From: Candidatus Salivita marina
GTDB taxonomy: Bacteria > Pseudomonadota > Gammaproteobacteria > Pseudomonadales > Azotimanducaceae
Reading direction: 5' to 3'
DNA: 64,000 nucleotides
Assembly (NCBI GenBank): GCA_038144425.1
Contig: JAYQNS010000003.1
Coordinates: 190,790 to 254,789, forward strand
Below, piece by piece: positions 1 to 64,000 of the stretch. The notes under the pieces were generated by a model. The model worked only from the letters and a program-made list of their open reading frames with translations. It was not told the DNA's origin and made no database searches. The position numbers and the translations under genes are program-made. Position 1 is the first letter of the stretch. Each line of letters begins with the position of its first letter.

Positions 1-254
1 ACGCCGTTCTCCACCAGCCAAGCAGCGACGGACGCCACCTCTTCATGGGCCCGGGCATAGGTCCAGCGCTCATCTTGGTAAACGATGTACTCGCGGTCGG
101 CAAATTGCTGGGAGGACAACCAGAGTTCGCGCAGGCTCGGCGGGGCGTTTTTATAAGTCCTCGTGGGGACCCCCCGCACATCGACCGTGGTGATCTCAAA
201 GTTGCCCTCGGACCCCGTGAGCGACTGCCAAACCTGCTTAAGCTCTGCGTACAT
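1..254 (-). CDS. AMP-dependent synthetase/ligase (acyl-CoA synthetase), N-terminal fragment cut by the window edge
   Basis: Not in the ORF track because it is truncated. My own minus-strand translation from the ATG at 254-252 gives MYAELKQVWQSLTGSEGNFEITTVDVRGVPTRTYKNAPPSLRELWLSSQQFADREYIVYQDERWTYARAHEEVASVAAWLVENG. This is the usual N-terminal layout of acyl-CoA ligases upstream of the AMP-binding motif. Confidence 0.55.
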   Translation of the reverse strand, partial: MYAELKQVWQSLTGSEGNFEITTVDVRGVPTRTYKNAPPSLRELWLSSQQFADREYIVYQDERWTYARAHEEVASVAAWLVENG

Positions 255-371
255 CCCCGCCTCCCCTTTCAGTTAAGCGCCCGATTCTGCCCAAGTCCCG
301 GCACGGGTAAAAGGTCCCGAGAGCAGAAACGGCTTCCCGGGGCGGAAAGCCCTGCTAAACTGCGACGCGTC

Positions 372-458
372 GCCGGTGTGGTGAAATTGGTAGACACACG
401 GGACTTAAAATCCCGAGGGGGAAACCCCGTGCCGGTTCGAGTCCGGCCACCGGCACCA
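372..458 (+). tRNA. tRNA-Leu, anticodon TAA, class II with long variable arm, CCA encoded
   Basis: Hand-folded cloverleaf. Acceptor GCCGGTG/CACCGGC. Anticodon stem CGGGA/TCCCG with loop CTTAAAA. Variable arm GGGG-GAAA-CCCC. T arm GCCGG-TTCGAGT-CCGGC. Ends A-CCA. Confidence 0.93.
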
Positions 459-597
459 CTTACCGCAAAAGCATCTTTTGAGCCACTCCTTTACGTCGCT
501 TTACGCCTTCGCGGAGAGGCGAACATTACTCGCCCGAAGCGCCCGCGTTTCTCTGCTAGTCTTCTCTCCATGAGGGACAGAAAAAAGTGAGAGGGGA

Positions 598-1473
598 ATG
601 CCGCCGAGCATAGCCAGCTTTTATGTGGCGCTTGCCGTTTGGGGCCTTCTGATTGCGCGGGGCCGGAGTCGCCCGACGCAATGGCCTCTGATTGCGGCCT
701 TCGGCCTCGTCCTTCTTCTGTTCCTAAATGCCCGCTATCTCATTGAAGGCGCGCCTGCGGGCATTGCCTATTTCATCAGCCTTTACGATTTTTTTGACAA
801 TCTAGGGTTAGACCCAGGGGCAGCTCCAGCTGCCATGGCTACCTGTTCCGAAAACGCCTGTTCGCTCTGGAGCGAAACCTACCTTCTGCATCAAAGCTGG
901 GGTGTTGCCTTCTTCGATCGCTTTACGAACGCGCCGGCGATGCGGACCAATGCGCTGTATGTTCACTTATTTTGTAACTCAGTTGTTTTTATTCTGATGC
1001 ACCTTCAAGTTCTTCGGGCAGGTCAGCCCGGGTCGAAAACTTCTCACCGGTGGCTGGGGCGCACGACCTTAGGGTTTTTAACGGTGGGCACGGCGGCGGC
1101 TATATACCTGGCCGGGGAGCATGACGCGGTTTCTGCCTACGGCGGCCTTTGGGCTGAGTGGGGGTTCTATTCCATGTCCCTTTGCGTTTATGGCGCCGCG
1201 CTTATGGGATGGGGTAACGCAAGGAAGGGCGATTGGGAACAGCATCGCATATGGATGCTGCGGTTTATCGGTGCAATGTATGGCGCTTTCTGGCTTTTCC
1301 GGATTTTCCTCGTGGTATCGGGGCCCTTGCTTCGGGAGTGGGAAGGTCTTTCTCTCTTATTTTCGATTTGGGTATCGGCCCCGGCCGGGCTCCTTGCGGC
1401 GGACTGGTTACGTCGAAGGTGGGACGCGAAACTTATAAAACAGCTAGATTCCCCTGCAGGGCAGGGCGTGTAA
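598..1473 (+). CDS. integral membrane protein, function unknown
   Basis: 291-aa ORF with several hydrophobic helices (FYVALAVWGLLIA, LIAAFGLVLLLFL, VVFILMHLQVL, LGFLTVGTAAAIYLA and others). Composition is visibly more AT-rich than the rest of the window. I cannot assign a family by eye. Confidence 0.6.
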   Translation: MPPSIASFYVALAVWGLLIARGRSRPTQWPLIAAFGLVLLLFLNARYLIEGAPAGIAYFISLYDFFDNLGLDPGAAPAAMATCSENACSLWSETYLLHQSWGVAFFDRFTNAPAMRTNALYVHLFCNSVVFILMHLQVLRAGQPGSKTSHRWLGRTTLGFLTVGTAAAIYLAGEHDAVSAYGGLWAEWGFYSMSLCVYGAALMGWGNARKGDWEQHRIWMLRFIGAMYGAFWLFRIFLVVSGPLLREWEGLSLLFSIWVSAPAGLLAADWLRRRWDAKLIKQLDSPAGQGV

Positions 1474-1512
1474 TTAGGCAATTCGTAAAACAAAAGGCAG
1501 CGGGAGGCATCC

Positions 1513-1974
1513 ATGAATCTATTCGACAACAAAAAGCTGCGATGGAAGCGATTTGTCGGCGGAGACCAGTTTGACTATCCCATTGATTACTCGGCGGCTC
1601 TGCTCCAGGCCTACGACGACGGTCATGTGGATCTTCTTTACTGGTGGGCACCCAACGCCTACTGCCACTTTCACAGACACACGGCGCGCACGACCTCTAC
1701 GGTCCTCGCCGGCGAGCTACATGTCATCGATATCGATCCAGAGACGGGCGAAGAAACGCAACGACGAATCAGAAAGGCGGGGGACTATGCGTGCAAGGAA
1801 CCTGGCGACGTCCACAGAGAGCTTGGAGGCCCGGAAGGCGCGCTTGTGTTGTTCAATCTCTTTAATCCGGAAGGATTGCTGGCCGAAAGCCTAGCCAGCG
1901 ATGGAACGGTAAGTGGTCGTTCTGAGCTGGCCGACATTCTGAAGGGAAAGGCATACCGTTCGGGCATCGCCTAA
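1513..1974 (+). CDS. cupin-fold protein (ChrR-like cupin), function unknown
   Basis: 153-aa ORF. The HFHRH...TSTVLAGELHV...GD...PGDVH pattern resembles a cupin metal-binding barrel. Also more AT-rich than its surroundings. Confidence 0.5.
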   Translation: MNLFDNKKLRWKRFVGGDQFDYPIDYSAALLQAYDDGHVDLLYWWAPNAYCHFHRHTARTTSTVLAGELHVIDIDPETGEETQRRIRKAGDYACKEPGDVHRELGGPEGALVLFNLFNPEGLLAESLASDGTVSGRSELADILKGKAYRSGIA

Positions 1975-2023
1975 GCACCATCGCGCACCGGGTGTTTAGT
2001 GAGGGAAAAACGCGCGCTCTTTC

Positions 2024-2305
2024 TTAAGATCCCAGGGCTACCCAGCGCTCAAAGATAAATTGAAACTGCAGCTCCCCTGGAAGCGGCTCGGTTCCTCCGG
2101 GCAGAGGTCCGGCCTGGGGCGCTTGCAGTAGGCGCCAACCCCTTTCTAGAGCTTCAAGGCCCGTGGCGTAGGGGGGGTCTCCGCTACCATTGGAACTGGG
2201 AAGCTCGGGACCGTCCCCCTTAGCTCCGTCATAAACTGCCCAGGCCACCACCTCCGTATCCAGCGCGCTCTCCGCAAGCCATAGATAGAGCAGCTGCTGA
2301 CGCAT
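2024..2305 (-). CDS. hypothetical 93-aa protein, translationally coupled to the upstream dioxygenase
   Basis: The ATG at 2305-2303 overlaps the TAA of the PhyH gene (TAATG). No recognisable domain. Confidence 0.45.
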   Translation of the reverse strand: MRQQLLYLWLAESALDTEVVAWAVYDGAKGDGPELPSSNGSGDPPYATGLEALERGWRLLQAPQAGPLPGGTEPLPGELQFQFIFERWVALGS

Positions 2306-3249
2306 TAGCGCTTCCCCGGGTCAAGGGCTCCTTCTCGAACCCGTTGGCGTGTTTGGTAGAAGTCTACGTCATAGGTGGGATCACCGCTCAGGTAGCGCCA
2401 GAGAGCGGCGCGCTGGATTTGTTCATACCGGCCCTCATGGCCCCTCTGCCAAGGCGCCATACAGCGCAGCCGCTGCGCAACGCTGAGGCTTCCCGGGCGA
2501 GCGAAGCTGTGATCCCTGGCGTCGTTGTGGAGGTCCGGCAAATCAGTCGTATTCCAGAGGCGCTGCTGAGGAACGCGGGGATTCAGCCGAAGCTTGTACA
2601 TCCACCGGTCCTCCGCACTGGGGTTAGGTTGCCCGGCGTGCCACAGCCCCTGGTGAAAGACGAGAAGGGTGCCAGCCGGACCGCTGTAGTGCTGCTCTCC
2701 CACAACGTTCTGGTAGCGAGCGATGCCCTCAGCACGGGCCCGTCGGAGATGGCTGCCCGGCACAAAGCGCGTGCCACCGCCACCGGGAGCTACGGCGGTG
2801 GGGAAGTAAAACAGCTGAATATCGAAGGCCTGGCCCGCGGCTTCGAGCACCGCATCGACGTGCAGATGCTGGCCCTTAGGCGCCCCTGCGGGAATATGAT
2901 GGATGAAATCATGATCAAACACCGGGTTAGATCCGACGAGCGATTCAATGATACCGGCGACGGCCGGCAACCTGAGCACCTCACCGAGAGCTGAAGGCGC
3001 GGGGTAGCAATCCTCCAGGGGCGTTAGACTTTCCGGGCTTTCGAGGGGATCGGAGTCCGTTGGAAGGGTTCCAGGGCGTCCGCTAAGCCCGTGGAGCGCT
3101 CGCCGAAGCTTACCCGGCGCAAGGGCCTGCATCTCCTCCAATGCGGCGCGGTTAAGGGGCTCGGGGACTAGGGCATCAAAACGCAGAAATCCGTCAGCGA
3201 CGAAGTCCGCCATGGCGGCGGTGCTGAGCAAATAATGATCGTCCCCCAT
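2305..3249 (-). CDS. phytanoyl-CoA dioxygenase (PhyH) family Fe(II)/2-oxoglutarate oxygenase
   Basis: Motifs HHIPAGAPKGQHLHVDA, TRFVPGSH and LWHAG fit a PhyH-type facial triad. The start is trimmed from 3396 to the ATG at 3249 (MGDDHYLLSTAAMADFVADGF), which removes the overlap with the P450 gene. Confidence 0.75.
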   Translation of the reverse strand: MGDDHYLLSTAAMADFVADGFLRFDALVPEPLNRAALEEMQALAPGKLRRALHGLSGRPGTLPTDSDPLESPESLTPLEDCYPAPSALGEVLRLPAVAGIIESLVGSNPVFDHDFIHHIPAGAPKGQHLHVDAVLEAAGQAFDIQLFYFPTAVAPGGGGTRFVPGSHLRRARAEGIARYQNVVGEQHYSGPAGTLLVFHQGLWHAGQPNPSAEDRWMYKLRLNPRVPQQRLWNTTDLPDLHNDARDHSFARPGSLSVAQRLRCMAPWQRGHEGRYEQIQRAALWRYLSGDPTYDVDFYQTRQRVREGALDPGKR

Positions 3250-3266
3250 AGCGCGGCTTCCGAGGC

Positions 3267-4523
3267 TTAAGCAGCCCGCGCTTTGGGATGAAGCATCACC
3301 TGCATGGAGGCGTAGCCTTTCACGAAGTTCGACCGGACCCGCTCCGGCTCCGCCAGGACCTCGATGTGCTCGAAACGCTTTAGAAGCTCTTCCCACAGCA
3401 CCCGCAGCTGCATTTCTCCGAGCCGATTGCCCATGCAGCGGTGGACTCCGTAGCCGAAGGACACGTGGCCCCGAGCATTGGAACGATCGATCATAAGCCG
3501 GTCCGGGTCCTCAAAGGCTCGTTCATCCCGGTTCCCGGAGACATACCACATCACGACCTTGTCCCCAGCCTTCATGGTCTGGCCTTGGAAGGTGAGATCT
3601 TCCTTAACCGTTCGGCGCATGTGGGCAAGAGGCGTTTGCCAGCGGATTATTTCGGCCACCATGTTGGGAATAAGCTCCGGCTGAGCCTTCACCTTCTCAA
3701 AGGCCTCGGGGAACCGGTTTAGGGCGTAAACACCGCCGCTGATGGAGTTTCGCGTAGTGTCGTTGCCGCCGATAATCAAAAGATTAAGCTGACCCATGAA
3801 GGTCATGGGATCCATGGCGGCGAAGGCCGGGGACTGCGCCATGAGCGAGATAAAATCATTGCCAGGGTTAGCCTCCCGCTCTTTCCAGAGCCGGTAGAAG
3901 TATTCCAGCATGGCATTGAGCTCTCGCCGGCGCTTCTCCTCGCTGACCTTCTCCGATCCCGTAGCGGAACCCGAGGTGGCGACATCAGACCAGTAGGGCA
4001 AGAGGTGTCGATCTTCGAAAGGAAAATCGAAGAGCGTGGCCAGCATCTGCGTGGTGAGCTCGATGGAAACGGCGGGGACCCAGTCAAAGGCTTCCCCCAC
4101 GGGAAGTCCGTCGAGAATAGCCGCGACGCGCTGGCGAATCAGCGGTTCAAGATTAGCCAGCTGCCGCGGCGCCACCGCGGGCTGCACGGCCTTGCGCTCC
4201 TCGTCGTGCGCTTTACCGTCTGTGCCAATGAAACTGCGGGTGCGAAAATCCGGGGGCGGATCACCGAGAATAATCGTAGGTTCGGAGGAGAAGGCCTGGT
4301 GATTCATATCCACGGCTTTGATGTCCTCAAAGCGCGTGATCGACCAATAGGGCCCAAAGGCGCTGTCGGCGCAATAGTGCACCGGCGCCTCATCGCGTAG
4401 CCGGGCGAAGTAGGGGCGCCAGGCGTCTTGCTCCAAGAGCCGGGGATCGGAGACATCTATCGCCTCAAGGGGAAGCGCGTAGGGGTCTGCCAGTTGATCG
4501 TGCTGTGCGATGGCCTCGGCCAT
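3267..4523 (-). CDS. cytochrome P450, CYP153-like
   Basis: 418 aa. Heme loop HVSFGYGVHRCMGNRLGEMQL and I-helix LLIIGGNDTTRNSISGG, which I recall as characteristic of CYP153-type terminal hydroxylases. Confidence 0.85.
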   Translation of the reverse strand: MAEAIAQHDQLADPYALPLEAIDVSDPRLLEQDAWRPYFARLRDEAPVHYCADSAFGPYWSITRFEDIKAVDMNHQAFSSEPTIILGDPPPDFRTRSFIGTDGKAHDEERKAVQPAVAPRQLANLEPLIRQRVAAILDGLPVGEAFDWVPAVSIELTTQMLATLFDFPFEDRHLLPYWSDVATSGSATGSEKVSEEKRRRELNAMLEYFYRLWKEREANPGNDFISLMAQSPAFAAMDPMTFMGQLNLLIIGGNDTTRNSISGGVYALNRFPEAFEKVKAQPELIPNMVAEIIRWQTPLAHMRRTVKEDLTFQGQTMKAGDKVVMWYVSGNRDERAFEDPDRLMIDRSNARGHVSFGYGVHRCMGNRLGEMQLRVLWEELLKRFEHIEVLAEPERVRSNFVKGYASMQVMLHPKARAA

Positions 4524-4630
4524 GGGGTGCCCTCCCAGGGTGCGGGCGACTTCAAGGCCGCCACATTATTCGTGACCCCCGAGTGTAGGCATTCCCAGGC
4601 CTGGGAAAAAGCACCCCTTTCGCGCCTCCC

Positions 4631-5251
4631 TTAAGGGCCGGGGGAGGTCCCCCACAGCGCCAGGGCGAGAAGGAGAAGAATGGCGGCAATCCCGCTATCG
4701 AGCACGCGCCAGGCCCGGGAGGTTTTCAGAAAGGGTAGAAGCAGGCGGGCGCCGTAAGTCAGGCTGGTGAACCAGACCGCACTGGCGCTTACCGCTCCCG
4801 CTAAAAAGGCAAACTGCAGGGCGCCCTCGTAGCGACTACCAACGACACCGACAAGGCCCACCGTATCCAGGTAAACATGGGGGTTCAGGAAAGTGATCGC
4901 CAGGAAGGTCAGCGCTACGGATCGGGGGGAGGGGGCTCGCCTTGCGGCCTGGGCGCCCTCGAGCGCTTCCCCCTCCCAGGCCCGGCGAAGCGCCGCCCCG
5001 CCGTACAGCACGAGCATGGCCACGCCCCCGAGGGTGAGCCAGCGCAGAGCGTCGGGGTAGGCCGTTACCACTGACCCTAAGCCGAGCACCCCCAGGGCCA
5101 TGAGAAGCCCGTCTGAACCGACCGCGGCCAGTACGAGGGGACCACGGTAATGGAGGCCTAGGCCCATGCGCAGGAGAAAAAGGTTCTGCGCCCCAAGGGC
5201 AACAATAAGGGAAAGGGACAGGCCAAAGCCGGCGCTAAGGGCAGAAAGCAT
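4631..5251 (-). CDS. LysE/ArgO family amino-acid exporter
   Basis: 206-aa polytopic protein. The N-terminus SLSLIVALGAQNLFLLRMGL is typical of LysE/ArgO translocators. Confidence 0.8.
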   Translation of the reverse strand: MLSALSAGFGLSLSLIVALGAQNLFLLRMGLGLHYRGPLVLAAVGSDGLLMALGVLGLGSVVTAYPDALRWLTLGGVAMLVLYGGAALRRAWEGEALEGAQAARRAPSPRSVALTFLAITFLNPHVYLDTVGLVGVVGSRYEGALQFAFLAGAVSASAVWFTSLTYGARLLLPFLKTSRAWRVLDSGIAAILLLLALALWGTSPGP

Positions 5252-5334
5252 GACAGGAACTCGTACCGGCAGATGCTAGAAATCGCGAAGGCCATCCCCT
5301 AGGCTCTGGGTCATTCCAAAAGGGGGATACCGAC

Positions 5335-5940
5335 ATGAAAGTTTATCACGCCCGAAACACTCGGTCTTTGCGCATTCTGTGGCTCCTAGAGGAATTAGGA
5401 TTGCCCTACGACGTTGAGTTCTTTGATCTCGGCGCGCCGGAAATGCGAAGCGAGGCGTACCGCAAAGTGCATCCCATGGGCCGCGTTCCGGCCCTGGTGG
5501 ACGGGGACGTGATCCTCCATGAATCCGGGGCCATCGTTGAATATGTGCTGGCCCGTCACGGAGCCGGACGCCTTGTACCCGCGGTAGACGATCAGGCCTT
5601 TCCCGCCTACCTACAGTGGCTCCATTACGCCGAGGGCATGATGATGCCCCAGGTCAATCTCATTATGGTGGAAACGCGATTCCTGCCCCCCGAGAAGCAA
5701 AACCCGACCAATCTCGCCCGGGCACAGAAGCTACTGGCGAAGAGCCTGGAGGCGGTAGAAGGGGGCTTGGAAGGCAAGGCTTACCTGGCAGGGGACTTCT
5801 CCGGCGCCGACATCATGACCGGCCACGCCTGCCATGCGGCGGCAGGCCTGGGCATTCCCATGGACGCGCTGCCGAATACGGCGGCCTACGTTGAGCGGGT
5901 TCGGGCCCGCCCGGCCTTTGCCGCTGCCCTGGAGCGCTAA
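5335..5940 (+). CDS. glutathione S-transferase
   Basis: 201 aa. Thioredoxin-like N-domain motifs: RSLRILWLLEELGLPY, GRVPALVDGDVILHESGAIVEY. Confidence 0.85.
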   Translation: MKVYHARNTRSLRILWLLEELGLPYDVEFFDLGAPEMRSEAYRKVHPMGRVPALVDGDVILHESGAIVEYVLARHGAGRLVPAVDDQAFPAYLQWLHYAEGMMMPQVNLIMVETRFLPPEKQNPTNLARAQKLLAKSLEAVEGGLEGKAYLAGDFSGADIMTGHACHAAAGLGIPMDALPNTAAYVERVRARPAFAAALER

Positions 5941-5949
5941 GCCCTGACC

Positions 5950-6867
5950 ATGACCGCGCTCATGGAGGTGAGCCCCCGGGATGGGCTACAGAACGAGGCT
6001 AAGCCCGTCTCGACCGCGCAGAAGCTGGCCCTCATCGAGAGCGCCCTGGCGGCCGGGGTGAAGCGAATCGAGGTCACGAGCTTCGTCCATCCGAAAAAGG
6101 TCCCCCAGTTGGCGGATGCCGAGGCCCTGTGCGCAGCCCTTACGCCCCGCCCGGGAGTTTCCTTAACGGGGCTGGTCATGAACCTCCGCGGCGTGGAGCG
6201 GGCCATTGCCACCGAGGTAATCGACGATATCGGCATGGTGATTCCAGCGAGCGATGCCTTTGCCCAGCGCAATCAGGGCATGACCGTAGACGCCGCCTGC
6301 GAAGAAGCCCTTCGAGTCTTTGAGCGGGCTGCGCAGGCGGGAAAAAGCTACCAGCTCACCATCGCCGTGGCCTTCGGCTGTCCCTTCTCGGGCGCGACGC
6401 CCCTCGAAAGCTGCGTCGCCCTCGCAGAGCGCTTCGAGGGCGCTGGGCTCCGGGAGTTTGCCCTCGCGGACACCATCGGCGTAGCGGCGCCTCGTGAGGT
6501 GCGCAGCGCCTTTGAGGCCGTTCGGACCGCGCTTGGAAGCGCCGTCCCGCTACGCGCCCATTTTCACAACACGCGGGGCCTGGGCATTGCCAATGCGCTG
6601 GCCGCCCGGGAGCTTGGGGTGGAGACCCTCGATGCAAGCATTGGAGGTATCGGAGGATGCCCCTTCGCCCCGGGGGCAACGGGAAATATAGCGACGGAAG
6701 AGCTGCTCTACGCGCTTGAACGTATGGGCGAAGGGTTAGCTGTGTCCCTAACTGGGATCTTAAGCGCCGCAGCGCTTGTGGAGGAAGCGCTGGAGCGCCC
6801 CCTGCCGTCACTCGTCTACCGCGCGGGGCTCGCCCCCGGGGGCGAGGACACGGGCAGGGCTAGCTGA
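5950..6867 (+). CDS. hydroxymethylglutaryl-CoA lyase (HMGL-like)
   Basis: EVSPRDGLQNE, HFHNTRGLGIANALAA and GGCPFAPGATGN are HMG-CoA lyase TIM-barrel signatures. Confidence 0.88.
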   Translation: MTALMEVSPRDGLQNEAKPVSTAQKLALIESALAAGVKRIEVTSFVHPKKVPQLADAEALCAALTPRPGVSLTGLVMNLRGVERAIATEVIDDIGMVIPASDAFAQRNQGMTVDAACEEALRVFERAAQAGKSYQLTIAVAFGCPFSGATPLESCVALAERFEGAGLREFALADTIGVAAPREVRSAFEAVRTALGSAVPLRAHFHNTRGLGIANALAARELGVETLDASIGGIGGCPFAPGATGNIATEELLYALERMGEGLAVSLTGILSAAALVEEALERPLPSLVYRAGLAPGGEDTGRAS

Positions 6868-7520
6868 TAGCCCAGGCCGCGAACGGCCACGATACTTCCG
6901 GTCCCCAGCTTCTGCCGCAGCTTTCCCACTGCCACATCGATGTGCCGCTGCCCAGCAGCGAGGGGCTGGGATCCGCTATCCCGGGCGAGCATCTCCCGGC
7001 CCAGCACCTCCTGAGGATGGCGAAGGAAGGTCAGGAGCAGGTGAAATTCCTGCTCCGTGAGAGGGATGATCTCGCCCTGGCGCTCCAAGGCGCGGCGCTC
7101 CACCCGTAAGCGTGCGTTCCCAATAAGCAGGTCCTGGAGGGCACCCACGGAGGTCCCAAGCCGCCGTAGAATCACGCGAATGCGTGCGAAAAGCTCTGCT
7201 TCATCGAAGGGTTTGGTGATGTAGTCCTCAGCCCCGAGCTCGAGGGTAAGCACCTTCTCCAAGCTTTTGGTTTCACCACTCAGCATGAGAAAGGGGATGC
7301 CCCGGCTCCCCAACCAGCGCCCAAAGTCATAGCTCTTCCCGCTGCCCAAGTGCAGGTCAAGGAGGACCAGATCGGGGAGATTCTGGGCGGCGCGCTGCGC
7401 GTCCTCGAGCGAGTCCGCTACCGTGACTTCATAGCCTTCCAGTTGTAGGAGGGCCGCAAGGGCGCCTCGAAGTGCGGGATCGTCATCCACGACCAAAAGC
7501 TGAAACCGACGATCAGCCAC
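6816..7520 (-). CDS. OmpR-family response regulator (receiver plus winged-helix)
   Basis: Receiver motifs LLVVDDDP, LVLLDLHL and ITKPF. The C-terminal winged helix has LTEQEFHLLL and VRGLGYQL. The start is trimmed from 7751 to the GTG at 7520, preceded by AGGGGGGG, giving 234 aa. Confidence 0.85.
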   Translation of the reverse strand: MADRRFQLLVVDDDPALRGALAALLQLEGYEVTVADSLEDAQRAAQNLPDLVLLDLHLGSGKSYDFGRWLGSRGIPFLMLSGETKSLEKVLTLELGAEDYITKPFDEAELFARIRVILRRLGTSVGALQDLLIGNARLRVERRALERQGEIIPLTEQEFHLLLTFLRHPQEVLGREMLARDSGSQPLAAGQRHIDVAVGKLRQKLGTGSIVAVRGLGYQLALPVSSPPGASPAR

Positions 7521-7663
7521 GGGAACCCCCCCTGAAGAAAGGGTCAGTGTAAGCGGAGCTTGCAAGTTGTCTCCAGTGCTTACTCGCCCTTTTAAAGAAC
7601 CCAAAGGTTTTTTATCCTTCTCCTCACGAAGGGCTCTAGGAGAGGGGCTCGAGGGAGAGCGCC

Positions 7664-9157
7664 ATGGATGAAGGCCTTCAAGCACGCTTAGAGCAGGGCC
7701 TCGCTCAGGCCGCGGCAGACGGAACGATTGAGAGCCTTCTGGCGCTGCCAAAGGGCACTTCCTTTCTGTTCGTAGATGACAACGGGCAAATCACCGAAGT
7801 TTGGGGTGCCCGAGCCTCTTGGCAACGGGCCTGCGAAGGGCGGGCGCTCTCCTCACTCCTTGTTTCTAACGCCACCCGCGCCCCTCGGGCCCTCACGGAG
7901 CTCTTCGAAGCACTCGCCGCAGGGCGCGCCGCTGACATCTTTCCTCTATTCTTCGATGGCGAAGACGGGGCTCCGGACATCGTTCGCATTATCGCCCGTC
8001 CCCAGCAGCGAAATGGCGTGGCCGGGCATCGGCTTTGCCTCCTTGATGAGTCCCATCTTTGGAAAGCCCTCGATACGGCGATGGCTACGGTGCAGAGCCA
8101 GTCCGCCCTAGCGGAAACGGTCCCGGCACCGCTCCTTGTCCTCGACCCCCAGGGGCGTATCGAGATTCTTAACGATGCGCTAGCGCGGCTTCTAGGTCTT
8201 CCCGAGGGCGGGCTTCTGCAGCGCCCCCTGAGCGCCCTTGAGCGCTGGGCCCGACTCCCGGAAGGCATGCTCTCGGAAGCCATCAACGACGCGCTCGACC
8301 CAGAGGGGGCATCCGAAGGCCGGCCTCTGCGCCTACGCGATGAGCAGGGTAATCCTCACTGGCTGGTCCCTGCGGCGGCGCCCCTCCAGCAACCCGACGG
8401 GGCACGCACCATGGTCCTGTTCACGGAGGTCACGCACTTCGAAATGAGCAAGCAGGCTCAGGTCGACACGGAGCGGGAAGCTGCCCTCAACCTGCTCAGC
8501 CAGAGCATCCTCCATGATCTAAATAACGTGATGACGGTGATTTCCGCTGCGAGCCGCCTTCTTGATCAGCCCAGCGCCTACCCCACGGCGAAGGACGATC
8601 TAGCCGCCGCCGTAGAGGGTGCGAAGCAGCTCATTGCCAGGCTTCGGGATCGGGAGCTGGGCCGCCCTCGGCGTGCCGAGCATCAGTCCCTCGCGGAAGC
8701 CATTCGCTTAGTCTGTGAGGGCTTTCGCGCGACGCTCCGCTCGGACGTAATGCTAGAGGTCGGCTCCCTCATTGAGGCAGGCATCTTCGCCCCGCCGGGG
8801 GACTTCCAGCGCGCGCTGCTTAACCTCCTTAAGAACGGCGCGGAAGCCATCGAAGGGCGAGGCGTCATCACCGTCAGCAGCAACTGGCTGAAGCCCGGGG
8901 AGCAAATCCAGATCCTGGTGACGGATTCGGGGCGGGGCATGGTACCCAGCGAACGGGCCCGGGTTTTTGAACCCTACTTCAGCACGAAAACGGGGAACGA
9001 AGATCGAGGTCTGGGCCTGACTCAGGTGGCGCGCATGGCCGCTTCGGCCGGCGGTGAAGTGGAGGTGAAGTCCAGCGCCCCCGGAGAAACGGTGCTGGCC
9101 CTCACCCTGCCGGCCCAGCCATCGGTGTTCTACGACCGAGTCGACTCCGACGCCTAG
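7664..9157 (+). CDS. soluble PAS-domain sensor histidine kinase
   Basis: H-box SILHDLNNVMTVI. ATPase motifs LLNLLKNGAEA, DSGRGM and GLGLTQV. No transmembrane segment is visible. Divergent from the response regulator. Confidence 0.85.
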   Translation: MDEGLQARLEQGLAQAAADGTIESLLALPKGTSFLFVDDNGQITEVWGARASWQRACEGRALSSLLVSNATRAPRALTELFEALAAGRAADIFPLFFDGEDGAPDIVRIIARPQQRNGVAGHRLCLLDESHLWKALDTAMATVQSQSALAETVPAPLLVLDPQGRIEILNDALARLLGLPEGGLLQRPLSALERWARLPEGMLSEAINDALDPEGASEGRPLRLRDEQGNPHWLVPAAAPLQQPDGARTMVLFTEVTHFEMSKQAQVDTEREAALNLLSQSILHDLNNVMTVISAASRLLDQPSAYPTAKDDLAAAVEGAKQLIARLRDRELGRPRRAEHQSLAEAIRLVCEGFRATLRSDVMLEVGSLIEAGIFAPPGDFQRALLNLLKNGAEAIEGRGVITVSSNWLKPGEQIQILVTDSGRGMVPSERARVFEPYFSTKTGNEDRGLGLTQVARMAASAGGEVEVKSSAPGETVLALTLPAQPSVFYDRVDSDA

Positions 9158-9159
9158 TG

Positions 9160-10779
9160 CTAATCCGGATGCGTAGGCGGACGGGGATCCATGCAAGCCA
9201 CGGGAAGCAGGCACAGCACAAACACCGCAGCTATGACCCAAAACGCGTCCTGATAGGCCAGGATGTGCCCCTGCACCCAAACGGCTCGGCTCAGCATGGA
9301 GAGAGCCAGAGGTTCGTAGGGAAGCTCCAGCCAGTCCGTCAGCCCCCCCTGCGTAAGGGTCGGGAAGAGGGCCTTGAACCAGAGGTAGAGCTCGACGCCG
9401 TCCTGCTGTACCGCCGGGGCCATGGCCGCCACGTGATGGCTCGTCCGCTGATCCAGAAAAATCGCTAGACTGTTAATGCCAAAGGCGCCGCCGAGTTGGC
9501 GCAGGAAGTTTACGATGCCCGAGCCTTGCGCAAGCTGATGCATGGCCAGGGGACGCATCGCCGCCGCATTTAAGCAGGGGAAGATAAAGGACAGCCCAAC
9601 GCGCCCCAGCAGGGCCCACAGGCCGATGATGAGAAGGGGCGTTTGCAGATCAATCTGCGCCGTAAGCGCAGCCGAGATCCCAAAGACCGCGGTGCCAAAG
9701 AAGATCAGGGTCCGGGCAGACATTTGGTCCGAAAGGCGACCCGCGAGGGGGAAAAAGATCGCCATCATGAGGCCTGCGGGCAACATGAGGAATCCCGAGT
9801 CCGTGGCCTTCAGGCCCACAATGGTTTGCATGAACAGAGGCAAAAGGTAGGTCGATCCGTAGAGCCCAGCTCCGATGATAAAGGTCACCACCGACGCCGC
9901 TAGAAAGCGCCCGTTAGCGAACAGCTGCAGATCAATCATGGGATCCGGGCGGTGTAGCTCCCAGGCGATAAAGGCCGCTACGGACAGCGCCGTTACCGCA
10001 AAGAGGAGCGCGCTCAGCTGATCCTGAAAGTCATCCGCTGGCCCTTCGGAAAGGGCCACCAGCAGCGCGAGCAGGGCAATCGTAAGCAATACGACCCCGA
10101 CCCAATCAAACCGAGGACTCGCTGCGTCGGGCTCCCGCTCTGGCATAAACACCATGGCCAAAGGGATAGACAGGACAGCGAAAGGGACGGCGACGAAAAA
10201 AACGTAGCGCCAGCTCAAATGATCAATGAGCAGCCCTCCCAGCACGGGGCCAAGGGCCGGGGCGAGGACGACGCCAATGGAGTAGACGCCCATGGCCGTT
10301 CCACGGCGATGAGGGGGGAAGACCTGAAAGATTATTAGCATGGATACGGGGGTCATGAGCCCAGACCCTGCGCCCTGAATCAGGCGGGCCAGAATGAGCG
10401 TATCGCCGCTTTCGGCAATCCCGCCAAGCACGCTTCCCAGAAGAAAAATCACCATGGAGGCGAGATAGGCCGTGCGAATGCCGAAGCGCTCCACGCACCA
10501 GGCGGCAAGAAGCATGGTGACCGTGGTAGCCGCCAGAAAGCCCGTAGCAAGCCACTGAGCATCATCCGGGGTCATACCCAAAGCGCCCATGACGTCGGGA
10601 ATGGCGACGTTAATGATGGTGCCCGTGAGGAGCGTCGCAAAGGATCCGAGCATGGAGGCGAAGGTCACCCACCAACGATAGGCACTCCCGTAGCGGGAGA
10701 AGAGTTCCCGAATCCGCTGCCGCGCATCAATGTCCTCGGGAACGGAGTGAGGTCCGGGGAGGGTCGCCTCACTCGGCAA
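9160..10779 (-). CDS. MFS drug efflux transporter, EmrB/QacA (DHA2, 14-TMS) family
   Basis: 539-aa polytopic protein. Begins WWVTFASMLGSFATLLTGTIINVAIPDVMGALGM. Follows an HlyD-family gene with an 11-nt overlap. Confidence 0.88.
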   Translation of the reverse strand: MPSEATLPGPHSVPEDIDARQRIRELFSRYGSAYRWWVTFASMLGSFATLLTGTIINVAIPDVMGALGMTPDDAQWLATGFLAATTVTMLLAAWCVERFGIRTAYLASMVIFLLGSVLGGIAESGDTLILARLIQGAGSGLMTPVSMLIIFQVFPPHRRGTAMGVYSIGVVLAPALGPVLGGLLIDHLSWRYVFFVAVPFAVLSIPLAMVFMPEREPDAASPRFDWVGVVLLTIALLALLVALSEGPADDFQDQLSALLFAVTALSVAAFIAWELHRPDPMIDLQLFANGRFLAASVVTFIIGAGLYGSTYLLPLFMQTIVGLKATDSGFLMLPAGLMMAIFFPLAGRLSDQMSARTLIFFGTAVFGISAALTAQIDLQTPLLIIGLWALLGRVGLSFIFPCLNAAAMRPLAMHQLAQGSGIVNFLRQLGGAFGINSLAIFLDQRTSHHVAAMAPAVQQDGVELYLWFKALFPTLTQGGLTDWLELPYEPLALSMLSRAVWVQGHILAYQDAFWVIAAVFVLCLLPVACMDPRPPTHPD

Positions 10780-11872
10780 TTTTGAGCTCCACCATCATCC
10801 CCGGCTTCAGCGCCAAGGCCGTCTCCGGAAGCTCAAAACGCACCTCAATGCGCTGGGTTATTTTGGTGAAGTTGCCGCTGGGATTGGGATTGGGCAGCAG
10901 GGCGAACTGACTCGTCGCAGCCGAGCCTATGCGGCTGAGCGTGGCTTCCAGGGGCGCATTCGGGAAGGCGTCGACAATCACCTCCGCCTTCTTACCGAGG
11001 GCCAGCTTGGCGACATCAGTTTCCTTAACGTTCGCCGAAATCCAAAGCGTCCTTGGATCATGGAACATGGCGAGCCGTTGCCCCGGCGCCACGTATTCCC
11101 CGGGGTCCACAAAGATCTCGTCCACGATCCCCGAGGAGGGCGCTCGAAGCTGATGATCCCGAAGACGCACCGCGGCCTGAGCCGCTTCCAAACGCGCTTC
11201 CGCGAGGCGACCCTCCAAAGCCTCGAGCTCCGCTTGTAATATGGCCACCCGATCCCGACCCGCGCTTTCCTCCTCCAGCGCATTGCGCTCGGCACCCACC
11301 GCCGCTTCCGCTGCGGCGTGCTGGTCCCGGGCTTGGAGGAAGCGGCTTTTCAGCTGCTCATAAGCCTGGGGGGAAAGGGAGCCCGTAGCGAGCAACTGCT
11401 CTCCCCGACGGAAAGCGGCCGCCGCCTGCTCACGGTCGTGAGCATAGGCCTGGGCCTTGGCCTCTGCCGCCCTGAGCTCTGCAGCCTGCCCGGCTTGGCG
11501 CGATGCCGTCTGCCGCTCCGCCATGGTGCGTTGGCGCGCAAGAGAGTCGTGCTCCGCCTCGAGGGCCTCTACCTTCCGCAGAAGGCCGGCGTGGATGAGC
11601 GCCGCCATCTCATCGTCGAGCTGTACGAGGGCCGCGCCTCCTGGCACCTCAGCGCCTTCCTCCACAGGCACCTCCCGAACCCAGCCGGGAACCCGTGCGG
11701 AAAGGGCCACCATGGTGGCGCTGATGCGCGCATCGGTCACATAAATATGGGTCAGGCGATCGGCGAGCCAAGCGCCGAGGGCCAAGGTAGACGCGGCTGC
11801 CAGGGCAACGGCGAGACGATTCCTCTGCGCCGGAGACCTCCCCCTCTCCGCCGCCGATGATGCTTCAGGCAT
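10769..11872 (-). CDS. HlyD-family membrane fusion protein (EmrA-like)
   Basis: 367 aa with an N-terminal TM helix, a long Ala/Glu coiled coil and a C-terminal beta-barrel region (NFTKITQRIEVRFEL). Confidence 0.85.
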   Translation of the reverse strand: MPEASSAAERGRSPAQRNRLAVALAAASTLALGAWLADRLTHIYVTDARISATMVALSARVPGWVREVPVEEGAEVPGGAALVQLDDEMAALIHAGLLRKVEALEAEHDSLARQRTMAERQTASRQAGQAAELRAAEAKAQAYAHDREQAAAAFRRGEQLLATGSLSPQAYEQLKSRFLQARDQHAAAEAAVGAERNALEEESAGRDRVAILQAELEALEGRLAEARLEAAQAAVRLRDHQLRAPSSGIVDEIFVDPGEYVAPGQRLAMFHDPRTLWISANVKETDVAKLALGKKAEVIVDAFPNAPLEATLSRIGSAATSQFALLPNPNPSGNFTKITQRIEVRFELPETALALKPGMMVELKIAE

Positions 11873-11906
11873 AGCTCGGGCTCCCCTCCCGATGTCCTGC
11901 GGTGCT

Positions 11907-12389
11907 TTAAATCAGGGCTTTAGCCGGAATTCTGACACATTCCGCGTTCTCCGAAATGCGGCGAAAAACCCGGATAGCGGCCTCGACGTCAGCAGGATCG
12001 CAGCCCGCAAGGAGCTGGGCACTGGTTTCCTCCCCGGCGCGGCGAAATTCCGCCGCAAAGGCCGCTCCCGTTTCCGTGAAATGCACCGTTTTCGAACGAC
12101 GGTCCGCTTCCCGAATGCGCCGTTCCACATAGCCCTGCTGCTCGAGCACGTCGAGCACCCGAACCACCGTCGGAGCGTCGGCGCCCATAAGGGTAGCCAG
12201 CTCCTTTTGTGTGGCCCCTTCGGCGCCGGTAATGAGATAGCTCAGTACGGCGAGGTAGGGGGTAGGCCGGGCCTGGAGCCCGGCGAGGGATCGAAAAACG
12301 GTGCGCCAGAGGCGGCCGGCGCGGTTCAGATTGGTACCGAAGGTAAAGGTAGCGTTGGGTTTCTGATCGGGAAAGCGCGACTGAACCAT
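11907..12389 (-). CDS. MarR family transcriptional regulator
   Basis: 160 aa. Winged HTH TQKELATLMGADAPTVVRVLDVLEQQGYVERR. First gene of the marR-emrA-emrB-like operon. Confidence 0.88.
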   Translation of the reverse strand: MVQSRFPDQKPNATFTFGTNLNRAGRLWRTVFRSLAGLQARPTPYLAVLSYLITGAEGATQKELATLMGADAPTVVRVLDVLEQQGYVERRIREADRRSKTVHFTETGAAFAAEFRRAGEETSAQLLAGCDPADVEAAIRVFRRISENAECVRIPAKALI

Positions 12390-12523
12390 GAGCAGCTTCC
12401 TTTCCTCCTTCAGCCCCGCAAGGCGCGAAACTTGACCGTGCGCGCCTTGGGCTAGAAGGTCAACCGAAAAATGTGCGGTTCGGTGCCCGCAGGACGATGC
12501 TGAGCAGTGCCTACCCCCTAGCC

Positions 12524-13762
12524 CTAGGCCCCACCGAGTACGCCCTGCGCCTGAAGGGCGGCTACCCTTGCCGTGTCAAAACCCAGTTCCCGCAAGATCT
12601 CAGCACTGTGCTCTCCAACGGCCGGGGCGTAGCGCGGGGCCACCTTCTCCGCGCCTTCGATGGCGATGGGGCTGTTCACCGTATGGGTCCAGCCGGGCCG
12701 CGGTTCCGCCACCGGCGTTAAAATATCGGCCGCAAGCGCCTGCGGATCCTCTGCTAGCTCCCTAACCGCGGTCAGAATGGCCGCAGGGATGCCCGCTTCC
12801 GTCAGCACGGCCTGGGCTTCTTCAAGAGTTAGACGATGAAAGTAGGTGGCGAGGGCTTGGTATAGGCCCTCAGGATCGGCGCGCCGAGCATCGCCGTCCG
12901 CGAAGCGAGGGTCCCCCTGCAAGGCCTCAGCCCCAAGGGCGCCCAAGAGCTTCGGCCATTCCCGGGCCTCATTAAGAAGCGTTAGCTGAAGCCAGCGCTC
13001 GTCCTTCGTCTCGTACTGAGCGGCGAGGGCATTGGCCACGGGGCGCGCCGGGTCCCGGTCCGGAAGCGGCGCACCGCAAAGGGTCATGGAGGTCATCATG
13101 CCATTGGACCAAAAGCCATTCGCCAACAGGGAGGTGGTGACCCGGCGCCCCTCGCCCGTGCGATCCCGGGCCCAAAGGGCAGTCATGATGGCACCGTAAA
13201 GCGCCATCGCCGTCGCATGATCGCCCATGCCCGGCGCAGACATGGCAGGCCGGGCCCCGGGAAGGCGGACCCAATCGGCGAGCCCGGAGCGTGACCACCA
13301 GGCCGTGGTGTCGTAGCCGGGCTTACCGGCTTCCGGCCCCAGGTCGCCGTAGCCCGTGATGTGGGCGTAGATAAGCTTGGAATTCAGGGTCTTCACCCGA
13401 GCCCAATCAAGGGACAGGCGCTCTGCCAAATCGGGCCGGAAATTGGTCACCAGCACATCCGCCCAGCGCAGCAGGGCATCGCGCACCGGCGCTGCGGCAG
13501 GATCCTTGAGATCGAGAGCGATGGAGCGCTTGTTGCGCCCATCAAGCACCCAGAAGTAGTTGTGGTCACAGGGCGGCGAGGTGGGGCCCTGGGCCAGCTG
13601 GCGAAGCGGGTCGCCCTCGAGGCTCTCAAGCTTAATGACCTCGGCGCCGAAGTCCGCCATCACCGTGGCTGCGGCCGGGCCCGCAATCCAAGTTCCTACG
13701 TCGAGGACCTTAAGGCCGGACAGAAGCGGCACCGCCGTCGGGTCGCTTTGCGTTTCATTCAT
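12524..13762 (-). CDS. CoA-transferase family III (CaiB/BaiF-like)
   Basis: The N-terminal GLKVLDVGTWIAGPAAATVMADFGAEVIKLE is a family signature. 412 aa. Confidence 0.88.
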   Translation of the reverse strand: MNETQSDPTAVPLLSGLKVLDVGTWIAGPAAATVMADFGAEVIKLESLEGDPLRQLAQGPTSPPCDHNYFWVLDGRNKRSIALDLKDPAAAPVRDALLRWADVLVTNFRPDLAERLSLDWARVKTLNSKLIYAHITGYGDLGPEAGKPGYDTTAWWSRSGLADWVRLPGARPAMSAPGMGDHATAMALYGAIMTALWARDRTGEGRRVTTSLLANGFWSNGMMTSMTLCGAPLPDRDPARPVANALAAQYETKDERWLQLTLLNEAREWPKLLGALGAEALQGDPRFADGDARRADPEGLYQALATYFHRLTLEEAQAVLTEAGIPAAILTAVRELAEDPQALAADILTPVAEPRPGWTHTVNSPIAIEGAEKVAPRYAPAVGEHSAEILRELGFDTARVAALQAQGVLGGA

Positions 13763-13847
13763 GCGTGCTCTCCCCCCCAGTCCCGCGCCAGTGTACGACC
13801 CCCTCGGAAGGCTGGCGAGCCTCCTCTCCTTCGGTCACAGTAGCCCT

Positions 13848-15170
13848 ATGGCGGATTTAACCCTATGGCTTTCCATCGCGACGCTCACCCTTCCCCTAGG
13901 GCTTCTTTCCTGGGCCTGGCGCCGAGCGCTTCGCCGTGACGCGGACGCACAGCTGGCTTTGGCAAAGAGCGAGGCTCAGCGCGACGCGCAGATCGCCCAG
14001 CTGCAGCAGGAGCAGGGGCGTCGCGAAAGGCTGGAAGCCCAGTTGCTCGCCGCGGCGGAGGAGAGCGCAGCCCTGCGCAGTGAGCGCGATACCCTCGCAG
14101 CCCGGGAGGCCTGGCTACGGGACTCAGAAGCCCGGTTAACACAGCAGTTTGACGCTATTGGGCAAAAGCTTTTGAGCGATCGCAGCGAAACCCTTGAAAA
14201 ACGACAGCAGGAAAGCTTAGGCGCTTTGCTCGGCCCCCTTCGGGAGCAACTGACGAGTTTTCGGCAAAAGGTTGAGGAGGTGCAACTCGCCGAGGCCAAG
14301 GACAAGGCCTCGCTCCTGACGGAGCTGCGGGCACTCCAGCAGGCCACCCAGGGCATGAATGCTGAGGCCCGGCAGCTCACCGAAGCGCTTCGGGGCGATA
14401 AAAAGCTGCAGGGAAATTGGGGGGAGCTTATTCTCGATCGGGTCCTTGAGGCCTCGGGCTTGAGAGCGGGACACGAATACGAAAAGCAGGAGACGCTGCG
14501 GGACGAAAGCGGGCGAATCAAGCGGCCGGACGTCATCGTGCGGCTACCGGAGGATCGGGCCGTGGTGATCGACGCCAAGGTTACCCTCGTGGCCTGGGAA
14601 GCGGCTCGCGGCGCGGCGTCTCCGGCGGAGCAGGGCGCCTACTTGGAGCGCCATGCCCAGGACCTCCGGGCCCAGCTTCAGCGCCTCGCGACGCAAGGCT
14701 ACGCGGAGCTCGAGGGCCTCACTTCGCCGGACTTCGTACTGCTCTTCGTCCCCGTAGAGGCGGCGCTCGCCGCCGCCCTGGAAACGGATCCAACGCTGCT
14801 GGCCAAGGGCTTTGAGCAACGGGTCATGATAGTAGGGCCCACCACGCTTCTTCTCGCCCTACGGGTTATCGAGATGAGCTGGAGGCGAGAACGGCAACAC
14901 CAGAAGGCCGAAGAGATCGCCCGCCGCGCCGGGGCTCTTCACGACAAAATTCAGGCAACGACCTCAGAAATGGAAAGGGTGGGCCGGCAGATCGCGACCC
15001 TCGAACGCACCTGGGAGGTCGCCATGCGCCGCCTTGCCACGGGCCGCGGCAGCGTGCTGAGCCAGGCTCGGCAGTTCGTAGCCCTAGGGGCAGGCACGGA
15101 GCCCGATCCCCCAGCCGCCCTACCCCCGGAAACAGGATCGGAAATCGCGTCGGAAGAGGATTCGGAATGA
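13848..15170 (+). CDS. rmuC: DNA recombination protein RmuC
   Basis: N-terminal TM helix, long coiled coil, then the RmuC nuclease-like region (GNWGELILDRVLEASGL, RPDVIVRLPEDRAVVIDAK). The start is trimmed from 13560 to the ATG at 13848 to remove overlap with the CoA-transferase. Confidence 0.88.
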   Translation: MADLTLWLSIATLTLPLGLLSWAWRRALRRDADAQLALAKSEAQRDAQIAQLQQEQGRRERLEAQLLAAAEESAALRSERDTLAAREAWLRDSEARLTQQFDAIGQKLLSDRSETLEKRQQESLGALLGPLREQLTSFRQKVEEVQLAEAKDKASLLTELRALQQATQGMNAEARQLTEALRGDKKLQGNWGELILDRVLEASGLRAGHEYEKQETLRDESGRIKRPDVIVRLPEDRAVVIDAKVTLVAWEAARGAASPAEQGAYLERHAQDLRAQLQRLATQGYAELEGLTSPDFVLLFVPVEAALAAALETDPTLLAKGFEQRVMIVGPTTLLLALRVIEMSWRRERQHQKAEEIARRAGALHDKIQATTSEMERVGRQIATLERTWEVAMRRLATGRGSVLSQARQFVALGAGTEPDPPAALPPETGSEIASEEDSE

Positions 15171-16996
15171 AGAACCCCGTGCACTCCCTTGCGCTGCTGG
15201 GCGCCTTAAGCGTTCTGGGCACCGTTCCCAAGGCCCTAGCGGAGGCCCCCGCGAGTGCCTTTGAAGTGGATCTCTCCGAGCGGGCCAGCCAGATCGCTTG
15301 GATCAAGGGCCGCTTCGAAGGCTTGACCCCGGGCTCGCCCCTGGCCCTCAGCTTTCCCGTTTGGCGCACCGGCCTCTATCGCGTCATCGACCCCGCTGGG
15401 ACGGTGAGTCAGCTCACCTTTGAGGACGGAGAGGGCAGGGCCCTTACGCTCAAGCGCAGCGGCACGAGTCGCTGGGAGGGCACGGTGCCGCCCAGTGGCC
15501 AAGTGCGAATTCGCTATCGTCTTTACGGCAATTCCCTGGAAGATCGCACCCGGGACATCGACGATACCCATGCCTTCCTCAACCCTGCGGCGGTCTTTCC
15601 TTTCGTCGAAGCCCTGCGCGACGCCCCCGCGTCCGTGCAGCTGGCCATGCCGGAGGGCTGGGCGATGATTTCGGGCCTAGACCGCTGTGGCCCCGGGTGC
15701 GTCCTAGCACCCAGCTACGATCGCCTGGTCGATAGCCCCCTGGAAGCCGGCACCTTTGAAGCTGTGGAATTTGCCGCCGGCCCGGTCAAGACGACCGTCG
15801 CCATTCATGGCCCCTGGGATGGCAACGCCGAACGCATCAAAACGGACGTGGCTGCCCTGATGAACGCCGCCGCCGGCGTCTTCGGTTCCGCGCCTATGCC
15901 CACGGAACGCTACCTATTCCTCCTCCACAGCGGAGAGGGGCTGGGAGGGGGTACGGAGTATTACAACAGCACCGTGGTGCATACGGACCCCAAGGCCTTC
16001 TGGGATAAGGAGCGCTATGAGGGAATGCTATCCCTGTTCGCCCATGAGTATTTCCACACTTGGAACGTCAAACGCTTCCGCCCCGCGCCCATTGCTCGCT
16101 ACGACTATGAAAAACCCACCATCGTGGATCTGCTGTGGGCGGCGGAGGGTTTGACGAGCTACTACGACTTGCTTCTCCTCCGCAGAGCTGCGCTGGTAGA
16201 GGACAAGCGCTTTCTAGAAATGCTCGGGGAGATGATCGACGACGTGCTCGATCATCCTGGCTACGGGCAACAGAGCTTGGCGGAAGCCAGCGAGGACGCC
16301 TGGATCAAGGGCTACCACCAGGGGCGGGACCGCACGCCAGACAAGCGAAATGAGAGCGTCTCCTTTTATGCCCAGGGTGGAGTGCTGGGACTGGTCCTGG
16401 ACCTAAAGCTTCGGGAGGCGACCGGGGGAGGGGGCAGCCTCGATACGCTCATGACCATGCTCTACGAAGATTTTCCCCTTGGCGGCCCGGGCTATGACTT
16501 CCTCGCCATGAAGGCGCGGGTACAGGCCCTGGCCGGCGCCGAACTCGCCGAGGCCTTTGAAGGATGGGTGCATGGACGGGAGCCTCTACCCGTTGCGGAG
16601 GCCCTCGCGACAGTGGGCCTCGCCCTTTCTCGCAAGCCCCTGAAGGAGGGCGCAGCCACCGCGGCCCTGGGCGCTCGCCTGCGTGAGCGAGGGGGGCGGG
16701 TGAGTATTCGCGATGTGGACCGGCGTGCCCCAGCCTTTGCCGCGGGGCTACAGGCGGAAGACGAACTCCTCGCTGTTGCTGGCACCCTAGTACGCAGCAA
16801 GGACCTTGAGCCGCTCCTTCGCCGCCACGCCCCGGGGGAAACAGTGCCCTTGACCCTAGGCCGCCGGGGCGAACTCCTAACCCTACCCGTGCCCCTGGCG
16901 ACGGCTGCGGGGGCCTGGGAAATCACCGCCGCCGAAGGAGCGGACCCGCCCCCGGCGCAGCTTGCGTGGCTTACCGGGGAGGCCCCTCAGCCCTAA
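15167..16996 (+). CDS. M61 family glycyl aminopeptidase with C-terminal PDZ domain, secreted
   Basis: Signal peptide MKNPVHSLALLGALSVLGTVPKALA. Zn motif FAHEYFHTWNVKRFRP. ATGA overlap with the rmuC stop. Confidence 0.85.
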   Translation: MKNPVHSLALLGALSVLGTVPKALAEAPASAFEVDLSERASQIAWIKGRFEGLTPGSPLALSFPVWRTGLYRVIDPAGTVSQLTFEDGEGRALTLKRSGTSRWEGTVPPSGQVRIRYRLYGNSLEDRTRDIDDTHAFLNPAAVFPFVEALRDAPASVQLAMPEGWAMISGLDRCGPGCVLAPSYDRLVDSPLEAGTFEAVEFAAGPVKTTVAIHGPWDGNAERIKTDVAALMNAAAGVFGSAPMPTERYLFLLHSGEGLGGGTEYYNSTVVHTDPKAFWDKERYEGMLSLFAHEYFHTWNVKRFRPAPIARYDYEKPTIVDLLWAAEGLTSYYDLLLLRRAALVEDKRFLEMLGEMIDDVLDHPGYGQQSLAEASEDAWIKGYHQGRDRTPDKRNESVSFYAQGGVLGLVLDLKLREATGGGGSLDTLMTMLYEDFPLGGPGYDFLAMKARVQALAGAELAEAFEGWVHGREPLPVAEALATVGLALSRKPLKEGAATAALGARLRERGGRVSIRDVDRRAPAFAAGLQAEDELLAVAGTLVRSKDLEPLLRRHAPGETVPLTLGRRGELLTLPVPLATAAGAWEITAAEGADPPPAQLAWLTGEAPQP

Positions 16997-18140
16997 GCAC
17001 CTGGTAAAGGGCGTCAGCCTCCGCGCAACCGACCCAGTAGGCGGCCTGTTCCTCAGGGCGCAGGGGCGCCCTTTCCTGCAGGCGCGATACCGTAGCCAGC
17101 AGAGCTCCGCCCGGACCTTGTCCCTCTCGTGCCGCAAGGATGATGTCGATTTCCAAGGGAAGCCCAGCCAGCACGGCGGCCAGGGGACGGTTAAAGAGCG
17201 TATCGGCGCTGCTGAGCAAACCCAGTAGGTACGCTTCATCGGTGCTCAGCCCCTCCTGTGGCCCCAGGGCCGCCGCGAGGCAAGCCCGCTCTAAGGCCCA
17301 CCGCAGCTTCACTTCGCTGAAGGTCCCCGCGTCGGCAAGGAGCATGAGCTGAAGCCAGCGCTTGAGGGCCTTCAGACCCAGCCGCGCAATCGCATCAGGC
17401 AGGGTCAGATTACGCACTGGCGGGCCGTAGGCCACGGCCCCGGCTGCCCGAAGCAAGCGCACCGTGAGCGTCGGGTCGGCGCCGGCAATGCGAGCAAGGG
17501 CGCGAAAATCCGCCTCCGGGTGCTCCAAAACACCAAGCAATTGCAAAACGGTGCTGGACCACTGGGGCAGAGGTTCGGGGCGAGTAAGCTCGGGAAAGGC
17601 GAAGAAATAACCCTGGAACAGGGCCACTCCGCGCGCTTCGAGCGCTCGCAGGGTGGCGATGGTTTCAACCTTTTCCCCAATCCATTGCGTGCCCGGGGGA
17701 AGGGGCGGCAAGGCCCAGTCCTGCTGCAGGCGAAGGCGAGGCACCTCGAGCTTCAAATAGCTGAACTGATCCAAATAGGGGGTCCACTCCGGCGCAAGGG
17801 CGAAATCGTCGAGCGCAAGGGCATAGCCCTGGGCGCGCTGGACCGCAAGGGCATTGGCCAGAGACGGGCGCGGCACCGCATCTTCGAGCACCTCAAGCAC
17901 CACCGGGCCCTCTGCAGGGGGGAGGGGCTCCAGCAGCAGAGCGGAGGGGACATTGATAAAGCGAGGCATGCCTTCGGGGACAATGCCCGGGCGATCCACC
18001 AGGGAGAAGAGCAAGGCCCGTGCGGTGCGTGTTTCCGCCGACGCCCGGGGCCCACGCTCGAGGATTTCGTAAGCTTTGACGCGCCCCTGTCCATCGACAA
18101 TCGGTTGGCGCGCGAAAGCGGTGGGGGTTTCGTCGTCCAT
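16971..18140 (-). CDS. EAL plus HDOD domain signalling protein
   Basis: The EAL-type N-half has ARQPIVD...YEILER, LDDF, EKVET and FQGYFF. The HDOD-like C-half follows. The start is trimmed to the ATG at 18140 (MDDETPTAF), giving 389 aa. Confidence 0.78.
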   Translation of the reverse strand: MDDETPTAFARQPIVDGQGRVKAYEILERGPRASAETRTARALLFSLVDRPGIVPEGMPRFINVPSALLLEPLPPAEGPVVLEVLEDAVPRPSLANALAVQRAQGYALALDDFALAPEWTPYLDQFSYLKLEVPRLRLQQDWALPPLPPGTQWIGEKVETIATLRALEARGVALFQGYFFAFPELTRPEPLPQWSSTVLQLLGVLEHPEADFRALARIAGADPTLTVRLLRAAGAVAYGPPVRNLTLPDAIARLGLKALKRWLQLMLLADAGTFSEVKLRWALERACLAAALGPQEGLSTDEAYLLGLLSSADTLFNRPLAAVLAGLPLEIDIILAAREGQGPGGALLATVSRLQERAPLRPEEQAAYWVGCAEADALYQVLRAEGPPR

Positions 18141-18275
18141 GACCCATACCGTGAATAATTGAGCAGCGGGGCACGCATCCTTGTTGCTCCGCCTGCGTGC
18201 CCAGCCTATGCTGCGCCGCACGGCGGGGGAAGCCTTTTTGCCCCCCACCCTCCAATTTGTCAAAAGGGTAGTTGT

Positions 18276-19061
18276 ATGAGCGATCAAGGGACCCCGACAG
18301 CGGACGTCGAAGGTAAGCGCTTCCTCTACGATGCGCCGGAGCTTTTGACCATCGAAGCTCACGGGGCGCTGGGCTTAACGCCCATTGAGGCGCCCTACGC
18401 CTTCGCCGCCAAGGCCCAAGCCGTGCCCATCGCCATGAGCGAGTTCCGCAGCGTGCAGCGCCACTACCCGATCATTTTCGCGGGCAATGAGCTGCCAAGC
18501 CCCCTGGCTGTGCTAGGAACGGAAGGGGAGAACTTCTTCGTCGACGGCGCGGGGCAGTGGGAGCCTGGGGTCTACATTCCGGCCTACCTCCGCATCCACC
18601 CCCTCGCCCTGGCGAACACCGGCGATGATCGCTTCGCGGTGGTCGTCGACCGGGCCTCTGAGGTGGTGCAAGAAAACCCCGAGATTCCCTTTTTCGAAAA
18701 CGGTGAATTGTCCGAGGCCATGAAGCCGCGGCTGGATTTTGTGCAGACCTTTGACGCTGAAATCGCCCGCACCAAAGTGTTCTGCGAACGCCTCAAGGCT
18801 CTCGATCTCGTAGCCTCCCAACAGGTGGCCTGGAATCAGAACGAGAATTCGGAAGACATCGCCCGCTACGGAGCGGTGAATCCAGAGAAACTTTCCGCAC
18901 TGAGCGCAGAGGATTTCACCTCCCTTCGGAATGACGGCAGCCTCGCGAGCATTTTCGCGCACGTGTTCTCCCTGGATCTATGGAACGACATTATGCGTCG
19001 CCGGGAGGCCCGTCGGCCCGCAAGCCCCCAGGAAAGCCCCCAGACAAGCACAGACGGGTGA
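18276..19061 (+). CDS. SapC family protein
   Basis: AVPIAMSEFRSVQRHYPIIFAG, then PLAVLG and YIPAYLRIHPLAL, fit the SapC family pattern as I recall it. The start is trimmed to the ATG at 18276 (MSDQGTP). Confidence 0.7.
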   Translation: MSDQGTPTADVEGKRFLYDAPELLTIEAHGALGLTPIEAPYAFAAKAQAVPIAMSEFRSVQRHYPIIFAGNELPSPLAVLGTEGENFFVDGAGQWEPGVYIPAYLRIHPLALANTGDDRFAVVVDRASEVVQENPEIPFFENGELSEAMKPRLDFVQTFDAEIARTKVFCERLKALDLVASQQVAWNQNENSEDIARYGAVNPEKLSALSAEDFTSLRNDGSLASIFAHVFSLDLWNDIMRRREARRPASPQESPQTSTDG

Positions 19062-20245
19062 AGGCCTTACTCCAGCGTAATGTGCTCCTGCTCCTGGGGG
19101 CACAGCTGGTCTTCGTGGCGGGCTCCTCCATGACCGTCACCATGGGCGGAATCGTCGGGTCTCGCCTTGCTCCATCCCCATCCCTAGCAACCTTACCCGT
19201 GTCCCTCATGGTGCTCGGAACGGCTCTCGGCACCGTGCCTGCCTCCCTGCTCATGCAGCGCCTCGGACGGCGCCTGGGCTTTGCCTTTGCTGCCGCCCTC
19301 GCCGCCGGGGCCGTACAAGTGGCTGCGCTGGCCCTCCGCAGCGAACACTTCGGGCTCTACTGCGCGAGCACGGCGATGACCGGTGTAACCCTGGCCTTCT
19401 CCCAGCAGTTTCGCTTTGCCGCTGCGGAAAGCGTTGCCCCGGAGCGGGCTGGGCAAGCCATCTCCTTTATCCTTCTTGGGAGCATAGGGGGGGCCTTCGT
19501 GGGCCCCGAGCTGGTGGCCAGCGGCGAGCGCCTGGTGGCGGGTAATGCCTTTCTGGGTGCCGTGCAGGGGGCCTTCGTCCTCTTTCTCATTGCCCTTGCC
19601 CTACTACTCGCCATGCGCCAAACCGAGGCCACGGAGGGCGCTGCCGCCGTGGGAGAGGCTCGGCCCATAAGGGAAATTCTCCAAGCGCCGCTCTTCCGCT
19701 TGGCGGTAGCAGCCGGCGTGGTGGGGCAGGGGGTGATGGTCTTTATCATGACCGCCACCCCGGTCTCCATGCACGTCATGGACGGGCACGATCTCGCCAC
19801 CACCGCAGGGGTCATCCGGGCCCACGTGCTAGCCATGTACATTCCGTCCCTCGTGTCCGGGCTTTTGATTGCCCGCTTTGGGGAGCGCACCCTCATGCTC
19901 TGGGGCGTGGCAGCCTTACTGGCGACCTTGGCCTTTGGCCTAAGTGGCCATGCGGTAATGCATTACACCAGTGCGCTGGTGCTGCTTGGCGTGGGGTGGA
20001 ACTTCCTGTTTGTAGGAGGCACGACGCTACTCGTGAAGAGCTACCGGCCCAGCGAGCGCTACCGGGCCCAGGCGGTCAACGAGGCTGCGGTCTTTGGGAC
20101 CTCGGCCACGGGGAGTCTCCTCGCGGGCACCTTGCTCATGTCCTTCGGTTGGATGCCCCTGCTCCTGAGCACCTTACCGATTCTTCTACTCATGGGTTTT
20201 GCCGCCTTCCAGCTTCGAAAGGCGCCGTTGCCAACCTTCGCCTAA
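19058..20245 (+). CDS. MFS transporter
   Basis: 12-TMS-like hydrophobic profile. The proposed GTG start at 19058 overlaps the SapC stop (GTGA). The ORF-track ATG at 18980 would overlap SapC by 82 nt. Confidence 0.75.
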   Translation: MKALLQRNVLLLLGAQLVFVAGSSMTVTMGGIVGSRLAPSPSLATLPVSLMVLGTALGTVPASLLMQRLGRRLGFAFAAALAAGAVQVAALALRSEHFGLYCASTAMTGVTLAFSQQFRFAAAESVAPERAGQAISFILLGSIGGAFVGPELVASGERLVAGNAFLGAVQGAFVLFLIALALLLAMRQTEATEGAAAVGEARPIREILQAPLFRLAVAAGVVGQGVMVFIMTATPVSMHVMDGHDLATTAGVIRAHVLAMYIPSLVSGLLIARFGERTLMLWGVAALLATLAFGLSGHAVMHYTSALVLLGVGWNFLFVGGTTLLVKSYRPSERYRAQAVNEAAVFGTSATGSLLAGTLLMSFGWMPLLLSTLPILLLMGFAAFQLRKAPLPTFA

Positions 20246-20262
20246 CGCACCATGCCCTTCTG

Positions 20263-21303
20263 CTAAAAGGGCACCTCACAGGCGGGATTCAAATCCACGC
20301 GCCGGCTGACGGCTCGATTTTGATGGGGCCCGGCGCACCAGCTGGGCATGGCCATGGAATAGAGGCCGCTGCCTCCGGCGACGAGGATGAGGATGTCCTC
20401 CGGCGCCCTAAAGGCCTGGCGCCGGCCTTCACGCTGGAAACTCCCCTGACTACGAAGCGCGCCGGGAACCTCGCACCGAGCCTGTAGCTCCGCCTGAAGC
20501 GACGGTCGATCCTGGCCCGCCGCCGCAAGCAGGGCGGCATGGTCAGGATTGAGTACCAGCACGGCTTGGCCACCCGTCAGCACCGCATTGTTACTCGCCG
20601 GACCGGCAAGCCCCGACGCCAGAATCGCCAGCAGCCCATCCCGGTCCTGCGCAAGATTTCCCGTAGCGCTGAAGATCAAAGACTGCGGCGCCTCCGCCCC
20701 AATCACCGTCACCACGCTATCCTCCGGATCAAAGCCAAGGCTGACGCCCAGAGTTGGGAAGGGGGAAGCCTCTGCTGCTTCCGCTAGGCAGTAAGTGAAT
20801 TTCCCCGGATGACCCAGGAGCGCCATATCTGACTCCCCGGGCCGGCCGCCGCCGATATTGATCATGGCGAGGCGCAGAGCTCGACCTAAGGTCGCGTTCG
20901 CTCGGTGCCCCGGACCCAGGGCCCCAAAGCCTGAGGCGAAACCCAGAGCCTCCACCACGGGCCCGGACAGCAAAATGAGCGGCGCCGTGCAGTGCGTAGT
21001 CGCCTGCATTTCCGTCAAATCAAAGGCGGGATCGAGCACCGCTTCGGCCACGGCGCAGAGCACGGGCATAAGCTCCGGGGGGCATCCCGCCATCACCGCG
21101 GCGGTGGCTAGGGCCTCGACGCTGGCGGCACCCCCCGCAGGCCCCATAGCGCCGAGCACCAGAGAACCGTCCAGGCCGCTGGCCAGCACCATGCGGTCGA
21201 CCCGTGCTTCCGTGGGAATGATCACGGGAAGGCCATCGGTGCAGCCCAGCTGATACAGCTGCTCCTGGGCGTCTGCTTCATCCCGGGCCTCAAGCACGCT
21301 CAT
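20263..21303 (-). CDS. uncharacterised Cys-rich 346-aa protein, translationally coupled to the UGA-containing gene
   Basis: The ATG at 21303-21301 overlaps the upstream TGA at 21302-21300 (ATGA). The sequence begins MSVLEARDEADAQEQLYQLGCTDGLPVIIPTEARV. I recognise no domain. Confidence 0.7.
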   Translation of the reverse strand: MSVLEARDEADAQEQLYQLGCTDGLPVIIPTEARVDRMVLASGLDGSLVLGAMGPAGGAASVEALATAAVMAGCPPELMPVLCAVAEAVLDPAFDLTEMQATTHCTAPLILLSGPVVEALGFASGFGALGPGHRANATLGRALRLAMINIGGGRPGESDMALLGHPGKFTYCLAEAAEASPFPTLGVSLGFDPEDSVVTVIGAEAPQSLIFSATGNLAQDRDGLLAILASGLAGPASNNAVLTGGQAVLVLNPDHAALLAAAGQDRPSLQAELQARCEVPGALRSQGSFQREGRRQAFRAPEDILILVAGGSGLYSMAMPSWCAGPHQNRAVSRRVDLNPACEVPF

Positions 21304-21851
21304 GAAGAGATGTCCTGACCCCGCCCCTGAAGCGTCTCCCACAGCCGCGGAGCAATCGCCTCGGCGAGGGTGGCCATGGCCTCCGCGCCAGAGCCTGCCA
21401 CGGGATGAGGGAGGAGCACCTGAGGGACGGTGCTCATGCCCGAGGCCTTCGCTACGAAGCGCCCCTGGGGCTCAAAAAGCGTGGTGACCAAAGCCACCGC
21501 TGGGAGCCCCTGCTGAGCCACTGCAATGCCGTCACGCACGGTGCCGGTGGTGCAGCTGCCTCAGTGCCCGTAAGCCGCGACGACCCCGTCGCTCGCTGCG
21601 CAGATCTCCTGCACCAGGGCATCCGAGGCCGTGATGGAGGCGTTACCTTTGTCCCATAGCTGGGTGGTGATCTGCGGAAAAGCGGCTTCCAGAGCTCTTC
21701 CTACGGCTTCGAGGAAGGGCACGGAGTCGGGAAAGCCGTTGGCCAGCAGGCCGATGCGTACAGGCCCCGTGGGGTCCACCGCAAGTGCCCCTGTATAAGG
21801 ACTATCCTCAGGGCCCGCGGGGGCCCGAGGGTCGATAAAGCGAAGGCTCAT
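21300..21851 (-). CDS. probable selenoprotein, 183 aa, with in-frame UGA (Sec) at 21563-21561 in an H-U-G-S-C motif (UGSC-family-like)
   Basis: ORF-track pieces 21561..21851 and 21300..21539 are in the same frame, separated by a TGA plus 7 sense codons (AAYGH-TGA-GSCTTGT-VRDGIAV). A GGGAGG RBS precedes the first ATG. There is none before the second piece. Confidence 0.7.
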
Positions 21852-21860
21852 AGTTCCTCC

Positions 21861-22541
21861 CTAGGTCATGCGTCCGTCCCCAGCCTCGAGATGGGCCAGG
21901 TGGCTGACGTCATTGAAGCTTCGTACCTTGATGCCCTCAGCCGTGAGGAGCAGCTGGCTAAGGGAGCCATTCTCCGCACCGGTAAAGGCAAAGCGCTCGC
22001 TGCCCGTGGCCAGGTGGAGCAGATGGGCGATGACGCCGCCGTGGACAAAGGCGGCGATCATGGTGTCCGGATGGGCCCGGTGGAGACGAGCGAGGGCACG
22101 GCTGAGGCGCGCGTCGAGAGCCTCAGGGCTTTCCCCACCAGGGATAACATTCCAGCGCTGCTGGCGCTGCATCTCGAGATAGACCGGATCGAGCTCTGCC
22201 ACCTTCCGGCGGAAGAGCCCACCTTCCCAAGCTCCGAGATGCACCTCATGAAGATCCGGATCCACGTCCACGGCGCAGCCCAGGAGCGCCGCCGTAGGGG
22301 CGGCCGTCTCCCGGGTTCGCTGAAGCTTCGTGGCATAGAGGGCGGCGAGGGGAAGATGCTGTAGGCGCGCCGCCACGGCCTCGGCCTGGGCCCGCCCGGC
22401 GGGATGAAGCTCCGGATCCCCTTGCCCGTCCACTAGAGGAAAGGGATTAGCAGGATCCGCGGCGCGGGATTCTCCGTGGCGAACCAGTAAAAGCTCCGTG
22501 GCCCCCGGGGGGCGGGTGAAGCGAGGCTGTCGGTAGGCCAT
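21861..22541 (-). CDS. histidine phosphatase family protein (phosphoglycerate-mutase-like)
   Basis: LLLVRHGES catalytic RHG motif and a later H in FVHGGVI. I prefer the ATG at 22541 because AGGAGA lies 6 nt upstream. The ORF-track ATG at 22547 abuts the RBS. Confidence 0.82.
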   Translation of the reverse strand: MAYRQPRFTRPPGATELLLVRHGESRAADPANPFPLVDGQGDPELHPAGRAQAEAVAARLQHLPLAALYATKLQRTRETAAPTAALLGCAVDVDPDLHEVHLGAWEGGLFRRKVAELDPVYLEMQRQQRWNVIPGGESPEALDARLSRALARLHRAHPDTMIAAFVHGGVIAHLLHLATGSERFAFTGAENGSLSQLLLTAEGIKVRSFNDVSHLAHLEAGDGRMT

Positions 22542-23371
22542 CGCCATTCTCCTGTCCTAGCCCGCGGCCACGGCCGCCGCCGGGGGCGACGCACGATCAT
22601 AGATTGGGTCGCGGTGGCCAACAAATGACCGCCTTCGCTCCAAAGATACCCCGTTCCATAGCCAAAGCCACCTTCCGTATAAGTCATGCGGTTATCACAA
22701 AGGACCCACTCCGTAGGCCGGGGCTGGCCCAGCCGTAGCGTGTTATCAAGGCTCGTGCAGAAGATCTGGCCTTCCAGCGCATCACCGAGCACCGAGGGCA
22801 TGTAGTCTGCGATGATGGCCAGGGCTACGGCATCGATGGAGTAGCCAGGCATACGAGCCCAAAGGAGGTTGCGGCCGCAGCCGCTCGGCTCCCCTTCCTG
22901 GGAAAAGCCGAACATGCCCTTCGCCCGCCGAAGCTCGATGGCGTGATGAAGGGTTTCTTCCCGGTGCTCCCGGTCGATACGAGGGCAGGATTCCGGAGCC
23001 GGTGCCTCCGGGCGATCCACCCAGGTGCCCGGGCCCGCCTCCGGGCGCTGACCCAACGCCCCCAGGACGGTAAAGATCGATTGACCTTGATGCCGACCCT
23101 GCACCTGGCCCTGGGTGACGTGCCGCCCCACGGCGGGCAGGCTGACATCCACGGTCAAGGCTTTCATTCCCTGGGTCAGGGACAGAAATTGCCCTGTGCT
23201 CCAGACGAGGGGCTTCTCCACCGCTTGCGCCAGCGCAGCCATGCCAGCGGCAAGCCCTACGCCGCCAAAAAGGCTACCGCCGCCACCGCTCAGGGCTGGG
23301 CGGAGGGGCAGGGAAAAGCGCGTTTCGGAGACGCGTTGAAGACCTAAAAACGCTTCTGCGGGGACTTGCAC
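22433..23371 (-). CDS. acyl-CoA thioesterase (TesB-like double hotdog). The 3' end is probably artefactually extended and the likely true stop is at 22557.
   Basis: N-terminal SLFGGVGLAAGMAAL and C-terminal GYGTGYLWSEGGHLLATATQSMIV fit a thioesterase-II-like fold. The last ~45 codons are R/P/W-rich and overlap the next gene. Confidence 0.72.
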   Translation of the reverse strand: MQVPAEAFLGLQRVSETRFSLPLRPALSGGGGSLFGGVGLAAGMAALAQAVEKPLVWSTGQFLSLTQGMKALTVDVSLPAVGRHVTQGQVQGRHQGQSIFTVLGALGQRPEAGPGTWVDRPEAPAPESCPRIDREHREETLHHAIELRRAKGMFGFSQEGEPSGCGRNLLWARMPGYSIDAVALAIIADYMPSVLGDALEGQIFCTSLDNTLRLGQPRPTEWVLCDNRMTYTEGGFGYGTGYLWSEGGHLLATATQSMIVRRPRRRPWPRARTGEWRWPTDSLASPAPRGPRSFYWFATENPAPRILLIPFL

Positions 23372-23383
23372 GGAAGGGTGTCC

Positions 23384-24598
23384 TTACGGCTGGGGGGAAA
23401 GATTAAGGCCCAGGGCGGCCAGAGTACGGGCGTCGGGGTGGCCGTCGGCGATGAGCCCAAGGGCCGCCTCGGCCCGGGCGAGGGCAGCGCGGGTCGCAGG
23501 GCCAAAAAGCCCATCGACGGCGCCCGTGAGGTGACCACCCCCGACAAGCGACTGTTGCAGCGCCGAGACCTGGTCCATGGACAGGCGCAGCTCGTCGTCG
23601 GGGGGCGCTCTGGATAGCCCGGCGCCCCCGGCGAGGGCGTCGGCGAGGATCCCCACGCTGAGGGCATAGAACTCGCTTCGGTTCCATCCCATGATCACAT
23701 CGAAGTTGCGATAAACCAGAAAGGCTGGACCCTGATGGCCCGAGGGCACGAGAAGCGCCGCATCGAGATCGGCGACCGGTAGGGGCGCGCCATCGCTTTG
23801 GCGCACCCCAAGCTCACCCCAGGCGGCAAGGGAACGGCGTTTTTGCCGCCCGGCCACGCCGTAGTCAAAGCCCTCCGGTAGGGACACTTCCCGGCCCCAG
23901 CGCTCCCCCCGAAACCACCCGAGCCCCTGCAGAAAGGCCCCCGCGCTAACCATGGCGTCGTCCACGCTGCCAAATAGATCCACCCGGCCGTCCCCGTCGC
24001 CGTCCTCGGCATAGCGAAGATACACCGAGGGCATAAACTGCACGTGCCCAAGGGCGCCAGCCCAGCTGCTTTCAAGGCGATCGAAGGTGAGGTCACCCCG
24101 CTCCAGTAGGCGCACGGCGTCCAGCCACTGGGACGCAAAGAACTCCGCCCGACGGGGATCGCAAGCCAGGGTGGCGAGGGAGCCCAGGAGGGGCATCTTC
24201 CCAAGATAGGATCCAAAGTTCGTTTCGAGGCCCCAGAACGCCACCAGATAGTGGCCCGGTACGCCACTCTCCTGATACACCCGCTGAAGCAAAGCGCGGC
24301 GATCCTTAAACTGCTGACGCCCCGTTTCGATCCGTCCCGGAGACACCCGGAGGCCAAAATAACGGCCGAAGGGGGTGGTGAATTCTGGCTGGCTCCGATC
24401 CAGCTCAAGCACCCGAGGCACGGGCGCGGTACGGGCCACGGCCTTGCGCCAGATCGGCTCCTGGATGCCCTCGGCGGCGGCCCGGGTGCCGAGGTCGGCA
24501 ACGCAGGCCTCAAAGGAGGGCCCGTCCGAGGCGCCCGCACCTAGGGCTGCGCAGAGGAGGAAAAGGACGGTATAAAGGCGCAGAGCAGGGTGACGCAC
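23384..24598 (-). CDS. mltB: lytic murein transglycosylase (MltB-like) with C-terminal peptidoglycan-binding domain
   Basis: SWAGALGHVQFMPSVY is the MltB-type motif. The C-terminal LVGGGHLTGAVDGLFGPATRAALARAE is PG_binding_1-like. I prefer the GTG start at 24598, after GGGAGG, which gives a signal peptide. The ORF-track start is 24655. Confidence 0.82.
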   Translation of the reverse strand: MRHPALRLYTVLFLLCAALGAGASDGPSFEACVADLGTRAAAEGIQEPIWRKAVARTAPVPRVLELDRSQPEFTTPFGRYFGLRVSPGRIETGRQQFKDRRALLQRVYQESGVPGHYLVAFWGLETNFGSYLGKMPLLGSLATLACDPRRAEFFASQWLDAVRLLERGDLTFDRLESSWAGALGHVQFMPSVYLRYAEDGDGDGRVDLFGSVDDAMVSAGAFLQGLGWFRGERWGREVSLPEGFDYGVAGRQKRRSLAAWGELGVRQSDGAPLPVADLDAALLVPSGHQGPAFLVYRNFDVIMGWNRSEFYALSVGILADALAGGAGLSRAPPDDELRLSMDQVSALQQSLVGGGHLTGAVDGLFGPATRAALARAEAALGLIADGHPDARTLAALGLNLSPQP

Positions 24599-24705
24599 GG
24601 AGCCTCCCGAGGGCTTAAAACGATGGCGCGAGCCTAGCACGGGCACACGCGGCACCCTAGCCGATCATGCACCGGTGGGCAGGAAGACATAGCAAGGAGA
24701 ACACC

Positions 24706-25599
24706 ATGAGTAAGGCGGAACGAGGGGCTCTGCTAGGGGCAATCATCGCCATGGCGCTTGGGGGACTTTGGGCCTGGGCCGGAAGCCAAGGGACCCGGGA
24801 GGTAGCAGGCTATCCGCTTTTTGCCTTGGCGGCGCTGTGGGCCTTTTCCCTAAACTGGATCATTTTTGTTCCCTCCTTCCTCGCCCATACGGAACACTAT
24901 TTTGACGCAACGGGCTCCCTGACCTACCTCACGTTGGCTGTGGGAACGCTTTGGCTCACTGGGGCTTCCGATCCCCGGGTACTCCTCCTTGCGGCGATGG
25001 TAGTACTTTGGGCCTTGCGGCTGGGCACGTTCCTGTTCGCTCGGGTGCGCGCAGATGGCCGGGATGGACGCTTCGATGCGCTGAAGGTCTCCTTCCCGCG
25101 CTTCTTCATGACCTGGACCCTTCAGGGGCTTTGGGTGCTAATCACCATGGGAGCGGCCCTCGCCGCCATGGCGAGCGATCAGAGTGTGGCCCTGGGGCCC
25201 TTCGCCCTCGCTGGAGGCTCACTATGGCTTCTTGGCTTCATCCTCGAAGTGATTGCAGATGGGCAGAAGCGAGCCTTCCGGCGCGACCCGAACAACGAGG
25301 GCGCCTTTATACAGAGCGGCCTGTGGGCCCTATGCCGCCACCCTAACTACCTGGGGGAGATCCTCCTTTGGCTCGGCGTGTCCCTCGTCGCCGTGCCCGT
25401 GCTCAGCGGCTGGCAGCAGCTCACCTTGCTGTCCCCCGTATTTGTCTTCGTTCTTCTGACGCGCATCAGCGGCATCCCGATGTTGGCCTCCCGCGGCAAG
25501 AGGCGCTGGGGAAACGATCCGGCCTACCAGGCCTATCTCGACCGTACGCCGGTGCTCTTTCCCCGTCCCCTGGGCCGGATTCGGAGCGCCGAGGCATAG
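24706..25599 (+). CDS. DUF1295 / steroid 5-alpha-reductase-like membrane protein
   Basis: GLWALCRHPNYLGEILLWLG motif in a polytopic protein. The start is trimmed to the ATG at 24706, with AAGGAGA 5 nt upstream. Confidence 0.78.
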   Translation: MSKAERGALLGAIIAMALGGLWAWAGSQGTREVAGYPLFALAALWAFSLNWIIFVPSFLAHTEHYFDATGSLTYLTLAVGTLWLTGASDPRVLLLAAMVVLWALRLGTFLFARVRADGRDGRFDALKVSFPRFFMTWTLQGLWVLITMGAALAAMASDQSVALGPFALAGGSLWLLGFILEVIADGQKRAFRRDPNNEGAFIQSGLWALCRHPNYLGEILLWLGVSLVAVPVLSGWQQLTLLSPVFVFVLLTRISGIPMLASRGKRRWGNDPAYQAYLDRTPVLFPRPLGRIRSAEA

Positions 25600-25675
25600 G
25601 AGGCCGTAGCCAGGGGCGTGGTCATCGGTCATCATCGAAGCTTGAGGAAACTCGTGAACCTGGGGAGGACACGAC

Positions 25676-27280
25676 ATGGCAGACCCAACGGAAAAACTTG
25701 ATCTCATCATCGTCGGAGCGGGATTCGCAGGCATGTATATGCTTCACCGCGCCCGGCAGCACGGCTTGACCGCGAAGGTCCTTGAGGCCGGCAGCGATGT
25801 CGGCGGCACTTGGTATTGGAATCGCTACCCGGGCGCCCGCTGTGATGTGGAGTCCCTTGAGTACTCCTACCAGTTTGATGAGGCGCTGCAGCAAGAGTGG
25901 CAGTGGAGCGAGCGCTACTCCCCGCAGCCGGAGATCCTGGCCTACTGCCAACACGTGGCAGAGCGCTTTGATCTGCGCAAGGACATGGAATTTCATACCC
26001 GGGTTGCCTCGGCGCACTTCGATGAAGGGGAGAAGCGCTGGGCCGTTACCGCCGAGGATGGCCGTCGCTGGGACGCTCAGTTCGCGGTCATGGCCACGGG
26101 CTGCCTATCCATGCCCAACGTGCCAGATGTCGCTGGCGCCGACGGCTACACGGGCCCGATCTACCACACAGGGCGATGGCCTAAGGACGGGGTAGACTTC
26201 ACCGGGAAGCGGGTGGCCGTGATCGGCACGGGATCCTCAGCCATTCAGTCCATCCCCCTCATCGCTGCGCAGGCAAAGAGCCTGACAGTTTTTCAGCGCA
26301 CCCCTAACCATTCCGTGCCCGCGCAGAACAAGCCCCTCGACCGGATGCTCCAGAAGGCCGTTAAAGCCAATTACGCCGATCTTCGGGCCCGCAACGCTCA
26401 GGAGCTTGTCGGGTTCGGAGCGCGCCATCCCACTAACCAGGGCTCCGTGCTCGAGGCCTCACCGGAGGAGCGCCAAGCGCAGTTCGAATACCACTGGCAG
26501 CTTGGAGGCCTCCTCTTCATGCGAGCCTTCGGCGATACGGGCCTCAGCACCGAGGCCAACGAGTACGCGGCGGAGTTCATTCGCGGCAAGATCATGGAAA
26601 AGGTGAAGGACCCGGAAACGGCTCGGAAGCTCCTTCCCGATACGGCCGTAGGCTGTAAACGTCTCTGTGCCGATTCCGGCTATTTCGAAACCTTCAACGA
26701 ACCTCATGTCCAGCTCGTGGATCTCCGGGAAACGCCGCTCAAGGGACTTTACGCTGATGGCGTGGAGACGGACGGGGCGCGCTATGAAGTGGATGCCGTC
26801 GTCTTTGCCACGGGCTTTGACGCCATGACCGGCGCGCTCTCCCGCATCGACATCCGAGGCCGGAACGGCCAAGCGCTCACGGAGGCCTGGGCCGAGGGGC
26901 CGAAAAGCTACCTGGGGCTGCAGGTCGTGGGCTTCCCAAACCTCTTTACGGTGACCGGGCCTGGCTCGCCTTCCGTGCTCACGAACATGCTGCCCTCCAT
27001 CGAGCAGCACGTGCGCTTTATTGGGGACGCCATCGCCGACCTTAAAGCCGGGGGCTACGCCACCATGGAGGCGGAGCCGGAGGCCCAGGAGGCGTGGATA
27101 GGGCACGTCAATGAGGTTGGCGACGCCACCATCTACCCGACCTGTAACTCCTGGTATGTGGGCGCCAACATTCCAGGCAAGCCCCGAGTGTTTATGCCTT
27201 ACCTAGGCTTCCCGGCCTACTGCGAGAAGTGCGACGCAGTGAGAGCCGCGGACTATGAAGGCTTCCATCGGGCGGCATAA
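25676..27280 (+). CDS. type I Baeyer-Villiger monooxygenase (flavin/NADPH-dependent)
   Basis: FAD site IIVGAGFAGMY, then GGTWYWNRYPGARCD. BVMO fingerprint YTGPIYHTGRWP. Second Rossmann site VAVIGTGSSAIQ. Confidence 0.88.
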   Translation: MADPTEKLDLIIVGAGFAGMYMLHRARQHGLTAKVLEAGSDVGGTWYWNRYPGARCDVESLEYSYQFDEALQQEWQWSERYSPQPEILAYCQHVAERFDLRKDMEFHTRVASAHFDEGEKRWAVTAEDGRRWDAQFAVMATGCLSMPNVPDVAGADGYTGPIYHTGRWPKDGVDFTGKRVAVIGTGSSAIQSIPLIAAQAKSLTVFQRTPNHSVPAQNKPLDRMLQKAVKANYADLRARNAQELVGFGARHPTNQGSVLEASPEERQAQFEYHWQLGGLLFMRAFGDTGLSTEANEYAAEFIRGKIMEKVKDPETARKLLPDTAVGCKRLCADSGYFETFNEPHVQLVDLRETPLKGLYADGVETDGARYEVDAVVFATGFDAMTGALSRIDIRGRNGQALTEAWAEGPKSYLGLQVVGFPNLFTVTGPGSPSVLTNMLPSIEQHVRFIGDAIADLKAGGYATMEAEPEAQEAWIGHVNEVGDATIYPTCNSWYVGANIPGKPRVFMPYLGFPAYCEKCDAVRAADYEGFHRAA

Positions 27281-27657
27281 TGAACGCCAACGCACTCTGG
27301 AGCCTATTAGAGCAGGCTACGGACCCGGCCCTCGAGGATCAGCTCTGGGCCGCCATGGTGACGCCCCACGACCCCTCCGCCCTGGCCACCACGCACATGG
27401 ATCAGGGCATGCGGGGACGTATGCTCGCGGGCATTTTCGACCTGCTGCTCATGGACGACGAACCCCGGCGGGCGCTCCTGGACTTCGAAGTACCCAATCA
27501 CCGGAGCTACGGCGCCACTCTAGAGGGCTATCGGGTGGTCTTCGAGGGTCTCGAATCCGTGCTGGCCGCCCAGGATCCCGGCAATGAGGCCGGGCGCAAA
27601 GCCCTCCAGGCGCGCTGCGCGCGCATCCTGGAGGACATCGAGGCGCGGCAGCCCTAG
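27280..27657 (+). CDS. hypothetical 125-aa protein coupled to the BVMO gene
   Basis: The ATG overlaps the BVMO TAA (TAATG). Acidic, helical-looking sequence with no recognisable domain. Confidence 0.5.
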   Translation: MNANALWSLLEQATDPALEDQLWAAMVTPHDPSALATTHMDQGMRGRMLAGIFDLLLMDDEPRRALLDFEVPNHRSYGATLEGYRVVFEGLESVLAAQDPGNEAGRKALQARCARILEDIEARQP

Positions 27658-29198
27658 ATCACGGCTTCGATGAGGCGCGGTCCCGGGGTCGCGATAGCCC
27701 GGGCCAGCGCCGCATGAAAGGCCGTAGCCTCGTCCACGCGCTCCGCCTCCACGCCCATGGCATTGGCCATGGCCACCCAATCGATATCTGGGTTCGACAA
27801 ATCAAGCATGCTCATGGCCTTGGGCCCAGGGTTGTGGGCCCCCACGCGCATGAATTCGACCTGAAGAATGGCGTACTTCCGATTCGAGAAAATCACCGTC
27901 ACCACGTCGAGCTTTTCCCGGGCCATGGTCCACAGCGCCTGTACCGTATACATGGCCGAGCCATCGGCCTGCATGCACAGCACCTTGCGGTCTGGGCAGG
28001 CCACGGCAGCGCCCACGGCCGTAGGTAACCCTTGACCAATGGCGCCGCCGGTGAGGGCCAGCCAATCGTGGGTAGGGCTCCCCGCCGTGGCGCCGGGGAG
28101 GGCAAAGCCTGAGGTCGCCGCTTCATCAACCACGATGGCGTTTTCCGGCATGAGCACGCCCAGGGAAGCGGCGATGGTCGCCGGCGTCAGGGGCCCCGCC
28201 CCGGGAGCCTCGGGCCTGGGCGGCCGCACTGGGCTCGCCAAGGCCGGCGCGTTAAGGGCATCAGCCAGCGCCGTAAGGGCGGCCAGCGCATCCCCTTCGA
28301 CACCCACCAGGCTATGCACGGAGCAGCCCTCGGGCACGAGGGAGCTGGGCTTGTCCGGGTAGGCAAAGAAGGACACGGGAGGGCGAGTCCCCACCAGAAT
28401 GAGGTGCGCCGTCCCCTCAAGGGCCTCAAGGGCCTGCTCGCCAAAGTAAGGAAGACGCTCCGGAGCGGGCAGGCCTGGCCCGCGCGTGAGGCGGGAAACG
28501 AAGGTGTCGTGGAACAGCCGCGCCCCGGAGGCTTCCACCACCCGCGCCGCCTGGGCCAGCGCGGGAGCGCGCAGGGCCTGGCCGTTCATGAGGAGCACGC
28601 AGGGCTCACCGCTAGCCAGGGCCGTCCGGGCCGCCTCGATGGCTTGGGGCTGAGGCACCGAGCGGGCTGGAACGGGAAGGGGCTCAGCGGGCCCCGGGGC
28701 CTCATCCCAGGCCGTATCCGCAGGGAGCACGAGGGTCGCAATTTGCCCCGGCGCACTCAGGGCCGCGCGTACGGCCTCGGCCCCATCCCGAGCCACCTCG
28801 GCAGCATAGCGGGAACGCCGAAGCCAGTGAGACATGGGGCGAGCCACCCCCTCCACATCGGAAGTGAGGGGCGCATCGAAATGGCTGTGGTAGGTCGCGT
28901 GATCCCCCACGATATTCACCATGGGCGTATGGGCCCGCTTGGCGTTATGCAAATTGGCCAAGGCATTTCCTAAGCCTGGCCCCAGGTGGAGCAGGGTGGC
29001 CGCAGGGCGATCAGCCATGCGCGCATAGCCATCGGCGGCGCCGCTTACCACGCCCTCAAAAAGCCCCAGGACACAGCGCATCTCCGGATTGTCGTCGAGC
29101 GCCGCGACGAAATGCATCTCGCTGGTGCCAGGGTTGGTGAAGCACACCGTGACCCCCGCATCGACCAGCGTTTGAACCAAGCTTTGCGCGCCATTCAT
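27654..29198 (-). CDS. thiamine-diphosphate-dependent enzyme (acetolactate synthase large subunit / benzoylformate decarboxylase-like)
   Basis: N-terminal GAQSLVQTLVDAGVTVCFTNPGTSEMHFVAALD. TPP-binding region CMQADGSAMYTVQALWT. The start is trimmed to the ATG at 29198, with GGGGGAGAAGG upstream. Confidence 0.85.
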   Translation of the reverse strand: MNGAQSLVQTLVDAGVTVCFTNPGTSEMHFVAALDDNPEMRCVLGLFEGVVSGAADGYARMADRPAATLLHLGPGLGNALANLHNAKRAHTPMVNIVGDHATYHSHFDAPLTSDVEGVARPMSHWLRRSRYAAEVARDGAEAVRAALSAPGQIATLVLPADTAWDEAPGPAEPLPVPARSVPQPQAIEAARTALASGEPCVLLMNGQALRAPALAQAARVVEASGARLFHDTFVSRLTRGPGLPAPERLPYFGEQALEALEGTAHLILVGTRPPVSFFAYPDKPSSLVPEGCSVHSLVGVEGDALAALTALADALNAPALASPVRPPRPEAPGAGPLTPATIAASLGVLMPENAIVVDEAATSGFALPGATAGSPTHDWLALTGGAIGQGLPTAVGAAVACPDRKVLCMQADGSAMYTVQALWTMAREKLDVVTVIFSNRKYAILQVEFMRVGAHNPGPKAMSMLDLSNPDIDWVAMANAMGVEAERVDEATAFHAALARAIATPGPRLIEAVI

Positions 29199-29292
29199 GG
29201 TGCCTTCTCCCCCGTTGCTCAAGTCCACGAGTGTAGCCCAGGGCTACTCCGGGTACACTTTCCCGCTCACAACCCCGGAGGCGGAGATTCCC

Positions 29293-30338
29293 ATGAAGCA
29301 ATTGCAAACCACCGGTGCAGGCACCCCCTGGCCTGGGTAGACAAGCCCACGCCGGAGCCGGAGGGCGCCGAAGTCCTCTTGCGCACCGTCGCCTGCGGCG
29401 TCTGCCATTCCGATGTGCACCTACATGATGGGGTTTTTGATCTGGGGGGCGGTAAGGCGCTACCCGTGGCCCGGGAGGGCATGACCCTAGGCCACGAGAT
29501 TATTGGCGAGGTGGTAGCCCTTGGCCCGGACGCCGACGGCGTGGCCCTCGGGGATTTGCGCGTGGCGTACCCCTGGATCGGCTGCGGAACCTGCGCCACC
29601 TGCCAGCGCGGCGATGAACAGCTCTGCCTAGCTCCGGAAAATCTTGGGATCCAGAAGGCCGGAGGCTTTGGGGATCACGTGGTCGTACCCCATAGCCGCT
29701 ACCTCTTCGACCCGGGCACCACCGATCCCAAACTCGCGGCCACCTATGCCTGCTCGGGCCTGACCACCTACGCCGCTTTAAAGCGCGTACCGAAGCTTCA
29801 TGAGGGTGACCATCTCGTGCTCGTCGGCGCCGGGGGCCTGGGCATGATGGCCCTCGCCATCGCGCAAGCGGCCTTCGGCATCACCCCCATCATGGTCGAT
29901 GTGGACGATGACAAGCTCGAGGCAGCCAAAGCATCCGGCGCCGCGGACGCGGTCAACGCCACGGACGCCGACGCCGCGAAGACCCTGAAAAGGCTCACGG
30001 GCGGCGGCGCCCTCGCGGTGATTGATTTCGTGGGCTCGGAACCGAGCAGTGCGCTGGCACTGGAGAGCCTTCGCAAGGGGGGCAAGCTCATTGTGGTTGG
30101 GATGTACGGGGGTGAGCTCCGCTTCCCCTTACCGTTTTTGCCCATGCAGGCCCGTACGATCGAAGGGAATTACGTGGGCAGCCTTCAGGATATGGATGAG
30201 CTCATGGCCCTCGTGCGGGAAGGACGCATTCCTCCGGTCACCATCGACAGCCGCCAACCGGTCGAAGCAGGGGCGATCCTCGCCGGGCTGAAGGCCGGGC
30301 AGATTCGCGGCCGCGCCGTGCTGAGCTACGAGGGGTAG
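29293..30338 (+). CDS. zinc-dependent alcohol dehydrogenase with an apparent -1 frameshift after codon 12
   Basis: GVCHSDVHLHDG, GHEIIGEV and LVLVGAGGLGMMA are MDR/ADH motifs. The ATG at 29293, with a GGAGGCGGAGA RBS, encodes MKQLQTTGAGTP. The frame then breaks at the C5 run 29324-29328. The rest of the gene continues in the frame of ORF 28986..30338. Confidence 0.8.
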
Positions 30339-30341
30339 GGC

Positions 30342-31751
30342 ATGAGCGGCTTCGACTACGACCTACTGGTGATTGGCGCGGGCTCCGGCGGCGTCCGTGC
30401 CAGTCGCATGGCGGCGCAAAGCGGCGCCCGGGTGGCCGTGGTGGAGGCCGGCCCCCTCGGGGGCACCTGTGTCAACGTGGGCTGCGTGCCTAAAAAGCTT
30501 TTCGTCTACGGTTCCCACTTCCCGGAAGCCTTCGAGGACGCCAAGGGCTATGGCTTCGAGGTGGCGTCCCCGCACTTTTCCTGGGACGCGCTTCGGGATA
30601 ACAAAACCCGGGAAATTGAGCGTCTCAATGGCGTTTACGGCAACCTGTTGAGCCAGGCCGGGGTCACTGTGCTCCAGGGCCAGGCTCGGGTGCTCGACGC
30701 TCATGAGGTAGCCGTGGGGGACGCGCGCTACAGCGCCGAACGGATTCTCATCGCTACCGGAAGTACGCCAAGCCTGCCGGACTTCCCCGGCGTCGAGCAC
30801 GTGGTGACCAGCTTCGAGATGTTCTACCTCGATGCCTTACCCAAGCGCGCTGTGGTCCTCGGCGGGGGCTACATCGCTGTGGAGTTCGCCAGCATCCTTC
30901 GGGGCCTGGGTGTGGAAACGACCCTGATCTATCGCGGCCCCCTGATCCTCCGGGGCTTTGACGCCGACGTGCGGGGCTTCGTAATGGAGGAGCTCCGAAA
31001 GTTCGGAATCGACCTCCGCTTAGAAACGGATGTGGAGGCCATCGAGAAGCAGACCGATGGGTCGCTACGACTAACGCTCCAAGACCGAAGCAGCGAGGGG
31101 GAGGACGAGCAGGCCCGAAGCGAGAGAACGACGCTCTCCGCTGATCTGGCCATGGCCGCCACGGGGCGTCACCCCCTAACCACGGGCCTTGGTCTCGAGG
31201 CGGCTGGCGTGGCCCTTGGGGAAGACGGGCGCGTGCTCGTAAATGAACAGTTCCAAAGCACCGTTCCGAGCATCTTTGCCCTAGGGGACGTCATCAATCG
31301 CGCCCAGCTTACCCCCGTCGCCATCCGTGAGGCCATGGCCTTTACGGAGGCCCAGTTCGGCACCGCGGCGGTCCCGCCGGTGGACTACGACCTGATCCCC
31401 ACGGCGGTCTTCTGCCAGCCCAATATCGGCACCGTGGGCCCCACCGAGGAGCTTGCCCGGGAGAAACATGGGCCCCTGGCGATCTATGAAGCCGTGTTTC
31501 GCCCCATGAAGCACACGCTAACGGGCCGGGAGGAGCGCACCTTCATGAAGCTCATCGTCCGCCGAAGCGACGATCGGGTAGTCGCCGCGCACATGGTGGG
31601 GCCCGACGCAGGGGAGCTCATTCAAGGCATCGCCGTAGCCATCGTCGCTGGGGCGACCAAGCGTGACTTCGACGCCACCGTGGGGATCCACCCGACGGCG
31701 GCGGAGGAATTCGTCACCATGCGCACCCCCACCCGGGAAGACCCCCTCTAA
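30342..31751 (+). CDS. gor: glutathione-disulfide reductase
   Basis: YDLLVIGAGSGGVRA and the redox-active GGTCVNVGCVPKK. C-terminal HPTAAEEF dimerisation motif. Confidence 0.88.
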   Translation: MSGFDYDLLVIGAGSGGVRASRMAAQSGARVAVVEAGPLGGTCVNVGCVPKKLFVYGSHFPEAFEDAKGYGFEVASPHFSWDALRDNKTREIERLNGVYGNLLSQAGVTVLQGQARVLDAHEVAVGDARYSAERILIATGSTPSLPDFPGVEHVVTSFEMFYLDALPKRAVVLGGGYIAVEFASILRGLGVETTLIYRGPLILRGFDADVRGFVMEELRKFGIDLRLETDVEAIEKQTDGSLRLTLQDRSSEGEDEQARSERTTLSADLAMAATGRHPLTTGLGLEAAGVALGEDGRVLVNEQFQSTVPSIFALGDVINRAQLTPVAIREAMAFTEAQFGTAAVPPVDYDLIPTAVFCQPNIGTVGPTEELAREKHGPLAIYEAVFRPMKHTLTGREERTFMKLIVRRSDDRVVAAHMVGPDAGELIQGIAVAIVAGATKRDFDATVGIHPTAAEEFVTMRTPTREDPL

Positions 31752-32485
31752 TGAGCCCCACCGCCGTGGGCATCGACGGGTGCTCCGGAGGCTGGGTGGT
31801 GGCGGCGTGGGTGCCGGGCGGGGCGCCTACGCTCTTCACCCTTGAGCGCCTCGAGGCTCTGGCAGGAGCGCTGGCTTGTCAGGGTCTTACGCCCATGCGT
31901 CAGCTCATAGACATGCCCATAGGCCTGCCCCTGGCCGGCCCCAGGCCTGTGGATTTGCAGGCCCAGGCGGCCCTTGGGGCAGCGCGCGCTTCGATTTTCA
32001 TTACGCCCCCGCGCCCCGTTCTCGATGCCCTGAACTTCAAGGAAGCTCAGCGCCTCGCCCGGGCAGCGCTAGGCCAGGGCCTGAGCCTTCAAGCCTGGAA
32101 CCTTGTGCCGAAGATTCGCGCCGTGGATCGCTTTCTTCGCCGCACCTACCCCGCGCCTCCGTGCCTCGAAGAGGCCCACCCGGAACTGGCCTTTCAGCGC
32201 TTAAACGCGGGGCAGGGCGGGGTACCCTTGCCCTCGAAGAAAACCGGCGAAGGGGCCTCCGCGCGCGCGGCCTTGCTTGAAGCGCTCGGCCTGCCCTGCG
32301 CCTCCGTCCTTAGCCAGCCCCTGACCTGCGAGGGCCGTCGCGTGGCTCTGGATGATCGCCTCGATGCCTTGGTGCTGGCCTATCTGGCGAGCCTCCCGGA
32401 GCAGGCCCTGGAGCACCTCGGGGCCGGGGGCGTGGATCCGCTCGGCCTCCCCATGACCCTGGTCGCGCCGAAAGCCCCGACCTAA
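31751..32485 (+). CDS. DUF429 domain protein
   Basis: The N-terminal VGIDGCSGGWVVAAW is typical of DUF429. The ATG overlaps the gor TAA (TAATG). Confidence 0.65.
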   Translation: MSPTAVGIDGCSGGWVVAAWVPGGAPTLFTLERLEALAGALACQGLTPMRQLIDMPIGLPLAGPRPVDLQAQAALGAARASIFITPPRPVLDALNFKEAQRLARAALGQGLSLQAWNLVPKIRAVDRFLRRTYPAPPCLEEAHPELAFQRLNAGQGGVPLPSKKTGEGASARAALLEALGLPCASVLSQPLTCEGRRVALDDRLDALVLAYLASLPEQALEHLGAGGVDPLGLPMTLVAPKAPT

Positions 32486-32571
32486 GGAAACGGGGGTATA
32501 AAAAGGTCCTTGCGTCCCTCGCGGCCGACCTCTTTAATCAGGCGTCCACCCAACCGGCGCGGGGAGGCCCG

Positions 32572-34035
32572 GTGGCACAGGATCCGGTAAAACGCAGTAC
32601 GAAATTTGCCTTCGGCATCGGGCAAATGGCCGAGGGCATCAAAAACAACGCCTTCAGTACGTTCCTATTGCTTTACTACAACCAGGTCCTGGGCCTTTCC
32701 GGAACGCTCTCGGGCCTCGCCATCATGATTGCCCTGTGCTTCGACGCCATCACGGACCCCCTGGCCGGATCCCTTTCCGATGGCTGGCGCTCTCGTTGGG
32801 GGCGACGCCACCCCTTCATGTACGCTTCCGCTATTCCCCTCGGTCTTGCCTTTTATCTTCTCTTTGCACCCCCCGCTGAGCTGACGGAGTTCGAGACGTT
32901 CCTCTGGCTCACGGTCTTCGCCGTCCTCACTCGAGGTGCCATGACCCTCTATCACGTGCCCCATCTAGCCCTTGGGGCTGAGCTCTCCGACGACTATGCG
33001 GAGCGCACGAGCATTGTGAGCTACCGCATGCTCTTCGGGGTTCTTGGGGGAGCGCTGACCATTCTGATCGGCTTCAGCGTTTTCTTTACCGATCAGGGTG
33101 GACTACCGGGAACGTTGCGCCGCGACGCCTATCCGGCCTTCGCCGCCGTATTCAGTGTGGCTATGGTGGTGACCATCCTCTGGTCGGCCCTAGGAACCCA
33201 CGACCAGATTCCCCGACTGAAGGCCGTAGCAGCCCGGGAGACCCCGCAGACACAGCGGGGGACCTCTCTAGGGGTTCTCCTTCAAGTCTTCCTTGATCTT
33301 AAAAGCGCCCTGACCAATCGCTCCTTTCGCTGGCTGTTCTCCGGCGTGATCATCGTTTACATCATGGTCGGGGTGCAGAGCGCCCTTGGGCTGTACATGG
33401 GGAACTATTTTTGGGCCCTGTCCTCGGAGGATTTCCGCTGGGTGGTGCTTGCTGGACCCCTGGGCCTCATCCTCGGCACGCCCTTTACGCACCGCATGAA
33501 TCAGCGCTTCGACAAGATGCCCTCCGTGGTTTTTGGCACCGCTTGGTACACCCTTTTCGCCCTTTCCCCACCCATTCTCCGGCTGCTGGGCTGGTTCCCA
33601 GAGAACGGGCATCCGTCTCTGTTGCCCCTGCTCGTGGGTGCCGCCCTTATCGGCGGCGTGGGGGTGGTGCAAGCGCTGATCACTGCGGGCTCCATGATGG
33701 CGGACATCGCCGACGAGCATGAGCTGGCTACCCGGCGGCGGCAGGAGGGGATCTTTTTTGGGGCCCTTAGCTTTTCGGGGAAGGGCGCCTCTGGCATTGG
33801 CAACCTGGTAGGCGGCTTCGGCCTCGACGTCATCGCCTTTCCCGCCAAGGCCATCCCTGGGGAGGTACCCCTCGAGGTCTTAACGCGCCTTGGGTGGCTG
33901 TATGGTCCCCTGGTCGCGGGCTTTGCCCTGATTGCGGTGTGGTGCTACAGCCACTACAACCTTACCAAGGCGCGCCACAGCGCCGTTCTCGCGGCCCTGG
34001 AGGCCCGCCGCCAGGAAGCGCCGTCTCCAGACTGA
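32572..34035 (+). CDS. MFS transporter, glycoside-pentoside-hexuronide (GPH, MelB-like) family
   Basis: FGIGQMAEGIKNNAFSTFLLLYYNQVLGLS and DAITDPLAGSLSD...WGRRHPFM are GPH-type motifs. GTG start after GGGGAGG. Confidence 0.8.
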   Translation: MAQDPVKRSTKFAFGIGQMAEGIKNNAFSTFLLLYYNQVLGLSGTLSGLAIMIALCFDAITDPLAGSLSDGWRSRWGRRHPFMYASAIPLGLAFYLLFAPPAELTEFETFLWLTVFAVLTRGAMTLYHVPHLALGAELSDDYAERTSIVSYRMLFGVLGGALTILIGFSVFFTDQGGLPGTLRRDAYPAFAAVFSVAMVVTILWSALGTHDQIPRLKAVAARETPQTQRGTSLGVLLQVFLDLKSALTNRSFRWLFSGVIIVYIMVGVQSALGLYMGNYFWALSSEDFRWVVLAGPLGLILGTPFTHRMNQRFDKMPSVVFGTAWYTLFALSPPILRLLGWFPENGHPSLLPLLVGAALIGGVGVVQALITAGSMMADIADEHELATRRRQEGIFFGALSFSGKGASGIGNLVGGFGLDVIAFPAKAIPGEVPLEVLTRLGWLYGPLVAGFALIAVWCYSHYNLTKARHSAVLAALEARRQEAPSPD

Positions 34036-34097
34036 CACCTTATCCGTTTACTTTTTGCTTCCAGCCCCCACCGAGGCCTAGCCCAAGAGGAATCACT

Positions 34098-35695
34098 ATG
34101 CTTCAGGCTCTTCGCTCCCGGCGCACCGCGGCCCTCGCCCTGGCCCTGGCGCTTGCTTCATCGGCCCATGGGGCCAACTCGCCTAGCCCGGCGGCGGAGG
34201 CAGACCCCGCTTATTGGCGCGCCGTGGGTGCCAGGGCCCTTGCTGCCCAGGCTGCAGCCTACCGAGGGGATACGGCGAAGAACATCATCCTCTTTATCGG
34301 CGATGGCATGGGGATTTCCAGCGTCTCTGCTGCACGTATCTATGCAGGGCAAAAAGCCGGAGGCCTTGGGGAAGATCACCAGCTCAGTTTTGAGCGCTTC
34401 CCAGCCGTCGCCCTGTCGAAAACCTACAACACCAACCAGCAGACCGCCGATTCGGCGGGCACCATGACCGCGATGATCACGGGGATCAAAACCCTGGCCG
34501 GCGTCCTTTCCGTTGACGGCTCCGTGCGCCGGGGCGACTGCGCCTCGGGGCAGGGGGCGGAGGTTCCGAGTCTCATTGAAGAGGCGGAGGCCGCGGGCCT
34601 TGCCACGGGTATCATTTCTACGGCCCGCATTACCCACGCTACCCCCGGCGCCACCTACGCCCACGTGGTGGAGCGGGACTGGGAGGGGGCGTCCCGGAAG
34701 CAGCGGCGGCGCAGGGATGCACTGATGTCGCCAGCCAGCTGCTCAGTTTCAACCACGGCGATGGGATCGACGTGGTTCTCGGCGGCGGACGGGCCATGTT
34801 CCTGCCAAATACCGTCGCCGACCCGGAATATCCCGGAAAGTCTGGCGCGCGCAGGGATGGGCAGAACCTGATCATGGCCTGGCAAGCGGCGAACCCGGAC
34901 GGCGCCTACCTCTGGAACGGCGAAGCGCTTGCCGCAGCGGCGGACGTCTCCGGCCCCGTGCTCGGGCTATTCGAACCCTCTCACATGCAGTTTGAGGCGG
35001 ACCGCGCCCAGGACCCGGGAAAGGAACCGTCCCTCGCGGAAATGACCGCCTTCGCCATGGACCGGCTAAGCCAGAAGGGCGCGGGCTATGTGCTGGTGGT
35101 GGAGGCCGGTCGTATCGATCATGCCCACCATGCGGGCAATGCCTACCGGGCCATGGAAGACACCGTGGCGCTGGATGAAGCCGTCGCCTTGGCGGTCGCC
35201 AAGAGCGACGAAAGCGAAACCCTCATCCTTGTCACCGCCGACCACAGCCACACGCTGACCTTCGCCGGCTATCCTACGAGAGGCAATCCTATCCTCGGCT
35301 TGACCGTAGGCAACGATAGGCAAGGCTTTGCGGAAAGCACGCCGGCCAAGGATGCACTCGGACTGCCCTATACCACCCTGGCATACGCCAATGGGCCGGG
35401 CTATTCCGGGAAGAGCGACCAGCAGAGCGCCGGAGCGAAGACCGCGCCGCACTATCCACGCACCATAGAGCCCGCCATCGGTCGAACCGACCTTACGAAT
35501 GTTGCTGTGGAGGCCCCCAATTACCTCCAGGAAGCCATGGTGCCAGCGGGAGCAGAGACCCATGGGGGGGAAGACGTTGCGGTTTATGGTTGGGGCGCCG
35601 GCTCCCTGCGCCTTGGCGGTGTCCTTGAGCAAAATGTGATCTACTACGTGATGAAAGCGGCCCTGGGAGCGAAGCTCGACGCGCCCGCCCCCTAG
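34098..35695 (+). pseudogene. alkaline phosphatase (PhoA family), secreted, split by a -1 frameshift at the G5 run 34685-34689
   Basis: Signal peptide MLQALRSRRTAALALALALASSAHG. Motifs FIGDGMG and TADSAGTMTA (Ser nucleophile) sit in the frame of ORF 33894..34871. Motifs GRIDHAHH, TADHSHT and ETHGGEDV sit in the frame of ORF 34772..35695. Confidence 0.85.
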
Positions 35696-35758
35696 GCCCC
35701 GTCTGAAAAAGCGCGCAGCCGCCGGGCTGCGCCTCACCCTCGCCAACGGGAGCAAACC

Positions 35759-37449
35759 TTGGAACAGCTCAGCAGCTTTCTGATTACCCTCGATGGATTC
35801 CTAGGTTCGGCCCAGTACTTTCCCATTCTGCTCCTTGGCGTAGGGATCTTCTTCACCGTCTACCTGGGCTTTCCCCAGGTGCGCTATTTCCGCCACGCCT
35901 GGCGCATCCTCGCAGGACGCTACGACGACAAGGACGCCCCCGGGGATACGACCCACTTTCAGGCCTTGGCCACGGCCCTGTCGGGAACGGTAGGCACGGG
36001 GAACATCGGTGGGGTGGCCCTGGCGCTTCACGTCGGCGGGCCCGCGGCGCTCTTTTGGATGTGGGCCACGGCCCTCTTTGGCATGACCACTAAATTTGTG
36101 GAGGTGCTGATTTCCTATAAATATCGGGTGGTGGACGAAGAGGGGCACATGGCTGGCGGGCCCATGTACTACATGGACCGGGGCATGAACATGCGCTGGC
36201 TCGCCGTCCTCTTCGCCGTCGCCTGCGTGGCCACCTCCTTCGGCACTGGAAGCATGCCCCAGGCCAACAACATCGCTCAGGCCATGGATGCCACCTTCGG
36301 TATTTCCCCCTACTGGACCGGGGGCGTACTTGCCGTGGCGCTCGGCCTGGTGATCATCGGCGGTATTAAGCGCATCGCAGCGGTGACGTCCAAGCTAGTG
36401 CCCTTCATGGCCGCCGCCTACGGCATTGGCGCTCTTGCAGTGATTATCTCGAACCTTGAATTCGTCGGGCCCGCCTTCATGTCCGTCTTCCGGGACGCCT
36501 TCAGCGGCTCCGCCGCGGCCGGGGCTTTCTCGGCGCATCCTTTGCGTACGCTTTCAACCGAGGTGTCAATCGCGGTCTCTTCTCTAACGAGGCGGGGCAG
36601 GGCAGCGCGCCCATCGCCCACGCCTCAGCGAAGGGCCGGGAACCTGTCTCGGAGGGCTTCGTCGCGATTCTCGAGCCTTTCATCGACACCATCCTGATTT
36701 GCACCTTGACGGGCCTCGTGATTTTGTCTTCCGGGGTCTGGAACGAAAAGTTCCCCAATGACTTCCAGGACTCGGACACGACCATCCTCGCCGGGGATCT
36801 CACCGACAGCGACGCGCAGCACGTGACAGCCTTAAGCGCCTTCCTCACGGATCAGCCCTCAAGCGTACAGCGCTATTCCGGCACCATCGAGGTGCAGAAC
36901 GGGGAGGCCACGCACGAAGGCTTCACCATCCTTCATGCGCGCTCCGTGGCTGAAAACGTGACCTACCATATCGGTCAGAACCGGCGCTTTACGGGAGAGG
37001 TGATGGTCCGGGACGGGCGGATTGCGGAGCCCGACGTTTACCTCCGAGGCGACTCCCTGATCCACTCCGCGGCCCTCACCGTCGAAGCCTTTAACCGCAG
37101 TTTCCTTGGAGGCATTGGCCCCTACATCGTGGCCCTTGGGCTTATGCTCTTTGCCTTTTCCACGGCCCTGGCCTGGTCCTATTACGGGGACCGAAGCATG
37201 ACCTTCCTCTTCGGGACGAAATCCATCATGCCCTACCGCCTGGTTTACGTGGTGGGCTTCTTCCTAGCGGCCATTGCGGACACCACCCTGATCTGGCAAA
37301 TCGCCGCCATCACCATGGTGGTCATGACCCTGCCGAACCTTTTGGGGCTTGTGATGATGCGCCAGGAAATCCGTCAGGAAATCCGTGAGTACTGGACGGG
37401 CTTTTCCAAGGCTCACCCCGACGCGCCAAACCCCGCCCCGAAGGACTAG
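35759..37449 (+). pseudogene. alanine/glycine:cation symporter (AGCS family), split by a -1 frameshift at the G4 run 36521-36524
   Basis: [30 protein letters not shown] is in the first frame. [34 protein letters not shown]...[15 protein letters not shown] is in the second. Confidence 0.85.
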
Positions 37450-37467
37450 GGCGAGGCGCGAGGGCGG

Positions 37468-39297
37468 CTAGGGGGTAAGGGCGTCGCAACGCGGGCACCA
37501 CACCAAAACGCCGGCACGGCGGTAATCAAGGTCAAGCACCGCCTGTGCTTCCTGGAAGAAGGTGGCCAACCAGGTGCCCAGGGGTCCCGCGCTGGGGCGC
37601 GGCCCTCCGAGGTCCACCGCTTCCAGCATCGCAGAGAGCATGGCGTCTAGGGGCGAAAGGTTGGGTGTGAAGCGCTGCACGCGGTAAGTCTCAAGCTCCG
37701 CGAGGCGGGCCGCTTCACCAATGGCGTCCTCCAGCCCGCCCAGCGTATCAACGAGCCCCCGGTCATAGGCCGCGCGACCGCTCCAGACCCGGCCCTCGGC
37801 CAGCGCATCCACCGCTTCCGACGTCATGCCCCGGCCCTCAGCCACCCGGGCCCGAAACGCAGCATAGGTGTGGTCGATACCTGCCTGGATCATGGTGCGA
37901 AGCCCCGGGTTAAGGGGCCGGAGGGCGTTGGTCGCCCCGGCCAGGGGATGGGTCTGCACCCCATCGGTAGTGACACCGAGGGCGCCAGCGCTATCTTCGA
38001 AGGTAGCGCCCAGAGCAAAGGCACCAATGGAACCGGTGATGGTGCCCGCCTCAGCGACGATATGATCCGCGGTGCTTGAAATCCAGTAGCCTCCGGAGGC
38101 GGCCACGTCCCCCATGCTGACCACCACGGGCTTGCCATGGCTCTGGACCAGAGCCAGGGCCCGGCGCACCTGCTCCGACTGGTTCGCTGCGCCGCCCGGG
38201 GAATTCACGCGAAGCACCACCGCCGCCACGGCTTCGTCAAGCCGAGCATCATGAATCTGAGCGACCACGTCGTCACCCACCTCGCCATCGCCGCCGGGCC
38301 CCGGGGCGATGGTTCCTTCCGCCACAATTACCGCCACGGCGGGGGCGTCAGGCTTCGGCGCTTCCGGACGATTCGCGAGATAAGCCCCAAGGCCGATAGC
38401 CTGAAAGGCTAAGGGATCTTCGGGATCCGCGCCGAAACGGCTTTGCAGCCGGTCAAGGCGCGCATCCCGGGGCAGAAGCTCGTCCACCAGCCCCGCTTCC
38501 AGGGCGAGGCGCGCACTGTCGCCGCCGGCCGCAAGGAGCCGCTGAGGCCATTCGCGCAGCAGGCGATCGAAGGGCTCGCCGTCCATCTGGCGATTGCTGA
38601 CCACCGTTTCCGCGTAGCCGGCCCAGAGGTTATCGATCAGCGCCTGATTCGCCTCTCGAGCCTCCGGTGACATGTCGTTACGCAGCAGCGGTTCCACCGC
38701 GGTTTTGTAGCGACCCGCGCGAAGGACCTCCACCGACACCTTTAACCGGTCGAGCGCCGCCCCAAAATACAGCGGCTCGCTAGCAAGGCCCCGCAGCCAG
38801 AGCGCGCCTTCGGGATCTAGGTAGAGCTCGTCGCTGAAGCTCGCAAGGTAATAAGCCCCCTGGGAGAGCCCCTCGCTATGGGTGACCACGGTCTTGCCTG
38901 CGGCGCGGAGATCGGCCAGCGCGGCGCCTAGGCGCTCGAGGGTGGCAAAGCCGGTGCCGGGAAAGGCGTCGAGATCAAGCACCACGCCCCTTAGGGACGA
39001 ATCCGATTCCACCGCTTTCAGAGCCCGAAGCACCTCGGTCAAGACCAGGGGTGCGGGCCCCCCCTCGTCGAGGAGAGCCGCGAGGGGGTCGGGCGTAGGG
39101 GGCGCATCCACCAGGGGACCGTCAAGGGTCAACACGAGGGCGCCGCCCTCCGGCACCGGCGGAACGCCATCGCCCTGGGATAGCCCCAGTACCACCAGCA
39201 CAAGCAGCAGCATAAAACCCACGTTCGCTAGGATGCGGCGTAGGCCCTCGAGACCGCCGTTGATTCGAGCCCAAAGGCCTGGGTTTTCAGAGGACAT
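37468..39297 (-). CDS. sppA: signal peptide peptidase SppA, 67K type
   Basis: Two tandem ClpP/crotonase-like halves. The second carries DVAASGGYWIS (catalytic Ser). The start is trimmed to the ATG at 39297, with AAGGAG upstream. Confidence 0.85.
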   Translation of the reverse strand: MSSENPGLWARINGGLEGLRRILANVGFMLLLVLVVLGLSQGDGVPPVPEGGALVLTLDGPLVDAPPTPDPLAALLDEGGPAPLVLTEVLRALKAVESDSSLRGVVLDLDAFPGTGFATLERLGAALADLRAAGKTVVTHSEGLSQGAYYLASFSDELYLDPEGALWLRGLASEPLYFGAALDRLKVSVEVLRAGRYKTAVEPLLRNDMSPEAREANQALIDNLWAGYAETVVSNRQMDGEPFDRLLREWPQRLLAAGGDSARLALEAGLVDELLPRDARLDRLQSRFGADPEDPLAFQAIGLGAYLANRPEAPKPDAPAVAVIVAEGTIAPGPGGDGEVGDDVVAQIHDARLDEAVAAVVLRVNSPGGAANQSEQVRRALALVQSHGKPVVVSMGDVAASGGYWISSTADHIVAEAGTITGSIGAFALGATFEDSAGALGVTTDGVQTHPLAGATNALRPLNPGLRTMIQAGIDHTYAAFRARVAEGRGMTSEAVDALAEGRVWSGRAAYDRGLVDTLGGLEDAIGEAARLAELETYRVQRFTPNLSPLDAMLSAMLEAVDLGGPRPSAGPLGTWLATFFQEAQAVLDLDYRRAGVLVWCPRCDALTP

Positions 39298-39308
39298 GGT
39301 GGTGCTCC

Positions 39309-39692
39309 TTAGGACGAGGTGGCGGCAAGCCAAAAAATTCGGAGGGTACAGGCCAAGGCTAGGACCCAAAGCAGGGACCGTAGCTTGTCCCGATCCGTTA
39401 GGTAGGCCCAGCCGTAGGCCAAACGAAAGCCGAGAAAGGCGTAGGCGTAGGCATTGATCTCGCTGACCCTCTCCGGCGCCAGCACCACCGCGAAAATCAC
39501 CGCGGCGGCAAAGGGTGGAAAGGCCTCATGGCTGTTTTCCTGGGCAGCCTGGGCACGAGCTTGGGCCCCCTCAAGCTGCGCGAGCCAGGCCCGCGGGGCC
39601 CGATTGTCATAGCCCCCCTGGCGCTTGGCGAGGCCAGCAAAGACAATGGGCATAAGCGCCGCAAGGGCAACGGCAAGAATCAGTGTGTTCAT
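39309..39692 (-). CDS. MAPEG family membrane protein
   Basis: 127 aa with 3-4 TM helices. The NRAPR...AQENSHEAFPPFAAAV pattern is typical of MAPEG. Confidence 0.7.
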   Translation of the reverse strand: MNTLILAVALAALMPIVFAGLAKRQGGYDNRAPRAWLAQLEGAQARAQAAQENSHEAFPPFAAAVIFAVVLAPERVSEINAYAYAFLGFRLAYGWAYLTDRDKLRSLLWVLALACTLRIFWLAATSS

Positions 39693-39752
39693 AACAGAGC
39701 TCCAGGGTGAGCTTGGGCGTATAAGTGTACCGACAATCGGAGCCGCCGCACC

Positions 39753-41135
39753 GTGGAAACCCAGCCCCTATGGACCGGACTTGAGCTTTCAACCCTTTGG
39801 GGCGTTTCCTGCGACCGGGCGCTGCAGTGCACCGGCATCAGTCTTGATTCCCGTAGCCTTGCGACCGGCGATCTCTTCTTCGCCCTTCAGGGAGGGGATC
39901 CGCGCTTTCACGGCGCCAGCAGCCAAGGCCTGGACGGCCAGCGCTTTGCGGCCCACGCCCTCGAGCAGGGGGCGGCTGCGGTGGTGGTGCGGCAAAGCCT
40001 TGGGGCCGGGGCTCGGGAAATCGTGGTCCCCGATCCCTTCGAAGCCCTCTGGACCCTCGCCCGAGAGGCGCGGAAGCGCTGCCCCGGGCCGGTCTTCGCC
40101 CTCACCGGTTCCTCGGGCAAAACGACGGCCAAGGCCCTGCTCACCGCCGCCCTTCAGGCCCACTTTGGCGCCGGCGCCGTGCACGCTACGGAAGGGAACT
40201 TAAACAATCATCTAGGCGTGCCCCTGTCCCTCGCCCGGCTGCCCCAGGGGACGGCGGCCGCCGTGTTCGAGCTCGGCATGAATCACCCCGGGGAGATCGC
40301 GCCCCTAAGCCAGCTGGTGCAGCCCACGGTGGCCCTCGTTCTGAATATTCTGCCCGTGCACTTGGAGGGCCTGGGAAGCTTGGCGGCCATCGCCGAGGAA
40401 AAACTCTCGATTGCGGCAGGCCTCGGTCCGGAGGGCGTGCTCGTCTGCCCAAAAGACCGAGCCCCCGGGCACCCGCGGGTCGTGACCTTCGAGGATCACC
40501 GCGGCCAGGGCACCGCTGCGGCCTTTTACCGCGATAAGCGCGGCGTTCTTCAGGGGCAAGGAGCGGGCCTAGACCTTAAGCCCCTTGGCGCCGAGCATCG
40601 GCAACGGAGCGCCACGGCCGTCCTGGCCTGCCTTCAGGCAGCGGGGCTGCCCCTCGCCACTGCTGTGCCCGCCATGGCGGCGGTGGCGGCACCCAAGGGG
40701 AGGGGGTCGCGCGATGAGGTCGGGGGCTGCGTGATCATCGACGAAAGCTACAACGCCAATCCAGAAAGCGTCGGCCTCGCCCTGCGCGATCTTGAAGCGG
40801 CGCCGGGAACCGGACCAAAGCTCGCGCTTTTGGCGGACATGCTCGAACTGGGAGACGACGGACCCGCCTACCACCTGGCGCTTGAGGAAGCCCTCGCCGG
40901 AGTCCATGGCGTGTTTCTCATCGGACCGCTAATGAAGCCCCTGGCCGAACGGCTGGGGCCGCGCTGCCAGGGCTGGTGGCCGAGCACGGATTCCCTCGAC
41001 CTCACCCCAATCCTGGACGCCCTCAGCCCGGGCGCCCAGCTTCTGGTGAAGGGCAGCAATCGCTTCTTCTGGCAGGCGCGCACCGTCGACCGGCTTCGCG
41101 ATGCCCTAGAGGCCCGTGGCATACTGCCTTCATGA
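39753..41135 (+). CDS. murF: UDP-N-acetylmuramoyl-tripeptide--D-alanyl-D-alanine ligase
   Basis: LTGSSGKTTAKALL, GNLNNHLGVPLSL, ELGMNHPGEI and DESYNANPES are MurF signatures. Confidence 0.88.
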   Translation: METQPLWTGLELSTLWGVSCDRALQCTGISLDSRSLATGDLFFALQGGDPRFHGASSQGLDGQRFAAHALEQGAAAVVVRQSLGAGAREIVVPDPFEALWTLAREARKRCPGPVFALTGSSGKTTAKALLTAALQAHFGAGAVHATEGNLNNHLGVPLSLARLPQGTAAAVFELGMNHPGEIAPLSQLVQPTVALVLNILPVHLEGLGSLAAIAEEKLSIAAGLGPEGVLVCPKDRAPGHPRVVTFEDHRGQGTAAAFYRDKRGVLQGQGAGLDLKPLGAEHRQRSATAVLACLQAAGLPLATAVPAMAAVAAPKGRGSRDEVGGCVIIDESYNANPESVGLALRDLEAAPGTGPKLALLADMLELGDDGPAYHLALEEALAGVHGVFLIGPLMKPLAERLGPRCQGWWPSTDSLDLTPILDALSPGAQLLVKGSNRFFWQARTVDRLRDALEARGILPS

Positions 41136-42118
41136 GCATCGCATCCGTCCCAGGGCCCGTAGATCGCTTCGGCCGCCGCTTTCGTAACCTTCGGGTCAGC
41201 CTTACGGCAGCCTGTAACTACGCCTGCACCTACTGCGTACCCAACGGCAAACGGCTGCTTCGCGCGGATCGGGAGCTCGACGCCGAGCAGATGCTCCGCG
41301 CCATCGAACTGCTGGTAGCGGGAGCCGGCATCGATCATTTGCGCTTAACCGGGGGCGAACCCCTGGTGACGCCAAAGTTCGACTACCTCTTCCCGCGCAT
41401 CATGGACCTTGGCCTCGAAGACGTGAGCCTCACCACCAATGGACAGCTCCTAGGACCCAAGGTGCCCCTGCTCGTGGCCAGCGGCCTTAAGCGCATCAAT
41501 ATTTCCCTCGACACGCTCGATCCCGAGGCCTTCCGGCCGCTCGCCCGGGGCGGCGATCTGGCCACGGTGCTCGCCGCCATCGACGCCTGCCTCGACGCTG
41601 GGCTGAAGGCGAAGCTGAATATGGTGCCCGTGCGATCGAGTAACCGCAGCCAAATAGAACCCATGCTGCGCTATGCGCTAGACCGGGGCATGGAGCTTCG
41701 CTACATAGAACTCATGCGCATGGGCCACCTTAGCCATAGCGCTGCCTTCGACCGAGACTTTATTGGGATGGAAGAGATCCTCGCGCTGATCGGTGAGCAC
41801 CACAGTTTCGAGCGCACGGAGGCTCCCTTCGACAGCACCGCTCGGCGCTTTGCGGTGGCGAGCGGCGGCAGCTTCGGCATCATCCCCAACGAGTCTGAGC
41901 CCTTCTGCTCGAGCTGCACCCGCCTTCGCCTGTCTTCGGAAGGGGATCTCTACGGTTGCCTCTCCTCCGATGCCCATCAAGCCCTCAGGCCGCTGCTGGC
42001 TCTGCCTCGGGAAGAAGCCCTGACCCAGTTGCCGGCGCTACTTGAGGCAGCCCTTAAGGCAAAGCAACCGGTCGCCTTCACCGGCGGAACCATGGTGATG
42101 AAATTTATTGGCGGCTAG
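41132..42118 (+). CDS. moaA: GTP 3',8-cyclase MoaA (radical SAM)
   Basis: CNYACTYCVP radical SAM cluster. Second cluster CSSCTRLRLSSEGDLYGC. C-terminal IGG. The ATG overlaps the murF TGA (ATGA). Confidence 0.82.
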   Translation: MSIASVPGPVDRFGRRFRNLRVSLTAACNYACTYCVPNGKRLLRADRELDAEQMLRAIELLVAGAGIDHLRLTGGEPLVTPKFDYLFPRIMDLGLEDVSLTTNGQLLGPKVPLLVASGLKRINISLDTLDPEAFRPLARGGDLATVLAAIDACLDAGLKAKLNMVPVRSSNRSQIEPMLRYALDRGMELRYIELMRMGHLSHSAAFDRDFIGMEEILALIGEHHSFERTEAPFDSTARRFAVASGGSFGIIPNESEPFCSSCTRLRLSSEGDLYGCLSSDAHQALRPLLALPREEALTQLPALLEAALKAKQPVAFTGGTMVMKFIGG

Positions 42119-42128
42119 GAGCTCAACC

Positions 42129-42692
42129 GTGACCCTCCCTCGCTTAACTCTTGAAGCCCTCACCAAACGCCTCGCGGAAGCAAGCGGGCAGAAGCGACCC
42201 CCGGTGGATAGCTGGAACCCAAGCCATCGGGGCACCATCGACATCACCATTGCGCGCGATGGACGTTGGTATCACGAAGGCGGCGAGATCAAACGGCCAG
42301 CGCTGGTTGCGTTGTTCGCATCGATCCTGCGGCGCGATGAAGGAGCGCACTGGCTGGTCACGCCAGCGGAAATGCTGCGCATCACGGTAGAGGACACCCC
42401 CTTCCTCGCCGTCGATCTGGAGGTGGCCGGGGAGGGCGTGGGGCAGCAGCTTATGCTGAAAACGAACGTCGGCGATTGGGTGCCCGTGGATGCCACCCAT
42501 CCCCTAGTGGCGCGAGACGAAGCAACGGGCGGGGGCCTGGTGCTTCCGGTGCGGGGACAGCTATGGGCTCGCCTCGATCGCCCGACCTACTATCACCTGG
42601 CCTCCCTGGCCGATAGTGAACCCCCCTTTTCCGTGATTAGCGCGGGAATGCGCTTCCCCCTGATGCCCGAAAGCGCGCCGGAAGCGGTGTAA
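42129..42692 (+). CDS. DUF1285 domain protein
   Basis: GTIDITIARDGRWYHEGGEIKRPALVALFASILRRD matches my recollection of DUF1285. The GTG start at 42129 lies 7 nt after AGGAG. Confidence 0.68.
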   Translation: MTLPRLTLEALTKRLAEASGQKRPPVDSWNPSHRGTIDITIARDGRWYHEGGEIKRPALVALFASILRRDEGAHWLVTPAEMLRITVEDTPFLAVDLEVAGEGVGQQLMLKTNVGDWVPVDATHPLVARDEATGGGLVLPVRGQLWARLDRPTYYHLASLADSEPPFSVISAGMRFPLMPESAPEAV

Positions 42693-42706
42693 ACGCCGCA
42701 ACGAAA

Positions 42707-42726
42707 AACGGGCCCGCAGGCCCGTT
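42707..42726. terminator. GC-rich hairpin between convergent genes, candidate bidirectional terminator
   Basis: AACGGGCC-CGCA-GGCCCGTT is a perfect 8-bp stem. It has an A-run on the 5' side and TTT on the 3' side. It sits between the DUF1285 stop (42692) and the ETF-QO stop (42747). Confidence 0.6.
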
Positions 42727-42746
42727 TCGTCCATCGGGTAAGCAGA

Positions 42747-44411
42747 TTACATATTGGGGTAGTTCGGGCCGCCCGCACCCTCGGGGGTCACCCAAGTGAT
42801 GTTCTGCGCCGGATCCTTGATGTCGCAGGTTTTGCAGTGAATGCAGTTCTGGGCGTTGATCACAAACTTCGGACCGTCCCCTTCCGTCACCACCTCGTAA
42901 ACGCCTACGGGGCAGTAGCGCTGGGCCGGTTCATCGAAGCGGGGCAGGTTCTCCCGAATGGGGAGGTCCGGGTCGGTCAGCTGCAGGTGGCAGGGCTGAT
43001 CTTCTTCATGGTTGGTGTTGGAGAGATAGACAGAAGAGGATTTATCAAAGCTGAGCACCCCGTCGGGCTTCGGGTAGGACGGCGCCTTGCAGGCACTGGC
43101 GGGCTTCAGGGTCGCGTAGTCCGGCGTTTTATCGCTCAGGGTAAAGGGGAGCTTGCCGGCGAAGAGCGTTTGGTCCACCCAGGCAAAGGCTGAGCCCGCG
43201 AGCATGCCGAACTTGTGCATGGCCGGCCCGGCGTTGCGTGCCTCGGACAGCTCCTCGTGAAGCCAGCTATCCCGGAACTTCTCCGCGAAAGCGGGGACCG
43301 TTTCGCCTCCTTCGCTCCCAGCCGCAAGCTTCTCGCCGATGGCCTCAGCGGCGAGCATGCCGCTCTTCATGGCCGTGTGACTGCCCTTGATCTTGAGAAA
43401 ATTCAGAAAGCCAGCGTCGTCACCGGCGAGCACCGCACCAGGGACGGTGAGCTCAGGGAGCGCTTGAAGACCACCCTTCACAATGGCCCGAGCTCCATAG
43501 GCGACGCGGGTACCGCCCTTGAGCGTTTCCGCGAAGAGCGGATGATGCTTCATGCGCTGAAATTCATCGAAGGGCGAAAGGTGGGGGTTGCTGTAGGCCA
43601 AATCCACGATCAGCCCGACCACCACCTGCTGGTTCTCGAGATGGTAGAGAAAGCTGCCCCCGGTGTTCCCGGCGGTTTCCGCAAGGGGCCAGCCAATGCT
43701 GTGCACGACCTTTCCCGGCACGTGCTGTTCCGCCGGGATGTCCCAAAGCTCCTTGAAGCCAATGCCGTAGTGCTGGGGACCTGCGTTTTTGTCGAGTTCA
43801 AACTTTTTAATGAGCTGCTTGCCCAGATGTCCGCGGCAGCCTTCTGAGAAAATCGTGTACTTCGCGCGAAGCTCATAGCCCGGGGTGAAGGAACCCTTAG
43901 GTTGACCATCCCGGCCCACGCCGAGATCTCCGGTGGCCACGCCGACCACAGCGCCATCGTCGTTATAGAGGATCTCGCTCGCAGCAAAGCCCGGAAAAAC
44001 GTTCACCCCGAGGTTTTCGGCCTGCTCCCCAAGCCAGCGGCACAGATTGCCCAAGCTAATCGCATGGTTGCCCTCGTTGTGGGTAGCCTTCGGTACGAAA
44101 AAGCCCGGGACCTTCACCTTGTGGTCGCCATCGGGGAGGTAGTAAACCTCGTCGTCGGTGACGGGGTTGTTAAGGGGGGCGCCCTCTGCTGCCCAGCTCG
44201 GGAAGAGCTCATCAAGGGCCCGGGGCTCAACCACGGCCCCAGAAAGAATGTGAGCGCCGATTTCCGAGCCTTTTTCGACTAAGCACACGGACCATTCCTG
44301 CCCCGCGGCCTGAGCCAGCTGCATGACCCGGCAGGCGGCTGAAAGCCCCGCGGGACCACCGCCAACGACGACCACGTCAAATTCCATCGCTTCCCGTTCT
44401 ACGGCGTCCAC
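42747..44411 (-). CDS. electron transfer flavoprotein-ubiquinone oxidoreductase (ETF-QO)
   Basis: FDVVVVGGGPAGLSAA FAD site. C-terminal 4Fe-4S region CPVGVYE...NCIHCKTCDIKDP. The start is uncertain. The GTG at 44411 gives 554 aa, while the ORF-track ATG is at 44492. Confidence 0.88.
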   Translation of the reverse strand: MDAVEREAMEFDVVVVGGGPAGLSAACRVMQLAQAAGQEWSVCLVEKGSEIGAHILSGAVVEPRALDELFPSWAAEGAPLNNPVTDDEVYYLPDGDHKVKVPGFFVPKATHNEGNHAISLGNLCRWLGEQAENLGVNVFPGFAASEILYNDDGAVVGVATGDLGVGRDGQPKGSFTPGYELRAKYTIFSEGCRGHLGKQLIKKFELDKNAGPQHYGIGFKELWDIPAEQHVPGKVVHSIGWPLAETAGNTGGSFLYHLENQQVVVGLIVDLAYSNPHLSPFDEFQRMKHHPLFAETLKGGTRVAYGARAIVKGGLQALPELTVPGAVLAGDDAGFLNFLKIKGSHTAMKSGMLAAEAIGEKLAAGSEGGETVPAFAEKFRDSWLHEELSEARNAGPAMHKFGMLAGSAFAWVDQTLFAGKLPFTLSDKTPDYATLKPASACKAPSYPKPDGVLSFDKSSSVYLSNTNHEEDQPCHLQLTDPDLPIRENLPRFDEPAQRYCPVGVYEVVTEGDGPKFVINAQNCIHCKTCDIKDPAQNITWVTPEGAGGPNYPNM

Positions 44412-44622
44412 GCCTCTCTCCCTTGCAAAGCCCCGGGGGGCTATTCCCGTGTCGAAGGCAGTATAAACGACGGGGCAGGGGGGCTCCATCATGCCCCCGG
44501 GACCTCGCCTTGACCCCTTAGGGGGCCAGGGTCAGAATACGCGCCGTTTGCAAAGGCGTCCCTATGCGCCTGCTGTCGCTGTCCACGGGCCTTCCGGGCC
44601 CCCTAGCTATGGGAAGTGGTCC

Positions 44623-45372
44623 ATGAAAGTGCTCGTCGCGATCAAGCGCGTCATCGATTACAACGTCAAGGTGCGGGTAAAGGCCGATAACAGCGACGTT
44701 GACCTCACCAACGTCAAAATGGCGGTAAACCCCTTCTGCGAAATCGCCATCGAAGAGGCCGTGCGCCTGAAGGAAAGCGGTCAGGCCACGGAAGTGATCG
44801 CCGTAGCGGTCGGTCCGAGCCAGTGCCAGGAGCAGCTGCGTACCGCCCTCGCCCTTGGCGCCGACCGCGCCATCCTGCTAGAAACGGGCAGCTTTCCTCA
44901 ACCCCTGTCCGTCGCCAAACTCCTGAAGGGGGTTTACGACCAGGAGCAGCCCGGCCTGGTAATCCTCGGCAAGCAGTCCATCGACGCCGACAACAACCAA
45001 ACGGGGCAGATGTTTGCGGCCCTGACGGGCCTTGGCCAGGGCACCTTCGCCTCCAAAGTGGAAATCGCCGGCGATACGGTAAATGTCACGCGGGAAGTGG
45101 ACGGCGGTCTGCAGACCGTCGCCCTGAAGGCCCCGGCCGTGGTCACCACAGACCTCCGCCTCAACGAGCCACGCTATGCATCTCTACCGAACATCATGAA
45201 GGCCAAGAAAAAGCCCCTCGACACGCTGACCCCGGAAGCGCTGGGCGTGGAGGTCAAGGCCACCATCGAAACCCTTCGGGTCGAGCCCCCGGCGGAGCGC
45301 CAGGGCGGAATCAAGGTCGACTCGGTGGAGGCCCTTGTTGACAAACTTAAAAACGAAGCCAAGGTTATCTAA
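44623..45372 (+). CDS. etfB: electron transfer flavoprotein beta subunit
   Basis: [20 protein letters not shown]...[16 protein letters not shown]. 249 aa after trimming the start to the ATG at 44623. Confidence 0.9.
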
Positions 45373-45396
45373 GGGCGCGCTAGGGAGCTTAAAGAC

Positions 45397-46326
45397 ATGA
45401 GTATTCTTCTTGTAGCAGAACACAACGACGCCGCGCTCAACCCCGTCACGCTAAACGTGCTCGCTGCGGCGCAGGCGATCGGTGGGGACATCACCGTGCT
45501 GGTGGCTGGGGAAGGCTGCGGTGCCGCCGCGGAAGCCGCCGCCGCCCTCCCTGGGGTAAGCAAGGTGCTCTGCGCCGACGCCGCGATCTATGGCAAGCAG
45601 CTCGCGGAGAACGTTGCCCCCCTCATTGCCGAGGCCGCTGCGGGGCACAGCCACGTACTCTCGGCCCACAGCACCAACGGCAAGAACACCATGCCGCGGG
45701 TGGCCGCGCTCCTCGATGTGAACATGGTGTCGGACATCATTTCCGTGGAAAGCGAAGACACCTTCAAGCGTCCCTTTTACGCCGGGAACGCCATTGCCAC
45801 GGTCAAAAGCTCCGATGCGGTCAAGGTCATCACCGTGCGTCACACGGCCTTCGATGCCGCCCCTGCCACCGGGGGCAGCGCTGCGGTGGAAGCCCTTGGC
45901 AGCGCCCACGACGCGGGCGTCTCTAGCTTCGTGAACGAAGAAATCGTCAAGCTTGATCGTCCCGAGCTCACCGCCGCTCGAGTGGTGGTATCCGGGGGCC
46001 GGGGCATGGGCAGCGGCGAGAACTTCAAGATCCTGGAAGGGGTTGCGGACAAGCTCAACGCCGCCATGGGCGCTTCCCGGGCAGCGGTTGACGCAGGCTT
46101 CGTCCCCAACGATATGCAGGTGGGGCAAACGGGCAAGATCGTCGCCCCGGAGCTCTACATTGCCGTCGGCATCTCCGGCGCCATCCAACACCTCGCGGGC
46201 ATGAAGGATTCCAAGGTGATCGTGGCGATTAACAAGGACGAAGATGCGCCGATCTTCCAGGTGGCGGACTACGGCCTTGTCGCGGATTTGTTCCAAGCGG
46301 TGCCAGAGCTTGAAGGACAAATCTAG
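45397..46326 (+). CDS. etfA: electron transfer flavoprotein alpha subunit
   Basis: 309 aa. C-terminal FAD-binding region [37 protein letters not shown]. Confidence 0.9.
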
Positions 46327-46346
46327 ATTTAGCGCCTAAATAACTG

Positions 46347-46375
46347 AAAAGCCCGGTTATTCCGGGCTTTTTTTT
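46347..46375. terminator. rho-independent terminator, bidirectional (etfA on plus, pyrB-like on minus)
   Basis: AAAA-GCCCGG-TTATT-CCGGGC-TTTTTTTT. A 6-bp GC stem flanked by an A4 run and a T8 run, between convergent stops at 46326 and 46391. Confidence 0.85.
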
Positions 46376-46390
46376 GCGTCAGCAACCGGC

Positions 46391-47422
46391 CTAGGGGCGG
46401 CGACCGCCCGTAAACCAGCGCACCGGCTTCAGATCCTTTTCTACTTCCCCCACCACATCCAGACAAAGCGCGAAGAGGGCCATGCGGATCACCACACCGT
46501 TGTCCGCCTGGCGGAAGATCGCCAGGGCCGGGTTAGCATCGAGGTCCGAGTCGAGCTCCTGGGCGCCCACCCGGGAATCGCGGGGGAGGGGATGCATGAT
46601 CACCGTCTGAGGCGCGCAGTGCTCCGTATAGATCGCCTGATTCAGGCGGAATAGGCCCCGGTAGCGCGTGGCCTCCTCTGGACTTGGGAACCGCTCCTCC
46701 TGGGTGCGGGTGACATAGACGATATCCGCCGCCGCCAGCCCCGGCTCTAGGGTGTCGTGGCGAAACACCCGATGCCCCCGGGATCGGAGCGCTTCTTCAT
46801 ATACCGGCGGCAAAGCGAGCTCCGGCGGGCTGATGAGATGAAACTCAATGGCCGGGTACAAATTGAGAAGCTGCACTAGGGAGTGGACGGCACGGCCGAA
46901 GCGCAGGTCCCCCATCAGGGCGATGCGCAGCCCCTCTAGGCTAAGCCCTAGGGCTGCTCGCTCGCGGCGAATGGTGTAGAGATCGAGCAGCGCCTGCGTA
47001 GGGTGCTCCCGCGCACCATCACCGCCGTTCAACACGGGCACGCGGCTCGCTTGGGCGAAACGATCCACGGCACCTTCCTCTGGGTGGCGCATCACGATGA
47101 CGTCGCTGTAACCAGATAGCACCCGAGCCGTATCTTCCAGCGATTCCCCCTTAGCCAGGGAGGAGCTCTCCATGCCGATCGTTTCCCGTACCTCCCCCCC
47201 AAGGAGGTTGAAGGCACAGCCGAAGCTGACTCGGGTACGCGTGCTGGGCTCAAAGAACATATTGCCGAGGATGGCGCCTTCAAGCACCCGGGTCACCATG
47301 CGCCGCTCTGCGAAGGGAACCATGCGGTCGGCGACGGAAAACACCGTCTCCACAGCCTCAAGACTCAAGTCCTGGACGCTAAGAAGGTGCTGCCCCGCAA
47401 ACGCTTTGATCATGCCGCTCAA
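46391..47422 (-). CDS. pyrB: aspartate carbamoyltransferase catalytic chain (PyrB-like)
   Basis: EPSTRTRVSFG, REHPTQALLD, GDLRFGRAVHS and MHPLPR are ATCase-type motifs. OTCase would have HCLP. Confidence 0.78.
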   Translation of the reverse strand: MSGMIKAFAGQHLLSVQDLSLEAVETVFSVADRMVPFAERRMVTRVLEGAILGNMFFEPSTRTRVSFGCAFNLLGGEVRETIGMESSSLAKGESLEDTARVLSGYSDVIVMRHPEEGAVDRFAQASRVPVLNGGDGAREHPTQALLDLYTIRRERAALGLSLEGLRIALMGDLRFGRAVHSLVQLLNLYPAIEFHLISPPELALPPVYEEALRSRGHRVFRHDTLEPGLAAADIVYVTRTQEERFPSPEEATRYRGLFRLNQAIYTEHCAPQTVIMHPLPRDSRVGAQELDSDLDANPALAIFRQADNGVVIRMALFALCLDVVGEVEKDLKPVRWFTGGRRP

Positions 47423-47448
47423 TCCCCGCTGGTTGCCGCGAGTTTACT

Positions 47449-48345
47449 TTATTTCCCTAGGCCTCGGGCCACCTGGGCCAGCAAGGTACGGAACCAGAGC
47501 AGGGGGGGATCGGCGTCGCGTTGAGACAGCCAGTACAAATGACTTTCCAGGGAGGGCAGGGGAAAGGGTAGGGGCTCGCGACGCAGGGGATAGCGGAGCG
47601 CCATGTGGTCCGCAAAACTCTCAGGCACCGAGAGGGCAAGATCGGAGGTCATGAGCACCTCCGGCGCCACCAGGAAATGCTGCGCGCGCAGCATAATGCG
47701 TCGCCGCTTTCCCAGGCGTTCGAGGGCTAGATCCACGTGGCCTAGACCCCGGGGCCGGGAGGACAGGTGGATATGGTCAAGCTTAAGAAAGCGCTCCAGG
47801 GTCAGCGCCTGAGCGCCCAGGGGGTGATCCTCGCGCAACAGGCAGACATAGCGGTCCTCCGCTAAGGGTGCATGGTGAACGAGGGGGTCGGACAGGAGGG
47901 GGACATCGAGCGCCAGATCAAGCGCTCCGGTGGCGAGGGCCTGCACCAGATCCCGCCGGGGCACGGAGAAGCTTTCCAGGGTCACCCCAGGGGCCTCTTC
48001 CCGAAGCAATTGCACCAATCGCGGCAAGAGCCGAGCTTCATTTAAATCGCTCATGCTAATGCGAAAGCGCAGGGCCGCGTCCGCGGGCTCGAAGGGCTGG
48101 GCGGTACTGAGGGGATCTTCGAGGAGACGGAGCGCTTGCCGAGCGGGGCCGATCAGGTCCTTGGCCAGAGCCGTGGGCACCATGCCATGGGCGGAGCGCA
48201 GAAAGAGCGGATCCGCGAAGACATCCCGAAGGCGCGCGAGCGCGTGGGAGGTGGCGGGCTGGGAAAGACCGAGACGCCGACCGGCCTTGGTCAGGCTGCC
48301 CTCGGCATAGATGGCGTCGAGCACGCGATAGAGGTTTAGATCCAT
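47449..48345 (-). CDS. LysR family transcriptional regulator
   Basis: HTH: LNLYRVLDAIYAEGSLTKAGRRLGLSQPATSHALARLR. The start is trimmed to the ATG at 48345 (MDLNLY). Confidence 0.88.
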   Translation of the reverse strand: MDLNLYRVLDAIYAEGSLTKAGRRLGLSQPATSHALARLRDVFADPLFLRSAHGMVPTALAKDLIGPARQALRLLEDPLSTAQPFEPADAALRFRISMSDLNEARLLPRLVQLLREEAPGVTLESFSVPRRDLVQALATGALDLALDVPLLSDPLVHHAPLAEDRYVCLLREDHPLGAQALTLERFLKLDHIHLSSRPRGLGHVDLALERLGKRRRIMLRAQHFLVAPEVLMTSDLALSVPESFADHMALRYPLRREPLPFPLPSLESHLYWLSQRDADPPLLWFRTLLAQVARGLGK

Positions 48346-48460
48346 GCGGGCGCCGCCGCGAGCCGAAGGTGGTGCTTGCATCGGGCACTCCTGTCACGCA
48401 ATTGCCATAGAGGGGCCTTGCCCCCCCTTGCTATTATGACGATCTCACTAAGGCGGGCCT

Positions 48461-49990
48461 ATGGCTATGACGGAAACTGCACCCCTAAGCACGGTCACCC
48501 CGGAGCCGGCTTCAGCCCCGGCAAACGCCGGCCCGCTCCTCTCCTTTGCCTATGCCCGGCGTCACGGGATATTGCTGGTGCTAGACGGGCAGGGCACCAC
48601 CCAGGGCTACTTCCGCCCCTCGGCCCAGGCGCCGGCGATCGCCGAGGCCCAGCGCCGTGCGTCTGGGCCCATCAGCTGGACCAGCGAGACTGAGGAGGCC
48701 TTCGAAGCGAGGCTTAGCGGCGCCTTTGAGCGGGAAGGCTCCGCCGCACGGCAGATGGTGGAAGATCTCGGCGATGCCTTCGATCTCGCAGCCCTCGCAG
48801 AGGAGGTCCGGGAGACAGAAGATCTCCTCGCTCAAGAGAACGAAGCTCCGATCATTCGCCTCTTAAACGCCATCCTCTCGGAAGCCATCCGGGAAGACGC
48901 CTCGGACATCCACCTGGAAACCTTCGATCACATTCTGGCGGTGCGCTTCCGCATCGATGGGGTGCTTCGGGAAATCGTTCGCCCAAAGCGGGCCCTGGCG
49001 CCCCTGCTCGTTTCCCGTTTGAAGGTCATGGCCAAGCTGGATATCGCAGAAAAGCGGGTGCCGCAGGATGGGCGCATCAGCCTTCGGGTAGCGGGGCGGG
49101 AGGTCGACGTGCGCGTCTCCACCCTCCCCACGGCCAGCGGCGAACGGGTCGTGCTCCGCCTTCTGGATAAGCAGGCGGGACGCCTCGAACTCGAAAAGCT
49201 CGGCATGGCGCCGGACACCCTCGCGGCCCTGAAAGGGGTGGTACGCCGGCCCCACGGCATCGTCCTGGTGACCGGCCCCACGGGGTCGGGAAAAACCACC
49301 ACTCTCTACGCGGCGCTGAGCACCCTCGATACGCAAAGCGCCAACGTGATGACGGTCGAGGACCCCATCGAGTACCACCTTCCGGGCATCGGCCAAACCC
49401 AAGTCAACAGCAAAGCTCAGATGACCTTCGCACGGGGCCTTCGGGCTATCCTTCGCCAGGACCCGGACGTCGTGATGGTCGGGGAAATTCGCGATCTGGA
49501 AACGGCGGAGATCGCGATCCAGGCGGCTCTCACGGGGCACCTCGTGCTTTCAACCTTGCACACGAACAGCGCCCTCGGGGCCATTGCTCGGCTGCGGGAT
49601 TTAGGGGTGGAATCCTATCTTCTCTCTTCCAGCCTCAGCGCCGTGCTGGCCCAGCGCCTCGTACGTCGGCTCTGTGAGCACTGCAAGGTGGCAGCGCCCG
49701 CGGATGCCCGTACCCGAGCGCTCCTGGGTCTCGGAAATGACGCGCCCATGCTCTTCGACGCCGTCGGCTGCGATGCCTGCGCCGGCACGGGCTACCGGGG
49801 ACGAACGGGGATCTACGAACTGGTCAACATCGATAGCGGCCTGTCCCAGCTCATCCACGACGATGCCCCGGCCCAGGCCCTCGCCGAGGCGCATCATGGC
49901 CACAAGCTGTTCGAGGATGGGAAGCGAAAAATTCTGGCTGGGGAAACGACGCTAACGGAAGTGCTCCGCGTCACCCGGGACGAAGGATGA
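48461..49990 (+). CDS. gspE: type II secretion system ATPase GspE
   Basis: Walker A GPTGSGKTTTLYA. Asp box and Walker B DPDVVMVGEIRD. His box. Tetracysteine CEHC...CDAC. Confidence 0.9.
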   Translation: MAMTETAPLSTVTPEPASAPANAGPLLSFAYARRHGILLVLDGQGTTQGYFRPSAQAPAIAEAQRRASGPISWTSETEEAFEARLSGAFEREGSAARQMVEDLGDAFDLAALAEEVRETEDLLAQENEAPIIRLLNAILSEAIREDASDIHLETFDHILAVRFRIDGVLREIVRPKRALAPLLVSRLKVMAKLDIAEKRVPQDGRISLRVAGREVDVRVSTLPTASGERVVLRLLDKQAGRLELEKLGMAPDTLAALKGVVRRPHGIVLVTGPTGSGKTTTLYAALSTLDTQSANVMTVEDPIEYHLPGIGQTQVNSKAQMTFARGLRAILRQDPDVVMVGEIRDLETAEIAIQAALTGHLVLSTLHTNSALGAIARLRDLGVESYLLSSSLSAVLAQRLVRRLCEHCKVAAPADARTRALLGLGNDAPMLFDAVGCDACAGTGYRGRTGIYELVNIDSGLSQLIHDDAPAQALAEAHHGHKLFEDGKRKILAGETTLTEVLRVTRDEG

Positions 49991-51198
49991 GCGCTTATGA
50001 CTTTCGAGCCCTCGACGGGGCCGGCCGGGAACAAAGGGGGGTTTTAGAAGGCGATAGCCCTCGCCAGGTGCGCCAGCTTCTTCGGGACCGGGGCTGGGCG
50101 CCCATGGACGTATCCCCGGCAGCGGAGGGGCCCAGCCGAGGTCGCCTATTCGAGCGGAAGCCTCGCCTAGCCCCCCTTGAACGCGCCCTTGTAACGCGCC
50201 ACCTCGCCACGCTCCTCGCGGCGGGCTTGCCTCTCGAGGAGGCCCTTGGGGCCGCGGCGGCCCAGGCCGACCAGGGCCGGGCCCAGAGCCTTCTTCTCGG
50301 GGTTCGGGGTCGGATCCTGGAGGGACAAAGCTTCGCCCAGGCCCTCGGCGCCTACCCTGCGGCCTTCGATGATCTCTACCGGGCCACGGTAGCCGCGGGG
50401 GAACAGGCTGGGCACCTCGATCGCGTGCTCGATGCCCTGGCACGCTTCACGGAACGGCGTCAGGAGACGGGGCAGACCGTACAAATGGCGCTGCTCTATC
50501 CCGTGCTGCTACTGGTGCTATCCCTCGCCATTGTGCTGGGGCTCCTCACCTACGTGGTTCCCGAGCTCGTCGGCGTCTATGCAGAGACGGGGCAGGCCTT
50601 GCCCCTTCTGACCCAGGGGCTCCTGGCCCTCGCGGCTTTTCTGGAAAACTTCGGCCTTTGGGTGCTGCTGGCCACCCTGACGCTCGCCTTCGGCGCCTAC
50701 CGGGCCTATCAGTTGCCCCCCGTGAAGGCGCGGGCGGAGCGCCTGGCGCTCACCGGTGCCCCCTGGCGTCGCCTCACCCAGGGGGTCCACGCCAGCCGCT
50801 TTGCGAGCACCCTGGCCATTTTGTCAGGGAGCGGCGTGCCGCTCCTGGAAGGACTCCGCATAGCGACGGATGTGCTAACCAACGGCATGCTGCGCCAGCG
50901 GCTGGGGGTTGCCCGGCAGTCCGTGGCCGAGGGCACAAGCCTGCACCAGGCCCTTCGAGAAGTGGGCTACTTTCCTCCGCTCATGTTACACATGGTGGCA
51001 AGCGGAGAAGCTTCGGGGCAGCTTGAGAGCATGCTCGAACGGGTCGCCGGGCACCTAGAGCGAGACAACGAAAGGCTCGTTTCGGCCTTCCTTGAACTCC
51101 TAAAGCCCCTCACTCTCGTCTTTATGGGTGGGCTCGTCCTCATGATTGTGCTGGCGATCCTGTTACCTATTTTGAACTTGAATCAGCTTGCAATTTAA
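49987..51198 (+). CDS. gspF: type II secretion system inner-membrane platform protein GspF
   Basis: 403 aa with duplicated GspF domains. ATGA overlap with gspE. Confidence 0.88.
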   Translation: MSAYDFRALDGAGREQRGVLEGDSPRQVRQLLRDRGWAPMDVSPAAEGPSRGRLFERKPRLAPLERALVTRHLATLLAAGLPLEEALGAAAAQADQGRAQSLLLGVRGRILEGQSFAQALGAYPAAFDDLYRATVAAGEQAGHLDRVLDALARFTERRQETGQTVQMALLYPVLLLVLSLAIVLGLLTYVVPELVGVYAETGQALPLLTQGLLALAAFLENFGLWVLLATLTLAFGAYRAYQLPPVKARAERLALTGAPWRRLTQGVHASRFASTLAILSGSGVPLLEGLRIATDVLTNGMLRQRLGVARQSVAEGTSLHQALREVGYFPPLMLHMVASGEASGQLESMLERVAGHLERDNERLVSAFLELLKPLTLVFMGGLVLMIVLAILLPILNLNQLAI

Positions 51199-51208
51199 GG
51201 AGCGCCCC

Positions 51209-51676
51209 ATGCACCGAGTTTCCCTTCGCACCGGCAACGGCTCCCTTCCCAGGCATCGGCGGCCGCAGGCCTACGGTTTTACGCTGATCGAAATCATGGT
51301 GGTGGTGGTTATCCTAGGCATTATGGCGGCGCTGGTGGTGCCGAACATCGCCGGGCGCCAGGAGCAGGCCCAACGCACGGCCGTCGAGAGCGATCTGAAC
51401 GCCCTGGCTAACGCCCTGGAGTTCTACCGTCTGGACAATTTTACCTATCCCAGCACGGAACAGGGTCTCGAGGCCCTCGTCACCCAGCCCTCCGGCTACC
51501 CCGAAGCCCGGCGCTGGAAGAGTGGCGGCTACCTGCGGCGCCTCCCTACGGACCCCTGGGGAACGCCCTACCAGTATTTGAGTAGCGGCGAGCGCTTCGA
51601 GCTCTACAGCCTCGGGGCTGACGGGCAGGAAGGGGGCGAGGGGGGCGCTGCGGATATCGCCTTCGCAACACCCTGA
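51209..51676 (+). CDS. gspG: type II secretion major pseudopilin GspG
   Basis: Prepilin site G|FTLIEIMVVVVILGIMAALVVPN, then the GspG-typical DPWGTPYQY and LGADGQEGG. The ATG at 51209 follows AAGGAG. Confidence 0.88.
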   Translation: MHRVSLRTGNGSLPRHRRPQAYGFTLIEIMVVVVILGIMAALVVPNIAGRQEQAQRTAVESDLNALANALEFYRLDNFTYPSTEQGLEALVTQPSGYPEARRWKSGGYLRRLPTDPWGTPYQYLSSGERFELYSLGADGQEGGEGGAADIAFATP

Positions 51677-51677
51677 C

Positions 51678-52220
51678 ATGGACCGGGGCTTTACCCTGAT
51701 CGAGCTGCTGGTAACCGTAGCCGTTATTGGGCTACTGGCAGGGCTCGCCATGCTCCAAGCCCGTCCCAATGACGGACAGCAGAGCCTTGAGCGCGCCGGG
51801 AACACGCTAAACGGTGCCGTGCGCCTTGCGCAGACCCAGGCCCTCGCCGACGGTCAGGTACTTGCCCTAAAGGTGACGGAGGAGGGCTACGAGTTTCACC
51901 AGCAACATCCCCGAGACGGGACCTGGAGCCCGCTCCAGGATCGGGCGGGCCTCGCGCCGCAACGGCTCGAGGAGGGCCTTACGCTCACCGGTCTCAACCC
52001 TGAGGGGGCACCGGCCACGCCGACTCCCTGGGCAGCACTGTTTTTCCCAAGCGGCGAGGGTACGGCCCTCTGGCTTCGCTTTGAGCATGAGGCCAGTAAT
52101 CAACAGCTGGACCTGAAAGGCGATGGGGTAGCCCCGCCCGAGCTCCAGGCTCCGGAGACGCAAAAACCGGCAAGCACCCGCTTTGCCGCCGTGGTCCTGA
52201 GAGCGACCGCCCATGGCTAG
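51678..52220 (+). CDS. gspH: type II secretion minor pseudopilin GspH
   Basis: MDRG|FTLIELLVTVAVIGLLAGLA prepilin N-terminus, plus position in the operon. Confidence 0.8.
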   Translation: MDRGFTLIELLVTVAVIGLLAGLAMLQARPNDGQQSLERAGNTLNGAVRLAQTQALADGQVLALKVTEEGYEFHQQHPRDGTWSPLQDRAGLAPQRLEEGLTLTGLNPEGAPATPTPWAALFFPSGEGTALWLRFEHEASNQQLDLKGDGVAPPELQAPETQKPASTRFAAVVLRATAHG

Positions 52221-52590
52221 GACGAGCCCACGGGGCTTCACCCTGGTCGAAGTCCTGGTCGCCCTCGCGGTTTTTGCGCTGGCCATGCTAACCCTGCAGG
52301 GCCGCCTTGGGGATCGGGCCGTGGTCCAGGGGCAAGCGGAGACGCGTATTTTGGCGACCTACCTTGCCAGCGATACCTTGGAGCGCTGGGGCCTCGACTT
52401 CGAAGTGGGGGGACAGCCGGGCCGGCGGCAGGGGGAAGCGCTCTTCGCTGGGCGTCGCTGGCGTTTGGAAGCCGAGACCCAACCCACGGACGTCCCCGGT
52501 CTCTTTTCCGTAGAGCTCCGCGTTTGGCCTCTGGAAGATCAGGGTGGCCCCGCCGCTCGCCTCTCCTCCGCCTGGCTGGCCCCGCCATGA
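52213..52590 (+). CDS. gspI: type II secretion minor pseudopilin GspI
   Basis: PRG|FTLVEVLVALAVFALAML. 125 aa. Operon position. Confidence 0.8.
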   Translation: MARTSPRGFTLVEVLVALAVFALAMLTLQGRLGDRAVVQGQAETRILATYLASDTLERWGLDFEVGGQPGRRQGEALFAGRRWRLEAETQPTDVPGLFSVELRVWPLEDQGGPAARLSSAWLAPP

Positions 52591-53309
52591 CCGCGCTTCG
52601 CCGGGCCCGAGGCTTTACGCTTATGGAGGTGCTGGTGGCCCTGGCCATCTTTGCCATCATAGGCGCCGCCTCGGCGCGTCTCCTGCGCGATGCGGTTACC
52701 CAGAGCCAGAGCCTTGGCACCCGAGAAGCCGCGCTGGCCGCCCTTGTCCGCAGCCTTTTCATTTTTGAGCAGGACGTCCAGCAATGGGTGGCACGACCGG
52801 TCCGCGATCGCTTCGGCGATCCCCTCCCGGCCCTTGCCCTGTCCGCCGGCGAACTGGTGCTAACCCGCGCCGGGCGTCGGGGGGAGCAGGGGCTAGAGAA
52901 GGACGCCCCGGCTCGAGGGGAACTGCAGCGCGTGGCCTGGCGCTTGGAGAACGGCGAACTCACTCGGCGCTATTGGCCTGTGCTCGATCAGCTTCCGGAA
53001 ACCGAAGCCCGGGACGTCAGCTATGGCCTTAGGCTCACGGCCTTGCGTTGCGAAATCCTTGCCAGCGATGGCCAGCGCTACCGGGAGTGGCCCCCCGATC
53101 CCCTGATGCTGGCCTCCCGAGCGGAGAACAATCTCGAACCCGAGGCCCAAGGCCTCCAGTGCGCCTTCGAATCCGAGATCTGGGGACCCAGCTTAAGTCG
53201 CTTCTGGCGTCTCCCGGAGGGCTTCCCAGCGCTCACAGATGCCAATGCGGCCCCTGCGCCGACCCAGCCCAGAAATGTCGAGCCCCAGGCGCCGAGGCGT
53301 CGACGATGA
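52587..53309 (+). CDS. gspJ: type II secretion minor pseudopilin GspJ
   Basis: MTALRRARG|FTLMEVLVALAIFAIIGAA. The ATG at 52587 overlaps the gspI TGA (ATGA). Confidence 0.8.
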   Translation: MTALRRARGFTLMEVLVALAIFAIIGAASARLLRDAVTQSQSLGTREAALAALVRSLFIFEQDVQQWVARPVRDRFGDPLPALALSAGELVLTRAGRRGEQGLEKDAPARGELQRVAWRLENGELTRRYWPVLDQLPETEARDVSYGLRLTALRCEILASDGQRYREWPPDPLMLASRAENNLEPEAQGLQCAFESEIWGPSLSRFWRLPEGFPALTDANAAPAPTQPRNVEPQAPRRRR

Positions 53310-54271
53310 GGCCGGCGGAGCGACGGGGTACGTCGCCTCAGCCCGCGCGCGGGGTCGCGCTCCTCACCATGCTCCTGGTGACAGCCCTGGTCGCGTTGCT
53401 AGCGACAACCCTACTCACGCAACAGGCCCGGCTCCTATCCCTGGCTGGGCAGGTGGATCGCTACAGCACCCGGAAAGCCCTCGCGCTGGGAGAAGAGGCG
53501 CGATTCCGCGCCGAACTCCGCGCCGATCTGGCTGCTTCCGAACGCTACGATGGTGTGATGGATCCGTGGCTCAGTCCCCAGACCCGAGAGCAAGACAGTG
53601 CCACCCTTCAGCGGCGGAGCCGCGCCCTAGACGCCCTCTTAAACGTGAATAACCTCAGTTCACCGGCAGCCCTAGCGCGCTTCGGGCGTCTTCTGACTCA
53701 GCTCGAGCTTGACCCTCAGCTTGCCGCTCAGGTAGCCGATTGGGTAGACGGCGATGAAACCCTCCGACCCGGGGGCGCGGAGGACGGTTATTACTGGGAT
53801 CAAAAGCCCCCGCGCCGAGCGGGCAACACAGTCTTTCCTACGGAAACGGAGATTCCCGAGGGCACCCGCCTGAGCCAAGCCCAATGGCTGAAGCTGCGAC
53901 CCTTTGTCGCCGCGCTGCCCCCCACCTTCGAGCGCATCAACGTGAACCTCGCACCGCCCGAAGTGCTCGCGACCGTGGCGCCGGGACTTGAACCGCAGCA
54001 AGTTTGGCCCCTGGCTCAGCCAAGCCCGCCCTGGCCTGATGTAGGCGCGGTCATTGGGAGCCAGGCCGCCTTCGCCCCGGAGGAGGGCGTGTTGGCGACC
54101 CGAAGCTTGTTTTTCGAAACGCTCGTTCTGGTAGAAGCCTTCGACGGGGCCTTTACGTTACGCTCCACCCTGTACCGGGATCCCAACACCGGGAGGATAA
54201 GAATTATGAGCCGAGATTTTTCCCAGAGCTTTGCTGCCTGGCCCTCTCCCTCTCCGGATAAGGAGCGCTAA
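53306..54271 (+). CDS. gspK: type II secretion minor pseudopilin GspK
   Basis: The N-terminus ARGVALLTMLLVTALVALLATTLL lacks the E5-type prepilin motif, as is typical for GspK. 321 aa. ATGA overlap with gspJ. Confidence 0.78.
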   Translation: MRPAERRGTSPQPARGVALLTMLLVTALVALLATTLLTQQARLLSLAGQVDRYSTRKALALGEEARFRAELRADLAASERYDGVMDPWLSPQTREQDSATLQRRSRALDALLNVNNLSSPAALARFGRLLTQLELDPQLAAQVADWVDGDETLRPGGAEDGYYWDQKPPRRAGNTVFPTETEIPEGTRLSQAQWLKLRPFVAALPPTFERINVNLAPPEVLATVAPGLEPQQVWPLAQPSPPWPDVGAVIGSQAAFAPEEGVLATRSLFFETLVLVEAFDGAFTLRSTLYRDPNTGRIRIMSRDFSQSFAAWPSPSPDKER

Positions 54272-54275
54272 GGTC

Positions 54276-55484
54276 ATGGGCCCGGACCATCTTCTCCTCC
54301 TCGGTACGCTAGATGCCGTCCAGTGGCGGCTCACCTTTCGCCAGGGGGCCACGGAGGGCACGGAAACGGGGGCAGGGCTTCCATCCCTCATTACCCGCCT
54401 CGGCGGGCTAACCCCCAGCCGTATCGATTGGGCCCTCGGCCCGCAGCAAGCCCTTCGGCTGAACCTATCCGTTCCAGGCAGGCGCGCCAGCACGCAGCGC
54501 CGGGCCGCCCCCTTCCTCCTCGAGGAATACCTCACGGAACCCCTGGAGACCCTGCATGTCGCCCTTGCAGAACGGGGGGAGGGCGGGTCCCTCGGCGTGC
54601 TGGCTTTGGCCAAGCCATCCTTTGAAGCCGGCCTTGCGGAGCTCGCGAACCTTGACCTAACACCGGATAGCGTTTTTGCGATCTGCGACGGGCTTTCGGA
54701 CCGAAGCCAACCACTGCTTTGGCTAACCGGGGAGCATGAAGGGCTATGGCTCGATCCCCGAGAAGGTCGACAGCTCACCCTGACTCCGACCCTTCTCGAC
54801 GGCCTGGGTGAGGGCCTCGGCCCAGCCTCCGTCCTGACCGTCGTGGGTCCCCTCGCGGAACTCCCCCTCGGCTGGCAGGCAGCCCTTGAGGGACAGGGCT
54901 ACCGGTCCCTGGCCTATCACCAGGGCGCAATGCCGTCCCTGTCCACTGGCGCTCCGGGACCCACGGTGCCCGTTGCACTCCAAGGACCTTACGCACCCCG
55001 GGCCCGCCCCCGGACGGGGCTTGGACCTTGGGGTGCCCCTGGCCGCCTTGCCGCCGCCCTGGCGCTCCTGCTTCTCGGCGGAACCTTGGGGGAGGGGTTT
55101 TGGCTTCAGCACCAGGCTCAGGCTCAAAGGGCGGCGCTGGACGGGCGCTTTGCGACCCTCTGGCCCGAGCGCGCTGGGCGAAGCCCAAATCCGCGCCGGG
55201 AGCTCTCCCTTCTCCTGGGCGCGGAGGACAGCCCGGGCGTCGGCCTTCTCCCGACCCTTGACGCCCTCGCGGGCGCGATTAGCGATGAACATCGCATCGA
55301 CCAGCTCCGTTACCAGGGGGACCGAGGCACCTTAGCCATAGACCTCACCACGCCAAGCCTTGGAGCCCTTCAAGCATTGCAGCAACGACTGCAAAGCGAG
55401 GGCGGCCTGGGTGTCGCGATGGAGAATGCGACGCAGGATCAATCGGGCGTCCGCGCGCGCCTGACCCTCAAGGGGAGTCCCTAA
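54276..55484 (+). CDS. gspL: type II secretion system protein GspL
   Basis: 402 aa. Cytoplasmic actin-like N-domain, single TM (LAAALALLLLGGTLG) and periplasmic C-domain. Operon position. Confidence 0.72.
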   Translation: MGPDHLLLLGTLDAVQWRLTFRQGATEGTETGAGLPSLITRLGGLTPSRIDWALGPQQALRLNLSVPGRRASTQRRAAPFLLEEYLTEPLETLHVALAERGEGGSLGVLALAKPSFEAGLAELANLDLTPDSVFAICDGLSDRSQPLLWLTGEHEGLWLDPREGRQLTLTPTLLDGLGEGLGPASVLTVVGPLAELPLGWQAALEGQGYRSLAYHQGAMPSLSTGAPGPTVPVALQGPYAPRARPRTGLGPWGAPGRLAAALALLLLGGTLGEGFWLQHQAQAQRAALDGRFATLWPERAGRSPNPRRELSLLLGAEDSPGVGLLPTLDALAGAISDEHRIDQLRYQGDRGTLAIDLTTPSLGALQALQQRLQSEGGLGVAMENATQDQSGVRARLTLKGSP

Positions 55485-55485
55485 G

Positions 55486-55995
55486 ATGAAGCTGACTCTT
55501 CCCGCCCTTTCCGCGCCCTTAGCTAAGGCTCGGCATTGGTTTCAAGAGCAAAGCCTCAGCGATCAGCAGCGCCTGCGCTGGCTAGCGGGCTTTCTCGCCC
55601 TTGTCCTCCTGTGGCTTGGTGTCGTGAATCCGGTGCTGACGTTCCGAGATCGCGCCGCTGGAGCCCTGGCCCAGGCTCAGAGTGATCTCGCTTGGCTCAA
55701 CCGCAACTACGGCACCCTGGCGGCAGCCCTGGCTCAGCGTCAGCAAGCAAGGCCTCAGGGCGATGCCGCCCTAGATGCGGTCGCCGCCTCTGCCCAGGCC
55801 CATGGGCTTACGCTCAACCGCTTTACCCCGGAGGGCGGCGGCCGCCTTGCCCTCAGCCTCGATCGTGCGGCCTATCCCGCACTGATTGCCTGGCTCGTGG
55901 AGCTGGCGGAGGAACGGGGCCTTCGGGTGCTGAATCTCTCCCTGGATCGAACGGACGCGCCCGGCATGGTTCGGGCACGTATCGTGCTCGGCTAG
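55486..55995 (+). CDS. gspM: type II secretion system protein GspM
   Basis: 169 aa with a single N-terminal TM (LAGFLALVLLWLGVV). Follows gspL with a 1-nt gap. Confidence 0.72.
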   Translation: MKLTLPALSAPLAKARHWFQEQSLSDQQRLRWLAGFLALVLLWLGVVNPVLTFRDRAAGALAQAQSDLAWLNRNYGTLAAALAQRQQARPQGDAALDAVAASAQAHGLTLNRFTPEGGGRLALSLDRAAYPALIAWLVELAEERGLRVLNLSLDRTDAPGMVRARIVLG

Positions 55996-56003
55996 GAGGC
56001 TCT

Positions 56004-57170
56004 ATGGATTTTGAACTGACGCTGGAACAGCAGGCCCTCGCCGACGCCGTGGCGAAGCTTTGCACCCCCTTCGATTCTGCCTATTGGCGCAAATGCGATC
56101 AGGAGGGGCAGTTTCCCGAAGCCTTCGTGCAGGCCGTGGCCGAGGGCGGCTGGCTGGGTATAGCAATGCCCGAGGCCTACGGAGGCTCGGGGCAGGGGAT
56201 CACGGAGGCAGTGCTCTTTGCCCACGCCGTAGCGCGCTCGGGAGCGGGCATGAGCGGTGCCTCGGCGGTGCACATCAATCTCTTTGGACCCCACCCCGTA
56301 GTGGTCTTTGGCACCGAAGACCAAAAAGAGGCCATGCTTCCGCCCCTCATCGCAGGCAAGGATCGGGTGTGCTTTGGGGTGACCGAACCCGATGCAGGGC
56401 TGAACACCACGGCCCTTACAACCCGCGCGGTGCCCGTGCCCGGGGGCTATCGAATCACCGGGCAAAAGCTCTGGACCTCCACGGCGCAGATCGCCAACAA
56501 AATTCTTCTGATTGCCCGTACCACGCCCCGGGAGGAGGCGACGCGCCCCACGGAAGGGCTCACGCTGTTTTATACGGACCTCGACCGCAGCGCGATAACG
56601 GTGAACGCCATCCCGAAGATGGGCCGGGCCGCAGTGGACTCCAACGCCCTATTCATCGATGACTTCTTCGTGCCTGAAGGCCACCGCATCGGCGCAGAAG
56701 GCGACGGTTGGCGCTGCCTCCTGCACGGCCTGAACCCGGAACGAATCCTCATCGCCGCAGAAGCTGTGGGGCTGGGCCAAGCCGCCTTGGAGCGGGCCGC
56801 GCGCTACGCTCGGGAGCGGGTGGTGTTTGACCGGCCAATCGGTCAGAACCAGGCCATTGCCCATCCCCTCGCGGAATGCTGGATGGCTCTGGAAGCCGCC
56901 TGGCTCATGACTCTCCGGGCAGCGAGCCGCTACGATGCCGGCCTACCCTGCGGCGCCGACGCCAACGCGGCAAAGTACCTGGCCGCGGAAGCCGCCTTCA
57001 AAGCCTGCGAAAGGGCCGTACTGACCCACGGAGGGATGGGCTACGCGAAGGAATATGACGTCGAGCGGCTGTTCCGAGAAGTCATGATTCCTCGCATCGC
57101 CCCCGTGAGCCAGGAGATGATCCGCAACTTTATTGCGGAACAGGTGCTCGACCAACCTCGCTCCTACTGA
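56004..57170 (+). CDS. acyl-CoA dehydrogenase
   Basis: 388 aa after trimming to the ATG at 56004, which follows AGGAGG. Motifs CFGVTEPDAGLNT, GQKLWTSTA and a C-terminal catalytic region YDVERLFRE. Confidence 0.88.
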   Translation: MDFELTLEQQALADAVAKLCTPFDSAYWRKCDQEGQFPEAFVQAVAEGGWLGIAMPEAYGGSGQGITEAVLFAHAVARSGAGMSGASAVHINLFGPHPVVVFGTEDQKEAMLPPLIAGKDRVCFGVTEPDAGLNTTALTTRAVPVPGGYRITGQKLWTSTAQIANKILLIARTTPREEATRPTEGLTLFYTDLDRSAITVNAIPKMGRAAVDSNALFIDDFFVPEGHRIGAEGDGWRCLLHGLNPERILIAAEAVGLGQAALERAARYARERVVFDRPIGQNQAIAHPLAECWMALEAAWLMTLRAASRYDAGLPCGADANAAKYLAAEAAFKACERAVLTHGGMGYAKEYDVERLFREVMIPRIAPVSQEMIRNFIAEQVLDQPRSY

Positions 57171-59527
57171 GCGGGAATCAGCTTCAGCACCTTCGTGGTG
57201 GCCTTTTCCACCGCCTCCCGGCTGTACAGCAGGGGGCGACTTTCCAGCGTCGCCCAGGGATCAAGCAGGTCTCCGTAGTGGGGGCTTTCCTGAACGCCGC
57301 TTTGCCCCGGGGCATTGGTCATGCGCGCTTCGTCCCAATTGCCGACATCGAGCACCATGCGCCAGGACGCTCCGGAGCGAACCCTATAGTCCTCCCCAAA
57401 GCTCGTGTTATTCACCGTATAGGACGACCCCCCGAGGGCCTTCGACGGCAGGCTCCAGGCCGCCGCCGCAGGGCTCACCTCGGCCAGGGGATGGGTGAAA
57501 TTCATGGTGTGGAGCGCGCCCCAACGCCAGCGCGCCGGGTCCGCGCCAAGGCGAGCCACGGCGTCCTCCCAGGCGTCGGCGAGGCTTCCTTCGAAGAGGC
57601 CCTGGAGGCGCGGCTCCCGGACTTCCAAACGTTCAAGGGCCGCTCGCGTATCGACTCGGGGGAAAGCGTCGGCCAGGGCCGGGGCTTCGCTGGCGACCAA
57701 GGCCCGGCGCCAATGATCGGTGAACCACAGCTGGAAAAGCGCAGCCGCGGCAGAATCGGCGTTTAGGACGCCGTCAAAATCCTCTAAAAGACCAAAGGCA
57801 CGGCGGGCCTTATCCCCCCTGGGGCGGGGCCAGGCGCTGAGGGCGGCGCTGGCACGGCGAGCCAGCACGGAGGTGAAGTCCCGCTGCAGGGCAAGGCTAT
57901 CCTCCAGTCGGTGGGGCGGCGCGCTGCTAAGCACCTCCTCGATACGCGCAATGCGCCAGGGGGCGGTCCATTCGTAACCGACCCGCACCGTATCCATGGG
58001 AAAGTCTTCCGGAAGCGTGAGATTGTTCGCCGTGGCGTACCAACCTTTCTCCGGATTCAACACCTCCGGCATGTCGCTCATAGGGTGGTAGTCCGCCCAC
58101 TCGTAGCGCCCATCCCCGGGTACGGGGAGGAGGCCGTCATAGTTCACGCGCCGTGGCAAAAGGCCGGCGGGCTTATAGCCAATGTTGCCGTCGACATCGG
58201 CGTAAACCTGGTTTTCCGAGGGCGCCCCCCAGCGGTTGAGGGCCGCCACGAAGCCCCGCCAATTGGACGCGCGCATGTACTCGATGGACCCGAAGTAGGG
58301 CGCCATCCCCGGCTCAAGCCAAGCCGCGCGCACCACCCAGAGACGATCATCTTCCTCGAAGATCACCGGCCCGTGGCGCGTAAAGGCAAGGGAGACGGAC
58401 ACCGGAGCCGCGCCGCGCACCGCAATGGTAGTTTCAACGCGCTCCAGAGGTTCCCAGCGGTCTTGGTAGCGGTAGCGATCGCCGTCTCGGTTGTAGAAGA
58501 GGAGGTCCTCTTGGTCCATCGCGAAGATGGTCAGCCCAAAGGCGATGCGTTCGTTATGGCCAATGGAGATCCCCGGTAACGCAGGCTCCCCGGCACCGAT
58601 CACATTAAGGTCCGGCGCATTTAGGTGCGCGATATAGCGGAGCGAAGGCAGGGCATGGCTCCGGTGAGGATCGTCCGCGAGGATAGGGCGCCCGGTCGCG
58701 CTTCGCTCCGGGGCGACCACCCAGTTGTTGGACCCCGCCGAGCGCAGATTCCGGACCCGCGCTTCGAGAGGCTCCTGAGTCAGGGCGAGCTGATCGCCGC
58801 TGCGCTGAAATTTTACGGCACTCGTGGCCAGCAGGTAGCTGTCCAACACACCCTCGGGAACGCTGCAGGGATCAAGCCCCTCGGGCACGGAGGGCAAATG
58901 GGGGGGTTCGAGGGGACTGCGCAGCTGATCCTCCGCGAGCGCGCCCCGGCACGCACTGCGGGCCCGGGCCACTTCGCTGATCACGTTGCGCCATAGGCCG
59001 TGGCTTCGAATGCGCACCACGTCTTCCGCCGCCCAGCGCGCCGGACGATAGTCTAGGGCCTTGAACTCCGAGGGGAGGCGGCTGGGGTCCGCCTCCGTTA
59101 GGGCGACGAAGGCGTTGATACCGGCCACGAAAGCTTCCGCAATGGCCTGCGCGTCAGAACCGTAGGCTAACCATTCCCGAAACAGGCTGCCGCGGTAGAG
59201 AAACTGCCGCGCCGCCGCATCCTGGGCCACGAACTCCGGACCGAACACCTCTGCCAGCTCGCCAAGACCCCGGCGCCGCCAAAGATCAATCTGCCATAGC
59301 CGATCCCGGGCTGCGTTAAAGCCCTGAAGGAAGAAAGCGTCGTAGTGTTTCTGGGCGTAGATGTGAGGCACGCCCCAACGGTCAATGAGAATTTCCCCGG
59401 GAGCGCTGAGGCCGGGCAGGGCGAGGGTTTCCGTCGCTGGCGAAGCCTCGGCCCACACCCCCCCGAAGCTTAGCGCAAGCCCCAGAGCCAGGGCGGGAAA
59501 GGACGAGGGGCAAAGAAAGCGGTTCAT
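57164..59527 (-). CDS. penicillin acylase family Ntn-hydrolase (acyl-homoserine-lactone acylase-like), secreted
   Basis: Signal peptide MNRFLCPSSFPALALGLALSFGGVWA. Beta-subunit nucleophile context GSNNWVVAPERSATGRPILADDPH. 787 aa. Confidence 0.85.
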   Translation of the reverse strand: MNRFLCPSSFPALALGLALSFGGVWAEASPATETLALPGLSAPGEILIDRWGVPHIYAQKHYDAFFLQGFNAARDRLWQIDLWRRRGLGELAEVFGPEFVAQDAAARQFLYRGSLFREWLAYGSDAQAIAEAFVAGINAFVALTEADPSRLPSEFKALDYRPARWAAEDVVRIRSHGLWRNVISEVARARSACRGALAEDQLRSPLEPPHLPSVPEGLDPCSVPEGVLDSYLLATSAVKFQRSGDQLALTQEPLEARVRNLRSAGSNNWVVAPERSATGRPILADDPHRSHALPSLRYIAHLNAPDLNVIGAGEPALPGISIGHNERIAFGLTIFAMDQEDLLFYNRDGDRYRYQDRWEPLERVETTIAVRGAAPVSVSLAFTRHGPVIFEEDDRLWVVRAAWLEPGMAPYFGSIEYMRASNWRGFVAALNRWGAPSENQVYADVDGNIGYKPAGLLPRRVNYDGLLPVPGDGRYEWADYHPMSDMPEVLNPEKGWYATANNLTLPEDFPMDTVRVGYEWTAPWRIARIEEVLSSAPPHRLEDSLALQRDFTSVLARRASAALSAWPRPRGDKARRAFGLLEDFDGVLNADSAAAALFQLWFTDHWRRALVASEAPALADAFPRVDTRAALERLEVREPRLQGLFEGSLADAWEDAVARLGADPARWRWGALHTMNFTHPLAEVSPAAAAWSLPSKALGGSSYTVNNTSFGEDYRVRSGASWRMVLDVGNWDEARMTNAPGQSGVQESPHYGDLLDPWATLESRPLLYSREAVEKATTKVLKLIPAQ

Positions 59528-60288
59528 AGCGCAGGCTCCAGAGTTGGAAGATCGTCGAGCACGGCGAGGGCCTCGGCGATGCCCTCATGCCACACCAGTT
59601 GGGCCAGCCCATCGAGGGGCGTAGCTTCGCGATTGATAATGACCAACGGGACCCCGCGCCGCGCCGCCTCCTCCGGGAAGGCAGCGGCAGGATAGACCTG
59701 CAGGGATGAACCGAGCACAAGACACAGATCGCAAGCGGCGATGGCCTCCGCAGCCCGGGCCATGGGCCCCTCAGGCATGGCCTGGCCGAAGCTAATGGTG
59801 GCGCTCTTGACGATGCCGCCGCAGGCGTCGCAGGGCGGCACGCCGCCGGAGGCCTCAAAGACTGCCTTTAGCGCCGCAAGCTCATAACGTTGACCGCAGC
59901 TAAGGCAGGTCGCGAACGTGCTGTTGCCGTGAAGCTCGATCAGCGCGTTCGGATCGACTCCGGCGCGGCGATGAAGATCGTCGACGTTCTGGGTTAGCAC
60001 GCAGCGCGCGTAACCTTTGGTGAGCAGGGCCGTGACGGCGTAGTGGCCAGCATTGGGCGCCGCCTGGGTCAGCGTATCGTCCCCCTCAAAGCGCCGGCGC
60101 CAGCTTTCCCGGCGCACCGCTTCAGAGCTCAGAAAGTCGTCGAAGGGGATGGGCTTCATACGCGTCCACAGCCCACTGGGGCTGCGAAAATCAGGGATGC
60201 CGGAATCGGTGCTCATGCCCGCTCCGGTAAAGATGACGGCGTGGCGCGCCTGGGCCACCAGCGTCTGAAGTTTCTCCTGGGGATCCAT
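59524..60288 (-). CDS. SIR2-family NAD-dependent protein deacylase (sirtuin)
   Basis: FTGAGMSTDSGIPDFRSPSGLW, QNVDDLHRRAG, ELHGN and a Zn ribbon CLSCG...CDACGG. The start is trimmed from 60957 to the ATG at 60288, after GGAGGG. The upstream part overlaps the plus-strand yfcH-like gene. Confidence 0.85.
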   Translation of the reverse strand: MDPQEKLQTLVAQARHAVIFTGAGMSTDSGIPDFRSPSGLWTRMKPIPFDDFLSSEAVRRESWRRRFEGDDTLTQAAPNAGHYAVTALLTKGYARCVLTQNVDDLHRRAGVDPNALIELHGNSTFATCLSCGQRYELAALKAVFEASGGVPPCDACGGIVKSATISFGQAMPEGPMARAAEAIAACDLCLVLGSSLQVYPAAAFPEEAARRGVPLVIINREATPLDGLAQLVWHEGIAEALAVLDDLPTLEPAL

Positions 60289-60366
60289 GCTCTTTCCCTC
60301 CGCAAGGCCAGGGGGAAAGCTTATCATTGACCCCTCTCTCCACAGGCACGGGCGCAGGAGTCGACC

Positions 60367-61254
60367 ATGGATCGTATTTTGCTCACTGGCGCCACGGGGT
60401 TCATCGGCCAAGCGCTCGTTCGTGCCTGGCGGGGCACCGGGGAGATCGCTGTCCTTACGCAGAGTGGTCCAAGCGCCAAGCGGCTTGGGCTCTCGCCGAA
60501 GGTCATCTTTAAGGACCCGGAGGCCGCTGCCGCCTTTAAGCCCACGATCGTGGTACATCTGGCCGGGGCGGGTATCGCCGAGGCGCGCTGGACTGCGAAA
60601 CGCCGCGCAAAGCTCTGGGCCTCCCGGGTGGACTACACCCGCCGCCTCGTGAACGCGCTCCGCCCGGCCCCACCGGAGCGCATGATCGCCGCCTCCGCCA
60701 TTGGCTATTACGGCCCCCTGGGGGATTCCCCAGTGGACGAATCCGCCCCCCAGGGCGCGGGCTTTGCCGCAGCACTCTGCGAAGCCTGGGAGGCGGAAAG
60801 TCGAGCCCTTAAGGCCGGGGGCAGCGCGGTATGCTGCCTTCGCCTTGGGCTCGTGCTGGGACCTCACGGTGGGCTTTTGGGACGGCTTGCGCCGCCCTTT
60901 CGCCTCGGCCTCGGCGGGCGGATCGGCGCGGGTGACCAGGGTATGAGCTGGATTCATCGCGACGATGTGCTAAGCCTGCTCTCCTGGCTACGCGCCGCAC
61001 CGATCCTACCGGAGACGGTGAATGGCACTGCGCCCCATCCCGTCAGCAACGGGGAATTTACCCGGGCCCTGGGCCGGGCGCTGCGCCGTCCTACGCCCTT
61101 TCCCTTACCCGCGGCCCTGGTGAAAATCCTCTTCGGACAAATGGGACAAGAGTTGTTGCTTGGCGGGTCCATGGTGCTGCCCAGGGTAGCGGAGACGGCG
61201 GGCTTCCCATTCCGCTTTCCCACTCTCTCGGAGGCCCTCGAGGACATTTTCTAG
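60367..61254 (+). CDS. TIGR01777/YfcH-like NAD-dependent epimerase family protein (SDR fold plus DUF1731)
   Basis: ILLTGATGFIGQALV Rossmann motif. C-terminal MVLPRVAETAGFPFRFPTLSEAL resembles DUF1731. Confidence 0.8.
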   Translation: MDRILLTGATGFIGQALVRAWRGTGEIAVLTQSGPSAKRLGLSPKVIFKDPEAAAAFKPTIVVHLAGAGIAEARWTAKRRAKLWASRVDYTRRLVNALRPAPPERMIAASAIGYYGPLGDSPVDESAPQGAGFAAALCEAWEAESRALKAGGSAVCCLRLGLVLGPHGGLLGRLAPPFRLGLGGRIGAGDQGMSWIHRDDVLSLLSWLRAAPILPETVNGTAPHPVSNGEFTRALGRALRRPTPFPLPAALVKILFGQMGQELLLGGSMVLPRVAETAGFPFRFPTLSEALEDIF

Positions 61255-61298
61255 TATTTTCATGCCATCACCTCGCACCAGTAGAACAGGAGAGCACC

Positions 61299-61781
61299 AT
61301 GGGTTTCGCCTTGTCAGACATGACGCTCCGATCGCCAGCCTTTGCGGAAGGCGGCGCTATCCCGAGGGACCATACGGGGGAGGGTGCCGACACGTCCCCA
61401 GCCCTCAGCTGGGAAGCTCTCCCCGAGGGAACGCAGCAGCTGGCGGTAATATGTCACGACCCGGACGCGCCCCTCGTCACTCCGGGCCACTATGGCTTCG
61501 TGCACTGGGTGCTGTACAACCTACCCCCCGATCTTAGCGCGCTCCCGGAAGGCTTTGAGGGCGGCACCCAGGGGCGGAATGACTTTGGGGCCGAGGGCTA
61601 CGGTGGCCCCATGCCCCCCGAAGGCCACGGCACCCATCGCTATTATTTTTGGCTACTTGCCCTAGATACGGCCCTCGACCTGCCGCCGGGGCTGGATCTT
61701 TGGACGCTCCTGGAACGCATTGAAGCCCACGTTCTGGGCATGAATCGCCTCGTCGGCACCTACCGCCGCGATTCCGCCTAA
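61299..61781 (+). CDS. YbhB/YbcL family Raf-kinase-inhibitor-like protein (PEBP)
   Basis: SPALSWE..., DPDAP, FVHWVLYNLP and GPMPPEGHGTHRYYF are PEBP motifs. Confidence 0.85.
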   Translation: MGFALSDMTLRSPAFAEGGAIPRDHTGEGADTSPALSWEALPEGTQQLAVICHDPDAPLVTPGHYGFVHWVLYNLPPDLSALPEGFEGGTQGRNDFGAEGYGGPMPPEGHGTHRYYFWLLALDTALDLPPGLDLWTLLERIEAHVLGMNRLVGTYRRDSA

Positions 61782-61786
61782 CCGAG

Positions 61787-62429
61787 ATGTGCCGAGCCTG
61801 GTACGACCGCCACTGCCTGAGCGCTGCCATCGACAAGCTCTGTGGTGGCCCGGAGGTGATGAAACTTCGGGCTGAAGTCGTGCCCCTCGCCAAGGGCACG
61901 GTGCTCGAGCTTGGCTTGGGCTCGGGGCTGAATTTGGCTTTCTACGAACCACAACGGGTCAGGAAAGTCCTTGGGGTCGACCCGGGGGTGGCTCTGACCG
62001 ATCGGGCTCAGGCGCGCATCGCCGAAGCTCCGGTACCGGTAGAGCTCCTTGAGCATCTCCGGAGAAGCCTTGCCCCAAGCAAACCAGAGCGTCGATACGG
62101 TGCTCACCACCTTTACGCTTTGCACCATTCCAAACGTTTATGCAGCACTCCGGGAGGCGCGGCGCGTGCTCAAACCCGGCGGTAAGTGGGTTTTTCTTGA
62201 GCATGGACTGGCGCCGGAGCCCGCCATCGCCCGATGGCAACGGCGCCTCAATCCGCTCTGGAGCGCGCTAGCCGGAGGATGCCAGCTGAGCCGCGATCCC
62301 AAGGCGCTCCTCCATGATGCCGGCTGGCGCATCGAGGAAGCCGACCATACAGTGGGCTACGGTATGCCCGGGCCTAGGGTGCTAACGTACCTGTATCGAG
62401 GGACGGCTCGACCGCTGGGGCAGGCTTGA
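61787..62429 (+). pseudogene. class I SAM-dependent methyltransferase (Methyltransf_11-like), split by a one-base insertion near 62048-62051
   Basis: VLELGLGSGLNL (SAM motif I) is in the frame of ORF 61787..62185. SGEALPQANQSVDTVLTTFTLCTIP...VLKPGGKWVFLEHG is in the frame of ORF 62049..62429. Confidence 0.78.
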
Positions 62430-63864
62430 AAAAGGCGTGCTGGGCAAGAATTCCTAAGAAGAGCCCGGCGCCCACGGCAAGAAACGCAAGGCGCTCAAAG
62501 CCCCCTAAAAAGCCGTCCATGCCTGCTCCGGCATCGGCGGAGACCAGCGTCTCTGCGAAAAGCCCACTCAAATAGCCCGCCGCGGACACGGCGAGGAACC
62601 ATACCCCCATCATCATGCCCACAAGTTGGGGCACGGCCAGGCGCGTCACCATGGCCAGACCCACGGGGGATAGGCACAGCTCCCCAATTGTATGAAGCCA
62701 ATAGGTGCCCACGAGCGCCCAGAGGGGCGCGGAGGCGCTGCCTTGCCCTGCAAAAACCAAAAGAGCGAAGCCCAGCCCCACCAGCACCAGAGCCATCGCA
62801 AACTGCCGAGCCAAGCCCGGGGACCAGCCGCGCCGGGCTAGCCAGGGCCAAAGGCGCGCAAAGAGGGGGGCAAACAGGATGATAAAGAAGGCATTTAGGG
62901 ACTGAAGCTGGGAGGCGGGAATTTCACCGGACCCCAGGGTGCGATCCACAAAGCGGTCCGTAAAAAGATTCAGCGCGCCGCCGGCCTGCTCGAAGAGAAA
63001 CCAGAAAATAATTGAGAAGGCGATAAGGGTCAGCATGAGCAGAGTATCGTGACGCGCCTCCCGGGGCAGGCGCCGGAACGCGAAATAGAGCGCGAAGGCC
63101 ACCGCACCGCAGCCCACGAGCGCCAAGGTACCGCCCATGAGCGGGGGGTGGCTCAGCAATTGATAGGCAACGGGCAGGGCGAGCACCGCCGTCGCAAGCT
63201 GAACCCGGGGGCCCAGCGTGGGCTGGGCCGGGGGATCTCCCAGACCAGCCAGGGCTCGGCGACCCAGCACCAGGACCATGAGGCCGACGGCCATGCCCAG
63301 CCCTGCTAGGGCGAAGCCCCAGTGCCAGCCAAGCCGTTCCCCCACATAGCCTACGGCCAGGGCCGCGGTGAAGGCGCCCACGTTGATGCCAAGGTAAAAC
63401 CAACTGAAGGCGCTGTCCCTTTCCGGGTCCTCCTTGGCATAGAGCATGCCCACGAGGGTAGAAATGTTGGCTTTCAAAAGCCCCGTGCCAATGCCGATAA
63501 GCGCCAGTGCAAGATAGAGGGGACTCACGGGCAGCGCGAACCCTAGCTGCGCCCCATCCAACGTGAGGATGGCATGACCCAGCACAAGCACCACGGCGCC
63601 GTAATAGACCGCCCGTCGGGCGCCCAGAGCCTGATCGGCGAGGGCGCCTCCCAGCACAGGAAGGGCGTACAGCAGAGCCAGGTAAGCGCCATAAAGGCGT
63701 AGCGCATCGCCATCGGAAAAATCCGCGGCCCGGGTGAGGTAAAGCACGAGGATGGCGCGCATGCCGTAATAGGAGAAGCGCTCCCACAGCTCGGCCAAAA
63801 CCAAAAAGAGAAGGGCACGACCCCGATGGGAGACGGCCGCCGGCGCGGCGCCGGGGGCGCTCAT
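62374..63864 (-). CDS. proton-dependent oligopeptide transporter (POT/PTR2 family, di/tripeptide permease)
   Basis: ELWERFSYYGMRAILVLYL PTR2 signature. 496-aa polytopic protein. Confidence 0.88.
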   Translation of the reverse strand: MSAPGAAPAAVSHRGRALLFLVLAELWERFSYYGMRAILVLYLTRAADFSDGDALRLYGAYLALLYALPVLGGALADQALGARRAVYYGAVVLVLGHAILTLDGAQLGFALPVSPLYLALALIGIGTGLLKANISTLVGMLYAKEDPERDSAFSWFYLGINVGAFTAALAVGYVGERLGWHWGFALAGLGMAVGLMVLVLGRRALAGLGDPPAQPTLGPRVQLATAVLALPVAYQLLSHPPLMGGTLALVGCGAVAFALYFAFRRLPREARHDTLLMLTLIAFSIIFWFLFEQAGGALNLFTDRFVDRTLGSGEIPASQLQSLNAFFIILFAPLFARLWPWLARRGWSPGLARQFAMALVLVGLGFALLVFAGQGSASAPLWALVGTYWLHTIGELCLSPVGLAMVTRLAVPQLVGMMMGVWFLAVSAAGYLSGLFAETLVSADAGAGMDGFLGGFERLAFLAVGAGLFLGILAQHAFFKPAPAVEPSLDTGTLAP

Positions 63865-64000
63865 GATTGAGCGCCCGGGGCCTTCACCCCCCCGGATTGC
63901 CGAAGACGTTCAAAGGCCAGCGGTTCGAGCCCTTTATCAATAAATTTCGAAATCCGCCGGGCACAGTCCACCGGGCCCTCGGCGGCCGTGTCGACTTCAA
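63861..64000 (-). CDS. C-terminal fragment of an unidentified protein, cut by the window edge
   Basis: My own translation is ...EVDTAAEGPVDCARRISKFIDKGLEPLAFERLRQSGGVKAPGAQS-stop. Its TGA overlaps the POT ATG (ATGA), which suggests a real co-transcribed gene. Confidence 0.4.
   Translation of the reverse strand, partial: EVDTAAEGPVDCARRISKFIDKGLEPLAFERLRQSGGVKAPGAQS

Follow-up and report, generated by a model that had tools for sequence, protein, structure and literature searches.

Members of the UGSC family have been classed as selenoproteins (PMC2398784, PMC1976440, PMC13188914), and in none of these three reports is selenium incorporation demonstrated experimentally for a UGSC member. In GOS, 255 selenocysteine (Sec) forms were counted against 21 cysteine (Cys) forms, with enrichment in non-marine samples (PMC2398784). 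This 2008 paper names a fusion domain of UGSC 'Unknown_1' (PMC2398784). The gene analyzed here shares the features of the family published by Zhang and Gladyshev, namely the GH-U-GSC-T motif, alternation between Sec and Cys, occurrence in aquatic bacteria and a second conserved domain that is either fused to UGSC or associated with it. It is a member of this known selenoprotein family, published since 2007-2008, and the finding as such is already known.

Three further types of system share features with UGSC. The selenoprotein B subunits of glycine and D-proline reductase (GrdB/PrdB) act with a separately encoded partner subunit. They have the UxxC Sec motif in common with UGSC (PMC2398784, Table 2); however, no kinship of UGSC to GrdB/PrdB (PF07355) or any Pfam family besides its own was detected at E ≤ 10. 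With 183 aa, the UGSC protein is also far smaller, and it occurs in lineages of aerobic heterotrophs from aquatic habitats. The likeness of UGSC and its partner to GrdB/PrdB is no more than an analogy. The UxxC/CxxU selenoproteins of thioredoxin fold (Trx-like, Prx-like and SelW-like) share the placement of U-x-x-C at a helix N-terminus following a β-strand, whereas UGSC is predicted to form a parallel α/β/α sandwich. At the RNA level, the bacterial SECIS of the Escherichia coli fdhF type likewise is a hairpin within the coding sequence just 3' of the UGA, with a 5-nt loop carrying G-U at loop positions 2-3, a distance of 20 nt between UGA and loop and a short upper stem broken by an unpaired position.

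We consider it very probable that 21851..21300 on the minus strand is one 183-residue UGSC selenoprotein gene whose UGA is decoded as Sec via a SECIS element and whose product most likely serves as a redox subunit together with a 346-aa partner. Within the window, the whole 64-kb stretch of DNA analyzed here, the relevant features are the following.

21861..22547, minus strand: histidine-phosphatase-family gene upstream (PF00300, 141.9 bits)
21856..21861, minus strand: Shine-Dalgarno sequence GGGAGG, 4 nt 5' of the ATG (direct reading of the sequence)
21300..21851, minus strand: UGSC-family selenoprotein coding sequence, complete, 183 codons (single frame, PF24696 match, pN/pS), with start ATG at 21851-21849, Sec-UGA at 21563-21561 and stop TGA at 21302-21300
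21561..21563, minus strand: in-frame UGA, very probably Sec, U97 of the U-G-S-C motif (aligned TGA in Sec forms, Cys in homologues)
21514..21563, minus strand: lineage-specific hairpin extension (folds in the window)
21529..21547, minus strand: family-conserved putative SECIS hairpin CCG-G-CAC[CGUGC]GUG-A-CGG (RNAalifold consensus, covariation)
21531..21545, minus strand: invariant 15-nt SECIS core GGCACCGUGCGUGAC, codons G-T-V-R-D (no synonymous variation)
20263..21303, minus strand: conserved partner gene, 346 aa (downstream in all loci, natural fusions)

The coding sequence is a single frame of 96 amino acids, the in-frame TGA, 86 further amino acids and the terminal TGA, and translation of the minus strand around the in-frame TGA reads ...SDGVVAAYGH-*-GSCTTGTVRDGIAVAQQGLP.... 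A mechanical ORF list contains two pieces of this frame instead, 21561..21851 (96 aa) and 21300..21539 (79 aa, GTG start), from which the earlier note had proposed a probable UxxC selenoprotein, a proposal now supported by profile, homologues and a conserved hairpin. Retranslation reproduced the two ORFs, the single TGA and the 183-residue product it had described; the GGGAGG ribosome-binding site was found before the first piece at 21861-21856, and inspection of the sequence confirmed that the GTG at 21539 has no Shine-Dalgarno in front of it. About 48 frame pairs joined by one TGA are present in the window (64% GC), in line with expectation for open non-coding frames at this GC content. Because such pairs are many and the minimum free energy (MFE) of the hairpin is no better than that of shuffled sequences, the raw pattern is not significant by itself; it is the comparative evidence that makes the observation real. 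As TGA ends 11 of 41 long ORFs in the window as an ordinary stop, the genetic code is standard.

With C in place of U, the protein is recognized by Pfam PF24696 ('UGSC family') at 138.6 bits (gathering threshold 25, E = 3e-40), residues 6-175 aligning to profile positions 3-171 of 172. The alignment runs end to end across the TGA, in a profile search of the kind that the earlier note had proposed. The NCBI name it had mentioned, 'UGSC family (seleno)protein', does exist as NCBIfam NF041046, although the window protein, for which this is the sole NCBIfam match, scores 96.6 bits and stays below the curated cutoff of 125. All clade members tested are under this value, with 94-115 bits for HTCC2080, Acidimicrobiia, L080 and natural Cys forms. 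Based on these scores below the equivalog cutoff, the clade of the window protein forms a sister branch of the NF041046 seed.

A TGA is found at the aligned codon in 86/86 Sec-form loci from two phyla, comprising 80 species representatives from Gammaproteobacteria and Acidimicrobiia, 2 further NCBI assemblies and 4 metagenome sequences nearly identical to the window locus. Cultured carriers include strain HTCC2080 and Luminiphilus sp. nBUS_07 (L012, L019). Past the TGA, the frame of these loci continues as GSCT[ST]GTVRD. Seven natural full-length homologues (P0001 and P0003-P0008) read GH-C-GSCT, their Cys codon being TGC, and GH[U/C]GSCT is invariant among these seven and the 86 TGA forms. 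The Cys-form homologues are single genes with Cys aligned to the UGA, in line with another proposed check, and the aligned residue is Cys in every non-UGA homologue.

If the TGA were a true stop, the locus would represent either a nonsense-mutation pseudogene or two independent genes of 96 and 79 aa. This is how gene callers and the public records of NCBI, JGI and ENA treat it, listing two 'hypothetical proteins', and TGA does act as a normal stop elsewhere in the window. Six database proteins of about 100-120 aa end exactly at AAYGH; in the two cases for which the underlying DNA was retrieved (L005 and L006), it runs on as TGA-GSCT. Against termination stand the fixation of TGA at one codon across the 86 loci of two phyla, the single Pfam domain spanning both pieces, the single-ORF Cys forms, and a GTG that lacks a Shine-Dalgarno and is separated from the TGA by seven conserved codons (GSCTTGT). 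In addition, pN/pS after the UGA is 0.07-0.11 in the window's own lineage, equal to the value before it, and codon-structured conservation reaches +60 codons past the UGA; judged from these substitution patterns, the segments on either side of the UGA are under equal purifying selection. A true stop is very unlikely and effectively refuted. An assembly or sequencing error that turned TGC or TGT into TGA is more improbable still. The window does differ from sister assemblies by at least one homopolymer indel (C5 versus C6 near 22586-22582), but independent samples yield an identical 96-aa piece that likewise stops at the TGA, on 61 contigs and in 125 collection blocks, and L001-L004 carry the same TGA, so that the error explanation, negligible in probability, is already refuted by independent assemblies.

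The core GGCACCGUGCGUGAC does not vary among 85 distinct sequences, not even at synonymous sites, whereas residues that are invariant elsewhere are encoded by 2-6 different codons with a codon entropy of 1-2 bits. Exactly one copy is present per Sec-form locus, and one in the window, where near-matches are at chance level (6 observed, 2.7 expected). The core is absent from the Cys-form genes in 4/4 loci; a Cys-form gene encodes the same GTVRD residues with three different synonymous codons and without the SECIS core.

The conserved hairpin, located 16-35 nt past the UGA, consists of two 3-bp helices separated by an opposed G/A and capped by a 5-nt apical loop at 21540-21536, and RNAalifold independently predicted the same consensus. 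All 432/432 cells pair, compared with 11-39% in slid controls. Compensatory changes are seen at pair 17/35 (C-G to G-C and the reverse, 22 sequences) and at pair 18/34 (C-G to U-A, one sequence); the 22 changes may reflect few independent events since they mostly fall into one clade, the Acidimicrobiia. A stem-loop after the UGA had been proposed in the earlier note, and this part holds as a conserved, covarying element, but the note's inner register was wrong and its outer stem turned out to be lineage-specific. Specifically, the inner fold CCGU[GCGUG]ACGG breaks in 22/72 sequences, and only 42.5% of cells across the family are paired in the outer CUGCA/UGCAG helix (72 sequences). The hand fold was therefore rejected as the family SECIS and replaced by the shifted register listed above. 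The helices of the lineage-specific extension are CUGCA 21555-21551 with UGCAG 21525-21521, and UGAG 21563-21560 with CUCA 21517-21514.

The bacterial SECIS (bSECIS) consensus of the bSECISearch type (PMC13188914, Fig. 2A) comprises a loop of 3-9 nt above an upper stem of 4-16 bp, with a G at loop position 1 or 2 and mostly G or U as the next nucleotide. The UGSC hairpin carries the loop C-G-U-G-C, invariant in 85 sequences, on 3 + 3 bp with one opposed G/A, and its UGA-to-loop spacing of 20 nt (alignment columns 4-23) agrees with the consensus as well. The energy threshold is an MFE ≤ -7.5 kcal/mol; values are -4.9 kcal/mol for the core alone, -11.9 with the lineage-specific outer stem and -21.6 for UGA to +50, and shuffles are no worse. 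In the window sequence alone, z-scores against dinucleotide shuffles range from +0.33 to -0.87, no better than chance, and since single-sequence MFE is not significant, it was left out of the evidence. No Rfam family covers the hairpin, the sole Rfam match in the window being a tRNA-Leu. In contrast to the fdhF type, the UGSC core is small (6 bp), absolutely invariant over two phyla and accompanied by an unconserved lower stem. To our knowledge, its primary sequence is unrelated to that of the fdhF element.

No selA, selB, selC or selD was found within the 64-kb window using ARAGORN, Rfam, motif regexes and tblastn with the SelA and SelB of the relative L080. ARAGORN reported no tRNA-Sec on 60 loci, Rfam nonetheless detecting one in L080. 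In this relative, the UGSC module is immediately succeeded by selA (581 bits), selB (432 bits) and tRNA-Sec (62.7 bits). It is conceivable that Sec is not the residue inserted at the UGA, or not the only one: a near-cognate tRNA could insert Cys or Trp, or termination could dominate when selenium is scarce, the hairpin acting as a general read-through stimulator. The lack of Sec machinery in the window and of biochemical data for the UGSC family in the literature would fit such a scenario. We regard it as quite unlikely, though less so than a true stop, given that homologues without the UGA invariably have Cys at this position of the UxxC redox motif, that the hairpin conforms to SelB-type bSECIS criteria, that L080 carries selA-selB-tRNA-Sec adjoining the module and that the family has repeatedly been classified as a selenoprotein.

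Structural analysis was based on an AlphaFold2 model of the natural Cys-form homologue P0001, which is 46% identical to the window protein (pLDDT 92.7). The order of elements in the model is E-H-E-H-E-H-E-H-E-H, corresponding to a five-stranded parallel α/β/α sandwich. Among the best 50 Foldseek matches listed against the PDB (E = 6e-4 to 1.5e-2), most are flavodoxin-like, at weak TM-scores of 0.4-0.5, including the flavodoxin domain of flavodiiron proteins, WrbA and azoreductases, and none has a thioredoxin fold. A thioredoxin-like fold had been suggested for UGSC (PMC2398784); the flavodoxin-like P0001 model and the missing thioredoxin match among these hits do not support it.

The ATG of the partner gene (21303-21301) overlaps the UGSC stop codon (ATGA), and the partner lies directly 3' of UGSC in 90/90 loci. 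Several natural UGSC-partner fusion proteins exist. Cys105, Cys172, Cys342 and His residues are invariant in the partner. Partner homologues number 1953 by word index and 5395 as representatives at 50% clustering, and the family has no match in Pfam or NCBIfam; sequence-profile searches against the PDB returned only noise. A class I fumarate hydratase-like assignment was rejected, the best Foldseek match combining E of about 2e-4 with a TM-score of about 0.3 and an rmsd of about 16 Å. On the other side of UGSC, the histidine-phosphatase gene ends 9 nt before the UGSC ATG on the same strand. Neighbors differ in L005, L006, L087 and L089, and by gene order the histidine-phosphatase gene is a lineage-specific neighbor outside the conserved module.

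Under the favored selenoprotein reading, translation would start at the ATG behind GGGAGG, and codon 97, UGA, would be read as Sec rather than as a stop, the mRNA hairpin recruiting SelB and Sec-tRNA(Sec) to the ribosome as in the established bacterial mechanism. The product is predicted to adopt a flavodoxin-like α/β fold with Sec97 and Cys100 at the N-terminus of the helix after the third strand, a placement typical of redox UxxC/CxxC pairs that may cycle via a selenenylsulfide. UGSC would then most likely provide the redox activity in an enzyme of two proteins, the other subunit being the 346-aa protein encoded immediately 3' of it.

Going further, we tentatively hypothesize, at somewhat less than even confidence, that UGSC and its partner constitute an uncharacterized aquatic selenoenzyme. 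Such an enzyme would be widespread in aerobic aquatic bacteria, its subunits sometimes fused, and UGSC would be its selenenylsulfide redox module of flavodoxin rather than thioredoxin fold. The tight constraint on the SECIS, with its 15-nt core invariant over two phyla, would dictate the protein sequence, RNA pairing forcing coupled residue changes between T/G and S/A. The module may in certain lineages move together with selA-selB-selC as a self-contained selenium-utilization island, with this enzyme as main client.

The direct consequence is a correction of annotation: this gene and dozens of orthologues are split into two 'hypothetical proteins' in every public record, and the entire clade falls below the cutoff of NCBI's UGSC model and so escapes it. 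UGSC is among the most abundant selenoprotein families of aquatic metagenomes, and the strict pairing with the partner, the predicted flavodoxin-like fold and the invariant SECIS core offer handles for finding its reaction and for its automatic detection.

The UGSC gene is a single 183-codon reading frame carrying one internal TGA, and it is followed directly by a 346-aa open reading frame (ORF), referred to here as the partner. The elements of the locus are listed below, with +n counting codons after the selenocysteine (Sec) and A2 denoting the alignment that starts at the UGA.

Elements of the UGSC locus (window positions)
21861-21856, minus strand: GGGAGG, 4 nt upstream of the ATG
21851..21300, minus strand: UGSC coding sequence, 96 sense codons including the ATG, TGA, 86 sense codons, TGA stop
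21563-21561, minus strand: in-frame TGA, context ...SDGVVAAYGH-*-GSCTTGTVRDGIAVAQQGLP...
21548-21546 and 21530-21528: coupled codons +5 and +11, forming the SECIS stem base (A2 columns 16-18 and 34-36)
21545-21531, minus strand: 15-mer SECIS core, occurring once in the window, with near-matches at chance level
21302-21300, minus strand: TGA stop of the UGSC frame
21303..20263, minus strand: partner, 346 aa, its ATG overlapping the UGSC stop as ATGA

An earlier note had joined two pieces of 96 and 79 aa (the second from a GTG at 21539) into one selenoprotein. The mechanical ORF list places both in one frame, and the ribosome binding site was described accurately, with GGGAGG ahead of the ATG and no Shine-Dalgarno-like sequence ahead of the GTG. 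By itself, this TGA-joined pattern is not beyond chance expectation: about 48 frame pairs in the window (GC 64%) are joined by a single TGA, and folding of the RNA 3' of the UGA is no more favourable than that of its dinucleotide-shuffled versions (z +0.33 to -0.87). The case is thus carried by comparative evidence. Of the window's 41 long ORFs, 11 end in TGA, which indicates the standard genetic code, and an assembly error at the TGA is excluded by the identical N-terminal piece recurring in independent samples, on 61 contigs of up to 2.88 Mb. In public records the gene is still annotated as two hypothetical proteins.

Profile searches with the 183-aa product, U being replaced by C, matched the Pfam 'UGSC family' PF24696 at 138.6 bits (gathering 25, E = 3e-40). 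The match covers residues 6-175, so one domain extends across the TGA. Relatives of two kinds emerged when 5.8 billion proteins were searched: seven natural full-length ones of 175-188 aa reading GH-C-GSCT, and six shortened ones of about 100-120 aa ending exactly at ...AAYGH. In the DNA underlying two of the latter (L005, L006), the frame runs on past the TGA as GSCT[ST]GTVRD..., and gene calling places a second 'UGSC' fragment downstream. Single-gene homologues with an aligned Cys or Sec therefore exist, as the earlier note had proposed to check. Scanning one genome per species gave 358 relatives; among the best 80, the aligned codon is TGA in all 80, and the hosts are Halieaceae/Luminiphilus (including cultured HTCC2080), Azotimanducaceae, other Pseudomonadales and Acidimicrobiia including 'Ca. 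Poriferisocius'. The nearest relatives (91-92% identity) come from uncultured Gammaproteobacteria/Pseudomonadales MAGs. In the window's own lineage, pN/pS is 0.07-0.11 at pS ~0.4 for post-UGA codons +12 to +80 and 0.05-0.11 for the 60 codons before the UGA; the downstream part is thus both translated and constrained.

Several side observations concern the underlying records. The MAGs behind L068 (CAMDVY010000517.1) and L080 (CAZFZX010000018.1) are labelled 'Klebsiella pneumoniae' and 'uncultured Enterobacteriaceae', respectively; their UGSC modules group with Halieaceae/Pseudomonadales-type sequences, and the labels look like binning or taxonomy errors. The ENA metagenome proteins P0002, P0012 and P0016 are near-identical to the window UGSC/partner and frameshift-scrambled (e.g. 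...RRSAQRATGSSRL...), pointing to assemblies of the same organism with many indels. In the window, a run of 5 C at ~22586-22582 (minus strand) is 6 C in three sister assemblies (L001, L002, L004). It lies at the 3' end of a thioesterase-like ORF (22433-23371, minus strand), where the frameshift replaces the normal C-terminus (...RRPPAAAVAAG*) and carries the ORF ~41 codons into the histidine-phosphatase gene. The shorter run reflects a homopolymer sequencing error or else a strain variant.

The 66 nt from the UGA onward align without gaps in 72 distinct sequences. A single hairpin, named by reading the alignment and subsequently returned by RNAalifold, pairs columns 17-19/33-35 and 21-23/29-31 around loop 24-28, with G20 opposite A32. 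Standard pairs occupy all 432 cells. At pair 17/35, 50 sequences have C-G and 22 have G-C; at pair 18/34, 71 have C-G and one has U-A. None of 500 shuffles reached the observed covariation score; the 22 G-C cases are mostly from Acidimicrobiia and so may stem from a small number of separate events. Pairing falls to 11-39% when the 3' partner is slid by 1-3 columns. The compensatory changes recode the protein, from ACC...GGC (Thr, Gly) to AGC...GCC (Ser, Ala) or UCU...AGU (Ser, Ser, in L064), and residues +5 and +11 covary accordingly. As these two codons form the stem base, RNA structure dictates the coupled amino acid substitutions. Codons +5 to +10 (T-G-T-V-R-D, ACC GGC ACC GUG CGU GAC) show zero synonymous variation in 85 distinct sequences, in which all other invariant residues are spelled with 2-6 codons (codon entropy 0.4-2.3 bits); the core Arg is always CGU, while the nearby variable Arg codons +16 and +17 are mostly CGC and CGG. 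As a negative control, the natural Cys form P0001 writes GTVRD as GGC ACG GUG CGC GAU. Across ~1 Mb in total, the 15-mer core occurs exactly once per locus in 86/86 Sec-form loci and in 0/4 Cys-form loci.

The hairpin agrees with the bSECIS criteria of PMC13188914 (Fig. 2A) in its 5-nt loop, in G then U at loop positions 2-3 and in the 20 nt from UGA to loop. Its minimum free energy is -4.9 kcal/mol for the conserved core alone and -11.9 and -21.6 with the window's lineage-specific outer stems (threshold <= -7.5). The hand-folded SECIS of the earlier note was correctly located and wrong in register: its CCGU/ACGG inner register is broken in 22 sequences, and its outer stem CUGCA/UGCAG is paired in just 42.5% of cells across the family.

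The partner lies downstream of UGSC in 90/90 loci, Sec and Cys forms alike (same strand in 89), with UGSC stop and partner start mostly overlapping or abutting; no other neighbours are conserved in the loci compared. No Pfam or NCBIfam family matched it with E values of up to 10 allowed; it nevertheless belongs to a very large, tightly conserved family, with 1953 homologues by word index (60-70% identity) and 5395 representatives in a 50%-clustered library. Cys105, Cys172, Cys342 and several His are invariant. Tandem duplications of 710-740 aa also occur in the partner family (P0146, P0147). Of five natural proteins of 530-560 aa tested, four have an entire UGSC domain at the N-terminus, fused to the partner; the fifth, P0168, had no Pfam match. 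Three proteins of 414-456 aa open with the post-UGA part of UGSC only and are read as fusions of the Sec form in which the gene was called only from beyond the TGA. These fusions agree with the 'UGSC/Unknown_1 fusion' described in PMC2398784, making the partner a candidate for Unknown_1.

Within the 64-kb window, a scope uninformative for the genome, there is no tRNA-Sec and no SelA, SelB or SelD signature, and tblastn with bona fide SelA/SelB gave no match; the only RNA gene found by ARAGORN and Rfam is:
372-458, plus strand: tRNA-Leu (anticodon UAA)

One relative, L080, links the UGSC module to selA, selB and tRNA-Sec, in what looks like a compact selenium-utilisation cluster (5998-11747); selD was not seen within 12.5 kb on that contig.

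Gene order at L080 (CAZFZX010000018.1)
5998-6525: UGSC gene, first in the cluster
6525-7595: partner
between partner and selA: 252-aa ORF, no family assigned
8252-9673: selA (TIGR00474, 581 bits, cutoff 268)
9604-11598: selB (TIGR00475, 432 bits, cutoff 242)
11656-11747: tRNA-Sec (RF01852, 62.7 bits, cutoff 47)

Sec insertion at the UGA would be SelB- and SECIS-dependent, following the established bacterial mechanism. The AF2 model of P0001 (pLDDT 92.7) alternates alpha/beta, with five strands and five helices, and places the U/C-G-S-C motif in the loop and N-terminal end of the helix that follow strand 3. Among the top 50 matches listed by Foldseek against the PDB, most are generic flavodoxin-like sandwiches (TM 0.4-0.5) and none is a thioredoxin fold, which leaves the 'likely Trx-like fold' proposed in 2008 (PMC2398784) unsupported. 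For the partner model (pLDDT 86.2), none of the structural matches was convincing; class I fumarate hydratases top the list at E ~ 2e-4, but at TM ~ 0.3. Motif position, synteny and fusions point to a redox role and a putative complex with the partner, and our best inference is that UGSC is the selenenylsulfide-forming redox subunit of a two-protein enzyme.

The gene is a straightforward member of an established, already known selenoprotein family; the original observation is confirmed and its interpretation as a selenoprotein supported. A 'UGSC-containing protein' was reported in Hyphomonas neptunium and metagenomes by 2007 (PMC1976440). Among the selenoprotein families of GOS, UGSC ranked in the top five (255 Sec forms, 21 Cys forms) and was the most frequent in non-marine samples (PMC2398784); a 2026 review, listing it with NF041046, describes functions as still uncharacterised (PMC13188914). 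The NCBI name 'UGSC family (seleno)protein' given in the earlier note does exist as NF041046, the sole NCBIfam match of the window product at 96.6 bits, under the curated 125-bit cutoff. HTCC2080, Acidimicrobiia, L080, L011 and four natural Cys forms score 94-115 bits, and all tested fall under the cutoff (loci L011, L012, L015, L042, L080; proteins P0001, P0003, P0004, P0007). The whole partner-linked clade is outside this equivalog model and inside the Pfam family; at 125 bits, NF041046 would not give these proteins its name. JGI names two UGSC-family pieces '6-phosphofructokinase' (P0003) and 'predicted dienelactone hydrolase' (P0299), and our domain searches gave no match backing either. 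What is added to the family is modest: an exact SECIS with invariant core and covariation, a predicted flavodoxin-like fold, a universal partner, the NF041046 cutoff gap and selABC adjacency in one genome.
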